Shown here: positions 1 through 64,000 of the stretch, piece by piece | Numbering within the stretch: position 1 is the stretch's first letter | How the letters are laid out: each line of letters begins with the position of its first letter | Origin: Terriglobia bacterium | GTDB lineage: Bacteria > Acidobacteriota > Terriglobia > Acidiferrales > UBA7541 | NCBI GenBank assembly: GCA_963695545.1 | Contig: OY968796.1 | Location: forward strand, 3,424,001 to 3,488,000 | Length of the DNA: 64,000 nucleotides | Reading direction: 5' to 3' | The notes under the pieces: model-generated | Databases searched by the model: none | The model's input: the letters and a program-made list of their open reading frames with translations, nothing else | Told to the model about the DNA's origin: nothing | Position numbers and translations under genes: made by a program

Positions 1-514
1 CCGGTAACCAAAACTGAATTGCAAGCGCTCGTTAAAGAATATCGAAAGGCCCCCGGGCGCTGATGGCTCCGCGCCGCCTTCCACATCGCCGAATGCCGCG
101 CCGTCGAGTCCCGCAGCTGCCGCCGCTCCATCGGTCCTGCTGGCTCCAGATGTTCAGGCGTTGAAAACGCAAGCATTGTGCGAGGTCAAGTCGATCGACG
201 ATTGGATTGCGGCGGTGTCGCCGAATCTGCCGGTCATGCCAAGTCCGCCAATCGCGCAACCCGGGTCGGGAGACGATCAGGCGACAATTGACGCGAAAGT
301 GGTGAAGGCTAAGGCCTACGCGGAGATGCTAAATTCGCAGTGGCAGGCCGGATACTACGCGCAAGCCAACACTTTGGTTCGTGAATTGGGTATACACGGG
401 CTTATTCTTGCATGCATTACGGGAGGGCCCGACGTCGATAATCCTGACAGTGTTCTGGGTCTGCACAAGACCTGCGCGAAGACCATCGAAGCGTATGCTG
501 ATCGCCTTAATTGA
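1..514 (+). pseudogene. 3' part of a hypothetical gene, apparently split by a +1 frameshift in a C-run near 50-54
   Basis: Frame 1 reads PVTKTELQALVKEYRKAPGR* (stop 61-63). Frame 2 is open from 8 to 514 (…ADGSAPPSTSPNAAPSS…LKTQALCEV…DRLN). Removing one C from 'gcccccggg' joins them as …KAPGADG…. The ORF track lists only 161-514. Confidence 0.4.
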
Positions 515-560
515 TAAGGGATAGCCCGAGTATGTCATCGTGTCGCGTTGTGAGGGTTTA

Positions 561-1247
561 ATGTTTCTGACGGCTCTCGGCGCGTTCCTCGGCGCGCTGC
601 TCTCGATTCTCGCGAGTGTTGCTATCGAATATCAGAGGAAACCGAAACTCCAATTCGTAATCGAACATCCGCCTCTTGACCGAACATTTTCGGAGGGCCC
701 ACCAGTTAAGAGCGCGCGGTTTCTACGGGTTTTCGTCTCCAACAAACCGATACCGCAACTTTTCCGATGGTTGGGCCGGTCGGCTGCGTACCAATGCACA
801 GGCGCTGTGCGGTTTTACCACCTAGATGACGCGGCGGAGGTTTTCTCCAGGCCGATGCCGGTCCGTTGGTCTAATTCTGACGAACCTATTTCAGTTCAGC
901 TCTTGCCGGACAAGCAGATTGCACAAATCTTCGATCCGGCAAAATATAACGCCGCCTTCCGGCGCGATTGCTTTCCGGGCGCCCCTGAGCTGATCGACAT
1001 CGCTGCGAGATTCGAAAATGACGATGACTGTTATGGATGGTCAAACGAGTCGTACTTGGCAGATAAGGGTTGGCGTAATCCAGAATTTCGGCTCACAGCC
1101 GGTCGATATTTCGTGAAAGTCACAATCAACTCTTCTGGGGACAAGGTCTACGGCTTTTTCAAACTAGAAAATTCCGCCGCTTGGCAACATTTCAGATTGG
1201 TAGCGGCGTCGAAAGAGGAAGCGGCCAAACTGCGCGCACAGGACTAG
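561..1247 (+). CDS. Hypothetical protein with N-terminal membrane anchor
   Basis: ORF 540-1247; ATG at 561 precedes the hydrophobic helix FLTALGAFLGALLSILASVAI. Codon usage is more AT-rich than in the core genes. No family recognised. Confidence 0.7.
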   Translation: MFLTALGAFLGALLSILASVAIEYQRKPKLQFVIEHPPLDRTFSEGPPVKSARFLRVFVSNKPIPQLFRWLGRSAAYQCTGAVRFYHLDDAAEVFSRPMPVRWSNSDEPISVQLLPDKQIAQIFDPAKYNAAFRRDCFPGAPELIDIAARFENDDDCYGWSNESYLADKGWRNPEFRLTAGRYFVKVTINSSGDKVYGFFKLENSAAWQHFRLVAASKEEAAKLRAQD

Positions 1248-1420
1248 GGGGGTGCCGCGGGATTCGTCCTTCGGGAAAATGGCGGAGTGGCGAGTGACGG
1301 GTGGTCAGTGGCGCGAAATGCAGGAGGGCCCGCCTTTGCTACGGATTCGCGTCACATGAACGCGAGCGAGGAATGCCTCGTGCCGGGACGACGGCGCGAA
1401 GCCTTCGTCTCTCACGCTAA

Positions 1421-1484
1421 GGCGGCGGAGAGGTCCCTCCGCTTCGGTCGGGATGACAGCGTTAAGGCAAAAGCGAAGACGGCA
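1421..1484 (+). repeat. Interspersed palindromic (REP-like) element, copy 1
   Basis: gcggcggagaggtccctccgcttcggtcgggatgacagcgttaaggcaaaagcgaagacggca. Near-identical segments recur at 2232-2285 and 2414-2431. Confidence 0.75.
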
Positions 1485-1538
1485 ACGGTTCACCGCTCGA
1501 GAAAGAATGCGAGTAGACTCGCGCCAAGGTGAATTACG

Positions 1539-1937
1539 GTGAAAACAAAGCTGGTGGGGATTGCACTGAGCATCGTGTTCGTTGTGTGTGCGAGAGCGCA
1601 GGAACAGCCGGGAACGGAAACGAAGGAGCCGGATTCCCAGACTCAGAATGTGAACACGAACACAAAAACCAACACAACCGCTACAACTAATCCGCCCGTC
1701 GCGGCGAAGGGTGAGGGGCAGTGTTTGATCGTTGGTTCGGAACACAAGGGCAAGTGGGTCTACCGCGATTCCTACAATCTCGATCCACAGAACGTGGAAG
1801 TGAAATATACGCAGAGCGAGCTTGCGGATCTGATGAAAAGAAATGTTCATGTAATTATCCTGAATAAATTCAATTATGGAAATAAGCAAGAAACTAATGC
1901 GCGCATCGCGTGCCAAGGCCAGGTGCCACAGCGATAG
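1539..1937 (+). CDS. Small secreted hypothetical protein
   Basis: Signal peptide MKTKLVGIALSIVFVVCARA, a Thr/Asn-rich linker, then a small domain with two Cys. Confidence 0.7.
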   Translation: MKTKLVGIALSIVFVVCARAQEQPGTETKEPDSQTQNVNTNTKTNTTATTNPPVAAKGEGQCLIVGSEHKGKWVYRDSYNLDPQNVEVKYTQSELADLMKRNVHVIILNKFNYGNKQETNARIACQGQVPQR

Positions 1938-2090
1938 TGGAGATCGAAGTCCGGCGTCCGTAGAGTGACAACTTCAAAGCCCCTCGGCGTAAACCAAACG
2001 AAATCGTCGTATCCGCCAGAATGTCGCTCCGGTCTTCGACCTTCGCGACGGCCTTCGGCAGAGCAGTGCTGGCGCGAGTCTGTGTTCGTT

Positions 2091-2137
2091 ACCCAGGGCT
2101 TACGCCCTGGGCTAAGCTGTGTCGCCCCTACGGGGCT
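2091..2137. repeat. Double-hairpin REP-like element
   Basis: CCCAGGGC-TTAC-GCCCTGGG followed by GCCCC-TAC-GGGGC: two perfect short GC-rich stems in intergenic DNA. Confidence 0.65.
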
Positions 2138-2179
2138 CTCGCGGAGCGGGGAGTGCCTTGCGGCGACGGAGGACACCTA

Positions 2180-2455
2180 CAGAGGGCTCCCTCGTCGCAG
2201 ACTCCTCGGGATGAGGGGCGATGGGACGTGCCCCTCAGCTTCGGTCGGGATGACAACGTTAGGGTAAAGGCAAAAGCGAACGGCAGAAGCGAACGGCAGA
2301 TGCGAACGGCAGAAGCGAACGGCAGATGCGAACGGCAGAAGCAGATCCCTCACCAGCGTTCGCCAGAGGCGGGCGACCGGGTTCGGGATGACAGCTTCAA
2401 GGCAAACGCAAAAGCGGCGGAGAGATCCCTCGTCGCTGCGCTCGCTCGGGATGGC
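2180..2455 (+). repeat. Cluster of four TCCCTC…TCGGGATG(AC) palindromic repeat units around a tandem array
   Basis: Units at about 2183-2214, 2231-2256, 2341-2395 and 2414-2453 share CCCTC…TCGGGATG ends with variable internal loops; same family as 1421-1484. Confidence 0.7.
2276..2340 (+). repeat. Tandem repeat, 5 x 13 bp GCGAACGGCAGAW
   Basis: Five copies identical except the last base, which alternates A,T,A,T,A. Confidence 0.9.
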
Positions 2456-2548
2456 GAGATCGGAAACGGGGCCACGGTGGAAACCTAGGACCGGGGCGGC
2501 ACGTCAATTACTGCGGAACTTCGTGGGCGCACTCCGTAGCATCACTTT

Positions 2549-2563
2549 ACTTTGCAACAAAGT
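2549..2563. promoter_or_regulatory. Putative operator upstream of the lyase gene
   Basis: Perfect inverted repeat ACTTTG-CAA-CAAAGT just downstream of a -10-like TAGCAT (2537-2542) and upstream of the RBS (aaggaa). Confidence 0.4.
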
Positions 2564-2589
2564 TCTTCCACCTCGGAAGGAATCCACCT

Positions 2590-5439
2590 GTGAGCGAAAA
2601 AACGCGGCGGGAATTTTTGAAGGACGCGACGTTGCTGAGTGCGGGAATCACAACTGCTGGAATCGTCGACGCGAAGCTGCTGGGCGCTAACGCGCCGGCG
2701 CGGGGGGCGGGGTCGGCTGACGCTACGCCTGCGGCGCAGGCCGTTGCGCCGGGGAGCGTGGCGCTTTCGTGGGTGGGGGAGAATCCGCCGGCGATGGCGA
2801 CGGGGGTGAGTTGGGGAGTGCCGTGGGCGCAGGGGGCGATGCAGCGCGCGGCGACGTTTCGGTTGAACGCGGCGGGCGGCGAATTGCCGGTGCAAACGTG
2901 GCCGATGGCGTTTTGGCCGGATGGATCGCTGAAGTGGAGCGGATTTGCGAGCGTGGTACCGGCGGGATTTTCGGGAGCGGCGACGTTGTCGCAGGGAGCG
3001 TCAGCAGCGGCGGGCGCGCTGAGCGTGGCTAACGACGGGAAGACGATTGTGGTGGATACGGGCGCAATGAAATGCGCGATCGCGACGAGCGGGGCGAACA
3101 TCATCGAGCGAATGAGTTTTCCTGACGGAAAAAATGTAGTGGGAGCGAGCCAACTGGTGTGCATTCTGCAGAACGGGGCGGAGACGGAGCCGGTGGATGC
3201 GCCGTCGCGCGAGAAATATTTGAGCGCCGTGAAGAAATCGACGGTGGAGCAATCGGGGCCGGTGCGCGCGGTGGTGATGCTTGAGGGCATGCATCGCGGC
3301 GCGACGTCGGGGCGCGAATGGCTGCCGTTTACCGTGCGGCTTTATTTTTACAGCGGGCAGACGGCGGTGCGCGTGGTGCATACGATCGTGTTTGATGGCG
3401 ATCAGGAAAAAGATTTCGTGCGCGGGATGGGATTGCAATTCGCGGTGCCGCTGCGCGAGGAAGCGATGAATCGCACGGTGCGATTTGGGGGGCCGGACGG
3501 CGGGCTATGGTCGGAACCGCTGCAACCGGGCGGCGGAAACGCGCAGCAGGAGGCGGGCGAGCCGTTCACGCCGAGTCCGCTGCTGGCGCAGAACGCGATC
3601 TGGGACGATTTCAAGCTGATGCAGCCGAACGCGGACGGATTCACGATCGTCAAGCGCACGAATCCGAAGAGCACGTGGCTAAGCTCGAATGGGGGAAAGC
3701 GCGCGCCGGGGCTGGTGTATGTGGGCGATTTTGGGGGCGGGCTCGGGGTGAGCGTGAAAAATTTCTGGCAGTCGTATCCGGCGTCGCTCGAGGTGCGGGG
3801 GGCGAGCAGTCCCGCGGCGGAAATTGTGGCGTGGCTGTGGTCGCCGGACGGGCCGGAGATGGATATGCGGCACTACGACATTAAGGCGCACGGACTCGAT
3901 GCGTCGTACGAAGACGTGCAGCCGGGATTGAGCACGGCGTACGGCGTGGCGCGCACGAGCGAGCTAACGCTGTATCCGGGCGCGTCGCTTGCGGCGCGGA
4001 CGGACACGGTGGCGATGGCGGAAGCGGGGAACAGGCTGGCGCTGCTGGCGTGCACGCCGGAGTACGTGCACTCGGCGGGCGCGTTTGGCGTGTGGAGTTT
4101 GCCGGATCGCTCGACGGATTTTCGGAAAGAGATGGAGGACGGGCTCGATTCCGTGCTCGCGTTTTATCAGCAGCAAGTGGACGACCGGCATTGGTACGGA
4201 TTCTGGCAATTCGGCGACTTCATGCATTCGTATTCGCCGCCGCGGCACGTGTGGCACTACGATTGGGGCGGGCACGCGTGGGACAACACGGAGTTGGGCG
4301 CGCCGCTGTGGCTCTGGTACAGCTACGTGCGCTCGGGGCGCGCGGATTTGTTCCGACTGGCGGAGGCGCACGCTCGGAACACGAGCGAGACCGTGGTGTA
4401 TCACCTGGGGCCGATGAAGGGACTGGGCACGCGGCACAACGTGATCAAGTGGGGCGACGGCGCGAAGGAAGCGCGGATTAGTCAGGCGGCGCACTGGCGA
4501 TTTTTGCACTACCTGACGACCGACGAGCGCGCGGGCGACATCATGCACATGGTGGCGGAGTCCGCGGGCGTGGCGGTGGCGAGCTACGATCCGATGCGCG
4601 AAGCCGAGCCGCGGCTGCCGAGCGAGCCGGCGGTGCGCATTCGCATTGGTCCGGATTGGTTCGCGCTGGCGGGAAATTGGATGACGGAATGGGAGCGCAC
4701 GGGAGATACGCGGTGGCGGGATCGGATTCTCGCCGGAGTGAATTCGATTATCACGATGCCGTTCTGGCTCGAGACTGGGAGGAAAAATATCGGCGGGCGC
4801 GGTGGGTCAGCGGCGGTGGTGGGATACGACAATGCGACGGGAAAACTGACGGCGATCCCGGCGCCGGACGGCAGTTTCATTCCGGTGAATTACAATCTCG
4901 CGACGATTCAGGGCGGGGGCGAAGTGATGTTCGAGTTGCTGCGGCTGCTCGGAAACAAAGATTTCGAGATGATGTGGCTGCAATTGTGCAGGCTGGCTAT
5001 CGCGCCGGCGGACGTGATCACGAAAGATCAAACAACGCACGCTGAGGGAGCCGACGCGAGCTACGTGGCGGGGGCGCAGAGCGGGCCGCGGTTGGCGGCG
5101 TATGCTTACTCGAAAACCGGCGATGTGGCGTTCGCGCAAAAGGCAATTACCACGTTGCTCGCGATGGGCGCGGGGATCGCGAACGCGCATATGGTATCGG
5201 GGGCGGATTCGCTTAATCCCGTTCAGGAAGATCCGAGGATGTCTACGAACGAGGCGTCGCAGACGGGACTGCAAGTGATCGAGATACTCGAGTTGTGCAA
5301 AGATCAGTTGCCAACAGCGACGATGGTGCGGCCCGTGCGCGTGTTCGGGCGCCCCGCTGCTCCCGGCGCGCCGGGCGCTCCTGGTGCTGCTCCCGCTGCG
5401 CCTGGAAATCCGGCGCCACCGACGCAGCCGCCCGGTTAA
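2590..5439 (+). CDS. Tat-exported YetA/PcRGLX-like exo-rhamnogalacturonan lyase (PL26-like)
   Basis: Twin-arginine signal TRREFLK; GVSWGVPW and WPDGSLKW motifs; WYGFWQFGDFMH, YDWGGHAWDNTE and GTRHNV…WGDGAKEARISQA motifs; adjacent rhaT; Pro/Ala/Gly C-terminal tail. Confidence 0.8.
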   Translation: MSEKTRREFLKDATLLSAGITTAGIVDAKLLGANAPARGAGSADATPAAQAVAPGSVALSWVGENPPAMATGVSWGVPWAQGAMQRAATFRLNAAGGELPVQTWPMAFWPDGSLKWSGFASVVPAGFSGAATLSQGASAAAGALSVANDGKTIVVDTGAMKCAIATSGANIIERMSFPDGKNVVGASQLVCILQNGAETEPVDAPSREKYLSAVKKSTVEQSGPVRAVVMLEGMHRGATSGREWLPFTVRLYFYSGQTAVRVVHTIVFDGDQEKDFVRGMGLQFAVPLREEAMNRTVRFGGPDGGLWSEPLQPGGGNAQQEAGEPFTPSPLLAQNAIWDDFKLMQPNADGFTIVKRTNPKSTWLSSNGGKRAPGLVYVGDFGGGLGVSVKNFWQSYPASLEVRGASSPAAEIVAWLWSPDGPEMDMRHYDIKAHGLDASYEDVQPGLSTAYGVARTSELTLYPGASLAARTDTVAMAEAGNRLALLACTPEYVHSAGAFGVWSLPDRSTDFRKEMEDGLDSVLAFYQQQVDDRHWYGFWQFGDFMHSYSPPRHVWHYDWGGHAWDNTELGAPLWLWYSYVRSGRADLFRLAEAHARNTSETVVYHLGPMKGLGTRHNVIKWGDGAKEARISQAAHWRFLHYLTTDERAGDIMHMVAESAGVAVASYDPMREAEPRLPSEPAVRIRIGPDWFALAGNWMTEWERTGDTRWRDRILAGVNSIITMPFWLETGRKNIGGRGGSAAVVGYDNATGKLTAIPAPDGSFIPVNYNLATIQGGGEVMFELLRLLGNKDFEMMWLQLCRLAIAPADVITKDQTTHAEGADASYVAGAQSGPRLAAYAYSKTGDVAFAQKAITTLLAMGAGIANAHMVSGADSLNPVQEDPRMSTNEASQTGLQVIEILELCKDQLPTATMVRPVRVFGRPAAPGAPGAPGAAPAAPGNPAPPTQPPG

Positions 5440-5668
5440 CTCCAGCGCAGCAAACAATGAAATTTTGTGACGGGGAAGTGCGTGACGCTGCAAACTGAGT
5501 CTCGAGCGAGCGGCGTCGCTTCCCTTCTGGCGGGGATTTCGATTTCGCTTTTAGCGGCCCCGTCAGATAGGATGGCTCGCGCGCGGGCGCGTGACACTCT
5601 AGGAAATCACCGCAACTGCTTGCCGGCAGCAAGGGCGATGCACCGGCAGCCCTGAGAGAAGGAAAATA

Positions 5669-6700
5669 ATGCCTTCAATATTGGTGGGGATCGGTTGGCA
5701 CATGGTGGGCGCGGCGATGGCCGCGTCGTTTTATGCGCCGATTGAGACGGTGAAGAAATGGTCGTGGGAGACCACCTGGGCCGTGGCGGGTTTTTTCTCG
5801 TGGATACTGCTGCCGATTTCGGTGAGTCACTACCTGCTTCCAAATTTCCGAGCGTTCTATGCGTCGATTCCGCCGCACGTGCTTTTGATCGTCGCGCTGT
5901 TCGGAGCGATGTGGGGGGTGGGGAATGTGAGCTACGGGCTGACGATGCGCAATCTGGGGATGGCGCTGGGGATTGGAATCGCGATCGGCGTGACGCTGGT
6001 GCTGGGCACGATCTTGCCGCCGATCGTGAACGGACAGGGCGCGGTGTTGTTTGAAACCAAGGGCGGGCTTTTGACCATGGCGGGAGTGCTGGTTGCGCTG
6101 ATCGGGGTGGCGGTAGTCACGTACGCGGGACATCAGAAGGAAATAAAACTTCGGGGGCTGCCGCGAGAATTCAATTTGAAGCTGGGAGTGGCTCTGGCGG
6201 TGATGTGCGGGATTTTTTCGTCCGGATTTTCATTTGCGATCAGCGCCGCGAAGCCGATGGAACAGGTGGCGCTGCATCTGGGAGTGAAGCCGCTGTATGC
6301 GGCGTTGCCGAGCTACGTGATTATTATGGGCGGCGGTGCGATTGTGAACATGGCGTACTGTTTTGTTCGCCTCGCGGCGGTCAAGACGATTTCTCTGCGC
6401 GCCGATCTATCACAGGATGGTGGAACGCTGCTGAAGAATGGGAGTCTGGCGGCGACCGGCGGAATCATGTGGTATCTGCAGTTCTTTTTTTACGTGTGGG
6501 GCGCGGCCAACATCCCGCAACATCTTTCATATGTGAACTGGATGCTGCACATGAGCGGATACGTGCTGTGCGGCGGGCTGGTGGGCCTCGCGCTTGGCGA
6601 GTGGAAGGGCGTGGGGAGCAGGCCGGTGCGACTGCTTTGGGCGGGCATGGCCATTATTATTTTGGCGGCGAATCTGGTCGGGTATGGGCTCGCGTCATAG
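5669..6700 (+). CDS. rhaT: L-rhamnose/H+ symporter RhaT family
   Basis: [18 protein letters not shown]…[26 protein letters not shown] and WMLHMS motifs; about 10 TM helices. Confidence 0.88.
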
Positions 6701-6812
6701 TCCGTGGAATTGCGAATCGCCGAGTGGCGCAGCGTTCGGCAGACTACGCGACGCTGCCTGTCGCGTGAATCAGCTCCGCACAACGGGAATTCCGCGAATC
6801 GCCGATCGCGAT

Positions 6813-7931
6813 TCACTTGCCTACTTGCTGGAGAGTTTGAAGATATTTGACGATGTCGCCCGTTGAAAGCAACCCGACAAGTTTGTCTCCCTGCATGACG
6901 GGCATTTGACTGATGGCGTTCCGGCCCATCGTTTCCATGGCTGTCCACAGTTCCGCGTTGGAATCGAGCTTGCTCAGTTTTTCGATGGGTACCATGGCTT
7001 GGGCTGCGCTGGTCGTCGTCCATGCGGGCCGCGGAATCAGCTTCATGTCGTGCAGGGTCAGCAGCCCAACCGCATGATCTCCTCGATCCACCACAAAACA
7101 CTGCCGGCCGTGCGCAAGAACTTCTCGATCGATTAGATTTTGCACCGACGTGTTTTCCGGCACGTGGGAGCAGGCAGTTTCCATGGCCTCCGACACCTTG
7201 TGGCCGACCATCAGGCCTTGGACCATTTGCTGCTGCACCTGAGTACCGGCGGCGCTTTCCAGAAACCATCCGATGAAGGCGGTCCACAATCCGTTGATGA
7301 GATCTCCGCGCAAAGCCATCCATACGCCAGCGAGAATAAAGAGAAAGCCAAAGAATCGCCCGGTGTTTGCGGCGATGACGGTCGCGCGGCGAAAATTCTT
7401 GTCGATTCCCCAAACGATGGCGCGAAAAACGCGGCCTCCATCCAGAGGAAATCCCGGGATCAGATTGAACAGGCCCAGAAGGCCGTTAATGAGGGCCAGA
7501 TACTTGGCGATGGCGAGGGCGGGTTTGACATTAATGAGCATTGGTTCCAGGAGGTAAAAGAGAACTGCCAGGGCAAGGCTGGTAAGCGGCCCGACGATGG
7601 CGATCAAGAACTCGGCCGTGGCGCTCGGGGGCTCGGCGGCGATCTGGGATACGCCGCCAAAAATGAAGAGAGTGATGCGGGTCACAGGAATCTTGTAGCG
7701 AAGAGCTACCCACGAATGGGCCAGCTCGTGGACGACGATACTCGCAAAAAACAGAACTGCAGTTATGGCTCCCATCAACCAGTATTCCGGAACCGTGCCG
7801 CCCTTGAATTCAGCCGGATAATAATTAGAGGCCAGGACCCAAGTGATCAGGGCGGCGATTAAGAACCAGGAATAATCCAGGTCAATTGGTATTCCAAGGA
7901 CACGTCCGATCGGAATTGTGTGCCGAAACAA
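6813..7931 (-). CDS. Site-2 (M50) intramembrane metalloprotease with C-terminal CBS pair
   Basis: HELAH zinc motif, FNLIPGFPLDGG motif, two CBS domains. Start placed at TTG 7931 (ORF track extends to 8084). Confidence 0.9.
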   Translation of the reverse strand: MFRHTIPIGRVLGIPIDLDYSWFLIAALITWVLASNYYPAEFKGGTVPEYWLMGAITAVLFFASIVVHELAHSWVALRYKIPVTRITLFIFGGVSQIAAEPPSATAEFLIAIVGPLTSLALAVLFYLLEPMLINVKPALAIAKYLALINGLLGLFNLIPGFPLDGGRVFRAIVWGIDKNFRRATVIAANTGRFFGFLFILAGVWMALRGDLINGLWTAFIGWFLESAAGTQVQQQMVQGLMVGHKVSEAMETACSHVPENTSVQNLIDREVLAHGRQCFVVDRGDHAVGLLTLHDMKLIPRPAWTTTSAAQAMVPIEKLSKLDSNAELWTAMETMGRNAISQMPVMQGDKLVGLLSTGDIVKYLQTLQQVGK

Positions 7932-8255
7932 AGCGCACCAACCTTTCGCCGAACACCGGTTCGGAGGCCACGGCAAGCCGTTCGGCCGGCCCGTTAGTTT
8001 GTCAGATTCTATGACTACACATAAGGTTACAAATCGAGATAGATCTCGCAAAGGGATTTGGCCAGTCGGCTCGACGGTCGTCACTGGCGCGATGGCGGCC
8101 TGGGGCGAAAATGCCGCGCGGGATCAATTCTCGTCGAAAACGCCATTCAGCAGTGGGGTACAATTCGGCGGGGCGGCGCTTTTTCGATAGTCGGCGGAAG
8201 ACGGGGCTTACAGTTGCGCGTGCGTTGTAATGGTTTGCGCGGCAACTTGGGACAC

Positions 8256-9227
8256 ATGAGCGAAGAAAACGTTCTGGTGCTGGGCAATCCGAGAGAGCCG
8301 CAGTTTGCGATGCTAAGGCAACGGCTCGCGGGGACAAATATCCTCGTGGGAAATTCGGCCGAGGTGTTCGCGTCTGCGGCGACGAACGCCACGGTGCTGT
8401 TCAATTGGTCGGGCTCGCTCGAACTGTTTAGGACCGTATTTTTGACGTGCCCACAATTGCGATGGGTGCATTCGCGATCTGTGGGGCTCGAGAGAACATT
8501 GTTTCCGGAAATTATCGCGAGTCCGATTCCGCTGACAAACAGCATTGGGATTTACAGCGCTTCGTTAGGGGAGTTCACGCTGGCGGCGATACTTTATTTC
8601 GCGAAAGATTTGCGGCGGATGATTCGGAATCAGATGGCAGGAGTGTGGGAACCGTTTGACGTTACGGTGGTTTCGGGGCAGACGGTTGGCATCATTGGAT
8701 ATGGGGATATCGGGCGCGCGATTGCCGCGAAGGTGCGGCCGATGGGGATGAGCGTGCTCGCGGTGAAGCGGCATACTTCGAGCCCGCGCGGGGCGGATCC
8801 ACTGGTGGAACAAATATACGGTCCGGCGCAGCGCAACGAGATGATTGCGCGCTGCGATTATGTAGTGGTGGCAGCGCCGCTGACGGAGGAGACGCGCGGG
8901 ATGATTGGCGAGGCGGAATTTGCTGCGATGAAAGCTACGGCCGTGGTGATCAACGTAGGGCGCGGGCCGATCATCGATGAGAAGCCGCTGATCAATGCGC
9001 TGCAGACGGGCCGAATCAAGGGCGCCGCTCTCGATGTGTTCGATCAAGAGCCGTTGCCGAGCGGGCACCCGTTTTACAAAATGGAGAACGCCCTGCTATC
9101 GCCGCATTGCGCCGACCATACGGCCGATTGGATCAACGAGGCGGTGGAACTATTCATCGCGCAATACGAGAGGTTCCGGAATGGCGAGCCGCTGATTAAT
9201 TTGGTGAACAAGAAGCTAGGGTACTGA
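8256..9227 (+). CDS. D-2-hydroxyacid dehydrogenase
   Basis: GIIGYGDIG NAD-binding motif, INVGRG, LDVFDQEPLP, SPHCA catalytic His. Start placed at ATG 8256. Confidence 0.92.
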   Translation: MSEENVLVLGNPREPQFAMLRQRLAGTNILVGNSAEVFASAATNATVLFNWSGSLELFRTVFLTCPQLRWVHSRSVGLERTLFPEIIASPIPLTNSIGIYSASLGEFTLAAILYFAKDLRRMIRNQMAGVWEPFDVTVVSGQTVGIIGYGDIGRAIAAKVRPMGMSVLAVKRHTSSPRGADPLVEQIYGPAQRNEMIARCDYVVVAAPLTEETRGMIGEAEFAAMKATAVVINVGRGPIIDEKPLINALQTGRIKGAALDVFDQEPLPSGHPFYKMENALLSPHCADHTADWINEAVELFIAQYERFRNGEPLINLVNKKLGY

Positions 9228-9255
9228 ACGAAGGAATGGCGGCGACGCGAGCGGA

Positions 9256-11784
9256 TTACTGCGCTTCGCGGGATTTGATTTCTTCGTGAGTGAGCAGGCG
9301 GATGGGGACACTCTGGACGCGCCAAATTTCGCGGCAGTATTCGCGGATGGTGCGGTCGGAAGAAAATTTGCCGGAGCGCGCAGAGTTGAGGATGGACATG
9401 CGCGTCCAAGTTTCCTGGTCCTGATAGATGCCGCTGACGCGGGCCTGGCACTCGGCGTAGAACTGAAAATCGGCCATGACCATGAATGGATCGCTCCAGA
9501 CCAGCGTGTCGATCAGGGAGCGAAACAGATCGGTGTCGCCGCGAGAGAAAAATCCGGTGCGAATTAGATCGATGACGCCGCGCAGATCGGGATTGGTGTC
9601 GTAAAATTCCGAGGGACGATAGCCCTGCGATTTCACTTTCGCGACTTCCTGCGTGGTAAGGCCGAACAAAAAGAAATTCTCGGCTCCCACTTCATCCTGG
9701 ATTTCGATGTTGGCGCCATCGAGGGTGCCGATGGTCAGAGCGCCGTTCATGCAGAATTTCATGTTGCCCGTGCCGGAGGCTTCCTTCCCTGCCGTGGAGA
9801 TTTGCTCGGAGAGTTCGGCGGCGGGATAGATGCGCTGGCCGCTGGTTACGTTGAAGTTGGGAAGGAAGACGACCTTCAGGTGGTCGCGCACGGTTTCATC
9901 GCGGATCAGGACGTCGCTCACGGAATTGATGAGCTTGATGATCAGTTTGGCCATGTGATAGCCCGGGGCGGCCTTGCCGCCGAAAATGAACGTGCGCGGA
10001 ACGGGCCTAAACGAAGGGTCCGCCTTCATGCGGTTATACAAGGCGATTACGTGCAGGATGTTGAGGTGCTGGCGCTTGTATTCGTGGATGCGTTTGACCT
10101 GCACGTCGAACATGGAATCGGGATCGACGGGGAGGCCGGTGCGCTTTTCGATAAACGAGGCGAGTTCGCGCTTATTGGCGCGCTTGACTTCGCGCCATTT
10201 CTCGCGGAATCCGGCGTCTTCGGCGAACGGCTCAAGATTGCGGAGCTGGTCGAGATCGGTGATCCAGCTATCGCCGATGGCATCGGAGATGAGTGCGGCG
10301 AGTTTCGGATTGCTGAGCACGATCCAGCGGCGCGGCGTGACGCCGTTGGTTTTGTTGCTGAACTTGGCGGGCCACAGGGCGTTGAAATCCGAGAGCACAT
10401 CTTCCTTCAGTAGCTCGGTATGGAGCGCGGCGACGCCGTTGATATCGTGGCTGCCGACGCAAGCAAGATTGGCCATGCGCACGTGATGGTCGTAGTTTTC
10501 GTCGATGAGCGACATGCGCGCGATGCGCGCGGCATCGCCTGGAAAACGCGCGCGCGCTTCGGCGAGGAACCCGGCGTTGATGTCGTAAATAATTTCGAGA
10601 TGGCGCGGGAGCAGACGGCCGAACATGCTGACGGGCCAGCGCTCGAGAGCCTCGGGCATGATGGTGTGGTTGGTGTAGCTGATGGTTTTTTGGGTGATGT
10701 CCCAGGCTTGTTCCCACTCCATGCCGTGAACGTCCACCAGCAAGCGCATTAGTTCGGGCACGGCGATGGCGGGATGCGTGTCGTTGAGCTGGATGGCGAA
10801 TTTTTCGTGGAAGCGCTCGATGGGAATTTTCTGGCCGCGGAGGATGCGGAACATGTCCTGCAGCGAACAGGACACGAAGAAGAACTGCTGCTCGAGGCGC
10901 AACTCCTTGCCGTGCAGCGATTCGTCGTTGGGGTAAAGAACCTTGGTGATGTTCTCGGAGAAAACTTTGTTGTTGACCGCGCCGAAAAAATCGCCGCGGT
11001 TGAACAGAGCGAAGTCAAACGATTCGGGAGCTTCGGCGCGCCACAAACGCAAGGTATTGGATGTGTTGGTGCGATAGCCGAGGATCGGCGTGTCGTAAGG
11101 AACGCCGATGACGGTGCGCTCGGGGACCCAGCGCACTGGAGCGCGCGGGGATCCGCCGTCGGCGCGCTCCGTGTGGCCGCCAATTGAGACTTCGACAGCC
11201 CATTCAGGGCGCATCAGGTCCCAGGGATTGCCGAAGCGCAGCCATTTGTCGGTGCGTTCGACTTGCCAGCCATCGACGATTTCCTGCTCGAAGATGCCGT
11301 ACTCGTAGCGAATGCCGTATCCGAGCGTGGGGATTTCGAGCGTGGCGAGAGAATCGAGAAAACACGCCGCGAGGCGACCGAGGCCGCCGTTACCGAGGCC
11401 GGGCTCCTCTTCTTCGGCGAGCAGCGCGTCGAAATCGAGATCGAGCTCCGAGACGGCTTGCTTGACTCGATCGTAGATGCCGAGATTGATGAGGTTGTTT
11501 CCGAGGTGCGGCCCCATCAGGAATTCCGCTGAAAAATACGCCACGGTGCGCGAGCCCTCGTTGGTGTAGGCCTCTGCAGTGCTGACCCAGCGGTGGAGAA
11601 GGCGGTCGCGGACGGTGTAAGCCAGCGCGAGGTAGTAATCTTTCTTGGTGGCAAGCGCGGGAAATTTTCCCTGCTCATAAAACAGATTATCGCGGAAGGC
11701 GCGTTTGAGGGCGGCTTTGGTGAGGGCGGTGCGGTCGCTTTCGACCGGGAAAGAATTAGGCGAACTTGGAGCGTCCTTAGGCAA
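9256..11784 (-). CDS. glgP: Glycogen/starch/alpha-glucan phosphorylase
   Basis: LGNGGLGRLAAC, QLNDTHP, KRIHEYKRQ and the PLP-lysine motif EASGTGNMK. Confidence 0.97.
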   Translation of the reverse strand: MPKDAPSSPNSFPVESDRTALTKAALKRAFRDNLFYEQGKFPALATKKDYYLALAYTVRDRLLHRWVSTAEAYTNEGSRTVAYFSAEFLMGPHLGNNLINLGIYDRVKQAVSELDLDFDALLAEEEEPGLGNGGLGRLAACFLDSLATLEIPTLGYGIRYEYGIFEQEIVDGWQVERTDKWLRFGNPWDLMRPEWAVEVSIGGHTERADGGSPRAPVRWVPERTVIGVPYDTPILGYRTNTSNTLRLWRAEAPESFDFALFNRGDFFGAVNNKVFSENITKVLYPNDESLHGKELRLEQQFFFVSCSLQDMFRILRGQKIPIERFHEKFAIQLNDTHPAIAVPELMRLLVDVHGMEWEQAWDITQKTISYTNHTIMPEALERWPVSMFGRLLPRHLEIIYDINAGFLAEARARFPGDAARIARMSLIDENYDHHVRMANLACVGSHDINGVAALHTELLKEDVLSDFNALWPAKFSNKTNGVTPRRWIVLSNPKLAALISDAIGDSWITDLDQLRNLEPFAEDAGFREKWREVKRANKRELASFIEKRTGLPVDPDSMFDVQVKRIHEYKRQHLNILHVIALYNRMKADPSFRPVPRTFIFGGKAAPGYHMAKLIIKLINSVSDVLIRDETVRDHLKVVFLPNFNVTSGQRIYPAAELSEQISTAGKEASGTGNMKFCMNGALTIGTLDGANIEIQDEVGAENFFLFGLTTQEVAKVKSQGYRPSEFYDTNPDLRGVIDLIRTGFFSRGDTDLFRSLIDTLVWSDPFMVMADFQFYAECQARVSGIYQDQETWTRMSILNSARSGKFSSDRTIREYCREIWRVQSVPIRLLTHEEIKSREAQ

Positions 11785-11984
11785 CGGTGACCTCAGTGGC
11801 GCGTAAAACCTTTAGCATCTTGCCCGAAGACACCGCAACGCCCGGATGGGCGCAGTGTGTCCATCGCGAGTGAAGATAGGAAGACGGTGAGCGGAAGTCC
11901 AATCCGAAAAATCTATGGAGTGTAGAAATACTTTGGCCTTTGTCCAAATGGAGTGATTCGCGACGCGCGCGAAACGTGAACTAA

Positions 11985-13370
11985 TTATAACTTGTTGAGG
12001 CCGTTGTGCCCGGCAACTTTGTAGGCTTCGGCGAAAGTCGGGTAGTTGAAGACGGTGTCGCGAAAATAGTCCATGGTGCCGCCGAAACTGAGGACGGCTT
12101 GGCCGATGTGCACGATCTCGGCCGCGTTTTCGCCCATGGCGTGAATGCCCAGGACCTTCCTGGTGTCCGGATCGAAGAGAATTTTCAGAAGGCCGGTGTG
12201 ATCGCCGACGATCTGGGCTTTGGCGAGCTCTTCGTACTTGGCGACGCCGGTCTCGAAAGGAATTTTGGCGTTGGTGAGCGAGAGTTCCGTTTCGCCAACC
12301 ATGGAAATTTCCGGGATGGTGTAAATTCCATACGGCAGCAAGCCCGGCGTGGTGCGTCCCGCCACTCCAAATATGTGGCTGCTTGCGAGGCGACCCTGCT
12401 CCATCGAAGTGGCCGCGAGGGATGGGAAACCGATGACGTCGCCGGCGGCGTAGATATTTGGCTGCGAGGTTTGAAAATGCTCGTTCACGGCGAGCTTGCC
12501 GCGCGCGCCGGCGGAGAGGCCGGCGGCTTCGAGATTGAGGAGATCGGTGTTGGCCTGACGACCGACGGCGTGAAGCAGCGCATTGCCGTGGATGCGCTTA
12601 CCGCTTTCCAAGTGCGCGGTGACGCGGCCGCGATCGTCGCGATCGATGCTGGTGACTTTCTCGCCGAGACGAAAGATGGCGCCCTGGAAACGCATGTGGT
12701 AGCAGAGCGCCTCGACAATTTCGGCGTCAACGAAATCGAGCACGGCGGGGCGCTGTTCGATGAGCGTGATCACGACGCCGAGCGCGGTGAGCATGGAGGC
12801 GAATTCGAGTCCAATGACGCGGCCGCCGACGATGATCATCTCCTTGGGAATTTCGTCCATTTGGAAGAATTGATCGCCGGCGAGGATCTGCTTCCCATCG
12901 AAAGGAATATCGGGATGGCGCGCGGGGCGGGTGCCGCAGGCGATCAGCACGTATTCGGCGTTGATGATTTGAGCTTGATCTTCGCCGTCCACTTGGAGTG
13001 AATGGGGATCGAGGAAGCGGGCGGTGCCGGAAAAAAGATCAATATCGTTGCGGCGCAGTTGATCGCGAACCACTCCGGTCTCGCGGTCGACAACCTGGTT
13101 GACGCGGCTGGCGAGATCTTTTATGGAGACGCGGCTCTTCACGTTGTAGTCGCTGCCGTAGAACGAGCGATGGCGGAAGCCGGTCAAATGCAGAATGGCT
13201 TCGCGCAAAGTTTTACTGGGGACTGTGCCGCCATGGATGCAGACGCCGCCGACCATGTCGCCGCGCTCGACCATGGCAACGCGCTTGCCGAGCTTCGCGG
13301 CGGCGATGGCGCCTTTTTGTCCAGCGGGGCCGCTGCCGATTACCACTAGGTCGTACGATTTGGCGGTCAT
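11985..13370 (-). CDS. sthA: Soluble pyridine nucleotide transhydrogenase (Si-specific)
   Basis: FAD motif GSGPAG; GGVCIHGGTVPSK with only one Cys (no redox disulfide); C-terminal VFNYPTFAEAYKVA. Confidence 0.9.
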   Translation of the reverse strand: MTAKSYDLVVIGSGPAGQKGAIAAAKLGKRVAMVERGDMVGGVCIHGGTVPSKTLREAILHLTGFRHRSFYGSDYNVKSRVSIKDLASRVNQVVDRETGVVRDQLRRNDIDLFSGTARFLDPHSLQVDGEDQAQIINAEYVLIACGTRPARHPDIPFDGKQILAGDQFFQMDEIPKEMIIVGGRVIGLEFASMLTALGVVITLIEQRPAVLDFVDAEIVEALCYHMRFQGAIFRLGEKVTSIDRDDRGRVTAHLESGKRIHGNALLHAVGRQANTDLLNLEAAGLSAGARGKLAVNEHFQTSQPNIYAAGDVIGFPSLAATSMEQGRLASSHIFGVAGRTTPGLLPYGIYTIPEISMVGETELSLTNAKIPFETGVAKYEELAKAQIVGDHTGLLKILFDPDTRKVLGIHAMGENAAEIVHIGQAVLSFGGTMDYFRDTVFNYPTFAEAYKVAGHNGLNKL

Positions 13371-13744
13371 TTAGAGAGCTGCGCTCCGCGCGGTGCGGAG
13401 GCGCTCTCCGCGGCCGCGGGATACGGGATCAAGATCATCGCGTAGACCTTGCCACACAGCGCGGAGCGGTTCAATCGAAACATCGATTCGGCTCGATCAC
13501 TCGCCGCGATAGCTGGAACGTGTTTCACAAATTGCGCGGTGCTCGATTCCGGGGGTATCCGCGTGAAGACCCAAGGTTTGGAGGTTTCTGCTTCAGGTCA
13601 AGCGGAGCCAGAATGCTGGAGGCAAACGGATGTAGAATAAGCGCTCTTTCGAGGAGCGAGAAAGCAGGCCGCAAGCGCGAGGGTACCGGCGCACATCTTC
13701 GCAACGCGCGGGTCGCGTGCTCAATATCATCCAGGAGGATCGAA

Positions 13745-14065
13745 ATGCCGAAATACTTGCTCGAGGTTTCGTACAGTCAGGAGGGAGCCAAAGGAATTTT
13801 GAAGGACGGCGGCACGAAGCGTAGACAGGTGGTGGAGGCGGCCATCGGCGCCAGCGGCGGAAAGCTCGAAGCGTTTTACTTTGCGTTTGGAAAAAACGAC
13901 GCGTATTTGATTGTCGACGTGAAGGACAACGCCAGCGTCGCGGCGGTGAACCTCGTGGTGCAGGCAAGCGGAGCGGCTACAGTGAGAACCACGGTGCTGC
14001 TGACGGCAGAAGAAATCGATCAGGCCTCAAAGAAGAGCGTTTCGTACTCGCCGCCGGGACGATGA
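13745..14065 (+). CDS. GYD-domain protein
   Basis: MPKYLLEVSYSQEGAKG…GGKLEAFYFAFGKND…TTVLLT, typical of the family; RBS GGAGGA before ATG 13745. Confidence 0.85.
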   Translation: MPKYLLEVSYSQEGAKGILKDGGTKRRQVVEAAIGASGGKLEAFYFAFGKNDAYLIVDVKDNASVAAVNLVVQASGAATVRTTVLLTAEEIDQASKKSVSYSPPGR

Positions 14066-14129
14066 GTCATATTCCGCTCGGGCGTTGCGACGCGGGTCGT
14101 GGGATTCGCGTTGGATGCGCTATGCGCCG

Positions 14130-14606
14130 CTAGCGGAGGCGGCCGACGGGAGCGGCGGGCTGCACGAGGAGCTGCTCTTTGCGGCGAACGAGCGAATTGA
14201 TGTCGTAGGTGGCGAGCTCGAAGCCGTGGCCGTGGGTGATGGCGTCGGTGGGGCAGGCTTCAACGCAGTAGCCGCAGAAAATACAGCGCGAGTAGTCGAT
14301 GTTGTACACCGAGGCGTAGCGATCGCCGGCGGAAATGCGCTTCTCGGCGGTGTTTTCCGCGGCTTCGATGTAGATGCAGCGCGCGGGGCACGCCGCGGCG
14401 CAGAGGAAGCAACCTACGCATTTTTCAAGGCCGTCTTCATCGCGCTGAAGCACGTGAATGCCACGATAGCGCGCCTCAAAATGAACCGGCTCCTCGGGAT
14501 AATTCTCGGTGACGGGCTTGAGAAACAGATTGCGCAGCGTGACGCTGAAGCCCTTGACGAGCGCGCCGATGGATTCGCCAACGTCGGTGATGATGGATGA
14601 CATCAT
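14130..14606 (-). CDS. nuoI: NADH-quinone oxidoreductase subunit I (2x[4Fe-4S]), stand-alone
   Basis: CVGCFLCAAACP and CIFCGYCVEACP; T-x-x-YP-E…RYRG-x-H motif. Start is ATG 14606 or 14603. Confidence 0.93.
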   Translation of the reverse strand: MMSSIITDVGESIGALVKGFSVTLRNLFLKPVTENYPEEPVHFEARYRGIHVLQRDEDGLEKCVGCFLCAAACPARCIYIEAAENTAEKRISAGDRYASVYNIDYSRCIFCGYCVEACPTDAITHGHGFELATYDINSLVRRKEQLLVQPAAPVGRLR

Positions 14607-14610
14607 ATGA

Positions 14611-14639
14611 AGTTTAGCAGGCGCGCAAACGGCGCGCAA
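14611..14639 (-). promoter_or_regulatory. Putative sigma70 promoter for a leaderless nuoI transcript
   Basis: Minus strand: TTGCGC-17 bp-TAAACT with extended TG, ending 7 nt before ATG 14603; no Shine-Dalgarno. Confidence 0.5.
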
Positions 14640-14651
14640 ATTGGCCGCGGA

Positions 14652-15650
14652 TCAGAATTTTCTAGCCGCGGCGGACTTGCCGGTGATGGCGGCGATGATT
14701 TGCTTCCCGTGGAAGCGGCCGTTTTCGATGAAAATTTCGCTGGTGTGGTTCCCGCCGATCACTACGCCGGCGAGGTAAATTCCGGGGACATTACTTTCAA
14801 GCGTTAGTGGGTCGAGTGCGGGCTTGTTGTTCGCGGGGTCGAGCGCGACACCGAGGCTCCGCAGAAAAGAGAAATCCGGGTGATAGCCAGTGAGGGCGAA
14901 GACCTGCTCTGCGGGAAGCGATAGCTCGCCGGCGGAATTCGAAATGCGCACGCTTTCGGGCTCAAAGCGCACGACTTCCGTATCAAAGAACGCGCGCACC
15001 TGGCCGGCCTTGATGCGATTTTCGATGTCGGGGCGAACCCAATACTTGATCGTCGAGCCGAGTTCGGCGCGGCGATGCACGAGCGTGACGCGGACCCCGG
15101 CGCGATAAAGATCGAGCGCGGCTTCGGCGGCGGAATTTTTGCCGCCGACCACGACGACATCGCGGCGCCAGAATTCATGTGGATCGGTGTAGTAATGCGA
15201 GACGTTCGGCAGATCTTCGCCGGGGACTTCCATCTTATTCGGCAGATCGTAATAGCCCGTGGCCACCACTATTTTCGCGCTGCGGAAGTCGTGGCGCTCG
15301 CCTGAGGCGTCGCGCGTTTCGACGTCAAACTGGCCGTCGCCGCCGGAGACGCGCATGACGCGCTGCCATAGGCTGAGCTCCAGTTGATAGTGCTCGGCGC
15401 ACTTGCGATAATACTTGAGCGCTTCGACGCGCGTGGGCTTCTCGGACGGGCTGGTGAGCGGCAGATCGCCGATTTCGAGCAGTTCCGGCGTCGTGAAAAA
15501 AACCATATTCGTGGGATAGTGGTAGATCGAATTGCAAAGGCTGCCCTTGTCGATCACCAGGGGACGCAGGCCGGCGCGCACGGCTTCGATGGCGGTGGCC
15601 AGGCCAGTTGGTCCGGCGCCGATGCAGATTAGATCGTAGCGTTCAGGCAT
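14652..15650 (-). CDS. ypdA: YpdA-family putative bacillithiol disulfide reductase
   Basis: GAGPTG; NSIYHYPTNMVFFTTPELLEIG; KPTRVEALKYY; GGKNSA; FIENGRFHG. Confidence 0.9.
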   Translation of the reverse strand: MPERYDLICIGAGPTGLATAIEAVRAGLRPLVIDKGSLCNSIYHYPTNMVFFTTPELLEIGDLPLTSPSEKPTRVEALKYYRKCAEHYQLELSLWQRVMRVSGGDGQFDVETRDASGERHDFRSAKIVVATGYYDLPNKMEVPGEDLPNVSHYYTDPHEFWRRDVVVVGGKNSAAEAALDLYRAGVRVTLVHRRAELGSTIKYWVRPDIENRIKAGQVRAFFDTEVVRFEPESVRISNSAGELSLPAEQVFALTGYHPDFSFLRSLGVALDPANNKPALDPLTLESNVPGIYLAGVVIGGNHTSEIFIENGRFHGKQIIAAITGKSAAARKF

Positions 15651-15785
15651 AAAACGAGTTTGCCTTGCGACGCAGTCGATTGCAACATCGGCGCCGTGCG
15701 GCGAATGCGGCCTCGCGAACCGTGATTCACAGAGGCGTAACACGCGCGTAACGCGGCCTTCACCGAATTACACGATGCTCTCCCG

Positions 15786-16580
15786 ATGGCCATAGAAGGA
15801 ATGCCGAATGCAGAAACGCTGCGAGCCACCACTCGCCGGCCTCGCGACCCGCGAGGAGGGCGCGTTTTCGGCGGCGTGGGCGGCTTCGCGGAGGCGCGGC
15901 GAAAATATCCCGGCGCGCTGATCGTGGTGGAAGGAATCGACGGCTCGGGGAAAAGCACGCAGCTTTATTTGTTGAAGCGCTGGCTCGAGATCGGCGGTTA
16001 CCGCATACACTTCACGGAGTGGAATTCCTCGCCGCTCGTGAAATCAACGACCAAGCGCGGCAAGCAGCGGCGTTTGCTGACTCCCACAACTTTCTCTCTG
16101 CTACACGCGGCGGATTTCGCCGATCGATGCGAACGCCAGATTCTGCCGCTGCTGCACGGCGGATATTTAGTGCTGGCGGATCGCTATGTTTATACGGCGT
16201 TCGCGCGCGACGTGGCGCGGGGCTGCTCTCCCGTGTGGCTGCGGAATTTATATCGCTTCGCACCGGTGCCCGATATCACGTTTTATTTTCGCGCGCCGCT
16301 GGACGTTGCGGTGGACCGCATCATCGCCGGCAGGCCGCGCTTGAAATTTTACGAAGCGGGCATGGACCTGAATCTTTCGCTGGACCGCGCGGAAAGTTTC
16401 CGGATGTTTCAAGCGCGCATTCAGGAGCAATACGATTCGATGGTGGAATCGGACAATTTCATCGTGATGGACGGCACGATGACGGTGAATCGTCTGCAAA
16501 AGCAGATGCGCGAATTGGTGCAGAAACGCGTAGACCTCGGGCGGTTTGCGCCGAAGCGGCAGGCGGAGGGGCCGGTATGA
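15786..16580 (+). CDS. Thymidylate-kinase-fold protein, candidate PPK3 catalytic subunit
   Basis: Intact P-loop EGIDGSGKST; TEWNSS in place of the TMK xREP motif; LTPTTFSLLHAADFADR…ILP; DRYVYTAFARD. First gene of an operon with ppx and sixA. Confidence 0.8.
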   Translation: MAIEGMPNAETLRATTRRPRDPRGGRVFGGVGGFAEARRKYPGALIVVEGIDGSGKSTQLYLLKRWLEIGGYRIHFTEWNSSPLVKSTTKRGKQRRLLTPTTFSLLHAADFADRCERQILPLLHGGYLVLADRYVYTAFARDVARGCSPVWLRNLYRFAPVPDITFYFRAPLDVAVDRIIAGRPRLKFYEAGMDLNLSLDRAESFRMFQARIQEQYDSMVESDNFIVMDGTMTVNRLQKQMRELVQKRVDLGRFAPKRQAEGPV

Positions 16581-17401
16581 AGCGGGCGGCGCATCACGCG
16601 GGGCGCGACGGTGCGAAGCGCGGAAGAAAATCCGCGGCACCGGCGGCTGCGGACGGAGCCGCGGCGCTGGCGGCGCACTTTCACGGAATCCCGTTGCCGG
16701 GTGTGAAGACGGAAGAACTGGGCGGCTCGCTGATTGTAGTCGAAGGCACGGACGGATCAGGGCGGTCGACGCAGATTTCGCTGTTGACGGAGTGGCTGGA
16801 GTCGGAAGGGTTCGCGGTGCAGACGATGGGGCTGCGGCGCTCGTTCCTGGTCGCCAAGGACATCGACACGCTGCTGGAAGAAAACGCCATCACGCGCATG
16901 ACACTCACGCTGATGTACGCAACGGATTTTTTCGATCAACTCGAGCATCGCATCCTTCCGGCGTTGCATTCGGACTTCATCGTGCTGGCCGATCGCTACT
17001 TCTACACGCTGATCGCGCGCGCGGCGGTGCGCGGAATTGAGCGCGGATATTTGCATGGCTTGTACGCGATGGCGCTGCGGCCGGACCTGACGTTTTGGCT
17101 CGACGTGAGTCCAGAGGCGGCGTTCGAGCGCGAGTTCCGGAAATCGCACGCGATCAGTTACTGGGAATCCGGGCGCGATATGTCGCTCTCCAACGATTTG
17201 TTTCAGTCTTTCATCCGCTATCAGGCCCGAGTGCGCAAGGAATTCCGCGGATTTTCCGCGCGGCATAGTTTCATCGAATTGAACGGCGAGAACAGCATCC
17301 CCGCGGTGAACCAGCAACTGCGCAAGCGCATTGCCGCGCACCTGGGTATTTCCCGCACGCGCTATACGCCTTCGGCGGCGTTGGCCCACCTGTGGCGCTG
17401 A
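16577..17401 (+). CDS. Second thymidylate-kinase-fold paralog with altered P-loop, candidate PPK3 regulatory subunit
   Basis: EGTDGSGRST (Lys to Arg); YATDFFDQLEHRILP; DRYFYTLIAR. ATG 16577 overlaps the upstream stop (ATGA). Confidence 0.78.
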   Translation: MKRAAHHAGRDGAKRGRKSAAPAAADGAAALAAHFHGIPLPGVKTEELGGSLIVVEGTDGSGRSTQISLLTEWLESEGFAVQTMGLRRSFLVAKDIDTLLEENAITRMTLTLMYATDFFDQLEHRILPALHSDFIVLADRYFYTLIARAAVRGIERGYLHGLYAMALRPDLTFWLDVSPEAAFEREFRKSHAISYWESGRDMSLSNDLFQSFIRYQARVRKEFRGFSARHSFIELNGENSIPAVNQQLRKRIAAHLGISRTRYTPSAALAHLWR

Positions 17402-18396
17402 GACTCGTCGAACCCCTGCGCATCGCTGCCGTGGACGCGGGCTCAAACGCGATCCGCCTGATCGTGGCGCGGGCTTACGGGGCCGGGCGCTGGGAGACGG
17501 TAGAAACGCTGCGCCTTCCGGTGCGCCTGGGACACCACGCCTTCTCCGGTGGACGCCTCAATCAGAGAACGCTGGCGGAGGCTGTCGCCGGCTTTCGCGA
17601 ATTTCAACTTCACATGGAGCGCAGCGGCGTTGTGGCCTATCGCGCCGTGGCCACGAGCGCGGCGCGCGAAGCGCGGAATCGCGAGCGGTTGCTCGATCTT
17701 GTGCGCAGACGCGCGGGACTCGAGCTTGAAATTATTTCGGGCGACGAAGAAGCGCGGCTGGTTCGCGTGGCTGTGGCGCGGGCGTTCGCGGGCCACGCGA
17801 CGCCGCGCGTGATCCTGGATTTCGGCGGCGGAAGCCTGGAGATCAACTGGATGCGCGGCGCTGAAGTGGAGCGCGTGGCGACGCTGCCTCTCGGAGCTGT
17901 GCGATTGATGGAAGCCTACCGCGCCGCGGGCGCGATTCCCGAGGAGCGCGCGGCGGAACTCGTGCGGCATGTGGAGCACGTGCTCGCGAGCGCGCTGGGC
18001 GACCGGCGTCCTCGCGCCGTGCGGCTGCTCGTGGCGTGCGGCGGAAACGCGGAATTTTTGGCGCGCGTTGCGGCGGGAGCGGCGCACAATGGATTCCCTG
18101 CGCTCAGTCTGCACGTGCTGCGTGCGCGGCTGTGGCAAATTCTTCATTTGGACGCGGACGAGCGCAAACGGACGTTTCACGTGCGGCGCGATCGCGCGGA
18201 AGTGATGGGCGTGGCGGCACTGGTGCTGCTGACGGTGGGGCGCTGGCTGCGGGCGCGGAGTTTTGTGATCCCTGGAGTTGGCGTGCGCGAAGGCTTGCTG
18301 ACGGAAATTACGCAAACGATGTTCGCTCCGCGCGGGCCGCTTACGGCACGAGAAGCGCCCAGCGGGCGCGCGCGGAGACCAGCGCGCTCGAGATGA
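17392..18396 (+). CDS. ppx: Ppx/GppA exopolyphosphatase (short form, no C-terminal HD domain)
   Basis: DAGSNAIRL, ATSAAREARN, ISGDEEARL, DFGGGSLE, LGAVRL, GVREG. Start overlaps the upstream gene by 10 bp. Confidence 0.92.
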   Translation: MALRLVEPLRIAAVDAGSNAIRLIVARAYGAGRWETVETLRLPVRLGHHAFSGGRLNQRTLAEAVAGFREFQLHMERSGVVAYRAVATSAAREARNRERLLDLVRRRAGLELEIISGDEEARLVRVAVARAFAGHATPRVILDFGGGSLEINWMRGAEVERVATLPLGAVRLMEAYRAAGAIPEERAAELVRHVEHVLASALGDRRPRAVRLLVACGGNAEFLARVAAGAAHNGFPALSLHVLRARLWQILHLDADERKRTFHVRRDRAEVMGVAALVLLTVGRWLRARSFVIPGVGVREGLLTEITQTMFAPRGPLTAREAPSGRARRPARSR

Positions 18397-18413
18397 GTGC
18401 GTAGGAGAAAACG

Positions 18414-18953
18414 ATGCTGCTCTATTTAGTCCGACATGGAATTGCCGTGGACCGCGCGCCGAGCGGCGCGGGGCGCGGCGCTTCGCACTCGTTGCATGCG
18501 GGGCACGACATGATGCCCGACGCCGAGCGGCCGCTGACGCTGCGCGGGCGCAAGCGCAGCCGCGCCGCGGCGGAAGGATTGCGCGCGCTGGACGCGAAGC
18601 CCGACGCGATGCTCTCGAGCCCGCTGGTGCGCGCGGAACAAACGGCCAAACTTTTCGCGCAGGTGTTCGACTTCCCTGCCGACGAAATTCGGATTACCGA
18701 CAGCCTTAAATCCAGCGGCGTGCCGGCCGATCTGCTTCGCGAAGTCGGGAAACTCGGGGCGCACGAAGTGATGTGCTTCGGCCACGAGCCGCATTTGAGC
18801 CACGTGATCGCGTACATCCTGCATTCGCGCAACAACGGAACGGAATTGCGGCGCGCGGGCGTGGCGTGTTTTGAGTTGAAAACTTTGTCGCCGCCTTCGG
18901 GAATGCTCGTCGGGCTCTACAGCGCGAAGGCATTGCGGCTGCTGGGCAAGTGA
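18414..18953 (+). CDS. sixA: SixA-like phosphohistidine phosphatase
   Basis: LYLVRHG, ERPLTLRG, SSPLVRAEQTA, GHEP; RBS AGGAG; 17 bp after ppx. Confidence 0.88.
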   Translation: MLLYLVRHGIAVDRAPSGAGRGASHSLHAGHDMMPDAERPLTLRGRKRSRAAAEGLRALDAKPDAMLSSPLVRAEQTAKLFAQVFDFPADEIRITDSLKSSGVPADLLREVGKLGAHEVMCFGHEPHLSHVIAYILHSRNNGTELRRAGVACFELKTLSPPSGMLVGLYSAKALRLLGK

Positions 18954-19015
18954 CGCATCTCCCTTCCCAACTCAGCTGACTGACGCTTCGAGCGCGAGTA
19001 ACAAGCACCAATCCC

Positions 19016-19429
19016 CTAAATTTGGCCAGGCACGCCGCCCCATTCTTCGGGATCAACGTCGGCGATCGACTGGGAAAACGTCCAGTGGTGGCCGGCAAAA
19101 TCCTCCGCGTTGTACTGGCGTTCTCCGTAGGGATAATTTTTCGGCGGACGCAGGATGCGCACTCCGAATTTCACGGCGCGGTCATAGTGGCGGTCGACGT
19201 CGTCCACACGCACCATAACGCTGCGGTGGGCGCGATCTGCATCCGCGGCTGATTGCTCTGTCAGCACGACAGCTCCGTCGCCCACGTTGAGCTGTGCGCG
19301 ATGGCTGCCCATTCCGATGCGCGAAGTGAAACCGAAGGCGTTGCAAAGCCACTTCGTCGCCTCGATCACGTCCGCGTAAGGAAGCTCCGGAATAACCGTG
19401 GATCGCGGCATGGAACGATTCGAGAGCAT
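19016..19429 (-). CDS. VOC/glyoxalase family protein
   Basis: VIPELPYADV…WLCNAFGF; V-x-VDDVD-x-HY; YGERQY-x-AED-x-x-GHHWTF. Confidence 0.88.
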   Translation of the reverse strand: MLSNRSMPRSTVIPELPYADVIEATKWLCNAFGFTSRIGMGSHRAQLNVGDGAVVLTEQSAADADRAHRSVMVRVDDVDRHYDRAVKFGVRILRPPKNYPYGERQYNAEDFAGHHWTFSQSIADVDPEEWGGVPGQI

Positions 19430-19458
19430 GTGCAGTCCACGGACGGCGAGAGAATGAG

Positions 19459-20319
19459 CTAGGCGGCGTCGTTGGTGGCGGCGCGCTCGGATTGCTGCTC
19501 CAGCTCGGTGATGACTGAGCGGAGGGCTTGGATCAATTCCTGGCGCGCGACGTGGCTGCGGAGGAATTGAACTCGGAGTTTGAAGGACTGATCTTCAGGC
19601 TCGAAATTGAAAAGATAGGGCTGAGGGCGCGGGCCGGATTGTTTTTCGTCGCGGCGCTCGCGGCGGGCTTCATCGCGCGTGAGGCCGCCTTGGAGGATGC
19701 GCGCCACGGCTTCGGTCATCTTGCGTTCGTTGGGCTGGCGCGCGACCTGGAGAAGGAGCGATTTTGAAACCACGCCGCGCTCGATGCAGCGGCGGCGCAA
19801 GCTTTCGGGGATCGTTCGCAGCGAAAGCGTTTCCGTGACGGACGAGCGGGCGCGGCCGATTTTCTGCGCGATATCGTCGTGCGTGTAATCGAAAACTTCG
19901 GCCAGGCGCTGCAGACCGTCGGCTTCTTCAAACGGCGTCAGATCTTTGCGCTGGAGATTTTCGATCAGCGCGATCTCGAGAGTTTCGGCGTCGTCGGCGA
20001 TTTTTTCGATGCAAGGCAGCTCGGTGAGGCCGGCGGCTTGCGAAGCGTGGAAGCGGCGCTCGCCGGAGATGATGTAGTAGGTATCGTCGCGCGGCATGTA
20101 GCGCACCAGCAGCGGCTCGAGAACGCCCTTTTCACGCACGGAGTCTGTGAGCTCGCGCAAATCGCCCAGGGCTTTGCGGGGCTGATCCGGGTTGGGCTGA
20201 ATCTTATCGATCGGAATCATGCGCCCGATCGCCGCGCCGCTAAAACTGGCTAGCGTTTCGACGTAATGGGCGTCATGCCGCATCTTCAGTGTGACGGGCA
20301 ACCCGATCCGCTTCGACAC
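19459..20319 (-). CDS. parB: ParB/RepB/Spo0J family partition protein
   Basis: PNPDQPRK, GVLEPLLVR, IISGERR (CTP-binding), IENLQRKDL, HTH. GTG start at 20319 overlaps the end of parA. Confidence 0.9.
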   Translation of the reverse strand: MSKRIGLPVTLKMRHDAHYVETLASFSGAAIGRMIPIDKIQPNPDQPRKALGDLRELTDSVREKGVLEPLLVRYMPRDDTYYIISGERRFHASQAAGLTELPCIEKIADDAETLEIALIENLQRKDLTPFEEADGLQRLAEVFDYTHDDIAQKIGRARSSVTETLSLRTIPESLRRRCIERGVVSKSLLLQVARQPNERKMTEAVARILQGGLTRDEARRERRDEKQSGPRPQPYLFNFEPEDQSFKLRVQFLRSHVARQELIQALRSVITELEQQSERAATNDAA

Positions 20320-21073
20320 GTTGGATGACCTCCTGAGCAAGCTTGGTGTACTCCTTGGCGCCGGGCGATTTGGGCGCGAAGGTGAGAATCGTTTCTTTGT
20401 ATGCGGGACTCTCTTCGAGGCGCACGTTCTTGCTGATGCGTGTTTTGAAAAGCGCGGGACCGAAGACGTTGCGAATCTGATCGTGCGTGTCGCGGGAGAT
20501 GTTCGTGCGCTTATCGAAAAGCGTGATGACCACGCCGAGGACCTTGAGGCTGGGATTGGGGCGCGCGCGAATGCGCTCGTAGGTTTCGAGCAAATCGTCG
20601 GTGCCTTCGATGGCGAAGTAGGCGGCTTGGATCGGCACCACGAGATGCGTCGAGGCGACGAGAGCATTTACGGTAAGGATGCCGAGAGCGGGCGGCGTGT
20701 CCAGAACGATGTAATCGAAATCTTTCAGGATCGGCGTCAGCACGTCCTTCAACTTGAACGGCGCGTCGAATTGACCGGAGAGCTGCTGTTCGAGCTTGGC
20801 CAGGCCGAGCTTGGCCGGCGCAACCGAGAGGTTCGCGTTCTTGGTGGAGCGAATCGCGGAGGACATCGCGGCGTGATGCTCGCCGAGAACGTCAAACATG
20901 GTGGTTTCGATTTCGGCGAGATCGAAAAAGGCGATGGTGGAGTTGGCTTGCGGGTCGAGATCGATCAGCAGAGTTCGCTTGCCGCTCTTCGCGATGGCCG
21001 CGGCCAAATTAATGGCCGTCGTGGTTTTTCCGACGCCGCCCTTCTGGTTGGCAATCGTGAGGATCGTGGTCAT
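20273..21073 (-). CDS. parA: ParA/Soj family ATPase
   Basis: NQKGGVGKTTT deviant Walker A, DLDPQAN, DTPP. Confidence 0.93.
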   Translation of the reverse strand: MTTILTIANQKGGVGKTTTAINLAAAIAKSGKRTLLIDLDPQANSTIAFFDLAEIETTMFDVLGEHHAAMSSAIRSTKNANLSVAPAKLGLAKLEQQLSGQFDAPFKLKDVLTPILKDFDYIVLDTPPALGILTVNALVASTHLVVPIQAAYFAIEGTDDLLETYERIRARPNPSLKVLGVVITLFDKRTNISRDTHDQIRNVFGPALFKTRISKNVRLEESPAYKETILTFAPKSPGAKEYTKLAQEVIQRVEADRVARHTEDAA

Positions 21074-21244
21074 ATTGTTCAAATAATGGCGACCCGCGCG
21101 GGAGGGTTTGCAACCCCATCCCTACAAATTGTGGTGCTGGAGGCACACGCCACCAGACACGCTCAATCTACCCGCCGTGGCGGGCCAGCGCAAGTGAAAA
21201 TATCCGCGGCTTGGGTAGTGGGAAGCCGCCGGAAACCATGCACG

Positions 21245-21730
21245 CTACATCTTATAGCGGCCGAGGTCCTCGTCGGAGAGATTTTCGAGCCAGCGGCGCA
21301 GTTCTTCGCTGGTGGTCTTCTCATTGACCGGGCTCGCGGCGCGGGAACTCTTCAGGACTTCGTCCTCGACGAAAATCGGGCAATCGACGCGCAGCGCGAG
21401 TGCCAGAGCATCGCTGGGGCGCGAATCGATGGACATGATGCGGCCGTCGCGTTCGATCCAGATCAGGGCATAGAAGGTGTCGTCGCGCAGATCGTTGACC
21501 ACGACTTTTTGCACGCGGACGTTCAGGCCGAGAAGGACGTTGCGCAGAAGATCGTGGGTCATGGGACGCGGCGTTTGAACTTTTTCGATTTCGAGCGCGA
21601 TGGCGTTCGCTTCGTAGATTCCGACCCACACGGGAAGAACGGCGCTGCCGTGCGCGTCCTTCAAGACCACGATGGGCATGTTGGTGACCGGGTCCATCAT
21701 CAGGCCGCGAATCTTCATCTCAACTTCCAT
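21245..21730 (-). CDS. Bifunctional nuclease (DUF151/BFN) family protein
   Basis: LPVWVGIYEANAI, PRPMTHDL, IDSRPSDALALALR. Confidence 0.92.
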   Translation of the reverse strand: MEVEMKIRGLMMDPVTNMPIVVLKDAHGSAVLPVWVGIYEANAIALEIEKVQTPRPMTHDLLRNVLLGLNVRVQKVVVNDLRDDTFYALIWIERDGRIMSIDSRPSDALALALRVDCPIFVEDEVLKSSRAASPVNEKTTSEELRRWLENLSDEDLGRYKM

Positions 21731-21751
21731 CGCGCCTCCCTGGGGAAATTG

Positions 21752-23170
21752 CTATCCCGATGTCGCACGGTCTCCGTTAAGATTGCTCGGTCCTGCTCCT
21801 ATGATGCTAATGGAAACGTATTGTCCCAAGAGGTTGGGCTCGGAGGAAGAGAAATTTACCATGCGATTGCTTGAAGTACGACCTAGCCACTGGCCGGGTT
21901 TGCGGGAGGAACCGTCGACAAGGACCTCGACGGTCTGGCCGATGAGCGATTGATTGCGCGCGATTTGAATCTCGCGCTGGTGGTCTTGCAGGATCGCGAG
22001 GCGCTTGGCGCGTTCTTGCTCGGGCACGACCCCGGACATGTGAAGCGCTTCGGTATTCGGGCGCGGAGAGAATTGGAAGGCGAAGACGCTGTCGTACTGC
22101 GCGACGTCGAGCAGGCTGAGCGTGTCGGCAAAATCCTCGCCGGATTCTCCGGGGAAGCCCACGATGATATCGGTTGTGACGCTGATGGGGCGGCGTGCGG
22201 CGCGGATGAGAGCGATCTTTTCCAGATACTCCTCGCGCGTGTAGGTGCGACGCATGGCTTGCAAGATGCGCGATGAGCCGGATTGCACGGGGAGATGAAC
22301 GTGTTCGCAGAGCGCGGGGACGGAATCGATGGCTTCGACGATGTCGCGGCCGAAATCGCGCGGGTGCGAGGTGGTGAAGCGCACGCGGCGAATTCCGGAG
22401 ACTTCCGTTGCGGCCACCAGAAGTTCGGCGAACGTCATTCGGCGGGGCGACGGATCGCGATATGAATTCACGGTCTGGCCGAGAAATTGGATTTCGGAAT
22501 AGCCGGCGTCGGCAAGGCGGCGCACTTCTTCGAGAACAGCGGCGCTTGTGCGGCTTCTCTCCGGGCCGCGCGTAAACGGCACGACGCAATAGGCGCACGC
22601 CTTGCTACAGCCTTCGATGATCGTGATGTAAGCGCGGAACGGATTGTCGCGGCGGGTTAATTCGGTCTCGAAAGTTTCGTCGGTGTCGGTATCGAGGCCC
22701 ATCACGCGGCGATCGCCGTTTTCGAGCTGTGCCAGAAGCTCGGGCAATTTGCGATAACTGGCCGAGCCGCACACGAGACTGACCCACGGGGCGCGCTCGA
22801 AGATTTCTTCGCCTTCCTGTTGGGCGACGCAGCCGAGCACGCCGATGATTTGGCCGTTGCCTTGGCGCTCGCGAAAAAGTCCCAGGCGCGAGAAAACTTT
22901 CTGCGCGGCTTTTTCGCGGATGCTGCAGGTGTTGTAAAAGACGATCTGCGCTTCATCTGGGCGCTCCACGGGTCGGTAGCCGCGGCCGGCAAGCACGCCT
23001 GCGACCTTCTCCGAGTCGTGCGCGTTCATTTGGCAGCCGAAGGTTTCAAGATAGAACGTTCCGGGGCGAATCGGGAGCGCGTCGTCGAGACGCGAATGCG
23101 CGGGCGCGGCCGCGGGCATCTCTGTCGCGGCGGCTAGAGTCTCGAGGCGGACGTCGAAGGAGGACGACAC
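21752..23170 (-). CDS. miaB: tRNA-2-methylthio-N6-dimethylallyladenosine synthase
   Basis: TFGCQMNAHDSE, NTCSIREKA, radical SAM CSKACAYC, C-terminal TRAM domain. Start uncertain (GTG 23170 or ATG 23119). Confidence 0.95.
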   Translation of the reverse strand: MSSSFDVRLETLAAATEMPAAAPAHSRLDDALPIRPGTFYLETFGCQMNAHDSEKVAGVLAGRGYRPVERPDEAQIVFYNTCSIREKAAQKVFSRLGLFRERQGNGQIIGVLGCVAQQEGEEIFERAPWVSLVCGSASYRKLPELLAQLENGDRRVMGLDTDTDETFETELTRRDNPFRAYITIIEGCSKACAYCVVPFTRGPERSRTSAAVLEEVRRLADAGYSEIQFLGQTVNSYRDPSPRRMTFAELLVAATEVSGIRRVRFTTSHPRDFGRDIVEAIDSVPALCEHVHLPVQSGSSRILQAMRRTYTREEYLEKIALIRAARRPISVTTDIIVGFPGESGEDFADTLSLLDVAQYDSVFAFQFSPRPNTEALHMSGVVPEQERAKRLAILQDHQREIQIARNQSLIGQTVEVLVDGSSRKPGQWLGRTSSNRMVNFSSSEPNLLGQYVSISIIGAGPSNLNGDRATSG

Positions 23171-23405
23171 GGTTTTGAAAGCTGATCGTATCACAGGTGA
23201 AGCGACCGAGCGGGCGCGCCGGGACGCCGCGTGGTTACTCGAACGCGACGCACGCTGCGGGATATGGCGCGCCGCGGACGCGTTCTGCGCGTCCGTTGTC
23301 GCCCCGTGCACACGCGCAAAAATATCCAGCCATAAGTATATCGTGTTACGATACGATATGTATCGGATGGGGGAGTGCGGAAAGCACACACGAATCGCTA
23401 AAACT

Positions 23406-23434
23406 TTGACCGGTCCGAACTCGTATGCTACGGT
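23406..23434 (+). promoter_or_regulatory. Putative sigma70 promoter of the tol-pal operon
   Basis: TTGACC-17 bp-TACGGT with extended TG, about 40 bp upstream of tolQ. Confidence 0.5.
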
Positions 23435-23475
23435 AGCTTGGTGCGTTGTGGGACGCACATTTTTCAGTGGGGGAC

Positions 23476-24159
23476 ATGATTCGACTTCTTGGAATGACTC
23501 TGCTCGCAGGGCCCCTGGCGAATTTGATCGAACAGACTGGCTGGGTCGCCCGCGTGGTCCTTCTGATGCTCCTGGGGTTTTCGCTTTTCTCCTGGGCGCT
23601 GATCTTTCAAAAATCCAGCCGCTTCAGCCGATTGCGCTCTCAAACGGCGTTGTTTCTTCGCGTTTTTCGCTCCAATCCCGGCTTGCCGGACCCGCGCTCG
23701 ATCGGCAACACCGGCTCTCCTCTCGAAGCGGTGTACGCCGCGGGCTACCGCGAACTCGAACTGCAAGTGAAGGCCGCTGGACCGAACGGAAAAATCATAA
23801 GCCCGAACGCAGTCACTGTGAGCATGCAATTAGCGTCGGCAGAAGAGATCCGCAAACTCGAGCGGTACATGCCCTGGCTTGCGACCACGGGATCGGTGAC
23901 GCCGTTCATCGGATTGTTCGGAACGGTGTGGGGCGTGATGGACGCTTTCACGGGGCTGGGCGCCACGGGCGCGGCGAGTTTGCGGGCGGTTGCGCCGGGA
24001 ATTGCCGAAGCGCTGATCACGACCGCTGCTGGTCTGTTTACCGCCGTACCGGCGGTGATCGCCTACAACCATTTTCTGCACAACATTCGGGATACGGCCA
24101 CGCGGATGGATAATTTTGCGTTGGAAGTCTCGGCGCGAATCGAAAAGTTGAATCCCTGA
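23476..24159 (+). CDS. tolQ: TolQ (MotA/TolQ/ExbB proton channel)
   Basis: LATTGSVTPFIGLFGTVWGVM, VAPGIAEALITTAAGL…PAVIAYN; first gene of the tol-pal cluster. Confidence 0.93.
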   Translation: MIRLLGMTLLAGPLANLIEQTGWVARVVLLMLLGFSLFSWALIFQKSSRFSRLRSQTALFLRVFRSNPGLPDPRSIGNTGSPLEAVYAAGYRELELQVKAAGPNGKIISPNAVTVSMQLASAEEIRKLERYMPWLATTGSVTPFIGLFGTVWGVMDAFTGLGATGAASLRAVAPGIAEALITTAAGLFTAVPAVIAYNHFLHNIRDTATRMDNFALEVSARIEKLNP

Positions 24160-24214
24160 GGATAGGACCCGGCGCGCGGAACGAAACAAGCCGCGCAGCC
24201 GGGGGAGACGCACG

Positions 24215-24637
24215 ATGCCGCAGACGGCGCGAGAAACAGCAACCTCACTCTCCGAAATCAACATCGTCCCTTTCGTGGATGTGATGCTTGTGCTGCTGGT
24301 GATTTTCATGATCACTGCGCCGATTCTGCAGTCAGGGATCGAAGTCGACGTTCCGAAAACCAAGACGGTGCAGGAAATCACCCAGGATCGCCTGGTGGTG
24401 TCAATCGACCGGGCGCAAACGATTTATATCGGAAACGAAGCGGTGAATATTCACGCGCTGGGTGCGAGACTGAAAGCGCAGATGGGCGATCGGCCGAACG
24501 ACGCGATATTCCTGCGCTGCGACGAAAGCGTGCCGTTCGGCAGCTTTGCGACGGTGATGGACGCGCTGCGACAAGCCGGCATATCGAACATCAGCATCGT
24601 GACTGAACCTTTGACGACGCGCTCGACTCCGCAGTGA
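24215..24637 (+). CDS. tolR: TolR (ExbD/TolR)
   Basis: SEINIVPFVDVMLVLLVIFMITAP. Confidence 0.93.
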   Translation: MPQTARETATSLSEINIVPFVDVMLVLLVIFMITAPILQSGIEVDVPKTKTVQEITQDRLVVSIDRAQTIYIGNEAVNIHALGARLKAQMGDRPNDAIFLRCDESVPFGSFATVMDALRQAGISNISIVTEPLTTRSTPQ

Positions 24638-25428
24638 ACATGGCTACGCGCGCGCTCCATCTCGGCGACGATGGTTTGAAGCAGCCGCTAGCGTGGTCGG
24701 CCGCGCTTCATGCCGCGCTGTTCGCCGCCGTAATTGCTTCGACCGTATTCACGCATCAGGGCGAATCGTGGGGTGGGCCGGGCGGAGATCAGGGAGTGAC
24801 GGTCGGATTGGTGCGCAATCTACCGGGGATTCCTTTGCCGCGGCCCGACGTGGTGACGACGAGCACCACGGTGGACACGACGAAGGGGCTGTATAAGCAA
24901 GAGCCGAAGCCGAAAGAAGACATGACCATAGCCACGCAGATTCCCCAATTCGAAAAAGAAAAGCCGCCGCATTATATTTCGCGGCCTTCGCGCCCGCTGC
25001 CGGACGAATCGACGCCCCCACCGAACGCGGTGCCGTACGGTCAGGGCGGAGCGCCAAGCGTTCCGTATTCATCCCCTATGCAAATGGCCGGAGCCACACA
25101 GGGGGGCATGCAGTTCGGCGGGCCGGGCGGCGATTTTTCGGGGCGCTTCCCGACCTATGTGGACGGCGTGCGCGCGCGGGTCAGCAGCAATTGGCTGCAA
25201 TCGACGGTGGATCCGACGGTGCGATGGGCGCCGCGTGTTGTGTACACATTTGAGATTTTGCACGACGGCACAATTGTGAATCCGCAACTGATGCAATCGA
25301 GCGGAAACGCGTCCGTGGACAATTCCGCGCTGCGAGCAATTATGGGCTCGAGTCCGCTGGGCCCGCTGCCTTCGGGATATTCGGGCTCGAACGTGACGGT
25401 GCAGTTCTGGTTTGATTTTCGCCGCTAA
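24634..25428 (+). CDS. tolA: TolA/TonB-like energy transducer
   Basis: TM helix with S-x3-H (SAALHA), Pro-rich linker, TonB_C-type end (SSGNASVDNSALRAI); sits between tolR and tolB. Confidence 0.75.
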   Translation: MNMATRALHLGDDGLKQPLAWSAALHAALFAAVIASTVFTHQGESWGGPGGDQGVTVGLVRNLPGIPLPRPDVVTTSTTVDTTKGLYKQEPKPKEDMTIATQIPQFEKEKPPHYISRPSRPLPDESTPPPNAVPYGQGGAPSVPYSSPMQMAGATQGGMQFGGPGGDFSGRFPTYVDGVRARVSSNWLQSTVDPTVRWAPRVVYTFEILHDGTIVNPQLMQSSGNASVDNSALRAIMGSSPLGPLPSGYSGSNVTVQFWFDFRR

Positions 25429-25451
25429 TTGGATAGTGCAGGGGGCCTGAG

Positions 25452-26831
25452 TTGACGAATCTGAGACGAGCGATAGGCTGGTGCAGGGAAATCCGTCGCA
25501 CAGCGATTTTCGTGGCGGCTTGTCTCGTCGTTTGTTGTGGCGCGCTCGCGGGGCGCCCCGCAGCGGCGCAAGATTGGTTTCAAACCGGCACCGGGTTGGG
25601 AGTCAGCAAGGCGCGATTGGCCGTGGCGGACTTTGCGGCGCGAAGTCCAGCGGTGGCCCCGCTGGCGACGGAATTCGGCGACGTGGTCCGCGCCGATCTT
25701 GAATACAGCGGCATCGTAGATCTGGTGAGCAAAAGTTATTCGCCCACGCAGTTGCCGTCCGTGCCGTCCGAAGTCCAGGCGCAGGCTTGGACCGACGCTC
25801 CCGCTTCAGCGCAGCTTCTGGCCTACGGCAATCTTTCGGCCTCCGGCAACAACATCGAGGTCGACGCATGGTTGAACGACGTGCGCGACGCTTCCCTGCC
25901 GCCGGCGATCGGAAAAGTTTATCGCGGCCCAGCAACCGATCAGCAGGTGCGCGCGTTCGCGCACGAATTCGCAGACGAAATCGTGGAGCGCCTTTCAGGC
26001 GGCTTGGCGGGGATCGCGTCAACGCAAATCGCCTTCGTCAGCAACCGCACCGGCAACAAGGAGATCTGGGTGATGGATTACGACGGCGCGAATCAGCGGC
26101 AGCTCACTTCGCTGCACTCGATCGCGCTGACGCCGCGATGGTCTCCCGACGCGACGCGCATCGCCTACACGTGCTATCCGCCGGCGGGAATGTATTTGAG
26201 CGCGCAGATTTGCATGTACTCGATGCTCACCGGCAAAGGCATCGCCTGGCCGCGCTATCGCGGCACGAACAGCTCGCCGGCGTGGTCGCCGGATGGCAGC
26301 AAGATTATGTTCATGTCCAGCATGCTGGGAAATCCCGAGTTGTGGGTTGCCAACGCAGACGGCACGCGGCCGAAGCGCTTGACCTACACCTCAGGAGCGA
26401 ACACTTCACCGGCGTGGAATCCGAAAACCGGAGATCAGGTGGCGTTCGTGAGCGATCGCGGCGGGCCACCGCAGCTTTATATGATGGATGCGGACGGCTC
26501 GAACACCTCGAAGGTCGATCTCGTGGACATGGGATACGTGATCGATCCGTCGTGGTCGCCGAACGGCGAGTTGCTGGCATTTTCATGGCGGCGGCCGGAC
26601 GACAACTACGACATCTACGTGATGGACATCGCCACTCATCAGCTTCTGAAATTGACGAGCGGCGACGCGCGCAACGAGCGTCCGTGCTGGGCGCCGGATG
26701 GGCGGCACATCGTTTTTGAATCGACGCGCACCGGCACGCGCCAGATCTGGACAATGCTGGCGGACGGCTCGGACGCGCGGGAACTTACAACGGCCGGGCA
26801 GAACGAATCGCCAAGTTGGTCGTCGAAATGA
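25452..26831 (+). CDS. tolB: TolB beta-propeller protein
   Basis: AHEFADEIV…GIASTQIAFVS, repeated P-x-WSPDG PD40 repeats. Confidence 0.95.
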   Translation: MTNLRRAIGWCREIRRTAIFVAACLVVCCGALAGRPAAAQDWFQTGTGLGVSKARLAVADFAARSPAVAPLATEFGDVVRADLEYSGIVDLVSKSYSPTQLPSVPSEVQAQAWTDAPASAQLLAYGNLSASGNNIEVDAWLNDVRDASLPPAIGKVYRGPATDQQVRAFAHEFADEIVERLSGGLAGIASTQIAFVSNRTGNKEIWVMDYDGANQRQLTSLHSIALTPRWSPDATRIAYTCYPPAGMYLSAQICMYSMLTGKGIAWPRYRGTNSSPAWSPDGSKIMFMSSMLGNPELWVANADGTRPKRLTYTSGANTSPAWNPKTGDQVAFVSDRGGPPQLYMMDADGSNTSKVDLVDMGYVIDPSWSPNGELLAFSWRRPDDNYDIYVMDIATHQLLKLTSGDARNERPCWAPDGRHIVFESTRTGTRQIWTMLADGSDARELTTAGQNESPSWSSK

Positions 26832-26986
26832 AGGATTTCTTACGCAGGTTCCGCAGTTCGGGCGTCGCGGGCGGAATGCTTTAGGGCTCGCAGCGCTTGC
26901 ATTCTACGGAGGTAGCCCAGCTCAGGAAGCACAGATGTTTGCTCTCTTACTTTCGTTTCTGGCAGACTTTCAAAGGAGGAAGTGAA

Positions 26987-27733
26987 ATGAGAATCCGAAC
27001 TAGCGGCAAAGCAGCGTGGCTTGCCGCCTTGGTCGTGTTGCTCGCGGTTTCCGGTTGCAAACATCCCGTGGCACAGGCTCCCGCGCCACCGCCCGCTCCG
27101 GCCCCGCCGCCGGCGCTGCCGACAGTCACGTTGTCGGCATCTTCGACGATGATTCAACAGGGACAGTCTTCGACGTTGACTTGGTCATCGACCAATGCCA
27201 CGACGCTGGCGATCGCGCCCGGCGTGGGAACGGTTGCGCCGGAAGGCACCTCGAACGTTTCGCCGACCGATTCGACGACATACACGATCACGGCAACTGG
27301 TCCTGGCGGAAGCGCCGATGCCAGCGCCCGCATCACGGTGACTGCGCCACCGCCGCCGCCCGCGCCTGCGCCCACCATGACGATCGAGGAAATGTTCGCG
27401 AACCAGGTGCAGGACGCCTACTTCGACCTCGATAGCGCGGACATCCGAGCGGATGCGCGCGCGGCGCTCGCGAAGACCGCCGACTTCCTCAAGGAGCATC
27501 CGGAAGTCAAAGTCGTCATCGAAGGCCATTGCGACGAGCGCGGTTCGACCGAATATAACCTGGCGCTGGGAGACCGGCGCGCCATGTCGGTGAAGAATTA
27601 CCTGGTATCACTGGGAATTCCCGCCGACCAATTGACGACCGTTAGCTACGGGAAAGAACGGCCGTTCTGTAGCGATCACGACGAAACCTGCTGGCAGCAA
27701 AATCGCCGCGGGCATTTCGTCCTGGCCAAGTAG
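26987..27733 (+). CDS. pal: Peptidoglycan-associated lipoprotein Pal with extra N-terminal beta domain
   Basis: Lipobox VSGC; OmpA-type domain IEGHCDERGSTEYNLALGDRRA…SYGKERP…NRR; RBS AGGAGG. Confidence 0.93.
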   Translation: MRIRTSGKAAWLAALVVLLAVSGCKHPVAQAPAPPPAPAPPPALPTVTLSASSTMIQQGQSSTLTWSSTNATTLAIAPGVGTVAPEGTSNVSPTDSTTYTITATGPGGSADASARITVTAPPPPPAPAPTMTIEEMFANQVQDAYFDLDSADIRADARAALAKTADFLKEHPEVKVVIEGHCDERGSTEYNLALGDRRAMSVKNYLVSLGIPADQLTTVSYGKERPFCSDHDETCWQQNRRGHFVLAK

Positions 27734-27750
27734 TTTCGACTGCGCGTTGA

Positions 27751-27779
27751 CGGGGAGGGCGGCGTGGCCGCCCTCCCCG
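27751..27779. terminator. Strong stem-loop between pal and cpoB
   Basis: CGGGGAGGGCGGC-GTG-GCCGCCCTCCCCG, a perfect 13-bp stem with only a short U tail; may be a partial terminator or an mRNA-stabilising hairpin. Confidence 0.6.
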
Positions 27780-27926
27780 ATTTCAACGCCACTGATGTAC
27801 TGGCGGGCTCCAGGTAGAGGCCGCACCCGACGGGGCGGTTTTGTGGATTTAGTTGCGGACACGATGACGCACAACGCAGGCTGACCGGATTCGATTCCCG
27901 ATCGGCCGCGAAGAAAGGAGATCGCA

Positions 27927-28871
27927 TTGCGCAAACAAACGATTGCATTGCTCGGCGCAGCCATGCTCGCGGGAGCACTGGGCGGTGCGCTGTTTTCGCC
28001 TGCTCCGGCCGAGGCCGTAGCCCGCGAGATCATTGAGCTACAGCAAAGCGTGACTCAGGTGCTGACGAACCAGCAGGCGCTCCAAACGCAGATGACGCAG
28101 AACGCGGCGGTGGAAAAAACGCTGCTCGATCAGGTAACGTCCACGATCAATTCGTTCAATTCCAGCATCGCCACGCTGCAGAAATCGGTGGAGGATTTGC
28201 AGGCCAACTCGGGATCGAGTCTCAGCACGATGGGAACTCAGGTGCAGGGCCTGGCCGATAACGTGGCCGACCTGCAAGCGCGCATCGGGAAACTCGATCA
28301 GAAACTGGCCGACGCGCAAAACACTTTGCAGTCGATCGACGCGCGGCTTGCCGGCGGTGCGCCGCCCACGACGACCGAACCAGGCGCGCCCGGGGCGCCG
28401 CCAGCTGATTCTGCACCGGGATCAGCTCCTCCCACATCAAGCGAGCCGGGAACGGCTCCTCCGGCCGCGATGGCGCCCGGCGCGCCTTCGGCCGACGTGC
28501 TCTATTCCAATGGACTGCGCGACCTGACCGGAAGGCAATACCAGCTGGCGACGCAGGAATTTCAAGACTACCTGAAGTATTACGGCGGGACGGACCTGGC
28601 TTCAAACGCGCAGTTCTATCTGGGCGAGATCGCCTATTCGCAGGGCAAGTTTCAGGACGCGGTGAATGCGTACTCGAAGGTAATTGAAAATTATCCGAAG
28701 AGCTTCAAGCTGGCGCCGGCGCATTTGAAAAAGGGACTCGCGCTGATCGAACTGAACCAGAAAACGAACGCGGAGCGCGAGCTGCGCGCCGTGGTGCGAT
28801 TGTTTCCCGGCACGGACGAAGAGCGCCGCGCCCGCGCCAAGCTGAAGGAACTCGGCGCGCCGGTAGCTTAA
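27927..28871 (+). CDS. cpoB: Tol-Pal system protein CpoB/YbgF
   Basis: Signal peptide, coiled coil, Pro-rich linker, TPR domain (ASNAQFYLGE…YPKS-x-K); directly after pal. Confidence 0.9.
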   Translation: MRKQTIALLGAAMLAGALGGALFSPAPAEAVAREIIELQQSVTQVLTNQQALQTQMTQNAAVEKTLLDQVTSTINSFNSSIATLQKSVEDLQANSGSSLSTMGTQVQGLADNVADLQARIGKLDQKLADAQNTLQSIDARLAGGAPPTTTEPGAPGAPPADSAPGSAPPTSSEPGTAPPAAMAPGAPSADVLYSNGLRDLTGRQYQLATQEFQDYLKYYGGTDLASNAQFYLGEIAYSQGKFQDAVNAYSKVIENYPKSFKLAPAHLKKGLALIELNQKTNAERELRAVVRLFPGTDEERRARAKLKELGAPVA

Positions 28872-28921
28872 GCCGGCGGCGCAGACCCGCGACATTTAGT
28901 TGTCTTGCGCCCACATGTTTA

Positions 28922-29749
28922 CTACGCACCTTCCGAAGGCAACCGCGCGCTGACGACAGGAACCATCCACACCGCGTATCCACGCGGATCGCGAATATTT
29001 GCGATCATCTGATTGAAATAGACGAGCGTCTCTTCGCGCGTGAAGGTCGTCAGCTGCGCGATCGATTCGGTGTAGCCATCGCGCCACGCTTCGATGATCG
29101 TCGCGAATGTCTCGCGGGGCACGCGGACTGTGTCCACGACCACAAAGTCGACCTTGATCTCCGCAAGATTCAGCGCGGCCAGTATCCCAAAAGTGTTGCG
29201 CCCGATGAATAGGTCCGTGCCCGTTCCCGAGCTGAAGCTCGGCGGCGCCGCGTGCCAGAAATCGCGCGGATCGAGGGCGCCGCGCTGGAAGTGAAGCATG
29301 CCGTAATCCTCGGGAATCAGGTGCACGTAGCCACCGCGGCGCGTAACGCGCGCGAGTTCGGCGATCACGCGGTCGGCGTAGGGGATCGAGTGGAGAACGT
29401 GGCGGCACACCGTGAGATTGAAGCTGCGATCCGCGGCGTCGAGCTCGAAGATGCTCTGATGCTCGAACGAGAGGCGCGGCGCGAGATTTTGATAGCGTGA
29501 TCGCCCCAAGGTCAGATGGTCGTCGACGATGTCCACTCCAAGCACGGTGGATCGCGGGAAAAGCTCGGCGAGTCGCGACGCTATCTCGCCCGTGCCACAG
29601 CCGGCATCGAGTATTCGAGGTTCCGCTGGGAGCGCATAGCGGCGAAATAGCTCAATTTCCTGCAGCCAAATGGCTCGCGCTTGCGCATCGAGATTGCGCA
29701 CCATGGACTCATCGGCCATCTGTTTTGCCTGCGGATTGAGATCGGTCAA
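28922..29749 (-). CDS. Class I SAM-dependent methyltransferase
   Basis: ILDAGCGTG motif [13 protein letters not shown]. Confidence 0.88.
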
Positions 29750-29898
29750 CTTATTCTCCCGGCGCAGCTCGCGCCGATTCTACACCGGACGCAGATTTGC
29801 GCCGTCGGCTGCGGCGTGCTATTTTTCTCTCGCGAACCTGCACGTCCCCCATCGCATCGAGCCGCCGATCGCGTCGAGCCCGAAGAAGGAGATGCACG

Positions 29899-30381
29899 AT
29901 GTCAGTCAACAAAGTGATTCTGGTTGGGCGTTTGGGGAAAGATCCCGAGACGCGCTTCACCTCCGGCGGCCAGGCGGTGTGCAATTTCACCATGGCCACC
30001 GATGAAACATACAAAGACCGCAACGGCGAGCGCCAGAAGCGCACGGAATGGCACCGAATTGTGCTGTGGGGCAAGCTCGCGGAGGTCGCGCAGCAATATC
30101 TGAAGAAGGGCCATCTGGTTTATATCGAAGGGCGCATTCAGCAGCGCCAGTGGGACGATACGAAAACGAACACGAAGCGCACTTCGTTCGACATCGTCGG
30201 CAACGTGATGCGCATGCTGACCTCGCGCGCGGAATCCGTGGCGGCGGGCGCGCGTTCGTCGGGCGGCGGATCGTATGGCGCGCCAAGCGGCGGAGGCGGC
30301 GGATTCGACGCGGAAGGCCCTGCTCCGCCGGTCGATGAGCCGGTCGGACCGGAAGTGACCGACGAAGACATTCCGTTTTAG
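29899..30381 (+). CDS. ssb: Single-stranded DNA-binding protein
   Basis: [24 protein letters not shown], Gly-rich linker, acidic tail DEDIPF. Confidence 0.97.
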
Positions 30382-30399
30382 CAGGCCATTTTCCACCGC

Positions 30400-31539
30400 G
30401 TGTTGCGCCGGCTGAATTTCCGGGTAGTGATCCTCATACTGCTGCTGGCAGGAGTGGCCGCGCGAGAAATCGCGGTCGAGCATCGACCGTCGCTTCTGCG
30501 GGCGGGCTCGCACCTCTATGCATATTCTGCGAGCGCGACGGACGGGACCGTGTCCGTGATGGACCTCGCGAGTCTCTCCACAATCGCGACTATTCCGGTC
30601 GGCCCCGCGCCCTCTGGCCTGCGCGCGCATCCAACGCGTGCGGAAATTTGGGGCGTGTCGACTGGGTCGCCTGGATCGCCTGGTTCCGGCGCGGTGTGGG
30701 TGCTCGACGCGCTTGCGAATCGTGTTTCGGCGAGAATTCCAGTCGGAGCCTCGCCATTCGCTTTGGATTTCTCGCCCGATGGGAAACGGGCGTACGTCGC
30801 CGCCTCCGGATCGAATCAACTCGTGGAGATTGACTGCGCGACGCGCGCGATCGTGGCGCGCGCACGAACCGGGGCACGGCCGTGGATGGCGCGCGTCACA
30901 CCGGACGGCCGCGAGGTTCTGGTGCCCAATCGCGACGACGGGACACTCGAGATATTCGACGCCGCGACGCTGGCTCCCGTGGCGACGGTCGGCGTGGCGA
31001 AAGATCCAGAGGAGGTCGCGGTGATGCTCGACAGTTCGGTCGCATTTGTCGCCGCTCCCGCTTCGCACCAAATTTCGGTGGTGGACCTGCGCCATCCGGC
31101 GCTCGATGCGAATCTCGATCTCGACGGCGCGCCATCGAGCCTCACGCTCAAACCCGATGGCGGCGAACTCTACGTCACCGTGCCGGATGCGCATGGCGTG
31201 GAAATCATTTACACCTGGACGATGGATGTGGGCGATTCGATGTTGCTGGGCTCGGCGCCGACGCAGGCCGTGGTTTCTGACGATGGCGGGACGCTGTTCG
31301 TAACCGATGCCTCGGCCGGGCGAGTTGCCGATGTGGCCATCGGAACCCGCGAGACTGCGGCACTAGTGGCCGCGGGGCGCGAGCCCGGCGCCTGCATTTT
31401 GGATCCGAGCGGAGATTTGCTGCTGGTGGCCGACGAGGAATCAAGCGACGTGGCCGTGATCGGCGTGCGCACCGCGAGCTTGCTGACGCTATTGCCCGTC
31501 GGCACGCGGCCGGTATCGCTGGCCGTCAAAATGTTTTGA
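30400..31539 (+). CDS. YncE/YVTN-type beta-propeller protein
   Basis: N-terminal TM or signal peptide; repeated IPVG-x-x-P…SPDG-x-x-x-YV blades. Confidence 0.85.
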   Translation: MLRRLNFRVVILILLLAGVAAREIAVEHRPSLLRAGSHLYAYSASATDGTVSVMDLASLSTIATIPVGPAPSGLRAHPTRAEIWGVSTGSPGSPGSGAVWVLDALANRVSARIPVGASPFALDFSPDGKRAYVAASGSNQLVEIDCATRAIVARARTGARPWMARVTPDGREVLVPNRDDGTLEIFDAATLAPVATVGVAKDPEEVAVMLDSSVAFVAAPASHQISVVDLRHPALDANLDLDGAPSSLTLKPDGGELYVTVPDAHGVEIIYTWTMDVGDSMLLGSAPTQAVVSDDGGTLFVTDASAGRVADVAIGTRETAALVAAGREPGACILDPSGDLLLVADEESSDVAVIGVRTASLLTLLPVGTRPVSLAVKMF

Positions 31540-31549
31540 TCACTTCCAC

Positions 31550-33745
31550 CTAATCCCAGCCGAAATTTTCGCGCCCGAGACGTACCTCAAGCGAACCGTC
31601 AGGCGGGAGCACATCGATCGGCAATCCCGCACGCCAAAGGCTGGCACCTATGCGAATGGTGTCGGCCTTGCCGCGAAGCACGAGGCTGCGCGCCACGCCG
31701 ACTTCGAGAATTCGATCGTAGGCTACCTTGACCAAAGGATCGGGGCCGAGCAAACAAAGGTCGCGCGTTTCCGCGCGGTAACCCATCAGCTTTCCTTTCT
31801 CGATAAAGGCGATGATGCGCAGTTCCTGATCGCCTTCGACAGTGACGCGCAGTTCGGCGTCGCGCATTTCGTCGGCCGCCTCGGGAAATGCATCCACGCG
31901 TACGTAAACCATTTGTTCATCGAAGCCATAGCGCAGCTCGTGCAGCACGGGCATGCGGCCGTGCATCGAACCGCCGCGCCGGTCGGCCGAATAGACGCCG
32001 GATCCCAGCCATTCGAAATATGATGATTCCCTTCCGTCAACGCGGACCTTGAGATACTCGGCTGGCGGAGTGGCCACGGCCGGCGCCGCCAGGCGCTTGA
32101 TCGGTTCGGCGAGTTCGTCCGGCGCCGCGGCGCCAAGCTCGCAATAGACGGTGGTGAGGAGTTTGCGAAACATCGCGTCGAACTCGGCGTCGTTCGCCGA
32201 ACTGTGCTCCGGGCCGTACCACCAGAACCAATCGCTGCCTTCAGCGGTCAGCAAAGATTCGTAGGCCGCCGCCAATTGCGCTTCGGTGGGAGCGCGACCG
32301 GCGCCTGTCGCGTGCGCCGCAGCGCGTTCCGCATAAAACGCGCGAGCCTCGCGCAATAGCTGCCAGCCCGCGACGTCTTCGCGGTGGCCGATCCACACAT
32401 CGAAATTCGCGCTGATCCACGACGCCGGAAAAATTCCCCTGTGTGTCTCGATGCCGGCCGCCGCTTTCGCGGCAGTAAGAGCTTCCGTCGCCGTAAGCGC
32501 GCGAATGTCCGTGTCGTTTTCGATGCGCCGGTAGAAATCGCGCAAGAAGGCTCGCCCGTTTGCCGGGTAATACTCCCAGGCGTTTTCGCCGTCGAGAATC
32601 AGCGAAACGGTGAGCGGGTGAGGCGACTGAATGCGCTCGCCGATCGCGCGCAGGCGCCGATGCAAATCGCCGGCGGCTTCGGCGGAATCCATTCGCGTAT
32701 AGACGAAGCCCACGAGATCGGAGAGATAGTGGTCGCGGAAAAAGCAAACGATCTCGCGGCCGTCCACACTCATTCGCCACGGAGCGTAGAGCTGCCTCGC
32801 GTTGTCCGGCACGCCCTCTCCGTCGCGACCAAAACCGATGTCGAGCGTGCGGCCCAGAACGCCTTCGTCGGTGGCCGCCCAAGTGAAGCCCAAATCCGCC
32901 GCAATGCCCAGCGCCTCGTTTGAAACCGAGCCCTCCGAAGGCCACAGGCCTTTTGGCGCTCGGCCGAAAACGCGCTCGTGATATTGGCGCGCGCGCAACA
33001 ATTGCTCGCGAGCGTCTTGTGGATAGCGGAATGCGGGAATCGGCAGCGGGGTCGCGGGATTCGAGACGCGCGCGATGTCCGTATCGCACAACAGCGGCAA
33101 GATCGGATGATAAAACGGTGTCGCGGAGATTTCGATCTGCCCGCGCTCAGCCGCTAAGCGATATTCGGGCAGAACCCGGCCGAGCAGCTCGAGTTGCTTC
33201 GCGCGCAGGACGGCTTTGTCCCGCTCGGTGTAATCGGATCCTTTGGCGGAAAGGCGCGCGATGTCCGGGTCGCTAGCCAGATACTCCTCGTCCATCCACG
33301 CGAGCTGCGAAAGGAATTGCAGATCGCGCCAATCGCGCAGGCCAAGCACCGCGGCGGAACGCTCCGTGCCTTGGGATTGAACCCTGTCAGCGAGCTCGAG
33401 GTAGCGCGGCCAGCGAGACATCAGGCGCTCGCGATTCAGTTGGAACGCGCGCAAAAGGATTTCCTGCTTCTGCTCCTCGCTCAGTGTTTCCGCCGGGGCG
33501 AACGCCGCGTCGAACCAGGGCTCGTCAAATTTTCCGCTCGCGTACTCTTCGAGCTGCATGCCGAGCGACGGCACCATGTTGAAGGTGGCGTGCACGCGCG
33601 GAAATTCGCCGAGCACGCGCACCATGCCCCAGTAATCTTTGGTGGCGTGCAGACGCGTCCAGGGCAGGACGTAACGGCCGCTCGAAGGGTCGCGGTACTG
33701 CGGCTGGTGCATGTGCCACAGGATCATGAGGTGGATACGGGTCAT
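31550..33745 (-). CDS. Glycoside hydrolase family 57 (amylopullulanase-like)
   Basis: WHMHQP, PFYHPILPLL, WPSEGS (Glu nucleophile), DGENAWE (Asp), AEGSDWFWW. Confidence 0.92.
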   Translation of the reverse strand: MTRIHLMILWHMHQPQYRDPSSGRYVLPWTRLHATKDYWGMVRVLGEFPRVHATFNMVPSLGMQLEEYASGKFDEPWFDAAFAPAETLSEEQKQEILLRAFQLNRERLMSRWPRYLELADRVQSQGTERSAAVLGLRDWRDLQFLSQLAWMDEEYLASDPDIARLSAKGSDYTERDKAVLRAKQLELLGRVLPEYRLAAERGQIEISATPFYHPILPLLCDTDIARVSNPATPLPIPAFRYPQDAREQLLRARQYHERVFGRAPKGLWPSEGSVSNEALGIAADLGFTWAATDEGVLGRTLDIGFGRDGEGVPDNARQLYAPWRMSVDGREIVCFFRDHYLSDLVGFVYTRMDSAEAAGDLHRRLRAIGERIQSPHPLTVSLILDGENAWEYYPANGRAFLRDFYRRIENDTDIRALTATEALTAAKAAAGIETHRGIFPASWISANFDVWIGHREDVAGWQLLREARAFYAERAAAHATGAGRAPTEAQLAAAYESLLTAEGSDWFWWYGPEHSSANDAEFDAMFRKLLTTVYCELGAAAPDELAEPIKRLAAPAVATPPAEYLKVRVDGRESSYFEWLGSGVYSADRRGGSMHGRMPVLHELRYGFDEQMVYVRVDAFPEAADEMRDAELRVTVEGDQELRIIAFIEKGKLMGYRAETRDLCLLGPDPLVKVAYDRILEVGVARSLVLRGKADTIRIGASLWRAGLPIDVLPPDGSLEVRLGRENFGWD

Positions 33746-33856
33746 CGCGGTTGTTTAGGTCCGCCCCTACGCGGCGCCCCACGCATTGCGCGGCGCGCGA
33801 GCAAGCGCGATGCGCACGCGATGCCGCGGTGCAACGTGCTAAAATCTCGGCCCGCG

Positions 33857-36196
33857 ATGCGTCCTGTGCTTCGGTTGATCGACCGGTACATCCTCCGCGA
33901 GGTTTTTTCGCACACGCTGTTGGGCCTGGCGGTTTTCACTTTCGTTTTTTTCGTTCCACAACTTGTCCGGCTGATGGATCTGGTGGTGCGGCACACCACC
34001 ACTTGGGGCGACGTCGGCGCGCTCTTCGTGTGCACCCTGCCCGGCATGCTGACGTTCACGCTGCCGATGGGTTTGCTGGTTGGCATGCTGATCGGCCTGG
34101 GCCGTCTCTCGGCAGATAGCGAACTCATCGCCATGAACGCCCTGGGCATGGGGCCTCGCAGCGTATTGGTTCCCGTGGGAATGCTGGCGTTCGCATTCAC
34201 GGCGATCACGGCGGTGCTCACCATTTGGATCGCGCCGGCCGCTGTGCACACGTATCGCTCCCTGCAAAATCGGATCGTCTCTTCACAGGCATCGTTCGAG
34301 GTAGAGCCGCGCGTTTTCGACGAGCGGTTTCCTCATCTCGTACTCTACGTTCAAGATGTCTCGGCGGTCGCCACCCGATGGCATGGCGTCTTCCTGGCGA
34401 GTACCGACCCGCAGCAGGATTCTCGCCTGACCTTGGCGGAAGAAGCGATTGTAATTGCCGACCCACAGCAGGGCAAGCTTGACTTGCACTTGCGCGACGG
34501 AAGCGTCCACCAAGTGGACGTCGCCGATCCCGATCACTACACGCTGAGCGCTTTCGGCCAACGCGATTGGCCGATTGACGCTTCGAGTCCCGATACCGAG
34601 CAAGCGCCCGTCCCAACGCTCGCCGAATTGCCGACCGCGGATCTGCTGGCGGGGCGCATTCCCTACCGCGGCGTCGATCGGGCGCTCGATGTGGTGCAAG
34701 CGCGCGTGGAGCTGGAACGCCGTTTCGCGTTCCCCGCCGCGTGCATCGCGTTTGCGCTGCTTGCGATTCCGCTGGGCTCGCGGCCGCGACGCGGCGGCCG
34801 CGCGGTCGGCGTGCTGATCACGCTGCTGCTGGTGAGCGCCTACTACGTGCTGTTTACGCTCGGGGCCGCGCTCGCCCGCGATGGGACGCTGCCGGCATGG
34901 GTCGGCATCTGGATGCCCAACGTTTTGGTCGCGGCCGTGGGCATGGCGCTCCTGCCGCGCATGGGAAGAATCGCAAGCGAGGGTCGGATCACCCGCGCCC
35001 TGGCCCGGATCGCGGAACGCCGCGCGGCCAAGAAAAAGTTTCAGGGGGCGGCCGGTGAAGCGTCGGCGATTCAGAAATCGCGCGTCCGGCCGAGGCGCGC
35101 AGGACTCGGTTCTGTGCTGGATTGGTATGTGCTCCGGGGCTTCCTGTTTTATTTCGTGCTGCTACTGGCGGGATTCATTCTGCTGTTCGAGACATTCACG
35201 TTCTTCGAACTCCTGGACGACATCACGCAACACCGCGTCGGCTGGATCGAGGTGCTGAACTATTTCCGCTTTCTGAGCATCTCGAACTTCTATCAATTCT
35301 CGCCGCTCGCCGCGCTCACCGCGGTGCTGGTCGCGCTCGGTGTGCTGGCGAAGAACAACGAGATCGTGGCTTTCAAAGCCGCCGGTATCAGCTTGTATCG
35401 CGTATCACTGCCTCTGCTCACTGTGGGACTGCTTCTGGCGGGTGGGCTAGTGGTGCTCGACGACACCTATCTTCCGTACGCCAACCAGCGCCAGGACGAA
35501 CTTTACAACGAGATCAAGGGCCGGCCGCCGCAAACCTACTTTTCTCCGCAGCACCAGTGGATCTTTGGCGAGAACTCGAAGATCTACAATTACGATCTGT
35601 TCGATTCCGACCACAATCTGTTCGGCGGCCTGAGCGTTTTTGAGCTCGACCCCACGACCTTCCAATTGCGCCGCCGCGTCTATGCCGCGCGCGCCCACTG
35701 GTTGGCGCAGCAGCACACCTGGATTCTCGAATCCGGCTGGATACGCGATTTTCAAGACGGACGCGTCACGAGCTACGTCCCATTCGTCGGCAATGCCCTG
35801 CCGGAGCTCGATGAGCCGCCCGACTATTTCAAGCGCGAGGTGCGCCAATCGAATCAGATGAATTGGCCGCAGCTGCGGCGCTACATCGACAGCCTCGAAC
35901 GCGCGGGCTTCGATGTGGCGCGCCTCTCCGTGCAGTTGTACAAGAAACTCGCGTTTCCTCTGATCGCGCCGATCATCATTTTGCTGGCGATTCCCTTCTC
36001 ACTTCTGGTCGGCACGCGCGGAGCCGTCGGCGGACTGGCGCTTGGCATCGGCATCGGCATTCTCTACTGGGCGGTTTCGGCGCTGTTTGAGGCCATGGGA
36101 GCGGTCGGCCAGTTGCCACCGTTCATGGCCGCGTGGTCTCCCGACTTTATTTTCGGATTTCTCGCTCTGTACTTTTTTCTTCGCATGCCGACATGA
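33857..36196 (+). CDS. lptFG: Fused LptF-LptG LPS export permease
   Basis: Two tandem permease modules (IDRYILRE…GRLSADSELIAM; LDWYVLR…LAKNNEIVAFKAAGIS) joined by a basic linker. ATG 33857. Confidence 0.92.
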   Translation: MRPVLRLIDRYILREVFSHTLLGLAVFTFVFFVPQLVRLMDLVVRHTTTWGDVGALFVCTLPGMLTFTLPMGLLVGMLIGLGRLSADSELIAMNALGMGPRSVLVPVGMLAFAFTAITAVLTIWIAPAAVHTYRSLQNRIVSSQASFEVEPRVFDERFPHLVLYVQDVSAVATRWHGVFLASTDPQQDSRLTLAEEAIVIADPQQGKLDLHLRDGSVHQVDVADPDHYTLSAFGQRDWPIDASSPDTEQAPVPTLAELPTADLLAGRIPYRGVDRALDVVQARVELERRFAFPAACIAFALLAIPLGSRPRRGGRAVGVLITLLLVSAYYVLFTLGAALARDGTLPAWVGIWMPNVLVAAVGMALLPRMGRIASEGRITRALARIAERRAAKKKFQGAAGEASAIQKSRVRPRRAGLGSVLDWYVLRGFLFYFVLLLAGFILLFETFTFFELLDDITQHRVGWIEVLNYFRFLSISNFYQFSPLAALTAVLVALGVLAKNNEIVAFKAAGISLYRVSLPLLTVGLLLAGGLVVLDDTYLPYANQRQDELYNEIKGRPPQTYFSPQHQWIFGENSKIYNYDLFDSDHNLFGGLSVFELDPTTFQLRRRVYAARAHWLAQQHTWILESGWIRDFQDGRVTSYVPFVGNALPELDEPPDYFKREVRQSNQMNWPQLRRYIDSLERAGFDVARLSVQLYKKLAFPLIAPIIILLAIPFSLLVGTRGAVGGLALGIGIGILYWAVSALFEAMGAVGQLPPFMAAWSPDFIFGFLALYFFLRMPT

Positions 36197-36260
36197 AAGG
36201 CGCGTGCGCGCTCAGCGGCGAGCCCGTTGCACGCGCGGCGTATTCCGGCGAACTCGATTT

Positions 36261-36881
36261 TCAGCGGGGAAGCAGCGAGCGGATCTTCTGAATCACCAGG
36301 TCGATACCCACTTCGTTCGAGCCGCCTTCGGGGATAATCACATCAGCGTGACGCTTTGAGGGCTCGATGAATTCCAAGTGCATCGGCCGAACCGTCTCGA
36401 GGTATTGCTTCACCACCGATTCTGGCGATCGGCCGCGCTCGCGGATGTCGCGCCCCATGCGGCGGATGAAGCGAATGTCGGCGGGGGTATCCACGAAAAT
36501 CTTGATGTCCATCAGGGCGCGCAGAGCGGCATTCTCGAAAATCAGGATTCCTTCGACAATCAGCGCGGGGCGCGGCTCCACGCGCTTGGTCTTTCCCGTT
36601 CGAGAGTGTTGTGAGAAATCGTAGATCGGTTGATCGACGACTTTCCCGGCGCGCAGTTGGCGAACCTGCTCGACGAGCAGGTCGCCATCGAGCGCGTTCG
36701 GATGGTCGAAATTTTGTTTGTGCCGTTCGTGAAGCGCGACATCCGAAAGGTCGCGGTAATAATTATCCTGCTGCAGAACGAGGGTTGTATCCGGCGGAAG
36801 CGCCGAAAAGATCCGCTCGGTGATCGTGGTCTTGCCCGAGCCGGTCCCGCCGCAGATTCCGATGACCAGCGCGTCAGGCAA
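36261..36881 (-). CDS. udk: Uridine kinase
   Basis: IGICGGTGSGKTT, QDNYY, NFDHP, IEPSKRHADVIIP. Confidence 0.96.
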   Translation of the reverse strand: MPDALVIGICGGTGSGKTTITERIFSALPPDTTLVLQQDNYYRDLSDVALHERHKQNFDHPNALDGDLLVEQVRQLRAGKVVDQPIYDFSQHSRTGKTKRVEPRPALIVEGILIFENAALRALMDIKIFVDTPADIRFIRRMGRDIRERGRSPESVVKQYLETVRPMHLEFIEPSKRHADVIIPEGGSNEVGIDLVIQKIRSLLPR

Positions 36882-37027
36882 ATGAGTCGCTCCAGCGTAG
36901 TAAGGCGCTGCTCACGGGCCCGATTGTGCCAGTCGGCCCGCCGACTGTCGAGATGACCGCGGCATGCGGCGCTGCCTCAACCATCTCGGCGGCGCCTTTG
37001 CGCGGCACGCCTATCGCCGCGGCTCGC

Positions 37028-39730
37028 CTATCGCTTGGACCTGCCGCGAGATTTCTTTGCGCGCTTTTCCTCGATCACCGCCTGGGCCGCCGCCAAACGC
37101 GCGATCGGCACGCGGTACGGCGATGCGCTCACATAGTTCATCCCCGCCGTATGGCAGAATTTCACGCTGTCCGCGTCGCCACCATGTTCGCCGCATATGC
37201 CGATCTTGAGCTTCGGCCGTGTCTTGCGCCCCCGGCCGATCGCCCAATCGATCAGCAAGCCGACTCCCGCAACGTCGAGCGTTTGGAACGGATCGGCCTT
37301 GAAGATGCCGGCCTTTTTCTCATCGACGTAGTCGGGCAAAAACCGGCCGGCATCGTCACGAGAAAGACCCATCACGGTTTGCGTCAGGTCGTTTGTGCCA
37401 AAGGAAAAGAACTCGGCGACTTCCGCGATTTGGTCCGCTAGCAGTGCCGCGCGCGGCAGCTCGATCATCGTGCCGACGAGATACTCGAGCTTCGCTCCAG
37501 CCTTTTTCAATACCTCACCTGCTACTCGATGTGTTGCGTCGGTGAGAATTTGCAACTCCTTACGATCGAGAATTAAGGGATGCATAATCTCAGGTAACAC
37601 TTTAATTCCAGATCTACGACATTCAACGGCGGCCTCGATGATCGCCGTGACTTGCATCTCGAGGATCTCTGGATAGGTGATCGAGAGGCGGCTTCCGCGA
37701 TGGCCTAGCATCGGGTTGGCCTCGCGCAATTGCTCCACGCGCCGCGCCACCACCTCCACAGGCACACCGATCTTGGCCGCCAACTCCTCCTGGTGTTCCC
37801 GATCGTGCGGCACGAATTCGTGCAGCGGCGGATCGAGCAAGCGGATGGTCACCGGAAAGCCATCCATCGCCGTGAAGATGCCGATGAAATCGCGTCGTTG
37901 AAACGGCAGCAATTTCGCCAGGGCTTTGCGCCGCGCTTCGGGGCTATCGGCAACGATCATTTCCTGGATCGCGAGTTGCCGGTCGATACTTTTCTCGGGC
38001 TGCTCGAAATCCTTGAAGAACATGTGCTCCGTACGGCAGAGCCCAATTCCCTGCGCGCCCATTTCGCGAGCCTTGCGCGCGTCGTGCGGCGTGTCGGCGT
38101 TGGTGCGCACGAGTAAGCGCCGCACTTTGTCGGTCCAGCCCATCAGCGTGCGATAGGAATCCGACAGCTCGGGAGTCACGAGCGGCACCTGGCCCTCGTA
38201 GACGGCGCCCTCGTTGCCGTCGAGCGTGATCCAATCGCCTTCGCGGACCACGTGCTCCCCGGCCTTCATGGTTTTCTGCGAGTAATCGATGTCCAGCTTT
38301 TCCGCCCCGACGATGCAACACTTGCCCCAACCGCGCGCGACGACCGCCGCGTGGCTGGTTTTCCCGCCGGTCGCCGTCAGAATTCCCTGCGCCACGAACA
38401 TTCCGCCTACGTCTTCGGGACTGGTTTCGCGCCGCACCAGAATCACTCGCTCGCCGCGCTTGGCCCACTCTTCGGCCTCGGGAGCGGTGAAGATCGCGCG
38501 CCCCACGGCCGCGCCAGGCACGGCATTGATTCCCTCGCCCAATTTGCGTTTGGCGAGTTCGGGGCGCGGCACTGACGCGTCGATCACCGGATAAAACAGA
38601 CGCTCGATGTCCTCGCCCTTGACGCGCTCGATCGCTTCGTCCTTTGAGATCAAACCCTCGTTCGCCATATCCACGGCCATCTTGAATGTCGCGGTCGGCG
38701 TGCGCTTGCCCACGCGCGTTTGCAACATGTAAAGCTTTCCTTCTTCAACGGTGAATTCCATGTCCTGCATGTCGCGGTAGTGGTGCTCGAGGATCCCGCG
38801 CACTTTTTCGAGCTGCCTGTAGATTTTCGGCATGCGCTTCGCCATGTCGTCCAAGTGCATCGGCGTACGGATGCCGGCAACCACGTCTTCGCCCTGCGCA
38901 TTGATCAGGAAATCTCCGTAGAAAACCTTCGCGCCCGTCGAAGGATCGCGCGTGAAGCACACACCGGTGCCGGAATTTTCGCCCGTGTTGCCAAACACCA
39001 TTTGTACGATGTTCACCGCCGTCCCAACCAAGCCCGTGATGTGCTCGACGCGGCGATAGGTGACCGCCTTTTCCGCCATCCACGATCCGAACACGGCGCC
39101 GATCGCGCCCCAAAGTTGTTCCTCAGGATCGTCCGGAAAATCCTCGCCTGTTTTCGACTTAAAGTATTTCTTGTACTCTTGAACGAGCTCGCGCCATCCT
39201 TCAGCAGGAACGGCTGTATCCTCCTTAATATTGCGTTTCGACTTCATCTCGCGCAGTTTGTCTTCAAGCTCCTCCTTGGGTAGGCCGATCACTACGCTCG
39301 AATACATCTGCACGAAGCGCCGGTAAGCGTCCCACGCGAAACGATCATCGCCGATGCTCTTCGCGAGGCCCTGCACCGAAGTGGGATTGAGCCCCAGGTT
39401 GAGAATCGTCTCCATCATTCCCGGCATGGATCGCGCGGAGCCGGAACGCACGCTGACCAGCAGCGGATCCTTGCCATCGCCGAGCTTCTTGCCCGTGGCG
39501 CGCTCAAGGCGCTGAATGTTCTTGCGCACTTCGGCCTTCAGACTCGTGGGGAATTTGCGGCCATGCTTGTAGTAGTAGTCGCAGCACTCTGTGGTGATCG
39601 TGAATCCCGCGGGGACCGGTAGCCCAATCCGCGTCATCTCTGCCAGCCCGGCGCCCTTGCCGCCGAGCAGATTCTTCATCTCTCCATCGCCCTCTGCCTT
39701 GCCTGCTCCAAAAAAGTAGACGAATTTCAC
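37028..39730 (-). CDS. ppdK: Pyruvate, phosphate dikinase
   Basis: LLGGKGAGL, SMPGMM, GGKTSHAAVVARG (phospho-His), FSFGTNDLTQ, GICGEHGG; GTG 39730 with RBS AAGGAG. Confidence 0.97.
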   Translation of the reverse strand: MKFVYFFGAGKAEGDGEMKNLLGGKGAGLAEMTRIGLPVPAGFTITTECCDYYYKHGRKFPTSLKAEVRKNIQRLERATGKKLGDGKDPLLVSVRSGSARSMPGMMETILNLGLNPTSVQGLAKSIGDDRFAWDAYRRFVQMYSSVVIGLPKEELEDKLREMKSKRNIKEDTAVPAEGWRELVQEYKKYFKSKTGEDFPDDPEEQLWGAIGAVFGSWMAEKAVTYRRVEHITGLVGTAVNIVQMVFGNTGENSGTGVCFTRDPSTGAKVFYGDFLINAQGEDVVAGIRTPMHLDDMAKRMPKIYRQLEKVRGILEHHYRDMQDMEFTVEEGKLYMLQTRVGKRTPTATFKMAVDMANEGLISKDEAIERVKGEDIERLFYPVIDASVPRPELAKRKLGEGINAVPGAAVGRAIFTAPEAEEWAKRGERVILVRRETSPEDVGGMFVAQGILTATGGKTSHAAVVARGWGKCCIVGAEKLDIDYSQKTMKAGEHVVREGDWITLDGNEGAVYEGQVPLVTPELSDSYRTLMGWTDKVRRLLVRTNADTPHDARKAREMGAQGIGLCRTEHMFFKDFEQPEKSIDRQLAIQEMIVADSPEARRKALAKLLPFQRRDFIGIFTAMDGFPVTIRLLDPPLHEFVPHDREHQEELAAKIGVPVEVVARRVEQLREANPMLGHRGSRLSITYPEILEMQVTAIIEAAVECRRSGIKVLPEIMHPLILDRKELQILTDATHRVAGEVLKKAGAKLEYLVGTMIELPRAALLADQIAEVAEFFSFGTNDLTQTVMGLSRDDAGRFLPDYVDEKKAGIFKADPFQTLDVAGVGLLIDWAIGRGRKTRPKLKIGICGEHGGDADSVKFCHTAGMNYVSASPYRVPIARLAAAQAVIEEKRAKKSRGRSKR

Positions 39731-39862
39731 TCTCGAGCTCCTTTTATAGTTATCGAAGTTTATTGCGCATTGCAATTTTGTTCCGCGCGCCGAATTGAGA
39801 ATTAAACATCAACTGATTTTTCGTCGGCGCGCCGACATCAAAAACTGAAACCTTAACTTTAG

Positions 39863-42007
39863 TTATTTCGATTGCCTCGGAACGATCTCCGAAAAATCCG
39901 CGATCGTTGAAAATTGTGCCAGCAGCTCCGCGAGCAGCGTCAAACGGTTCTTGCGTACCTCCGCGTCCTCAGACATCACCATCACGCCGTCAAAAAATCG
40001 ATCGACTGCGGGACGCAGCGTCGCAATTCGCTCCAGCGCCTCCCGATAATGCCGCGCGCGCTTTTCATTCTCCACCTCCCCAGATACTCGCGCCACAGCC
40101 GCGTACAATTCCTTCTCGGCGGGCTCGACGAATAGCTCCGGACGCACCGCCGGAAGACGCCAGCCGCTCGCTGGCCCGGCCTTCTCCAGAATTTTCCGGA
40201 TTCTCTTGAAGCTCACTGCCAGCGGCTCGAAATTCTTCGTGTCGCGGATGGCCTGCACGGATTCCATTCGCCGCAGCGCGTCCACCAAATCATCCGCACC
40301 AGCCGCAAGAGCGGCCTTGACCTCGTCATACGCGCCACCCCAGCGCTCTTCAAACGCATAACGCGCACGGTCCAAAAGAAAATCCAACACGCTGCGCTCA
40401 ACCTCTGGCGCGACTTCGATCCTCGGCGAGGACGATCCGAGAATCCGTGCCGCCTGCGCGACCGCGCCCGAAAGCGAAAGTGGCAGCTTGCGCTCTACCA
40501 CGATCTTGACGATGCCCGTGGCCGCGCGGCGCAAAGCAAAAGGATCGCTTGAACCTGTGGGCGCGAGGCCGACGGCGAAACACCCAACCAGCGTATCGAG
40601 CTTGTCCGCAAGCGAGACCGTGCACCCGGTGAGATTCCGTGGAATTTCATCGTCAAGCCCGACCGGCCGATAGTGATCGCGGACTGCTTCGGAAATTTCC
40701 TGAGGTTCTCCTTGAGCTTTCGCATAGAGCCCGCCGACAACTCCCTGCAGCTCCGGGAACTCCCCAACCATTTGCGTGACGAGGTCACACTTTGCAAGTT
40801 CAGCGGCGCGATCCACACCTGCGACGCTCGCTTCATGAATTCCTTGCGCGAACCACTGATCGGCAATCCATCGCGCGAGCGCGCGGACGCGTTCGACTTT
40901 CTGCGCGTAGCTTCCAAGTTTTTCTTGAAATGTTACTTGAGCAAGTCTCGGGAGATTGTCGGCCAGCCGACATTTCTGATCGGCCTCCCAGAAAAATCGT
41001 GCGTCGGCAAATCGTGCGCGGAGCACGCGCTCATGGCCGGCGCGAATCAATCCCGCGCGATCACGGTCCAGATTGATCACGGCGAGGAAGCCGGGCGCAA
41101 GGCTGCCGTCGCGCCGATCCAGCGCGAAATATTTCTGATGGTCGCGCATCACCGTGGTCAGGATTTCCCGCGGCAGATCGAGGTAGCCGGGATCGAAGTT
41201 CCCTGCAATCACCGTTGGGTATTCATTAAGATAGACCACCGCGTTCAGCAGCGCGGGATCGTGATGCAACTTGGCGCCTTCGCGCTTTGCGAGGCGCTCG
41301 AGTTCGGATTCAATCTTGCGTTGGCGATCCTCCGGACGCGCGAGAACGAAGTTCGATCGCAATCGCGCGACGTAATCCTTCGGGCCGCGCAAAACGATCT
41401 TTGACTTTCCCAGGAAGCGATGGCCGGATGTCAGGTTCCCAGCCGCGATGCCAGCCAGATCGAAACGCACAACTTTGCCGTCGAGCAGCGCCACAATCCA
41501 ACGAACCGGTCGAATGAAGTGCAGCCCCGCTATCCCAGTCCAGTACATCGTGCGCGGCCACGGAATCTGAGCGATCACTTGCGGCAACAGTTCTGCGAGA
41601 ATTTCTTGGGCCGCGCGTCCTCGCGTGATTTTCTTTACCGCCAGACATTCCCCGCGCGGCGTGTCGACCAGAAATAATTTGCTGACGGAGACGCCTTGTT
41701 TCTCCGCGAAGCTCGTCGCCGCGCGTGTCGGCGCGCCGACTGAATCGTACGCCACCGATTTCGGTGGACCGACAATCTCGCGCTCTTCATCAGGCTGACG
41801 GAGCAGAACCGAAGAACACGCCGCAGCAATTCTTCGCGGCGCTGCGAATGTTTCGATGCGCGATTCATCGGCAATCGGATCAATCAATCGATGGGCCGGT
41901 AAATATTTCTCAAGTAGCGCTTTAAATTCTGCCGTGGCCAGCGCAATCATTCCGGCGGGAATCTCTTCGCAGCCAATCTCGATCAGAAGATCCCCGCGCG
42001 TTTTCAT
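39863..42007 (-). CDS. glyS: Glycine--tRNA ligase beta subunit
   Basis: [49 protein letters not shown]. Confidence 0.96.
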
Positions 42008-42951
42008 AAGGAGACCTCGCCGGATTCTGCGGTCGCAGGCTTTCGCTGATCGAGATACGCCGCCGCCACGCGACACGCGAGTTGCCGCACGCGTCCCATC
42101 AATTGCGCGCGCTCGGTTGTCGAGATCACGCCGCGCGCGTCGAGCACATTAAACAGATTGGAGCACTTGAGGCACTGGTCGTACGCGGCCAGCACCGGAA
42201 AACGGCGCTTCCCTTCCGCGTCTTCTTTCGCGTAGGCATCGAGCAGTCGCGCCGCTTCTTTCTCGTGCAACTCGAACAGGCGCCGCGTGATCGTAGGGTC
42301 GGCCCAATCGAAGTTGTAGGCTGAAAATTGCTGCTCCTCGGCAAGACGAACCTGGCCGTAGGTGGAATCATCCGACCAGCGCACCTCATAAACATTATCC
42401 ACATCTTGAAGGTAGGCGGCGATGCGATCGAGTCCATACGTCAGCTCGACCGAGACCGGATCGAGATCGATGCCGCCGCACTGCTGGAAATATGTGAACT
42501 GCGTGATCTCCAGGCCATCGAGCAGCACTTGCCAGCCCAATCCCCACGCTCCCAGCGTGGGAGATTCCCAGTTATCTTCCTCGAATCGAATGTCATGATC
42601 CGCTAGCCGAATCCCCATCGCGCTCAGGCTCTCGAGATAGAGATTTTGAATGTCCGCCGGAGCGGGCTTAAGGATTACCTGCATTTGATGGTGCTTGAAC
42701 AATCGATTGGGATTTTCACCGTAGCGCCCATCCGCGGGGCGCCGGCTGGGTTGCACGTACGCCACGCGATATGGCTCGGGTCCCAGAACGCGAAGAAATG
42801 TCTCCGGGTGCATCGTACCCGCGCCCACTTCCACATCGTAGGGTTGCTGCAGCACGCACCCGCGCTCGGCCCAGAATCTTTCTAGATTAAGGATCAGCGA
42901 TTGAAACGTGAGGCCCTTGGGCGATGTCTTATGTTTTACTTTAGCTTTCAA
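42004..42951 (-). CDS. glyQ: Glycine--tRNA ligase alpha subunit
   Basis: [43 protein letters not shown]. Start uncertain (TTG 42951 or 42999). Confidence 0.97.
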
Positions 42952-42995
42952 ATCGTCCTTCTTCTTGGAGTTTTTCCAGGGCTTCGTGGCCCAAT

Positions 42996-43757
42996 TCAAT
43001 TTCTCCCAGCGGGATCTTCGCCACGGTCAAGGAATCGCCGCGAGTTCAAGTGTTTCTCGATGTGGCTCTCAATCAAATCAAGCATAGCTCCCGTCACTTG
43101 ACGCGCCACGGCCCCGGCTACGTTCGCTTCGGCAAGCTCGCCGAGATTCACGCGAACCGCGCGCCGCACAAAATCCATTCCCGTTGCCGAGATCTCGCGC
43201 GCGCCCGGAGGACGGCAGTTCGCGCAGGCGAGTCCTCCGAGCACGACGTCGAGATACGCCGGCGCGCCCGCGAGCGAGGCGCCGCAAGTCGAGCAACGAT
43301 CGAGGGGCGGAAGCCAGCCGCCAAGACGCACAGTCCACACCGCGAAATAAGCCAGCGGCAACCACGCGTCCTCATTTGTTCGCACGCCGCGCGCCGCGAG
43401 CAACAGCAATCGAAACTGGGCCTCAGCCGGTTCGCGCTCGCCAAGCACGGCTTCCGTAACTTCACTCATGAGCGCGAGGACCACACCCTTGGCGTAATCC
43501 TGCTGCACATCGAGAAAAGATTCGATCAGCTCGCACTGTTGCACGCGCACCAGGTCGCGCGTTTCGCGCTCGTAAAACCAAATGCGCACGTGAGAGAGCG
43601 TCTCTAGGCTCGCACCGAATCGGCTTTTGGGTTTGCGCGCTCCCTGCGCTACTCCCTTGAGCCGCCCTACCGAGCGCGATAAGAAACTCACAATGCGGTC
43701 ACCTTCGCTCAACGGAAAGCTGCGAAGAATTATCGCCTCGGACTCAACGATTGGCAT
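42996..43757 (-). CDS. recO: DNA repair protein RecO
   Basis: N-terminal OB fold (EGDRIV…GARKPKSRF), Zn ribbon CSTC…CANC; upstream of glyQS. Confidence 0.93.
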
Positions 43758-43963
43758 CCGCGTGTCGGCGCGCCGACGATGTCTCCCGGTTCCACGGCAG
43801 CGTCACATTGCGCGCATCGAACCGTTTTACTTACCATAGCATTCGGGCCGGCGCAATTGCGAATCTCAGCTGAAATTTTCGCCGGCGAATTTCACCGGAA
43901 AATTTCATCGGCGCGCGATTCATTTCATCTTGCATTCCAGCATGCGTCGCATAGAGTAGCTTC

Positions 43964-44935
43964 GTGCCCAACGAATTTCCAATCGTCGATGTGGTCGGCG
44001 TCGGCTTGAACGCCACGGACACGCTGATTCGCGTGCCGCACTTCCCTGCGCTTGATTCCAAGGTCCGTTTAATCGAAGCCGTCACGCGCGCGGGCGGCGA
44101 AGTGGCGTCGGCCCTCGTGGCCTGCGAGCGATGGGGGTTGCGCACGCGCTACATCGGAAAAATTGGCGACGACACCGCCGGCGAATTGCAGCGCGAGGAA
44201 TTCGCGCGCGCCGGAGTCGAGGCCCACCTCACGGTCGTCCCAAATTGCCAGAGCCAATCCTCTTTTATTCTCGTTGACGATGCGACCGGGGAACGCACGA
44301 TTATCTGGCAGCGCGACCCGCGCATCGAGATTACGCCGGAGGATATCGATCGCCATGCCGTGATGCGCGCGCGATTGCTGCACGTCACCGGCTCGAGCAC
44401 CGCCACGATGTCGCTCGCCGCGAAATGGGCGCACCAAGCCGGAATCCCCGTAACATTGGACGTCGACAACGTTTATCCAGGAGTTGAAGTATTACTTGAG
44501 GATGTAGATTATCTGATTTCCTCGCGCACTTTCCCCGCAAAACTCACCGGCGAGTCCGATGTTTTCACTTCTCTTCCGTTGATGGCGAAAAAGTTCGGCT
44601 CACGCCTCGTCGCCGCCACGTTAGGACGAGAAGGCGTGCTCGCCTGGACCGAATCCCGCTTTCACTACTGCCCCGCGATTCGCGTCCCCACACTCGACAC
44701 CACTGGCGCAGGAGACATTTTCCATGGCGCCTTTATTTTTGGCCTGCTCGAAAGCTGGCCCCTCGATCGCGTTCTCGACTTCGCCTGCGCGGCAGCGGCC
44801 CTCAACTGCACCGCGCTCGGCGCGCGCGCCGGAATCGGCTCGCTTGAAGAAATCGAACGCCTCCGACGCGAAGGCGAGCGTTACCCTCTCGCGTTCACTT
44901 CATCAGATTTGCAAGCCGCCAGGAGCGCGCCTTGA
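43964..44935 (+). CDS. PfkB family carbohydrate kinase
   Basis: GG…GKIGDD, TGERTI, DTTGAGDIFHGAF. Confidence 0.92.
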   Translation: MPNEFPIVDVVGVGLNATDTLIRVPHFPALDSKVRLIEAVTRAGGEVASALVACERWGLRTRYIGKIGDDTAGELQREEFARAGVEAHLTVVPNCQSQSSFILVDDATGERTIIWQRDPRIEITPEDIDRHAVMRARLLHVTGSSTATMSLAAKWAHQAGIPVTLDVDNVYPGVEVLLEDVDYLISSRTFPAKLTGESDVFTSLPLMAKKFGSRLVAATLGREGVLAWTESRFHYCPAIRVPTLDTTGAGDIFHGAFIFGLLESWPLDRVLDFACAAAALNCTALGARAGIGSLEEIERLRREGERYPLAFTSSDLQAARSAP

Positions 44936-45633
44936 TCCCGCTCAAATCGGACATTCCGCTCCTGACCTTCCCCGTAATGAATGTTCTCCTGATCGTGACG
45001 AACGTCCTGGCGTTCCTCTATGAGCTTTCGCTTTCGCCGCGCGCTGGCAATCGCCTGATCTTTGAGTTCGGTTTGATCCCGGCGCGCTTCGATATGCTGA
45101 TCGAGCCCACGCGCCACGCGCACGCGGCGCTCGGGCCAACCATCCTTCCGCTGCTCACCTGCATGTTCCTGCACGCTGGCTGGCTGCATCTGCTCGGCAA
45201 CATGCTTTTCCTCTGGGTTTTCGGCGGCAGCGTCGAAGACCGCATGGGCCATTTCGCTTACCTTGTGTTCTACCTGGTCTGTGGCTTGGGTGCGGGTGTA
45301 GTGCACACGGCGTTCAATTGGGGATCGACGGTCCCTACCATCGGCGCCAGCGGAGCGATTTCCGGCGTAATGGGCGCGTACATCATTCTGTTCCCGCGCT
45401 CGCGCATCCTCACTCTGGTTCCGTTACTGATATTATTTTTCTTCTGGCGCATTCCCGCGGTGCTGATGCTCGGCTATTGGTTCGTGATTCAATTCGTCAG
45501 CGGCCTAAACGCACTCGGCGGCGCCGATCAGGGCGGAGTCGCGGTCTGGGCTCACGTCGGCGGCTTTGTATTGGGAGCGCTGATTGTGCTGATTCTCGGA
45601 CTGAGGCGCGCGCCGAGCCCGACGTATTCTTAG
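44932..45633 (+). CDS. Rhomboid intramembrane serine protease
   Basis: FLHAGWLHLLGNM, GASG (Ser), AHVGG (His); overlaps the pfkB stop. Confidence 0.93.
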   Translation: MIPLKSDIPLLTFPVMNVLLIVTNVLAFLYELSLSPRAGNRLIFEFGLIPARFDMLIEPTRHAHAALGPTILPLLTCMFLHAGWLHLLGNMLFLWVFGGSVEDRMGHFAYLVFYLVCGLGAGVVHTAFNWGSTVPTIGASGAISGVMGAYIILFPRSRILTLVPLLILFFFWRIPAVLMLGYWFVIQFVSGLNALGGADQGGVAVWAHVGGFVLGALIVLILGLRRAPSPTYS

Positions 45634-45657
45634 TCGACAACGTGCGGCTTAGAGGTT

Positions 45658-46764
45658 TTATTCGAGCACGACCTTGCGCACCGTGCGCCGCTCGATGGCA
45701 TCGACGCGCGGCTCGAATCCAATCCCCGGCCCCGAAGGGACGCGGATCGTTCCCTGCCGCGTCACCTCGACTTCCGGCTCGATGATGTCCTCTTCCCAAT
45801 AACGCCGGCTGGCCGTCACATCTCCCGGCAGCGAAAAATTCGGCAGCGTCGAAAGCGCGATATTGTGCGCGCGTCCGATGCCCGACTCCAGCATTCCGCC
45901 GCACCACACCGGAATCTGCAGCGCCTGGCACAAATCGTGAATCCGCCGCGCCGGAGTGTATCCGCCAACGCGCCCGAGCTTCATGTTGATGATCCGGCAG
46001 GCGCCGAGATCGATGGCAGCGCGCGCATGTTCCTCGCTGTGAATGCATTCATCGAGACAAATCGGCGTCTGCAGCAGCCGCTGCAACGCGACGTGACTGT
46101 AAAGGTCGTCCCAACCCAGCGGCTGCTCGATCATCATCAAGTAGTAAGGCTCGAGGCTCTGAAGCAGCGGCGCGTCTTCGGCGCGGTACGCCGAATTCGC
46201 ATCTACCATCAGCCGAATTTTTGGAAATCGCTCGCGCAGCCGCGCCACCGGCGCGACATCGTTTCCCGGCTTGATTTTGATCTTGATTCGCTGATAACCG
46301 GCGGCCAACTCGCGCTCGACGGTGGATTCAAGTTCATCGAGCGTCGCCTTGATCCCAATCGAAACGCCGCAAGCGATCTCCTCGCGCACGCCGCCGATGT
46401 GCCGCCACAGCGGCACTCCGTTGCGCCGCGCCTCAGCGTCCCAGATCGCCGCTTCCACGCCGCCCTTGGCCATGTTGTGCCCGCGCACCGGCCCGAGCAG
46501 CGCCCAAACATCGCCCGCGCGTTCAAATTCCGTCTTGCGCAAAATCGGCCAAAGAAAGCCTTCGATAATCAGCCACGCCGTATCGATCGTCTCCGGCGAA
46601 TAAAAAGGCCCTTCGCCCGCCACGCATTCGCCCCAGCCGATCGCGCCATCCACTTCGACTTCAAGTAGCAGGATGCGCCGATCCGTCGTGAGTCCAAAGC
46701 TGGTCTCGAACGGCGTCACCAGCCGCGTGCGGATCTCGCGCAAAGTCAGTCGTCGCAGTTTCAT
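45658..46764 (-). CDS. menC: o-succinylbenzoate synthase / N-succinylamino acid racemase (NSAR/OSBS subfamily)
   Basis: PFETSFG, RIKIKI (KxK), VDANSAY, IEQPL, LDE, WCGGMLESGIGR, LPGD. Confidence 0.9.
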   Translation of the reverse strand: MKLRRLTLREIRTRLVTPFETSFGLTTDRRILLLEVEVDGAIGWGECVAGEGPFYSPETIDTAWLIIEGFLWPILRKTEFERAGDVWALLGPVRGHNMAKGGVEAAIWDAEARRNGVPLWRHIGGVREEIACGVSIGIKATLDELESTVERELAAGYQRIKIKIKPGNDVAPVARLRERFPKIRLMVDANSAYRAEDAPLLQSLEPYYLMMIEQPLGWDDLYSHVALQRLLQTPICLDECIHSEEHARAAIDLGACRIINMKLGRVGGYTPARRIHDLCQALQIPVWCGGMLESGIGRAHNIALSTLPNFSLPGDVTASRRYWEEDIIEPEVEVTRQGTIRVPSGPGIGFEPRVDAIERRTVRKVVLE

Positions 46765-46821
46765 GGTTTTATTTTATTGTCCGCGTGTACCGATCACGTC
46801 CGGAGCCGACACTGCCGAGCC

Positions 46822-47607
46822 TTAGATTTTCTCGAGAACATAATCGGCGCCGCTCTCGTCGCGCTCAAGCCCCGTGGCCACCCAGCCGCGCGCAAATAAT
46901 CGCGCAAACTGCTCGCGAATTTCGGTTTGCGTACGCAGCGCCTCGCCTCGGTCCGAGCGCTTCCATTCGTCCAATTGCCCCGGCACGTGAATGCGTTCCA
47001 CCGGATTCTTGCGTTTGTACACTGCCGCACCCGCAGCGCCGGCCGCAATCGTCCCCCGCACGCGCGGTGAAGCCAAATGCCATTCCGCAAGCAGCCGGTC
47101 GGTTGGCAAGCCGCCGTGCAGCGGGCTGCTCGTGATGCCGTAAAGATTCGGAAAAATTCGCCGCGCGATGGCGCCAAGACGCACCAGATTGAAATAGCCG
47201 TTTTTCACCTGGAGCGGATCGAAGGTCCACTCAATCAACTTAATCCCGCGCGAGAGCGCGTCTTCGCGTTGCAATTCCTTAAGCTTCCCGCCCACACCGA
47301 AGTTGCGATAGCGCTCGAGCACCGCGGTCATGTGCGAGAAAAGCAAAGGCCGCCCGTCGCGGTATCCGGCCACGGCCAGCGTGAAGCCGATCATCTCGTC
47401 GCCATCAAATGCGCCCAACACCTGTCCGCCGGTCTTTTGCGCCACGACGAACAGCGGCACCGGCACGGCATCCTTATCTTGAAATCCCCAGGCCTGGCGC
47501 TGCAAATCGAGGCATCGCTCGCATTCCGCCAGACTGTGGCAGTGGCGCACGCGAATTTCAGGTCCGCTTGCGCGCGGCGGGTGCACGACACTCGATCGGC
47601 GTCTCAC
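46822..47607 (-). CDS. GNAT acyltransferase of the NSAR-associated type
   Basis: SHMTAV…GVGGKLK, WTFDPLQVKNGYFN, LYG…LHGGLPTDRL. GTG 47607 overlaps the mazG stop (GTGA). Confidence 0.85.
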   Translation of the reverse strand: MRRRSSVVHPPRASGPEIRVRHCHSLAECERCLDLQRQAWGFQDKDAVPVPLFVVAQKTGGQVLGAFDGDEMIGFTLAVAGYRDGRPLLFSHMTAVLERYRNFGVGGKLKELQREDALSRGIKLIEWTFDPLQVKNGYFNLVRLGAIARRIFPNLYGITSSPLHGGLPTDRLLAEWHLASPRVRGTIAAGAAGAAVYKRKNPVERIHVPGQLDEWKRSDRGEALRTQTEIREQFARLFARGWVATGLERDESGADYVLEKI

Positions 47608-48575
47608 GCCGACACCGCTCCTCGCGCACCACGCGCCTTGGCCCGCTCCCAAAGCGCTTCGAGATCATCCGCACTGAAATCCGCGAGCGGGCGCCCTGTC
47701 TCCCGCGCGAACTCTTCCATCATCTGAAATCGCGCTTTGAATTTTCGGCTGGCGCGCTTCAGAGCCAACTCGGAATCGAGCCCCAGAAATCGCGCAAGAT
47801 TCACGACCACGAAAAGCAGATCCCCGACTTCGTCTTCCGTCTCATGGGACCGCCGCGCCATATCCGGCGACGATAACGCTGCGCGCAGCTCGGTGGTTTC
47901 TTCCGCGAGCTTTTCGAGAATGCCTTCGACGCGCGGCCAATCGAATCCCACATTTGCCGCGCGCCGCGTAAGTTGCTGCGCTTCGATCAGCGCCGGCAAG
48001 CCCGTCGAAACACCGTCGAGGATCGAACTGGCAGTTTCGTGGCCCAATTCCGATTCGGCATCGCGCTCTTCCCGGCGCTCCTCGGCCTTGAGCTGCTCCC
48101 ATTTCTTCAGCACTTCGCCGGAAGTTCGCGCGCGCACGTCGCCAAAAACGTGCGGATGCCTCCGCACCATCTTCGCGTGCACGCGCTCGATCAACTCGGC
48201 GATATCGAAGCTTCCCGATTCACGCCCCAACTCCGCATGAAACACGATTTGCAGCAGCAGATCGCCCAGCTCCTCGGCGATTTTGTCTCCATGCCCAGTG
48301 TCGAGCGCATCCAGCACTTCGTAGGTCTCTTCAACCAGATACGTGCGCAGCGATTCGTGCGTCTGCTCGCGGTCCCACGGACATCCGCCCGGCGCCCGAA
48401 GCCGAGCCTGCAGCGCCACCAGCGCCTCAAAAAGTTCCCCCGCGCGTGGCCTGATCTTGGATTTCGCGCGGGCCTTTCGGATTTTGCCTGCCGAGTGCGA
48501 AGACGCGATCTTGGCGCGCGCCTTCGGACGCCCCATCGTTTTCCTTGGTTTGCGGTGGTGGCTGCTGCGGGACAC
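47604..48575 (-). CDS. mazG: Nucleoside triphosphate pyrophosphohydrolase MazG
   Basis: LRAPGGCPWDREQT, EETYE, EELGDLL, RRHPHVF, GFDW, EVGDLLF. Confidence 0.95.
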   Translation of the reverse strand: MSRSSHHRKPRKTMGRPKARAKIASSHSAGKIRKARAKSKIRPRAGELFEALVALQARLRAPGGCPWDREQTHESLRTYLVEETYEVLDALDTGHGDKIAEELGDLLLQIVFHAELGRESGSFDIAELIERVHAKMVRRHPHVFGDVRARTSGEVLKKWEQLKAEERREERDAESELGHETASSILDGVSTGLPALIEAQQLTRRAANVGFDWPRVEGILEKLAEETTELRAALSSPDMARRSHETEDEVGDLLFVVVNLARFLGLDSELALKRASRKFKARFQMMEEFARETGRPLADFSADDLEALWERAKARGARGAVSA

Positions 48576-48827
48576 GGTCGCTCGTTTCGTCTTACGGGTA
48601 TCGGGAAACTCTACGGCACGACCATCGAATTCACAAGCGGAAGCGCGTCACGGCCGCGGCGGATTTTTCATCGATGTCGCAAAGATTTGGTTGGATCGCG
48701 CTCAGGCGCGGAAGCTCCGCGGAGAAAAGATCAGGCAACGGCCGCCGCGCCGACTTTAGCGCGCAAGCAAGGTCGCCGCGCTCCTCGCGGATCACGGCCA
48801 CTTGGCGTCGCGGCGGAGCCGTCGTCA

Positions 48828-50033
48828 TCAGCGTCGCAAAACTCTGATCTCGGCCGGCAGATTCAAAACTCCCGCCCAGCGATCCTGCGGATGACACACC
48901 GGCTTCGTATCCACAACCAGCGGCGGCACCGCGTACCATTGCTCGACCAGATGTCCACCGGTCAGATTGTTGCCCCCGGTGTACACCGCGCACGTCAGCG
49001 TGTACGAGCCGGGCCGCAGCGGCAACGCCGGAATCCGCAATATCACTTCCTGATCGCCCGCGGGAATATCAAGATTGTCGAAGCCCCAGCCACTGAGCAC
49101 CACATTCGATTCCGCCAGCACCGCGATACCAAAATGCCCCTTCGTCACCGGCTCGCGCAGCCTTAGCCGAAAATGGAATCGCACTTCGTCAACGCCATCC
49201 GCGAGCACATTGCCGTTCCCGTTGAGCGACCAGCTCGCAAAGCAGCTGCCGTTGCCGCCCGATTCCGCGCTCGCCGCCGAACTTGCCGATTCGTATGCGG
49301 CCACGATTTTCCCGGTGGCTCCCTGCTCGCGAATCCGCCCGCCGTCGATCCACAGCACGCGTTCGCACAGCCGCCGAATCTGGTTCATCTGGTGGCTGAC
49401 GAAAATAATCGTGCGCCCCGTCTTGGAGACTTCCTCCATCTTGCCCAGGCACTTTTTCTGGAATTCCAGATCGCCGACGGCCAGCACTTCATCGACGAGT
49501 AAAATTTCCGGCTCCAGATGCGCCGCCACGGCGAATGCCAATCGCATCTGCATCCCGGAACTGTAAAATTTCAGCGGCGTGGTGATAAATCGCTCCACGT
49601 CGGCAAACGCCACAATGGCGTCCATCTTCTGTTCGATTTCCCGCTTCCCCATTCCCAGAATCGCCCCGCTCAGAAAAACATTCTCGCGCCCGGTCAACTC
49701 CGGATGAAATCCCGTCCCGACCTCGAGCAAGCTCCCGATCCGCCCGTGAATTTCCGCCCAGCCCGCCGTCGGCCGGGTGATGCGCGAGAGCAATTTCAGC
49801 AGCGTGGTCTTCCCCGCGCCGTTGCGCCCCACGAGTCCGATCACTTCGCCCTGGGCCACGTCGAAACTCACGTCGCGCAGCGCCCACAAATAGTCCTGCG
49901 CGCGCCGCGCGCCGCGCTTGAACGGCGCCGCCAGCGCTCGCGTGATGATGTCGCGCAGCGCCATGTAGCGCTCCCGCTCTCCCACGCGGTAGCGCTTCCC
50001 AAGCCCCTCGACGCGAATCACCGCATCGCTCAT
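48828..50033 (-). CDS. wzt: Wzt-type polysaccharide export ABC ATPase with C-terminal Wzt_C-like domain
   Basis: GRNGAGKTT, GTGFHPELTGREN, YSSGM, DEVLAVGD; about 150-aa beta-rich C-terminal domain. Confidence 0.88.
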   Translation of the reverse strand: MSDAVIRVEGLGKRYRVGERERYMALRDIITRALAAPFKRGARRAQDYLWALRDVSFDVAQGEVIGLVGRNGAGKTTLLKLLSRITRPTAGWAEIHGRIGSLLEVGTGFHPELTGRENVFLSGAILGMGKREIEQKMDAIVAFADVERFITTPLKFYSSGMQMRLAFAVAAHLEPEILLVDEVLAVGDLEFQKKCLGKMEEVSKTGRTIIFVSHQMNQIRRLCERVLWIDGGRIREQGATGKIVAAYESASSAASAESGGNGSCFASWSLNGNGNVLADGVDEVRFHFRLRLREPVTKGHFGIAVLAESNVVLSGWGFDNLDIPAGDQEVILRIPALPLRPGSYTLTCAVYTGGNNLTGGHLVEQWYAVPPLVVDTKPVCHPQDRWAGVLNLPAEIRVLRR

Positions 50034-50468
50034 ATGCAGTACAAAACCATTCCCGTAAGACTATGGCAATCGCGCCCCAAGTCAAGAGCCGCGGCCAGAC
50101 ACATCGCTCCTTCGGTCTTCGATCTCAAAAAGCTCGATGCTCGCTCACAAGTCATCGCGCCCGACAATTTCGTCCCGGGCCCGAGAGCCGCGCCGCAAAA
50201 TTATTCGGCAGGGAAACGCTCGCGGTCTGCCGATCCAATCGAAGCGATTCAAATATTCGATTGGACAAGTGCAAATCGCCGCTGTAGCGTGCGTTTATCA
50301 TTTGTTTAGGCCGTGTTGCTTCGCGTCAAGCGACGCCGCCGAGCCATGTAGCCGCAGATTCCAAGCCACCCGGTCTAGCTGGCAGTTCCACTCGCACCAC
50401 CCGCCACGTCCGCTGCGCAGTTCCCTCGTCGATACGGGATTTTCGATCCAACGATAAACGCATTGATA

Positions 50469-50485
50469 ACGGCATTTTGATTGCC
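50469..50485 (+). promoter_or_regulatory. Putative sigma54 (-24/-12) promoter of the APC permease
   Basis: acGGcattttgattGCc: GG at 50471-72 and GC at 50483-84, exact 10-nt spacing with TTGC; RBS AAGGAGG downstream. Confidence 0.6.
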
Positions 50486-50524
50486 TGAACGAGAACGCGC
50501 ACCGCGGTTCCCTAAGGAGGCCCT

Positions 50525-52060
50525 ATGGTCGACAACAATTCGAGTCACGTGCAGGCCATGAGAACCACCCACACCAAATTGAAACACAACGCGCTCAATT
50601 TCTGGGAAGTGTTGGCGCAAGCCGTCGCGCTGATCTCCCCCAGCATGACCGCCGCGCTGATCGTCCCGCTGATGTTCGGCACCGCGGGCACGGCCGGCTG
50701 GCTCTGCTATCTGTTCGGCACGATCATGCTGCTGTTCGTGGCCTTCAGCCTCAATCAGTTCAGCAAGCGCTACACGTCCGCCGGCAGCATGTACGAATAC
50801 ACGGTCAAAGGCCTGGGCACAAAATTGGGCGGCATGTCCGGCTGGTCCTTGATCTGGGCCTATATGTTCATCGGCATCGCCGGCGTCACCGGATTCACGC
50901 ACTTCGCAACAAAACTGCTCGTGCTCACGGGCGCCAGTGGCTATTTGTCGCATCCCGCGCTCACGCTTTTTGGCGTTTGCGTCCTCTCAGCGTGGTTCCT
51001 CGCGTACAAAGACATCACCTTCTCGACGATTCTCATGCTGGTTTTTGAAGGCCTCTCCGTCACCGTAATCCTCGCGGTGGCCTTCCTCGCGATCCACAAA
51101 ACCGGCATCGTCGATTCCTCGCAGTTGCACCCCGTCGGCCACGGCCTGAAGGACATCGGCCTCGGCGTGGTCGTCGCGATCTTCAGTCTTGTCGGTTTCG
51201 AGTGCGCCACGGCGTTCGGCGAAGAAGCCAAGAATCCGCTCAAAACGATTCCGCGCGCCGTTATCGCCAGCCTGCTGCTCACGGGCGCTTTCTTCATTTT
51301 CATAACCTACATCGAAACCCACGCGCTCGCCGGCAATTCGCCCACGCTCGATCAGCTCGACGCGCCGCTCTCCACGCTCAGCGCGAATCTTGGCGTGCCC
51401 TGGATGGGCGTCTTGATTTCGATCGGCGCGATGATCAGCTTCTTCGCTCTCGCGCTTTCGTGCCTCAACGCCGGCTCCCGCGTGCTCTTCACCATGGGCC
51501 GCTACGGAATTTTCCCCGTTTCGATCGGCAGTTCGCACAAGCGCAATCTCACGCCGCATGTGGCCATCACACTCTTCGCCTCGATCCAGTTCGTCATTCC
51601 CTCCACCTTTATTCTCTTGTCCTACGCGCACGTCGGCGGTTGGCAAATGGCGCCTTTCGACGCCTTTAACGACGCCGGGCTGTTCGGCGCGATGGGCTTC
51701 TGCGCCGCTTACGTTCTGATCTCGCTTGCCACGCCGTTTTACCTGAAAAAAATCGGCGAGATGAAAGCTCACCACATCGCCATCGCGGTCATCGCGATTC
51801 TGCTACTGGCCGTCCCGATCGTTGGCACGGTCTATCCGGAGCCGCCATCGCCGATGAACTATTTCTCATACATATTCATCGCCTATCTTCTGATCGGCGT
51901 CGCGGTCGTTTCGATGCGTAGCCGCACCCTCGACGAAATGGAGGGCATCCGCAAAGTTCTCGAAGAGACCACCACCGCGCCCGTGCTTCCCGTGGGCATG
52001 CCGCTCCCCGCAGCAACTTCGCTCGGCTCCGCTTCCAGAGCCGCTGGCGCGGGAGACTAA
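50525..52060 (+). CDS. APC family amino acid/amine permease
   Basis: About 12 TM helices; SAGSMYEY, FSLVGFECATAFGEEAKNP, SRVLFTMGR. Confidence 0.92.
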   Translation: MVDNNSSHVQAMRTTHTKLKHNALNFWEVLAQAVALISPSMTAALIVPLMFGTAGTAGWLCYLFGTIMLLFVAFSLNQFSKRYTSAGSMYEYTVKGLGTKLGGMSGWSLIWAYMFIGIAGVTGFTHFATKLLVLTGASGYLSHPALTLFGVCVLSAWFLAYKDITFSTILMLVFEGLSVTVILAVAFLAIHKTGIVDSSQLHPVGHGLKDIGLGVVVAIFSLVGFECATAFGEEAKNPLKTIPRAVIASLLLTGAFFIFITYIETHALAGNSPTLDQLDAPLSTLSANLGVPWMGVLISIGAMISFFALALSCLNAGSRVLFTMGRYGIFPVSIGSSHKRNLTPHVAITLFASIQFVIPSTFILLSYAHVGGWQMAPFDAFNDAGLFGAMGFCAAYVLISLATPFYLKKIGEMKAHHIAIAVIAILLLAVPIVGTVYPEPPSPMNYFSYIFIAYLLIGVAVVSMRSRTLDEMEGIRKVLEETTTAPVLPVGMPLPAATSLGSASRAAGAGD

Positions 52061-52170
52061 TCGAAGGCCTTAGCCCGCTCGCGAGTCTCCTCCATCGCGC
52101 CGTCGATTCGACGATGGGGCAAGAGGAGACTCGCGGCGGCTTCGTCCGAGGCCGGGGAGGGCTGACGCAA

Positions 52171-52893
52171 GTGTCGTTCGTCGACCTGATCGTGCGCCCG
52201 CACGTTCCGTCCCCGATTCTCGCTTCCATTCAAATCGGCGCGCCGAAAAGCTATGGCTCCGACGACGCCGCAGACCCGCACGACAAATCGTGGACGACCG
52301 GCTTCTACAAGTCGCCGATCGAGGGGCCCGCGTTCGTCGGCCCGACGAATCTCGCCGGCGACGCCCAAGCCGATCTCAAGCACCACGGCGGCATCGATAA
52401 AGCAGTCTTGGCCTACAGCGCCGATCATTATCCCCAATGGCGCGAAGACCTCCAGATGCCCGACGTGCCGCACGGCGCTTTCGGCGAAAATCTCACCGTC
52501 GCCGGCCTCACCGAAGAATCCGTTTGCATCGGCGATATTTTCCGCATCGACTCGGTGGTCTTCGAGGTCAGCCAGCCGCGTCAACCATGCTGGAAACTCG
52601 CCCGCCGCTGGCGCATGCACGAACTCGTCGCAATCGTCGTGCGCACCGGCCGCACCGGCTGGTATCTTCGCGTCCTTGAGCAAGGCTGGATCGCAGCCGG
52701 AATCCCCGTCGAACTACTCGAGCGCCCCAATCCCGCGTGGCCCATCGCTCGCGCCAACGAAATCATGCACCATTGCCAGATGGACCTATCGCTAACGCTC
52801 GACCTCGCCGACGTCCCGCGCCTGGCCGCCTCCTGGGTCGACGAATTGCGCGAACGCGCCGATCGCCTCCGATCCCTCAGCCCCGTGCGCTAG
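52171..52893 (+). CDS. MOSC + 3-alpha domain protein (YiiM-like)
   Basis: GDAQAD-x-x-HHGG-x-DKAV, FGENL, QPRQPCWKL, GRTGWY. Start uncertain (52114 or 52171). Confidence 0.88.
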   Translation: MSFVDLIVRPHVPSPILASIQIGAPKSYGSDDAADPHDKSWTTGFYKSPIEGPAFVGPTNLAGDAQADLKHHGGIDKAVLAYSADHYPQWREDLQMPDVPHGAFGENLTVAGLTEESVCIGDIFRIDSVVFEVSQPRQPCWKLARRWRMHELVAIVVRTGRTGWYLRVLEQGWIAAGIPVELLERPNPAWPIARANEIMHHCQMDLSLTLDLADVPRLAASWVDELRERADRLRSLSPVR

Positions 52894-53101
52894 CCGCGCC
52901 TGGTTTTCGTCTCGCAGATTCGCGATTTCACAAATCATTGCGGTGCGCTCTAGCGGACGGCGAACGATTTCATTCCAGTCGAACCTGGACCCACGTCCAG
53001 GTTCTTCTTTAGTCGCAGCGATCCTGCGCGGCGCCCGACGGCCGTTTCACGTCTGTTAAGCTAACTCGAAGATCAACACGCCAGTATTGTTCGGAGGTAT
53101 C

Positions 53102-55546
53102 GTGACTCGGCCGCTCATCTGCCTGTCTGTCTTCACTCTCGTCATCTCGGCGGCGTTCTCCAGACCCGCCTCTGAAACCTCGGCAAAGCCTCTCGGCGCC
53201 TCCGAACTGCTCGCCCTCGTGGCCGGAGGCACGCAGACGGAAAATGTGGTGCACGAAATCTCGGCCGACGGACTGGCGTTCCGCCCCGACGATTTCTACG
53301 GATCATTACTGAAGAAAGCCGGAGCGACAGATCAAGTGCTGGCCGCTCTTGATGCCGCGAGGATTGTGGGTGATCGATCGCCCGAAGCTGACTCAGGCAA
53401 GGATTTGCTCCAGCACCTTGCCAATGCCGCCGCCCTCATGAACGATAGGCACTATCCAGAGGCCGCCGCCGAGCTCACATCTGCTCTCTCTCTCGATGTG
53501 CCATGCACCGAGTGTGGCTTTGTCATGGGCCAAGTGCTCCGCCTGCAGGAAAAATGGACGGAAGCCGCGGCCGTCTACCAGGAAGTCTTGGTGCAGGATC
53601 CCGATTTTCCCGATGTGCATACTCGCCTGGCCTACGTCCTCAACCGGTCGGGCGATTTTGAAGGCGCGCTCCGTGAAGCGAAAGCGGCGCTGGCCGTGAA
53701 TCCCGACGACGCCGAAGCTCACCGGACTGCGGGAGGAGAGTACGTGAACATGCAGCAGTATGACGCTGCCGAACCGGAACTTCGAGAGGCGCTGCGTCTT
53801 AAACCCGACTACGGGGCGGCGCGCCGTGATCTGGGCGCTCTATACGCTAATCAGGGAAACCACGATGATGCGATTCCGGAATTCAAAAAGGCGATTGTTC
53901 TAAACCCGAACGATATCGACGCCCATAACTACCTCGGGAGCGCCTATCAAGATAAAGGTGATTTCGCTTCCGCGATTCGGGAGTTCCGCGAGGCCAAGCG
54001 CATCGATCCCACTCAACCCGACGCGCGACAGAATCTTGCCTCAGCGCTCATAAAGAACGCTCAATATGGCGAAGCCATAACGGAGTTTCGAGAGCTTGAA
54101 TCGATGTTCCCCGATTCGGCGATCTGCCACGCATGCCTGGGCAACGCCCTCCTAATGACTTGGGACCTTCCAGGCGCCGAAGCAGAACTTGAGATAGCCA
54201 TCAAGCTGGACCCTGCCGAGCCCTTCCCCCACATAAGTCTGGGTGCCGTCCGCGAAACCCAGAAGAACTACGATGCCGCGTTAAAAGAATACCGCGAAGC
54301 TCTCAGCTTAGACGACACGAGCATGGACGCCTATCGCGGCACAGGCCGCGTCTTGATTGCCCAAAAGAATTTCGCCGATGCCGTCGAGGTATTGAAACAA
54401 GCCGAAAGCCTTAATCCAGGTGACGCGTCCATCCACGATCTTCTCGGACAAGCTCTTTTGGGCACAGGGGACTTCAGCTCCGCCATCGATGAGTTCCGTC
54501 AATGTTTGGCACTGAAGGCCAACCAGTCTCTCGTCATGCTGGAATTGGCGGAAGCGCTTGAGAAAAAGGGCGAGTGGCCCGACGCGCTCGTCGAATATCA
54601 CCGAGCAGCGGCCGCCTACGCGAGCCAGGATCCGCGCACAACTATGATTCGTCCGGACGACCCGAATCCCGTGATTGAATCCAAAGCCGCCCAGGCCCGC
54701 TTCGATGCGTACATCGCCGCTCTCAAGGCCGCCGGAAAATCCGACGAGGCCGCCAGCTTGCAAGCGCGTCTTCAGAGTGTCCAGGCTCCACTAGACCCAT
54801 CTGAGGAGTTGGACGAGGCGCTGCAGGCAGGCGTAACGGCGGCCAGGGCGCGGAACTTTCCTGACGCTACACAGGATTTCGCCCGTGCCGTGGCGATCGC
54901 CGATCAGCTTCATCCGCACGACCAGCGGCTCATCACCGCCCTCAATTACCTCGCGAACATGGAGTCCGCACAAGACTACGCCGGTTCGCAGGCCCTTCTC
55001 GAACGCGAACTCCAAGTCTCCGAGGAGATCTACGGAGCGCAATCGCTCAAGACGGCCGCACCGCTTGAGGCCCTCGCAATGAACGCTATGTTTCACAACG
55101 ACAAAGCCGTCGCCGAGAAATTTTATACCAACGCCGTGGAGGTCAACGAAAGGGCCTTCGGTGCGAACGGCGAACCCGTCGCAGACGCCCTTGTGTACAG
55201 GAGCCGAATTTACTTTCCGCAGCAGCTCGACAAGGCCGAAACCGATCTATTGCGTGCGCTCAACATCGAGCAATCGCTTTACGCCGCGGACGACATGCAC
55301 CTCGCCACCGTGCTCGGTTCCTTGGCCGATCTTTACGATCTATGGGGCAAGCCGGATAAGTCCGAGGCCGCCGATCACCAACTGATTGCAATTCTCGAAA
55401 AGCAATTCGGCCCCGCGGACCCGATTCTCGCCCGCCCGCTCGCTAGCGAAGCAAAAGCTCTTCGCAGCCTCGGCCGCACCGACGAAGCCGCCGCCATCGA
55501 ACAGCGTCTCAACGCGATCGAGCAGTCCACCGCCAAAACAAATTAG
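53102..55546 (+). CDS. Secreted multi-TPR protein
   Basis: GTG 53102 after GGAGG; signal peptide; many A-x-x-L-x-P-D-x-x-x-A-H TPR repeats; C-terminal kinesin-light-chain-like TPRs. Confidence 0.88.
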   Translation: MTRPLICLSVFTLVISAAFSRPASETSAKPLGASELLALVAGGTQTENVVHEISADGLAFRPDDFYGSLLKKAGATDQVLAALDAARIVGDRSPEADSGKDLLQHLANAAALMNDRHYPEAAAELTSALSLDVPCTECGFVMGQVLRLQEKWTEAAAVYQEVLVQDPDFPDVHTRLAYVLNRSGDFEGALREAKAALAVNPDDAEAHRTAGGEYVNMQQYDAAEPELREALRLKPDYGAARRDLGALYANQGNHDDAIPEFKKAIVLNPNDIDAHNYLGSAYQDKGDFASAIREFREAKRIDPTQPDARQNLASALIKNAQYGEAITEFRELESMFPDSAICHACLGNALLMTWDLPGAEAELEIAIKLDPAEPFPHISLGAVRETQKNYDAALKEYREALSLDDTSMDAYRGTGRVLIAQKNFADAVEVLKQAESLNPGDASIHDLLGQALLGTGDFSSAIDEFRQCLALKANQSLVMLELAEALEKKGEWPDALVEYHRAAAAYASQDPRTTMIRPDDPNPVIESKAAQARFDAYIAALKAAGKSDEAASLQARLQSVQAPLDPSEELDEALQAGVTAARARNFPDATQDFARAVAIADQLHPHDQRLITALNYLANMESAQDYAGSQALLERELQVSEEIYGAQSLKTAAPLEALAMNAMFHNDKAVAEKFYTNAVEVNERAFGANGEPVADALVYRSRIYFPQQLDKAETDLLRALNIEQSLYAADDMHLATVLGSLADLYDLWGKPDKSEAADHQLIAILEKQFGPADPILARPLASEAKALRSLGRTDEAAAIEQRLNAIEQSTAKTN

Positions 55547-55677
55547 AACCCACCCCACAATCTTACATTTGCCGATTCTTATTTTGCGGATTTCTGCAGC
55601 GGCGGAGCTTTCTCTGGAAACGTCCCGCATCAATTTATGACCTGCCACTACACTTTCGCTCGGCTCTGGCACCCGCA

Positions 55678-56406
55678 CTACCGCAATCGAATCTTATCCC
55701 ACCGACTGATCTCGATCTGCCCCGCTCTCCGCAGCAAATCCCGCACGGCCTTCGGATCGCGAATCGCGAGCAACGTCATCGGCTGCGGGAGCGTGATCAT
55801 TAAATTCCCACGCCCAAACATCCTTAGCAGAATCGGCGTGGTAATCGTCGGGCTTTCTCCCATGCGAATCAATTCATAGGTCTGCGTGGTCTGCGAGAAC
55901 CGACCCTGCGTCACTTCCAGGCGCTGACTGCTCACGCGGTAAGAAATCGATCTCAATTCCCAAAATCGCCAGCCAATATTCAGCAACGCAATTCCCGCGA
56001 GAATCGCGCTGTACTCGAGCTCCCACCCCGCAATCACCGTCGTGAGATACAAGCTCACGCCGATCGCGATCGCCCATCCCAAAATCAATCTCGCCAGCAG
56101 AACCAACACCGGCGCCGGCCGGTCCTCCCACACCAATTGCTCGTTGTCCGAATGCAGCAGCGCCGGCGCCACCGGCGCAAATGCGCCGCGCTCGCCCGGC
56201 TGCATTTGCCCGTCGAATGTGCTGCTCACCGCGGGCATCGCGCGCGGATCCCTGTGCGCCATCTGCGTCCCGCCCGCCGGAGTCACATAAGCGCCCTGCG
56301 TCGGAGTCACCACGATCTCGCTTCCCTGCGCCTGCCGCAGCCCGCACTTCGGGCAAAACACATCTGACGCTGATATTTCCGCCCCACACCGCGCGCATCT
56401 CCCCAT
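55678..56406 (-). CDS. Zinc-ribbon + 2TM + bacterial PH-like domain protein
   Basis: CARC…FCPKCG; EQLVWEDRP, two TM helices, YRVSSQRL…G…FGRGNL. Confidence 0.75.
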   Translation of the reverse strand: MGRCARCGAEISASDVFCPKCGLRQAQGSEIVVTPTQGAYVTPAGGTQMAHRDPRAMPAVSSTFDGQMQPGERGAFAPVAPALLHSDNEQLVWEDRPAPVLVLLARLILGWAIAIGVSLYLTTVIAGWELEYSAILAGIALLNIGWRFWELRSISYRVSSQRLEVTQGRFSQTTQTYELIRMGESPTITTPILLRMFGRGNLMITLPQPMTLLAIRDPKAVRDLLRRAGQIEISRWDKIRLR

Positions 56407-56517
56407 GGCCCGCATCCCCCCAGCGCCCAAGAATCGGGAAAGTATACACCGCTCACGCGGACGAACGAATGCGCCGAGGCGACGCGATGGATAGCGCGCG
56501 TCCTCCGCGCGAAGGGT

Positions 56518-57054
56518 TTAAGTGTTGGGTTTGTCGTTCTCGAAGTGTGAAGAGTTCGGATCGGCCGCCCCATAATCTTTCAGCGGCAGTGCACTCCGCC
56601 CTCGCAGAAATCCCGGGAGACCAAAACGCCGCTTGGTCTTAAGCTCTGGCCCTGTCGACACGAGCGCGTCCTGCTCCTTCGCTCGCGCCGCGTCGGATTG
56701 CGTCTCCTCATACGGCCGGTCGGTGATTCTCAGCTTCGGACGCAAGAAGCCCATTTTCTCGAGCAAAATTCTAACGCCCGCCAGAATGCCCAGCACGATT
56801 GCGATGTTGTCGTCTAATCTGCGGAGCAGCGGATTGTGTAATCGAGTCTCGGCCGCGAACCAACCCAGCGCCGCGATCCCGATCCACAGCACCATGTGTA
56901 CCTGCCGCCGCTCGAGCAGCGGTTTAACCCATTCGAGCTTGTTATGGCAATTCGCGCATTTCAGCACGCGCCCCCGCACCCGGTTCTCTCGGTAATCGGG
57001 ATCCGACACTTCGTGCCCGCATACCGGACACGCCGCCTTAGCGCCCTTGGCCAT
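56518..57054 (-). CDS. Hypothetical zinc-ribbon membrane protein
   Basis: CPVC…CANC followed by two hydrophobic helices. Confidence 0.7.
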   Translation of the reverse strand: MAKGAKAACPVCGHEVSDPDYRENRVRGRVLKCANCHNKLEWVKPLLERRQVHMVLWIGIAALGWFAAETRLHNPLLRRLDDNIAIVLGILAGVRILLEKMGFLRPKLRITDRPYEETQSDAARAKEQDALVSTGPELKTKRRFGLPGFLRGRSALPLKDYGAADPNSSHFENDKPNT

Positions 57055-57291
57055 TTGCGCGTAGACTCTCCCACCCTCAGTGTGTTGTCAATCTTGCGCC
57101 TCAACAAAAGTTCGCCGGCGGCTCTTGGCAATGCCGCAAATGGATATCACCACCGCCGTGCGCGGCAGCCCCGTTATTTCAGTTTGAATATTCGGTGATA
57201 TGGTGAAGCGACTTCGAGCGACGCGTTCAATAGGCGAGACGGAGACCCGCGACGATATTTTTGCATATCGCCACGACTTACTCGGTCCCGA

Positions 57292-57948
57292 TCAATGGGG
57301 AATCGGTCGCGCGATGTGCTTGCGTCGCGCCGCCAACGCAACCAGACTCATCAGTCCAATTCCGAGCAGCAGCGGCATGGACGGTTCCCCAGTGGTGGCT
57401 GGGGCCGACCACGATCCCAAAGTCGCGTAGCCGCTCGCCGTGTAACTCTCATTCAATCCGTAATTCGTGATGCCTTGTTCAACGTCGCTAATTTCCGCAT
57501 AGTTCTGCGAAAAATCTTCCTGCCCCGTTGCCGTTGAAAAAGACGCGAAGTCTTCGTAAAACTGGCCGGTTTCGCCCAGCGGAGTGATCAGGCCAACGAT
57601 TGAATAGGCTTCAATATCTCCGGAGCTGTTCGTCGTAATATCAAAATCGTAAGACGTCTCATTGCCCGGCAAAATGATGTCGTTAGCGGAACCGTCGGTG
57701 AACGAAAACGAAGAAATATCCGCCGTTATGTCGTCGCCCGTTTGGCTTTCGAGTTGCGCCACGGTCAATGTCGTATCAAACGTAATCGAGAGCGCGTAGG
57801 GCCCGCCACTACAGTAGGTCCCGCCGCAAGTGTTGTAGTCTTGGCCCGTATATGTGTACGTTGTATCCGCCCGCAGCGAACCCGGCAGCATCACGCACAG
57901 CAAACCGAGCAAGCCGACCGAGAAGATTAACTTCGCTCTCAATTTCAT
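57292..57948 (-). CDS. PEP-CTERM-like sorted surface protein
   Basis: Signal peptide ending LRA-D; acidic Ser/Thr-rich body; C-terminal TGEPS + TM helix + RRK. Confidence 0.78.
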   Translation of the reverse strand: MKLRAKLIFSVGLLGLLCVMLPGSLRADTTYTYTGQDYNTCGGTYCSGGPYALSITFDTTLTVAQLESQTGDDITADISSFSFTDGSANDIILPGNETSYDFDITTNSSGDIEAYSIVGLITPLGETGQFYEDFASFSTATGQEDFSQNYAEISDVEQGITNYGLNESYTASGYATLGSWSAPATTGEPSMPLLLGIGLMSLVALAARRKHIARPIPH

Positions 57949-58208
57949 CAGAATCACACTTTCAGCTACCAGCTTACCCGCAAAGCCTTCGATCCCCAAC
58001 GCCAACGATTTGCCTTGGCCGAGGCTCGGCGCTACATCACACCTCAGTCCCCAGTCGCACGATTGTCGCCAATGTCGGGATATTGGAAACACGGTACTTA
58101 TCGCCGGGCGGAAATCCGCGCACCGCAAATAATTGCATATTCTAGGCGCCCTGCCGCCCAGATTGCGCATCCTCGCATCACTTCCGATCCCGCCCGCCCT
58201 GGCTCCAT

Positions 58209-58712
58209 CTATTTCCCGACGTCCTTCTCCAATTTCTTCACCAAGCGCTCTCCCGCGCTGTTCGCTCCGGTCAATACGCCGCCCCACGCGTGACTATCGC
58301 TCCAAAGCACTTCGTTCCCTTTCGGCTCGATCGCCGTCAGATACGCGTCGCGTGAGGAAGCCGATTTCTTGTGATCCGTAGCCGGCTCCGCCTCGACAGT
58401 CCCGTTCGCGTCAATCACGCCGATCTTCCCGTCAGGCAAGAGCGCGCTCCCCGCGTGGTACGGATCGATCGAGAGCAATATGATTAAGTCCGCCTGATTC
58501 TGCTCCGGCACAATTTGAAATCGTCCCCACTTCTTTAGTTCATCCAGAGTCGCCGCACCCACCGCGGCGTCGCCGGATTGATCGTCGAAGTAAACCGTTT
58601 TCGCCGCCAAAATCTTCGCCGTTTTATCCTGCTGGTCCTGCCCCCGGAGTGGAATCGAAACCATCAAGATGGTCAGAACGAGAGGAGTAACCAGGTAACC
58701 GGCCTTCCGCAT
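58209..58712 (-). CDS. Secreted hypothetical protein
   Basis: Signal peptide; AAKTVYF…LKKWGRFQIV…ADLII…VLWSD; no function assignable. Confidence 0.75.
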   Translation of the reverse strand: MRKAGYLVTPLVLTILMVSIPLRGQDQQDKTAKILAAKTVYFDDQSGDAAVGAATLDELKKWGRFQIVPEQNQADLIILLSIDPYHAGSALLPDGKIGVIDANGTVEAEPATDHKKSASSRDAYLTAIEPKGNEVLWSDSHAWGGVLTGANSAGERLVKKLEKDVGK

Positions 58713-58812
58713 ACATTCATCTCCCGAGAAGGCGCTGCCGAGAGCCTACACCCAGTTTTCGCGAATCTTCAACGACCGTCGAAAGATCCGATAGCGAGAC
58801 ATCCGCGTCGGA

Positions 58813-59520
58813 TCATTTCCCCGGATCGGCGTCCGCCGGCGGAGTCGCCGCCAGCGCCTTGTCATTCAGCACCTGAGCCACAGCATCCGCCGCGGCCACG
58901 TCGTTCCGGCTGTGATCCGTCACGTCGTCATAGCGCAGTTGCGTCGGCCCGGGATCTAGTTCCGCGTTGTACTCGTCCGTGATCTCCGTGCCAGTCTGTT
59001 GCAGAAATTTGCTCGACTCCGCATTCAAATCCGCGCCGCTCACCAGATATTTTTTTCCGATGTACGTCGCCGCGATTCGCTCCGCAATCTTGTCGGCCGT
59101 CTGATAATAATATTCCGAAATCTGCCGATGCCCTTCTTCATGCTCGATCACATGCTGGCTCGCGTCGGCCGGCGCCCAGATCGTGATGTTCAGTTGCAGA
59201 GTCACTTCCACCTGCGTGATGGTCACCAGCGCGTGCGTCGCATCGGTCTGCAGTGGCTCCCCCTTCACACTCACGTTGGAAATGAAATCGGAATCGCAGA
59301 CCGCCTCTTCCCCCGGCACCATCGGCGGCATTTCCGCCGGCGGATTCGCCGGATCGAACGTCCGGCTCGCGAAATTCTCGGGTTCCTTGTCGACCGTCAC
59401 TCCGGCTCCGGCATCCGCGCCGTCTTGTTGCGTCGGCGCCATGTGCCGCAGCGCCAGCCAGCCGATGGCCAGCAGCCCCAGCAACACGCAAAGCAGCACA
59501 ATGGTCCGGCGAAATGGCAC
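58813..59520 (-). CDS. Membrane-anchored putative Zn-metallopeptidase (DUF922-like)
   Basis: N-terminal TM; HEEGH (HExxH); later Q-x-x-YD-x-x-TDH motif. Confidence 0.6.
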   Translation of the reverse strand: MPFRRTIVLLCVLLGLLAIGWLALRHMAPTQQDGADAGAGVTVDKEPENFASRTFDPANPPAEMPPMVPGEEAVCDSDFISNVSVKGEPLQTDATHALVTITQVEVTLQLNITIWAPADASQHVIEHEEGHRQISEYYYQTADKIAERIAATYIGKKYLVSGADLNAESSKFLQQTGTEITDEYNAELDPGPTQLRYDDVTDHSRNDVAAADAVAQVLNDKALAATPPADADPGK

Positions 59521-59782
59521 TCCAGCCTCCGCCGATCATTCTCCGAGCAACTCCGCTCCGCAGCCACGAGTTTGTCGGCGCACATGACGCGATAGGCACT
59601 CTCATCGATCCGCGGCGCCAACTCGCGATGCACTGCCATCGAGACACACACCCGCGTCGCGTGACCGGCGTCGCCGGTCATCTTCAGAAACTCCGTCGGC
59701 TCGCTCTCGAGCGCTCCAGCCGTCAGGGTGATTTAATCGGAAAATAAATTAGGGCCGGAAGTTTCCGAACCACTTTCTCGTT

Positions 59783-60193
59783 CTACGCGTCCTCCGCGGC
59801 CAGCTCATCCAGCACGCTCGAAGCCGCGTCCAGGTTATCCACGCCAAACACCACCAGTCCGCGCGTCGAGCCCGGCTCAATTCCGCAATACGTATGGTCG
59901 ATGTTGATCTGCTTTTCGCCCAACCGCGCCGCCGCGCGGCCCAACTGCCCCGGGCGATTCGCCAGCCTGCCCACAGCCGCGTCCGTCACCTCGAAGATCA
60001 TGTACAGGCCGCCCAGCACCGTCCTCGCGGTGGCCGTGTCATCCGCGATGAATCTCGCCAGGCTTTCGCCTTCCTCAACATACGATTGAAAGGCCAGTAT
60101 ATTCACCCCGCTCTGCGCCAGCGCGACGAAGCACTTCCCCAGCGCTCCCGGTTTGTCCACGATCGTTACCGTAAATTCCTTCGCCTTGGCCAT
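59783..60193 (-). CDS. Tandem ACT-domain protein
   Basis: VDKPGALG…GVNI and ANRPGQLG…QINIDHTY. Confidence 0.85.
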   Translation of the reverse strand: MAKAKEFTVTIVDKPGALGKCFVALAQSGVNILAFQSYVEEGESLARFIADDTATARTVLGGLYMIFEVTDAAVGRLANRPGQLGRAAARLGEKQINIDHTYCGIEPGSTRGLVVFGVDNLDAASSVLDELAAEDA

Positions 60194-60389
60194 GTGATTT
60201 CGCCCCCTCTCTTTTCCGGACGCCGCAGATTCCACATCGCAATCTAGCTGCGCGCGCTCCTGCTGGCAAATCGGTTGCGCCTCGGCTCGGCAGAAGCGTA
60301 CGATCTTCACGCCGAAAGCCTAAATCGAAAGCGCGGTGTCGGCGGTTCCCTTCCGGCTTCGTCCCGAAATTCCCGGAAAGGAGGTCAGC

Positions 60390-60803
60390 GTGCCAGCCAG
60401 CTATCGCATTGACAAACCGCGCAGAGTGGTCTTGAGCGTCGGCTCCGGCCGCCTGACCGCGTCCGACATCTTGGCTCACCAGCAGAAGCTCGTGCAAGAC
60501 CCCGATTTCGATCCCGCGTTTTCTCAGTTCTGGGATTTCACCACCGTCGTCGAAAACGACATCACCGCGGACGATGTCCGCACCATTGCAGCCATCACCA
60601 TCTTCTCTCCTCTATCCCGCCGCGCTGCCCTCGTCACCTCGGACGAGCAGGCACGCCTTGTGCACATGTTCGGCACGCTTCGAGAAAAAGAAGGCGAGTT
60701 CGGAGTTCGCGTCTTCCGCGACCGCAAGGAAGCCTTGCGCTGGGCCATCCCAGCGGAAGGTGACGTCCCATCGGACACAGACCAACCCGCCAGCGCCCGA
60801 TAA
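60390..60803 (+). CDS. Hypothetical protein, SpoIIAA-like (STAS/SEC14-type) fold
   Basis: GTG 60390 after AGGAGG; DPDFDP…DF, RRAALV, VRVFRDRKEALRW. Confidence 0.65.
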   Translation: MPASYRIDKPRRVVLSVGSGRLTASDILAHQQKLVQDPDFDPAFSQFWDFTTVVENDITADDVRTIAAITIFSPLSRRAALVTSDEQARLVHMFGTLREKEGEFGVRVFRDRKEALRWAIPAEGDVPSDTDQPASAR

Positions 60804-60877
60804 TTCAGACCAGCGGCCGCGTCCCGCGCGACCGGTCTGTACCCCGTTTCCACCTTTACCAGAAGCTAGCTATTAGA

Positions 60878-62068
60878 TTAAATCCGGGCGCGCCGGCGAC
60901 GGCCCGACAGAAACCACGTGTCCGCCAGCAATATCGCCAGCGCGAAGTAAGGCAGGCGCGACATCGCCCACAGTGTGGCCTGCACTCGCGCCCGAAAGCG
61001 GATCACCTGGCGGTTTTGATCTGCGGAAATGATCACCGGCAGGTTCCAATCGAGCCCCTCCAGCCGCGCCAGGAGCCCGCGGTGAACGCAGCCTTCGAGA
61101 TTGTAAATCCCGACCACCGCCGAAAAATGACTAGCGACGATCACGTCGTGCGAGAGCTCCTCCCAGCTCAACGGACCCATGCGCGCGCCCGCTTGGGGCT
61201 CGCCAGCGGTTATGCCGACGACAATGCCCTGCGCGGACGGACCGTACTGCCAAATGAGCGCGGAATCGGCGGCAAGGTTATAGCTCGAATAGAGCATCAG
61301 AACCTCGCGGTCGCCGCGCACATCGACAATGCCGAACAGCCGCTCGAGTAGCGTCGAACGGACTTCGCGCTCATCCGCAATGAAGGGAAACTGATAGGTT
61401 TCAACCTGATAGCCGGAGGCTTCGATTCGGGCGATGAAAGCCGTATATGCGATCCGGGCGCGAGTGACGGTATGGGGATCGACCAGCCGTTTGAGCGCGG
61501 CCCAAACCGCACGGTGAACACTCGTGAACTCCTGAAGATTTGGTTCTATATCGAGACCCACGCCGGACCAGCGCAGTCCCCAATCACCCGTCCACTTCTG
61601 AAATTCAGTGAAACGCTCTCCGGCGTCGGCGGCGTTCGATGCGTTCAGGTAATAGCCCTGCGCTCCAGGCAGCGCGAGCCACGCCGTCACCGGAATGCCG
61701 GCGGCGTTCAGTTGGCGGACGACCTGCGCGCGGCCGGGGCTCAGATCGATCAGCGAAAGGGTGACTCCGGCATTGAGCTGCCGCAGATCGCGAATCGCAT
61801 CCGGATCGGAGAAGAGCGATTGCAGCGCGGGCGTTTCCATTTGGCAGGCAAAATTCAGTTGCGGATGCTCGGCCGGGGCCGTCACGCGGACTTCGCCCGC
61901 GTCCCGATCGAGCCGCCGCGTGGCCAGGATAGCCCTCGCACCAATGACCAGCGCGAGACACAAGCCCAACTCGACCGCGAAAATCAGCAGCCACAGAAAC
62001 GTCCGCAGGAATCGCCGGAACATCCTTTTAATCATCCCATAAGCTGAATGCGGAAAGGGGTTCGTCAC
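60878..62068 (-). CDS. Hypothetical protein with N- and C-terminal TM helices and a possible TIM-barrel core
   Basis: 396-aa ORF; central GVGLDIEP; GTG start overlaps the upstream stop (GTGA). Confidence 0.7.
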   Translation of the reverse strand: MTNPFPHSAYGMIKRMFRRFLRTFLWLLIFAVELGLCLALVIGARAILATRRLDRDAGEVRVTAPAEHPQLNFACQMETPALQSLFSDPDAIRDLRQLNAGVTLSLIDLSPGRAQVVRQLNAAGIPVTAWLALPGAQGYYLNASNAADAGERFTEFQKWTGDWGLRWSGVGLDIEPNLQEFTSVHRAVWAALKRLVDPHTVTRARIAYTAFIARIEASGYQVETYQFPFIADEREVRSTLLERLFGIVDVRGDREVLMLYSSYNLAADSALIWQYGPSAQGIVVGITAGEPQAGARMGPLSWEELSHDVIVASHFSAVVGIYNLEGCVHRGLLARLEGLDWNLPVIISADQNRQVIRFRARVQATLWAMSRLPYFALAILLADTWFLSGRRRRARI

Positions 62069-62625
62069 TTGACCGCGGCGCTGGCCTGATCATTCCATCG
62101 TTGAAGGTTCACGCCCTTCACGACGAGCCATAGCATCAGCGATCCTTCCGCCGCGATGCCCAGGATCTCAATGTAAGTGGAAAGACGTTCTGCGCGCGGT
62201 GACATAAAGATCAGCCAACCCAATCCGGCTGACACCATCAGCACCCCCAAAAATCGAGGCAGGAACGTCGACTTCAGGATTAGGTAGCCGATCAGCAGGC
62301 AATACGGCGCGAAAAATACCAGCGAGTTGATTTTGTAAGGCGAGCGATTAAACAGGCCCAGAATATCATTGGCGCATCCCGCGAGGCTGAACAACGCTGC
62401 AAGCAAAGAGAGCGGCCCGCTCACTGGCTTAAACATGTAGTAGAACAACAGCGTCACGCTAACGTAGAACGCGTGCGAAATGATGTTCACTGCGTCGTAC
62501 GCGACAATCCGACTGTGGCCAATGAAGGCCTCCGCGGATATTGCCGTCACAAAATAGAGCAAATAAACAACGCCGGTCATCCTGGCCCTCGGGCCCGGCG
62601 ACGCTTCCATGATCTGTTCCGTCAT
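62065..62625 (-). CDS. DUF4386-like membrane protein
   Basis: ARMTGVVYL, LFYYMFKPVS, LIGYLILKSTFLPR-x-LG, E-x-x-LMLWLVVKGVN. Confidence 0.75.
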   Translation of the reverse strand: MTEQIMEASPGPRARMTGVVYLLYFVTAISAEAFIGHSRIVAYDAVNIISHAFYVSVTLLFYYMFKPVSGPLSLLAALFSLAGCANDILGLFNRSPYKINSLVFFAPYCLLIGYLILKSTFLPRFLGVLMVSAGLGWLIFMSPRAERLSTYIEILGIAAEGSLMLWLVVKGVNLQRWNDQASAAVK

Positions 62626-62834
62626 TTCATGCCGTCCAGGGGGGAACGCTTCTGCCTATGTTGTACCACCGATCGATCGGACGCGCGGATCGTTCCCGAT
62701 AAGTCGGGTTACCGGAGAAGTGGATTCCATATGCACGGTAAGCGCGGCTTAACCAAGCGTAGTCGGGCAAACGCACGGCGAAACGAAGCCTCGATATCGA
62801 ACGGACCCGATGCCCTTCATTCGACGCTGGGAAA

Positions 62835-63536
62835 TCAGCGCGCAAGCCACCGGAAAGCCCGCTCCACAAACGGTTTCGCATTCTCAGTCACGCACGGGCC
62901 ATGAGCGATGATCAGCTTATCGAAATCCCATGAGAGCAGCTTTTCAAGCGATCGCCGTGCGAGATTTCGATTCGTGAAGGTCAGTCTGATATCCAGTCCA
63001 ACGCCGCCGTGCGGAGCTGCCACGCCCTCCAGTTTGAATAGAAGATTGCGAAATGGCTTACCCTTCACCCTGGCGTGAATTTGGATTAAGTCATCCAATA
63101 TCACCGTCCCGGACTGCTTGTGAAAGAAAAGCACTTCATCGAGCAGACGATTTCCTGTGAAGACCAATTGGTCAAGGTCGTCGGCCCAGGCCCGAGGCGT
63201 CTCATCTCCCAGAACGCCCTTTAAGGGGAGCGGTCGCTTTTTCAACGTCAGAAGCGTGCTTCGCGACGACCAGAGTTGCGCCTCGGGGAACATCGCATGC
63301 CAGGCGTCCAGCCTCCAGAAGTGCCTCGGCGTCGCCGCAATGAGATATCGAACCGGCCCCAACTCAGCGATGCGTTTGAGCGTATCCGACGCCACCGATA
63401 CCGGGGAATCCACCCATATTGACCCATCGGAGAGCCGCACCAGCGTCATGCGAGTGGTAAAGGTGAAGCCCATGTCGCGGACATCCGGACCTTCAACGAT
63501 CCACACGTTTTTCGCGAACCGTTGAAGTCCTGGCAT
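62835..63536 (-). CDS. DUF4336-like (metallo-beta-lactamase-related) protein
   Basis: TRMTLVRLSDG, LGPVRYLIA, EVLFFH…TVILDDL, WDFDKLIIAHG. Confidence 0.8.
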   Translation of the reverse strand: MPGLQRFAKNVWIVEGPDVRDMGFTFTTRMTLVRLSDGSIWVDSPVSVASDTLKRIAELGPVRYLIAATPRHFWRLDAWHAMFPEAQLWSSRSTLLTLKKRPLPLKGVLGDETPRAWADDLDQLVFTGNRLLDEVLFFHKQSGTVILDDLIQIHARVKGKPFRNLLFKLEGVAAPHGGVGLDIRLTFTNRNLARRSLEKLLSWDFDKLIIAHGPCVTENAKPFVERAFRWLAR

Positions 63537-63733
63537 CGTGCACTCGAACCCAAACTTGTGCGTTACTCAATCGCTGGCCGAAGCAATCGGTCCGCTTCAA
63601 GGTTTACGCCAAGTTTGATTGCCGGGCAACTGCCGAGTGGATCGTACGTGTGATTCCACTTCTCCGGTAAGCGCGTTAATCAGGGCTAACGCGTCTAGGC
63701 TAGCCAACGCGGACCGAGGCGACGATGAGTGAG

Positions 63734-64000
63734 TTAGGAAGCTGTCGTGCGTGCGGTGCCGGGAACGAAAGCAAGGCGCGCTCCAACGGCATACGCGGCC
63801 GAGGTGTAAAACGGCAGCGTAATAAGAACCTGATCGAAGCAGCTGTTCTTCACCTGGCAGCCCCGACCGAAATAGTGTGTTAACCAAGTCTGATTCGTGC
63901 CCGACCAAAGTAGGGAGGAAGTGATGCCGGGCGCGAGGGTCGGAATCGCGATGACTGCGTAAAACAGGAATAAGGCAGGAAGTACCCAAACCCAAGTCAT
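63734..64000 (-). CDS. C-terminal part of a hypothetical membrane protein (runs off the window)
   Basis: Open frame to the window edge with hydrophobic segments flanking a C-x5-C pair. Confidence 0.55.
   Translation of the reverse strand: MTWVWVLPALFLFYAVIAIPTLAPGITSSLLWSGTNQTWLTHYFGRGCQVKNSCFDQVLITLPFYTSAAYAVGARLAFVPGTARTTAS

Follow-up and report, generated by a model that had tools for sequence, protein, structure and literature searches.

A probable family-3 polyphosphate kinase operon in an Acidobacteriota genome, with a second subunit that differs from the published one

A four-gene operon in an Acidobacteriota genome (Terriglobia bacterium, assembly GCA_963695545.1, contig OY968796.1), closest among named lineages to Ca. 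Acidiferrales, very likely encodes a family-3 polyphosphate kinase (PPK3), with protein A as the catalytic and protein B as the regulatory subunit, together with genes for polyphosphate (polyP) turnover. The operon was found in a stretch of 64,000 nucleotides (the window, contig positions 3,424,001 to 3,488,000), and positions below are those of the window. The system is very probably real but largely known, although its second subunit departs from the published form. To judge from its sequence, one new element is a B protein that keeps the DRX arginine and carries a Lys-to-Arg change in Walker A.

Results

Anatomy of the operon

The coordinates and junctions of the original prediction, which described four same-strand genes with an ATGA overlap, a 10-bp overlap of B and ppx and a 17-bp gap between ppx and sixA, were confirmed (Table 1). 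The ATGA overlap suggests translational coupling of A and B, and an AGGAG precedes the ATG of sixA. The four genes show the composition of real genes, with a GC content of 0.71-0.79 at codon position 3 vs 0.46-0.53 at position 2. Both A and B matched PF02223, the third gene matched PF02541, and the fourth matched PF00300 and TIGR00249. An alternative start of B at GTG 16019, giving a 460-aa open reading frame, was ruled out because the best homologues are ~250-290 aa long. A promoter scan of positions 15500-19200 returned no sigma-70-like site, and terminator-like matches around the operon were near background (7 vs a shuffle mean of 4.3, sd 1.9).

Table 1. Features of the predicted PPK3 operon (positions in the window)
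Feature	Position	Strand	Basis
Protein A gene, cPPK3-type catalytic subunit (predicted), Tmk fold, 264 aa	15786..16580	+	ORF, Pfam, PDB match, trees, motif census, structure match
Protein B gene, rPPK3-type regulatory subunit (predicted), Tmk fold, 274 aa	16577..17401	+	Trees, motif census, structure match
ATGA stop/start overlap of A and B	16577..16580	+	Sequence
ppx, Ppx/GppA-family exopolyphosphatase, short form, 334 aa, GTG start	17392..18396	+	Profile matches, alignment to 520-aa orthologues
sixA, SixA-like histidine phosphatase, RHG motif, 179 aa	18414..18953	+	PF00300/TIGR00249

Protein A carries the features of the catalytic subunit

The best PDB match of A was 2plr/5h70, the catalytic PPK3 subunit of S. 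tokodaii (E 7e-62), followed by a true Tmk at 1e-13. The 5h70 protein is STK_15430, a cPPK3 homologue (Hofmann et al., JBC 2026, PMC12995831), and A is 49% identical to it with the same motif set. The motifs TEWNSS, LTPTTFSLLHAADFADRCERQILP and DRYVYTAFARD, which the original prediction had already singled out, all align to 2plr/5h70. Further features of A are the Walker A sequence GIDGSGKST, the basic patch KRGKQRR, H107, R114 and DRY. A motif census found K56, W79, N80, K93, H107, R114 and the DR pair invariant in 132/132 A-type sequences, including one identical to the 5h70 protein. The P-loop and DRX arginine of A are intact, its EP and dTMP residues are absent, and its basic residues are common to A and STK_15430.

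Where canonical Tmk has an EP or FP motif, A reads TEWNSS and B reads TMGLRRS. The original prediction had noted that A lacks the xREP motif of true Tmk, which is correct, but this absence is not diagnostic alone, as the host's own tmk has FPRY there. It had also expected automatic annotation to label both genes as dTMP kinase. Only A passes the NCBIfam cut-off for dTMP kinase (TIGR00041, 83.25 bits; A 84.1, B 80.5), although many B homologues carry the name 'dTMP kinase' at JGI. The protein identical to 5h70 likewise lies above this cut-off. A search of A and B against PF03976 (PPK2) gave no match at E 0.001.

Protein B is a probable regulatory-type subunit with a retained DRX arginine

A and B share 36% identity over 211 aa. 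The Walker A sequence of B is GTDGSGRST, and its DRX arginine is kept (LADRY), while an acidic patch takes the place of the basic patch of A, with a charge of -3 vs +6 in A. The Walker A arginine and the DR pair were present in 121/121 non-Sulfolobales B sequences and were also kept in A-B fusions. The Sulfolobales-type partners, on the other hand, have lost the DRX arginine in 8/8 cases (DG), with a Walker A lysine in 4/8 and an arginine in 4/8. On these alignments, loss of the DRX arginine is a Sulfolobales-specific feature and not a family-wide one. As its replacement is the published reason for the inactivity of rPPK3 (Saci_2020; PMC12995831) and B retains it, that inactivity cannot simply be transferred to B.

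B nevertheless belongs with rPPK3 by its Saci_2020/STK_15420-type orthology and its loss of the basic cleft, even though the replaced DRX arginine, another mark of rPPK3, was not found. G, Y and Q at the positions equivalent to 78, 107 and 114 of A are common to B and the archaeal partner type (Saci_2020/STK_15420), and G22, G27, D82, D104, R117 and R150 (B alignment numbering) are invariant. In three loci (L167-L169) the partner subunit has lost the P-loop altogether. Distances among A and among B proteins correlated across 61 pairs (Mantel r 0.94), related genomes not being independent.

Phylogeny and predicted structures

Two trees of 53 and 39 rows were calculated after removal of six highly divergent partner domains (L167-L169 and the C-terminal halves of P0144, P0165 and P0172); the mixture-model tree also omitted L001 and L155. 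The original prediction had proposed a phylogeny as a check, and A and B did group with PPK3, in a clade apart from canonical Tmk (support 100/99, under LG+G4 and LG+C20). B fell into the rPPK3 group with the Sulfolobales regulatory subunit and archaeal DG-motif partners (100/100). Approximately unbiased (AU) tests gave weak discrimination: they did not reject a placement of the A lineage beside Tmk (p 0.074), and a B lineage constrained to lie within cPPK3 was a borderline case (p 0.049). The cPPK3 group was paraphyletic in both trees, with the Sulfolobales-type partners on a long branch; its monophyly, stated in the preprint, was recovered in neither.

AlphaFold2 models of A and B had pLDDT values of 92.1 and 91.8. 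Both models had 5h70 as their top match, the A model with Z 28.4 (rmsd 1.6, 207 aligned; best true Tmk Z 24.2), and the B model with Z 27.8 (rmsd 1.9, 203 aligned; best true Tmk Z 25.3). In these models, both proteins have the dTMPK fold of PPK3.

Neighbourhood conservation and fusions

The order A-B-ppx-sixA was kept in 72/80 related loci, bearing out the proposed conservation of the linkage to ppx, and the same loci contained CHAD in 43 and PPK2 in 30 cases. Genes for polyP metabolism recur beside A and B homologues in both bacterial and archaeal genomes and are also found fused to them. Full A-B fusions made up 31/83 longer homologues, and PPX-A and A-B-HD fusions also occur. The natural A-B fusions indirectly support a complex of the two proteins. 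An ESM Atlas search for an SPX-MFS fusion gave only matches under 0.9. One record titled Bathyarchaeia (L056), with an A protein 81% identical, has the look of an acidobacterial contig binned wrongly and was kept out of the archaeal set.

Related kinases in the host genome and distribution of PPK3

A separate canonical tmk, which the original prediction had suggested looking for, lies directly upstream of holB (G000:C1:3862256); it is the third PF02223 match, and the tree places it among the Tmk sequences, on a long branch. The same check for ppk1 and ppk2 found two PPK2 genes (PF03976) outside the operon but no PPK1 in the host genome, which is 93.8% complete. Describing the operon as a self-contained polyP module was therefore an overstatement, and an argument that A and B must make polyP for want of any other PPK is inapplicable. 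No CHAD gene was found in the operon or the host genome.

In the host family, 136/143 sampled genomes had a PPK3 gene. About half of the genomes also carried PPK1 (PPK3 with a strong PPK1 match in 69/143), and 29 family genomes had two PPK3 pairs. Across the phylum, 47/300 sampled genomes had PPK3. PPK1 occurred in 9/47 PPK3-positive vs 170/253 PPK3-negative genomes, a sample in which related genomes are not independent. A simple replacement of PPK1 by PPK3 fits only this phylum trend and fails in the host family, where 69/143 have both.

Discussion

Proposed function and alternatives

From the directly observed anatomy, orthology, motif states, synteny and fusions, we propose the following activities, complex and stoichiometry. 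A would bind ADP or ATP at its intact P-loop and polyP in a basic cleft found where Tmk has its dTMP pocket. By analogy to SaPPK3, phosphate transfer would be reversible, with polyP + ADP to ATP preferred and polyP synthesis at high ATP/ADP. B, as the rPPK3 orthologue, would be made 1:1 with A, bind it and activate it. Its own catalysis is probably absent or very slow, which would be due to the Lys-to-Arg change in Walker A and the loss of the basic cleft rather than to a lost DRX arginine. PolyP would be trimmed by the short PPX, probably with low processivity.

Within this explanation, B may be more than a scaffold, its Arg-variant P-loop and DRX arginine binding nucleotide or phosphate as an allosteric sensor of energy charge or a slow second active site. 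The constancy of both residues in 121/121 sequences and in the fusions, together with the six invariant positions of the B alignment, favours such a role, and a passage in PMC6254361 states that a Lys-to-Arg change "often, but not always" keeps ATP binding without hydrolysis. However, the same passage reports that the change abolished binding in Msh2/Msh6. The residue states also vary in the Sulfolobales-type partners (DRX arginine lost in 8/8, Lys in 4/8) and are thus changeable without loss of the subunit, and the L167-L169 partners lack a P-loop; we regard a sensing B as possible but on the doubtful side. Equally tentative is a broader suggestion, that the form with both arginines is the ancestral rPPK3 as well as the majority one. 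On this view it would be a pseudokinase that binds ligands, monitors ATP/ADP or phosphate and decides which way PPK3 runs, and the inert Sulfolobus scaffold would be derived. In a large family of soil acidobacteria, PPK3 would then be the core polyP kinase, retained by vertical descent, and PPK1 an accessory one.

Two further alternatives concern the substrate. The pair could be PPK3 orthologues by descent that now use another phosphoryl acceptor, such as AMP, GDP, short polyP, pyrophosphate or, with the short Ppx/GppA, a (p)ppGpp-related ligand. The frequent coexistence with PPK1 and PPK2, the second PPK3 pair of 29 family genomes, which leaves room for specialisation, and the short PPX as the only Ppx/GppA protein of the genome would fit this reading, but it is improbable given that A has exactly the active-site residues of archaeal cPPK3 and the neighbourhood remains polyP-themed. 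It is more improbable still that A and B are additional Tmk-family kinases of (deoxy)nucleoside monophosphates lying beside ppx by chance, despite their Tmk fold and Pfam match, the TIGR00041 score of A and the AU test that does not reject the A lineage beside Tmk. The protein identical to 5h70 also exceeds TIGR00041, and dTMP kinase activity is absent from its S. acidocaldarius homologue (PMC12995831); in addition, the host has a separate tmk, other residues stand in for the dTMP-pocket motif, and genes of polyP metabolism turn up repeatedly as neighbours and fusion partners.

Comparison with known systems

PPK3 was first characterised in the archaeon Sulfolobus (PMC12995831), and the report of a Saci_2019/Saci_2020 PPK3 says what the original prediction had attributed to it; its polyP cleft rests on docking. 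The published PPK3 is marked by reversible polyP kinase activity with polyP45 and ADP as the best substrate pair, by a lack of dTMP kinase activity, by activation of the catalytic through the regulatory subunit and by an alpha2beta2 complex. Like that system, the operon described here pairs two Tmk-fold paralogues in tandem, the catalytic type first and the regulatory type second, with ppx and sixA and with tmk elsewhere; B clusters with the archaeal partner and has no basic cleft. Unlike it, the operon here is A-B-ppx-sixA without CHAD, its PPX lacks the C-terminal domain, the genome has two PPK2 genes, and B keeps the DRX arginine and has a Walker A arginine where Sulfolobales-type partners have DG and Lys or Arg.

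As to novelty, our literature search turned up no bacterial PPK3 with a biochemical characterisation, in agreement with the original prediction. However, bacterial PPK3 operons have already been predicted by Hofmann et al. (JBC 2026, PMC12995831), whose preprint names Acidobacteriota homologues. Data S1 of that paper gives PPK3 as 1 for 10 Chloracidobacterium genomes and Alicyclobacillus sp. TC, and the rows examined included none for Ca. Acidiferrales. The operon here belongs to the same family and phylum as those predictions. It differs in that the paper describes bacterial PPK3 genes as scattered and mostly without PPK1 or PPK2, whereas in the host family PPK3 is near-universal and often shares the genome with both.

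Canonical Tmk (PF02223/TIGR00041) shares the fold (Z 24-25), P-loop and DRX motif with A and B, but these are 25-33% identical to it, form a separate clade and have their dTMP-pocket motifs replaced. Two-domain class II PPK2 (such as P. aeruginosa PA3455, per PMC12995831) also combines an active and an inactive P-loop kinase unit in a polyP-dependent nucleotide kinase, and PPK3 likewise exists as a two-domain fusion. Class II PPK2 is, however, another subfamily that phosphorylates AMP, and A and B have no PF03976 match.

With the enzyme family and its bacterial presence already in print, the surprise is low. The annotation can nonetheless be corrected, since these 'dTMP kinase' genes probably encode a polyP kinase, and the picture of bacterial PPK3 moves from a few scattered cases to near-universal presence in one MAG-defined Acidobacteriota family (136/143 sampled). 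Surveys of polyP metabolism limited to ppk1 and ppk2 miss PPK3. A mesophilic pair of A and B would lend itself readily to the first assays of a bacterial PPK3, could show the role of the regulatory subunit and might serve as an enzyme for ATP regeneration.

The short exopolyphosphatase and SixA

Finally, the ppx gene, whose short form did not figure in the original prediction, encodes catalytic domains I-II only, without the C-terminal HD domain (domains III-IV), and stops where 520-aa orthologues run on for ~200 aa. A tblastn search of the genome (E<0.01) found no remnant of the missing C-terminus, and the protein is the sole Ppx/GppA family member found there. A broken or split gene was ruled out, as the cut falls at a domain boundary, the catalytic motifs are complete and four other loci (L007, L008, L180 and L188) have the short form too. 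The sixA product scores 65.5 bits against TIGR00249, under the cut-off of 74.5.

Organization and assignment of the operon

The original prediction described a candidate heteromeric polyphosphate (polyP) kinase operon of the PPK3 type. The tandem thymidylate kinase (Tmk)-fold proteins A and B are read here as the probable catalytic (cPPK3-type) and regulatory (rPPK3-type) subunits. The four genes lie at the predicted positions, all on the plus strand, and the junctions were confirmed as an ATGA overlap between A and B, a 10-bp overlap between B and ppx, and a 17-bp gap between ppx and sixA. The neighbors on the opposite strand are an upstream YpdA-type reductase gene and a downstream glyoxalase-family gene. 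The motifs quoted for A were found in the protein and line up with PDB entries 2plr/4nzy/4rzx/5h70, of which 5h70 (STK_15430) is named as a cPPK3 homolog by Hofmann et al. (JBC 2026, PMC12995831). A and B share 36% identity.

Genes of the putative PPK3 operon (window positions)
Gene	Position	Strand	Product	Match
A	15786-16580	+	264 aa	PF02223
B	16577-17401	+	274 aa	PF02223
ppx	17392-18396	+	334 aa	Ppx-GppA
sixA	18414-18953	+	179 aa	His_Phos_1/SixA

Both proteins matched the 2plr/4nzy/4rzx/5h70 set (E 7e-62 for A, 7e-35 for B) far better than the best true Tmk (1e-13 and 4e-11, respectively). AlphaFold2 models of A and B (pLDDT 92) gave 5h70 as the best structural match for each, with Z 28.4, rmsd 1.6 and 207 aligned residues for A (best true Tmk, Z 24.2) and Z 27.8, rmsd 1.9 and 203 aligned residues for B (best true Tmk, Z 25.3). 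Two IQ-TREE phylogenies, one with 53 rows under LG+G4 and one with 39 under LG+C20, set PPK3 apart from Tmk at 100/99 and placed every second subunit, including B and partners carrying DG instead of DR, in one group at 100/100; cPPK3 was paraphyletic and the DG partners occupied a long branch. In these trees A and B group with PPK3 rather than with Tmk. AU tests were weak, with p 0.074 for the A lineage forced next to Tmk, mostly a test of distant-outgroup attachment, and p 0.049 for the B lineage forced in with cPPK3.

According to Hofmann et al., Saci_2019 acts as a PPK and shows no dTMP kinase activity; Saci_2020 is itself inactive and stimulates Saci_2019 when the two assemble 1:1 as an alpha2beta2 complex, and ATP formation from polyP and ADP is the favored direction (PMC12995831). 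By analogy, A would catalyze polyP(n) + ADP -> polyP(n-1) + ATP and would run the other way when energy charge is high, B would activate A within the heteromer, and PPX would trim the polymer. We consider this joint reading very probable. That A and B are NMP kinases is highly improbable, and use of another phosphoryl acceptor is unlikely.

The operon was correctly read as PPK3, a system already known in print: the PPK3 clade is described as mainly bacterial dTMPK paralogs whose operons also include ppx, sixA and CHAD (PMC12995831). Among 31,788 of the 47,545 rows of its Data S1, 47 are Acidobacteriota, with 10 Chloracidobacterium PPK3-positive, and no Ca. Acidiferrales row was found. A related preprint counts "members of the Acidobacteriota" among few bacterial homologs (10.1101/2024.08.28.610084). 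Our literature search turned up neither a further paper on PPK3 nor a bacterial PPK3 that had been assayed.

Active site motifs and the state of B

Motifs were compared across 132 sequences of the A type, drawn from 80 close loci, 36 further Acidobacteriota and 16 archaeal matches, the last with E below 1e-50 among 251 genomes of one archaeal phylum. The Walker A Lys, W79, N80, K93, H107, R114 and DR are invariant in all 132. Second subunits outside the Sulfolobales type (n = 121; 78 + 35 + 8) all carry a Walker A Arg, keep DR and replace H107 with Tyr. The eight Sulfolobales-type partners (L126-L133) all have DG, with Walker A Lys in four and Arg in four. The A-type protein of L126 is identical to 5h70 (213/213 residues), the partner N-terminus at L127/L128 matches the residues encoded by the saci_2020 primer of PMC12995831, and the Saci_2020-like partner has a Walker A Lys.

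The inactivity of rPPK3 has been explained by two losses, that of the DRX Arg and that of the basic cleft (PMC12995831). B, which keeps DR, is an rPPK3 by descent yet departs from the motif pattern given in that text; the DG state looks derived. The segment after WNSS carries a net charge of +6 in A against -3 in B (means of +5.0 and -0.6 over 61 pairs), a crude measure, since Sulfolobales-type A proteins reach only +1 to +2. A Walker A Lys-to-Arg change often, not always, permits ATP binding without hydrolysis (PMC6254361). We infer that B is catalytically inactive; a ligand-sensing role is a tentative suggestion.

Three divergent pairs (L167-L169) were counted separately: RWAS replaces EWNS in the A-type protein, and the partner has lost the DRX motif along with the P-loop. 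Within about 6 kb, a search for ppx, sixA and CHAD found none, and all three genomes contain PPK1.

Host genome and the short PPX

The 4.16-Mb genome forms a single contig, is 93.8% complete and contains, besides A and B, one more PF02223 gene. It sits immediately upstream of holB, the usual place of tmk, and provides the separate tmk that was sought. This gene (L001, G000:C1:3862256-3862819) is of the FPRY type, scores highest with NF005923, falls under the TIGR00041 cut-off and lies on a long branch; as a result, automatic annotation could call protein A the dTMP kinase instead. Two PPK2 genes score above NCBIfam cut-offs (TIGR03707, TIGR03709); the operon is thus not the only polyP kinase source of the cell, and the original description of the module as "self-contained" is overstated. 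Neither PPK1 nor CHAD was found in this 93.8% complete genome, and the operon ppx is its single Ppx/GppA gene.

The operon PPX has intact catalytic motifs and stops where orthologs run on for about 200 residues. This C-terminal part is present at 75 of the best 80 of 561 loci, and no remnant was found elsewhere in the genome; the short form recurs at L007, L008, L180 and L188. Short PPX enzymes without this region are active and less processive (PMC3411833). Together with the missing CHAD, this suggests that HD and CHAD, both accessory polyP-binding modules, were lost in this lineage.

The cumulative GC-skew maximum (about window 35170, G000:C1:3459172) lies opposite dnaA (1.364 Mb) and parS-like sites (1.19 and 1.28 Mb), and the replication terminus therefore probably falls inside the window. 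Despite this location, far from the origin, a parA/parB-like pair is found at window 19459-21082.

Conservation and distribution

In the 80 highest-ranking of 561 confirmed stretches, the A gene is followed by B 79 times, ppx occurs in 78 and sixA in 72, the missing cases lying mostly at contig ends, which upholds the predicted ppx linkage; CHAD (43/80) and PPK2 (30/80) occur within 5 kb. The nearest named loci are mostly Ca. Acidiferrales or Acidobacteriota. Farther bacterial and archaeal loci have ppx, sixA, CHAD, PhoU or metallophosphoesterase genes nearby in varied order, and several of 20 distant bacterial loci showed no such neighbors. In several distant Acidobacteriota operons (L178, L181, L182, L184 and L186), ORFs of 110-135 aa without a Pfam match lie just downstream of rPPK3 and mostly precede CHAD or metallophosphoesterase. 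A 2970-bp contig from a record titled Bathyarchaeia (L056, G301:C234), with A, B and ppx 81/72/45% identical to the operon, is probably a mis-binned acidobacterial contig.

A matched (E below 1e-30) in 136 of 143 host-family genomes (132/139 without four positive unpublished genomes) and in 0/7 genomes of sister families. Two PPK3 pairs occur in 29 of the 143, the second about 58% identical to the first; four second pairs examined (L189, L190, L191, L193) lacked neighboring ppx, sixA and CHAD genes; that of L189 lies tail-to-tail with ppk1. PPK1 matched in 72/143 (one weakly), and strong PPK3 and PPK1 matches coincide in 69 (two unpublished). In a phylum sample of 300 genomes (three unpublished, one of these positive), 47 matched below 1e-40, the next matches appearing only at 1e-18. 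PPK1 was present in 9/47 PPK3-positive vs 170/253 other genomes, for which no statistical test is claimed because kin are not independent.

Fusion proteins

Full A-B fusions account for 31 of 83 longer A homologs, and PPX-A (Phycisphaerales) and A-B-PPX HD domain (one from Ignavibacteria) fusions were also found. This supports both the connection to polyP and a physical association of A with B. One possible fusion is mentioned in PMC12995831. The fusion proteins (P0127, P0284-P0319; P0324-P0341; P0144, P0165, P0172, P0259) include cPPK3-rPPK3 from Alicyclobacillus and cPPK3-rPPK3-HD from Ignavibacteria; P0362 is a NUDIX-cPPK3 fusion.

A cPPK3-like domain is also joined to a DUF2252 kinase-like domain, usually with MFS (P0354, P0358 and P0373 from EukProt; P0346-P0349, P0352, P0357, P0374-P0396), from Elusimicrobiota where named. 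The Walker Lys, WN and DR are kept in 33/33, and our literature search found no paper on this fusion. Three of these proteins begin with an SPX domain and look eukaryotic. The cPPK3-DUF2252-MFS protein is a candidate polyP kinase linked to the membrane, and a stranger find than the operon described here.
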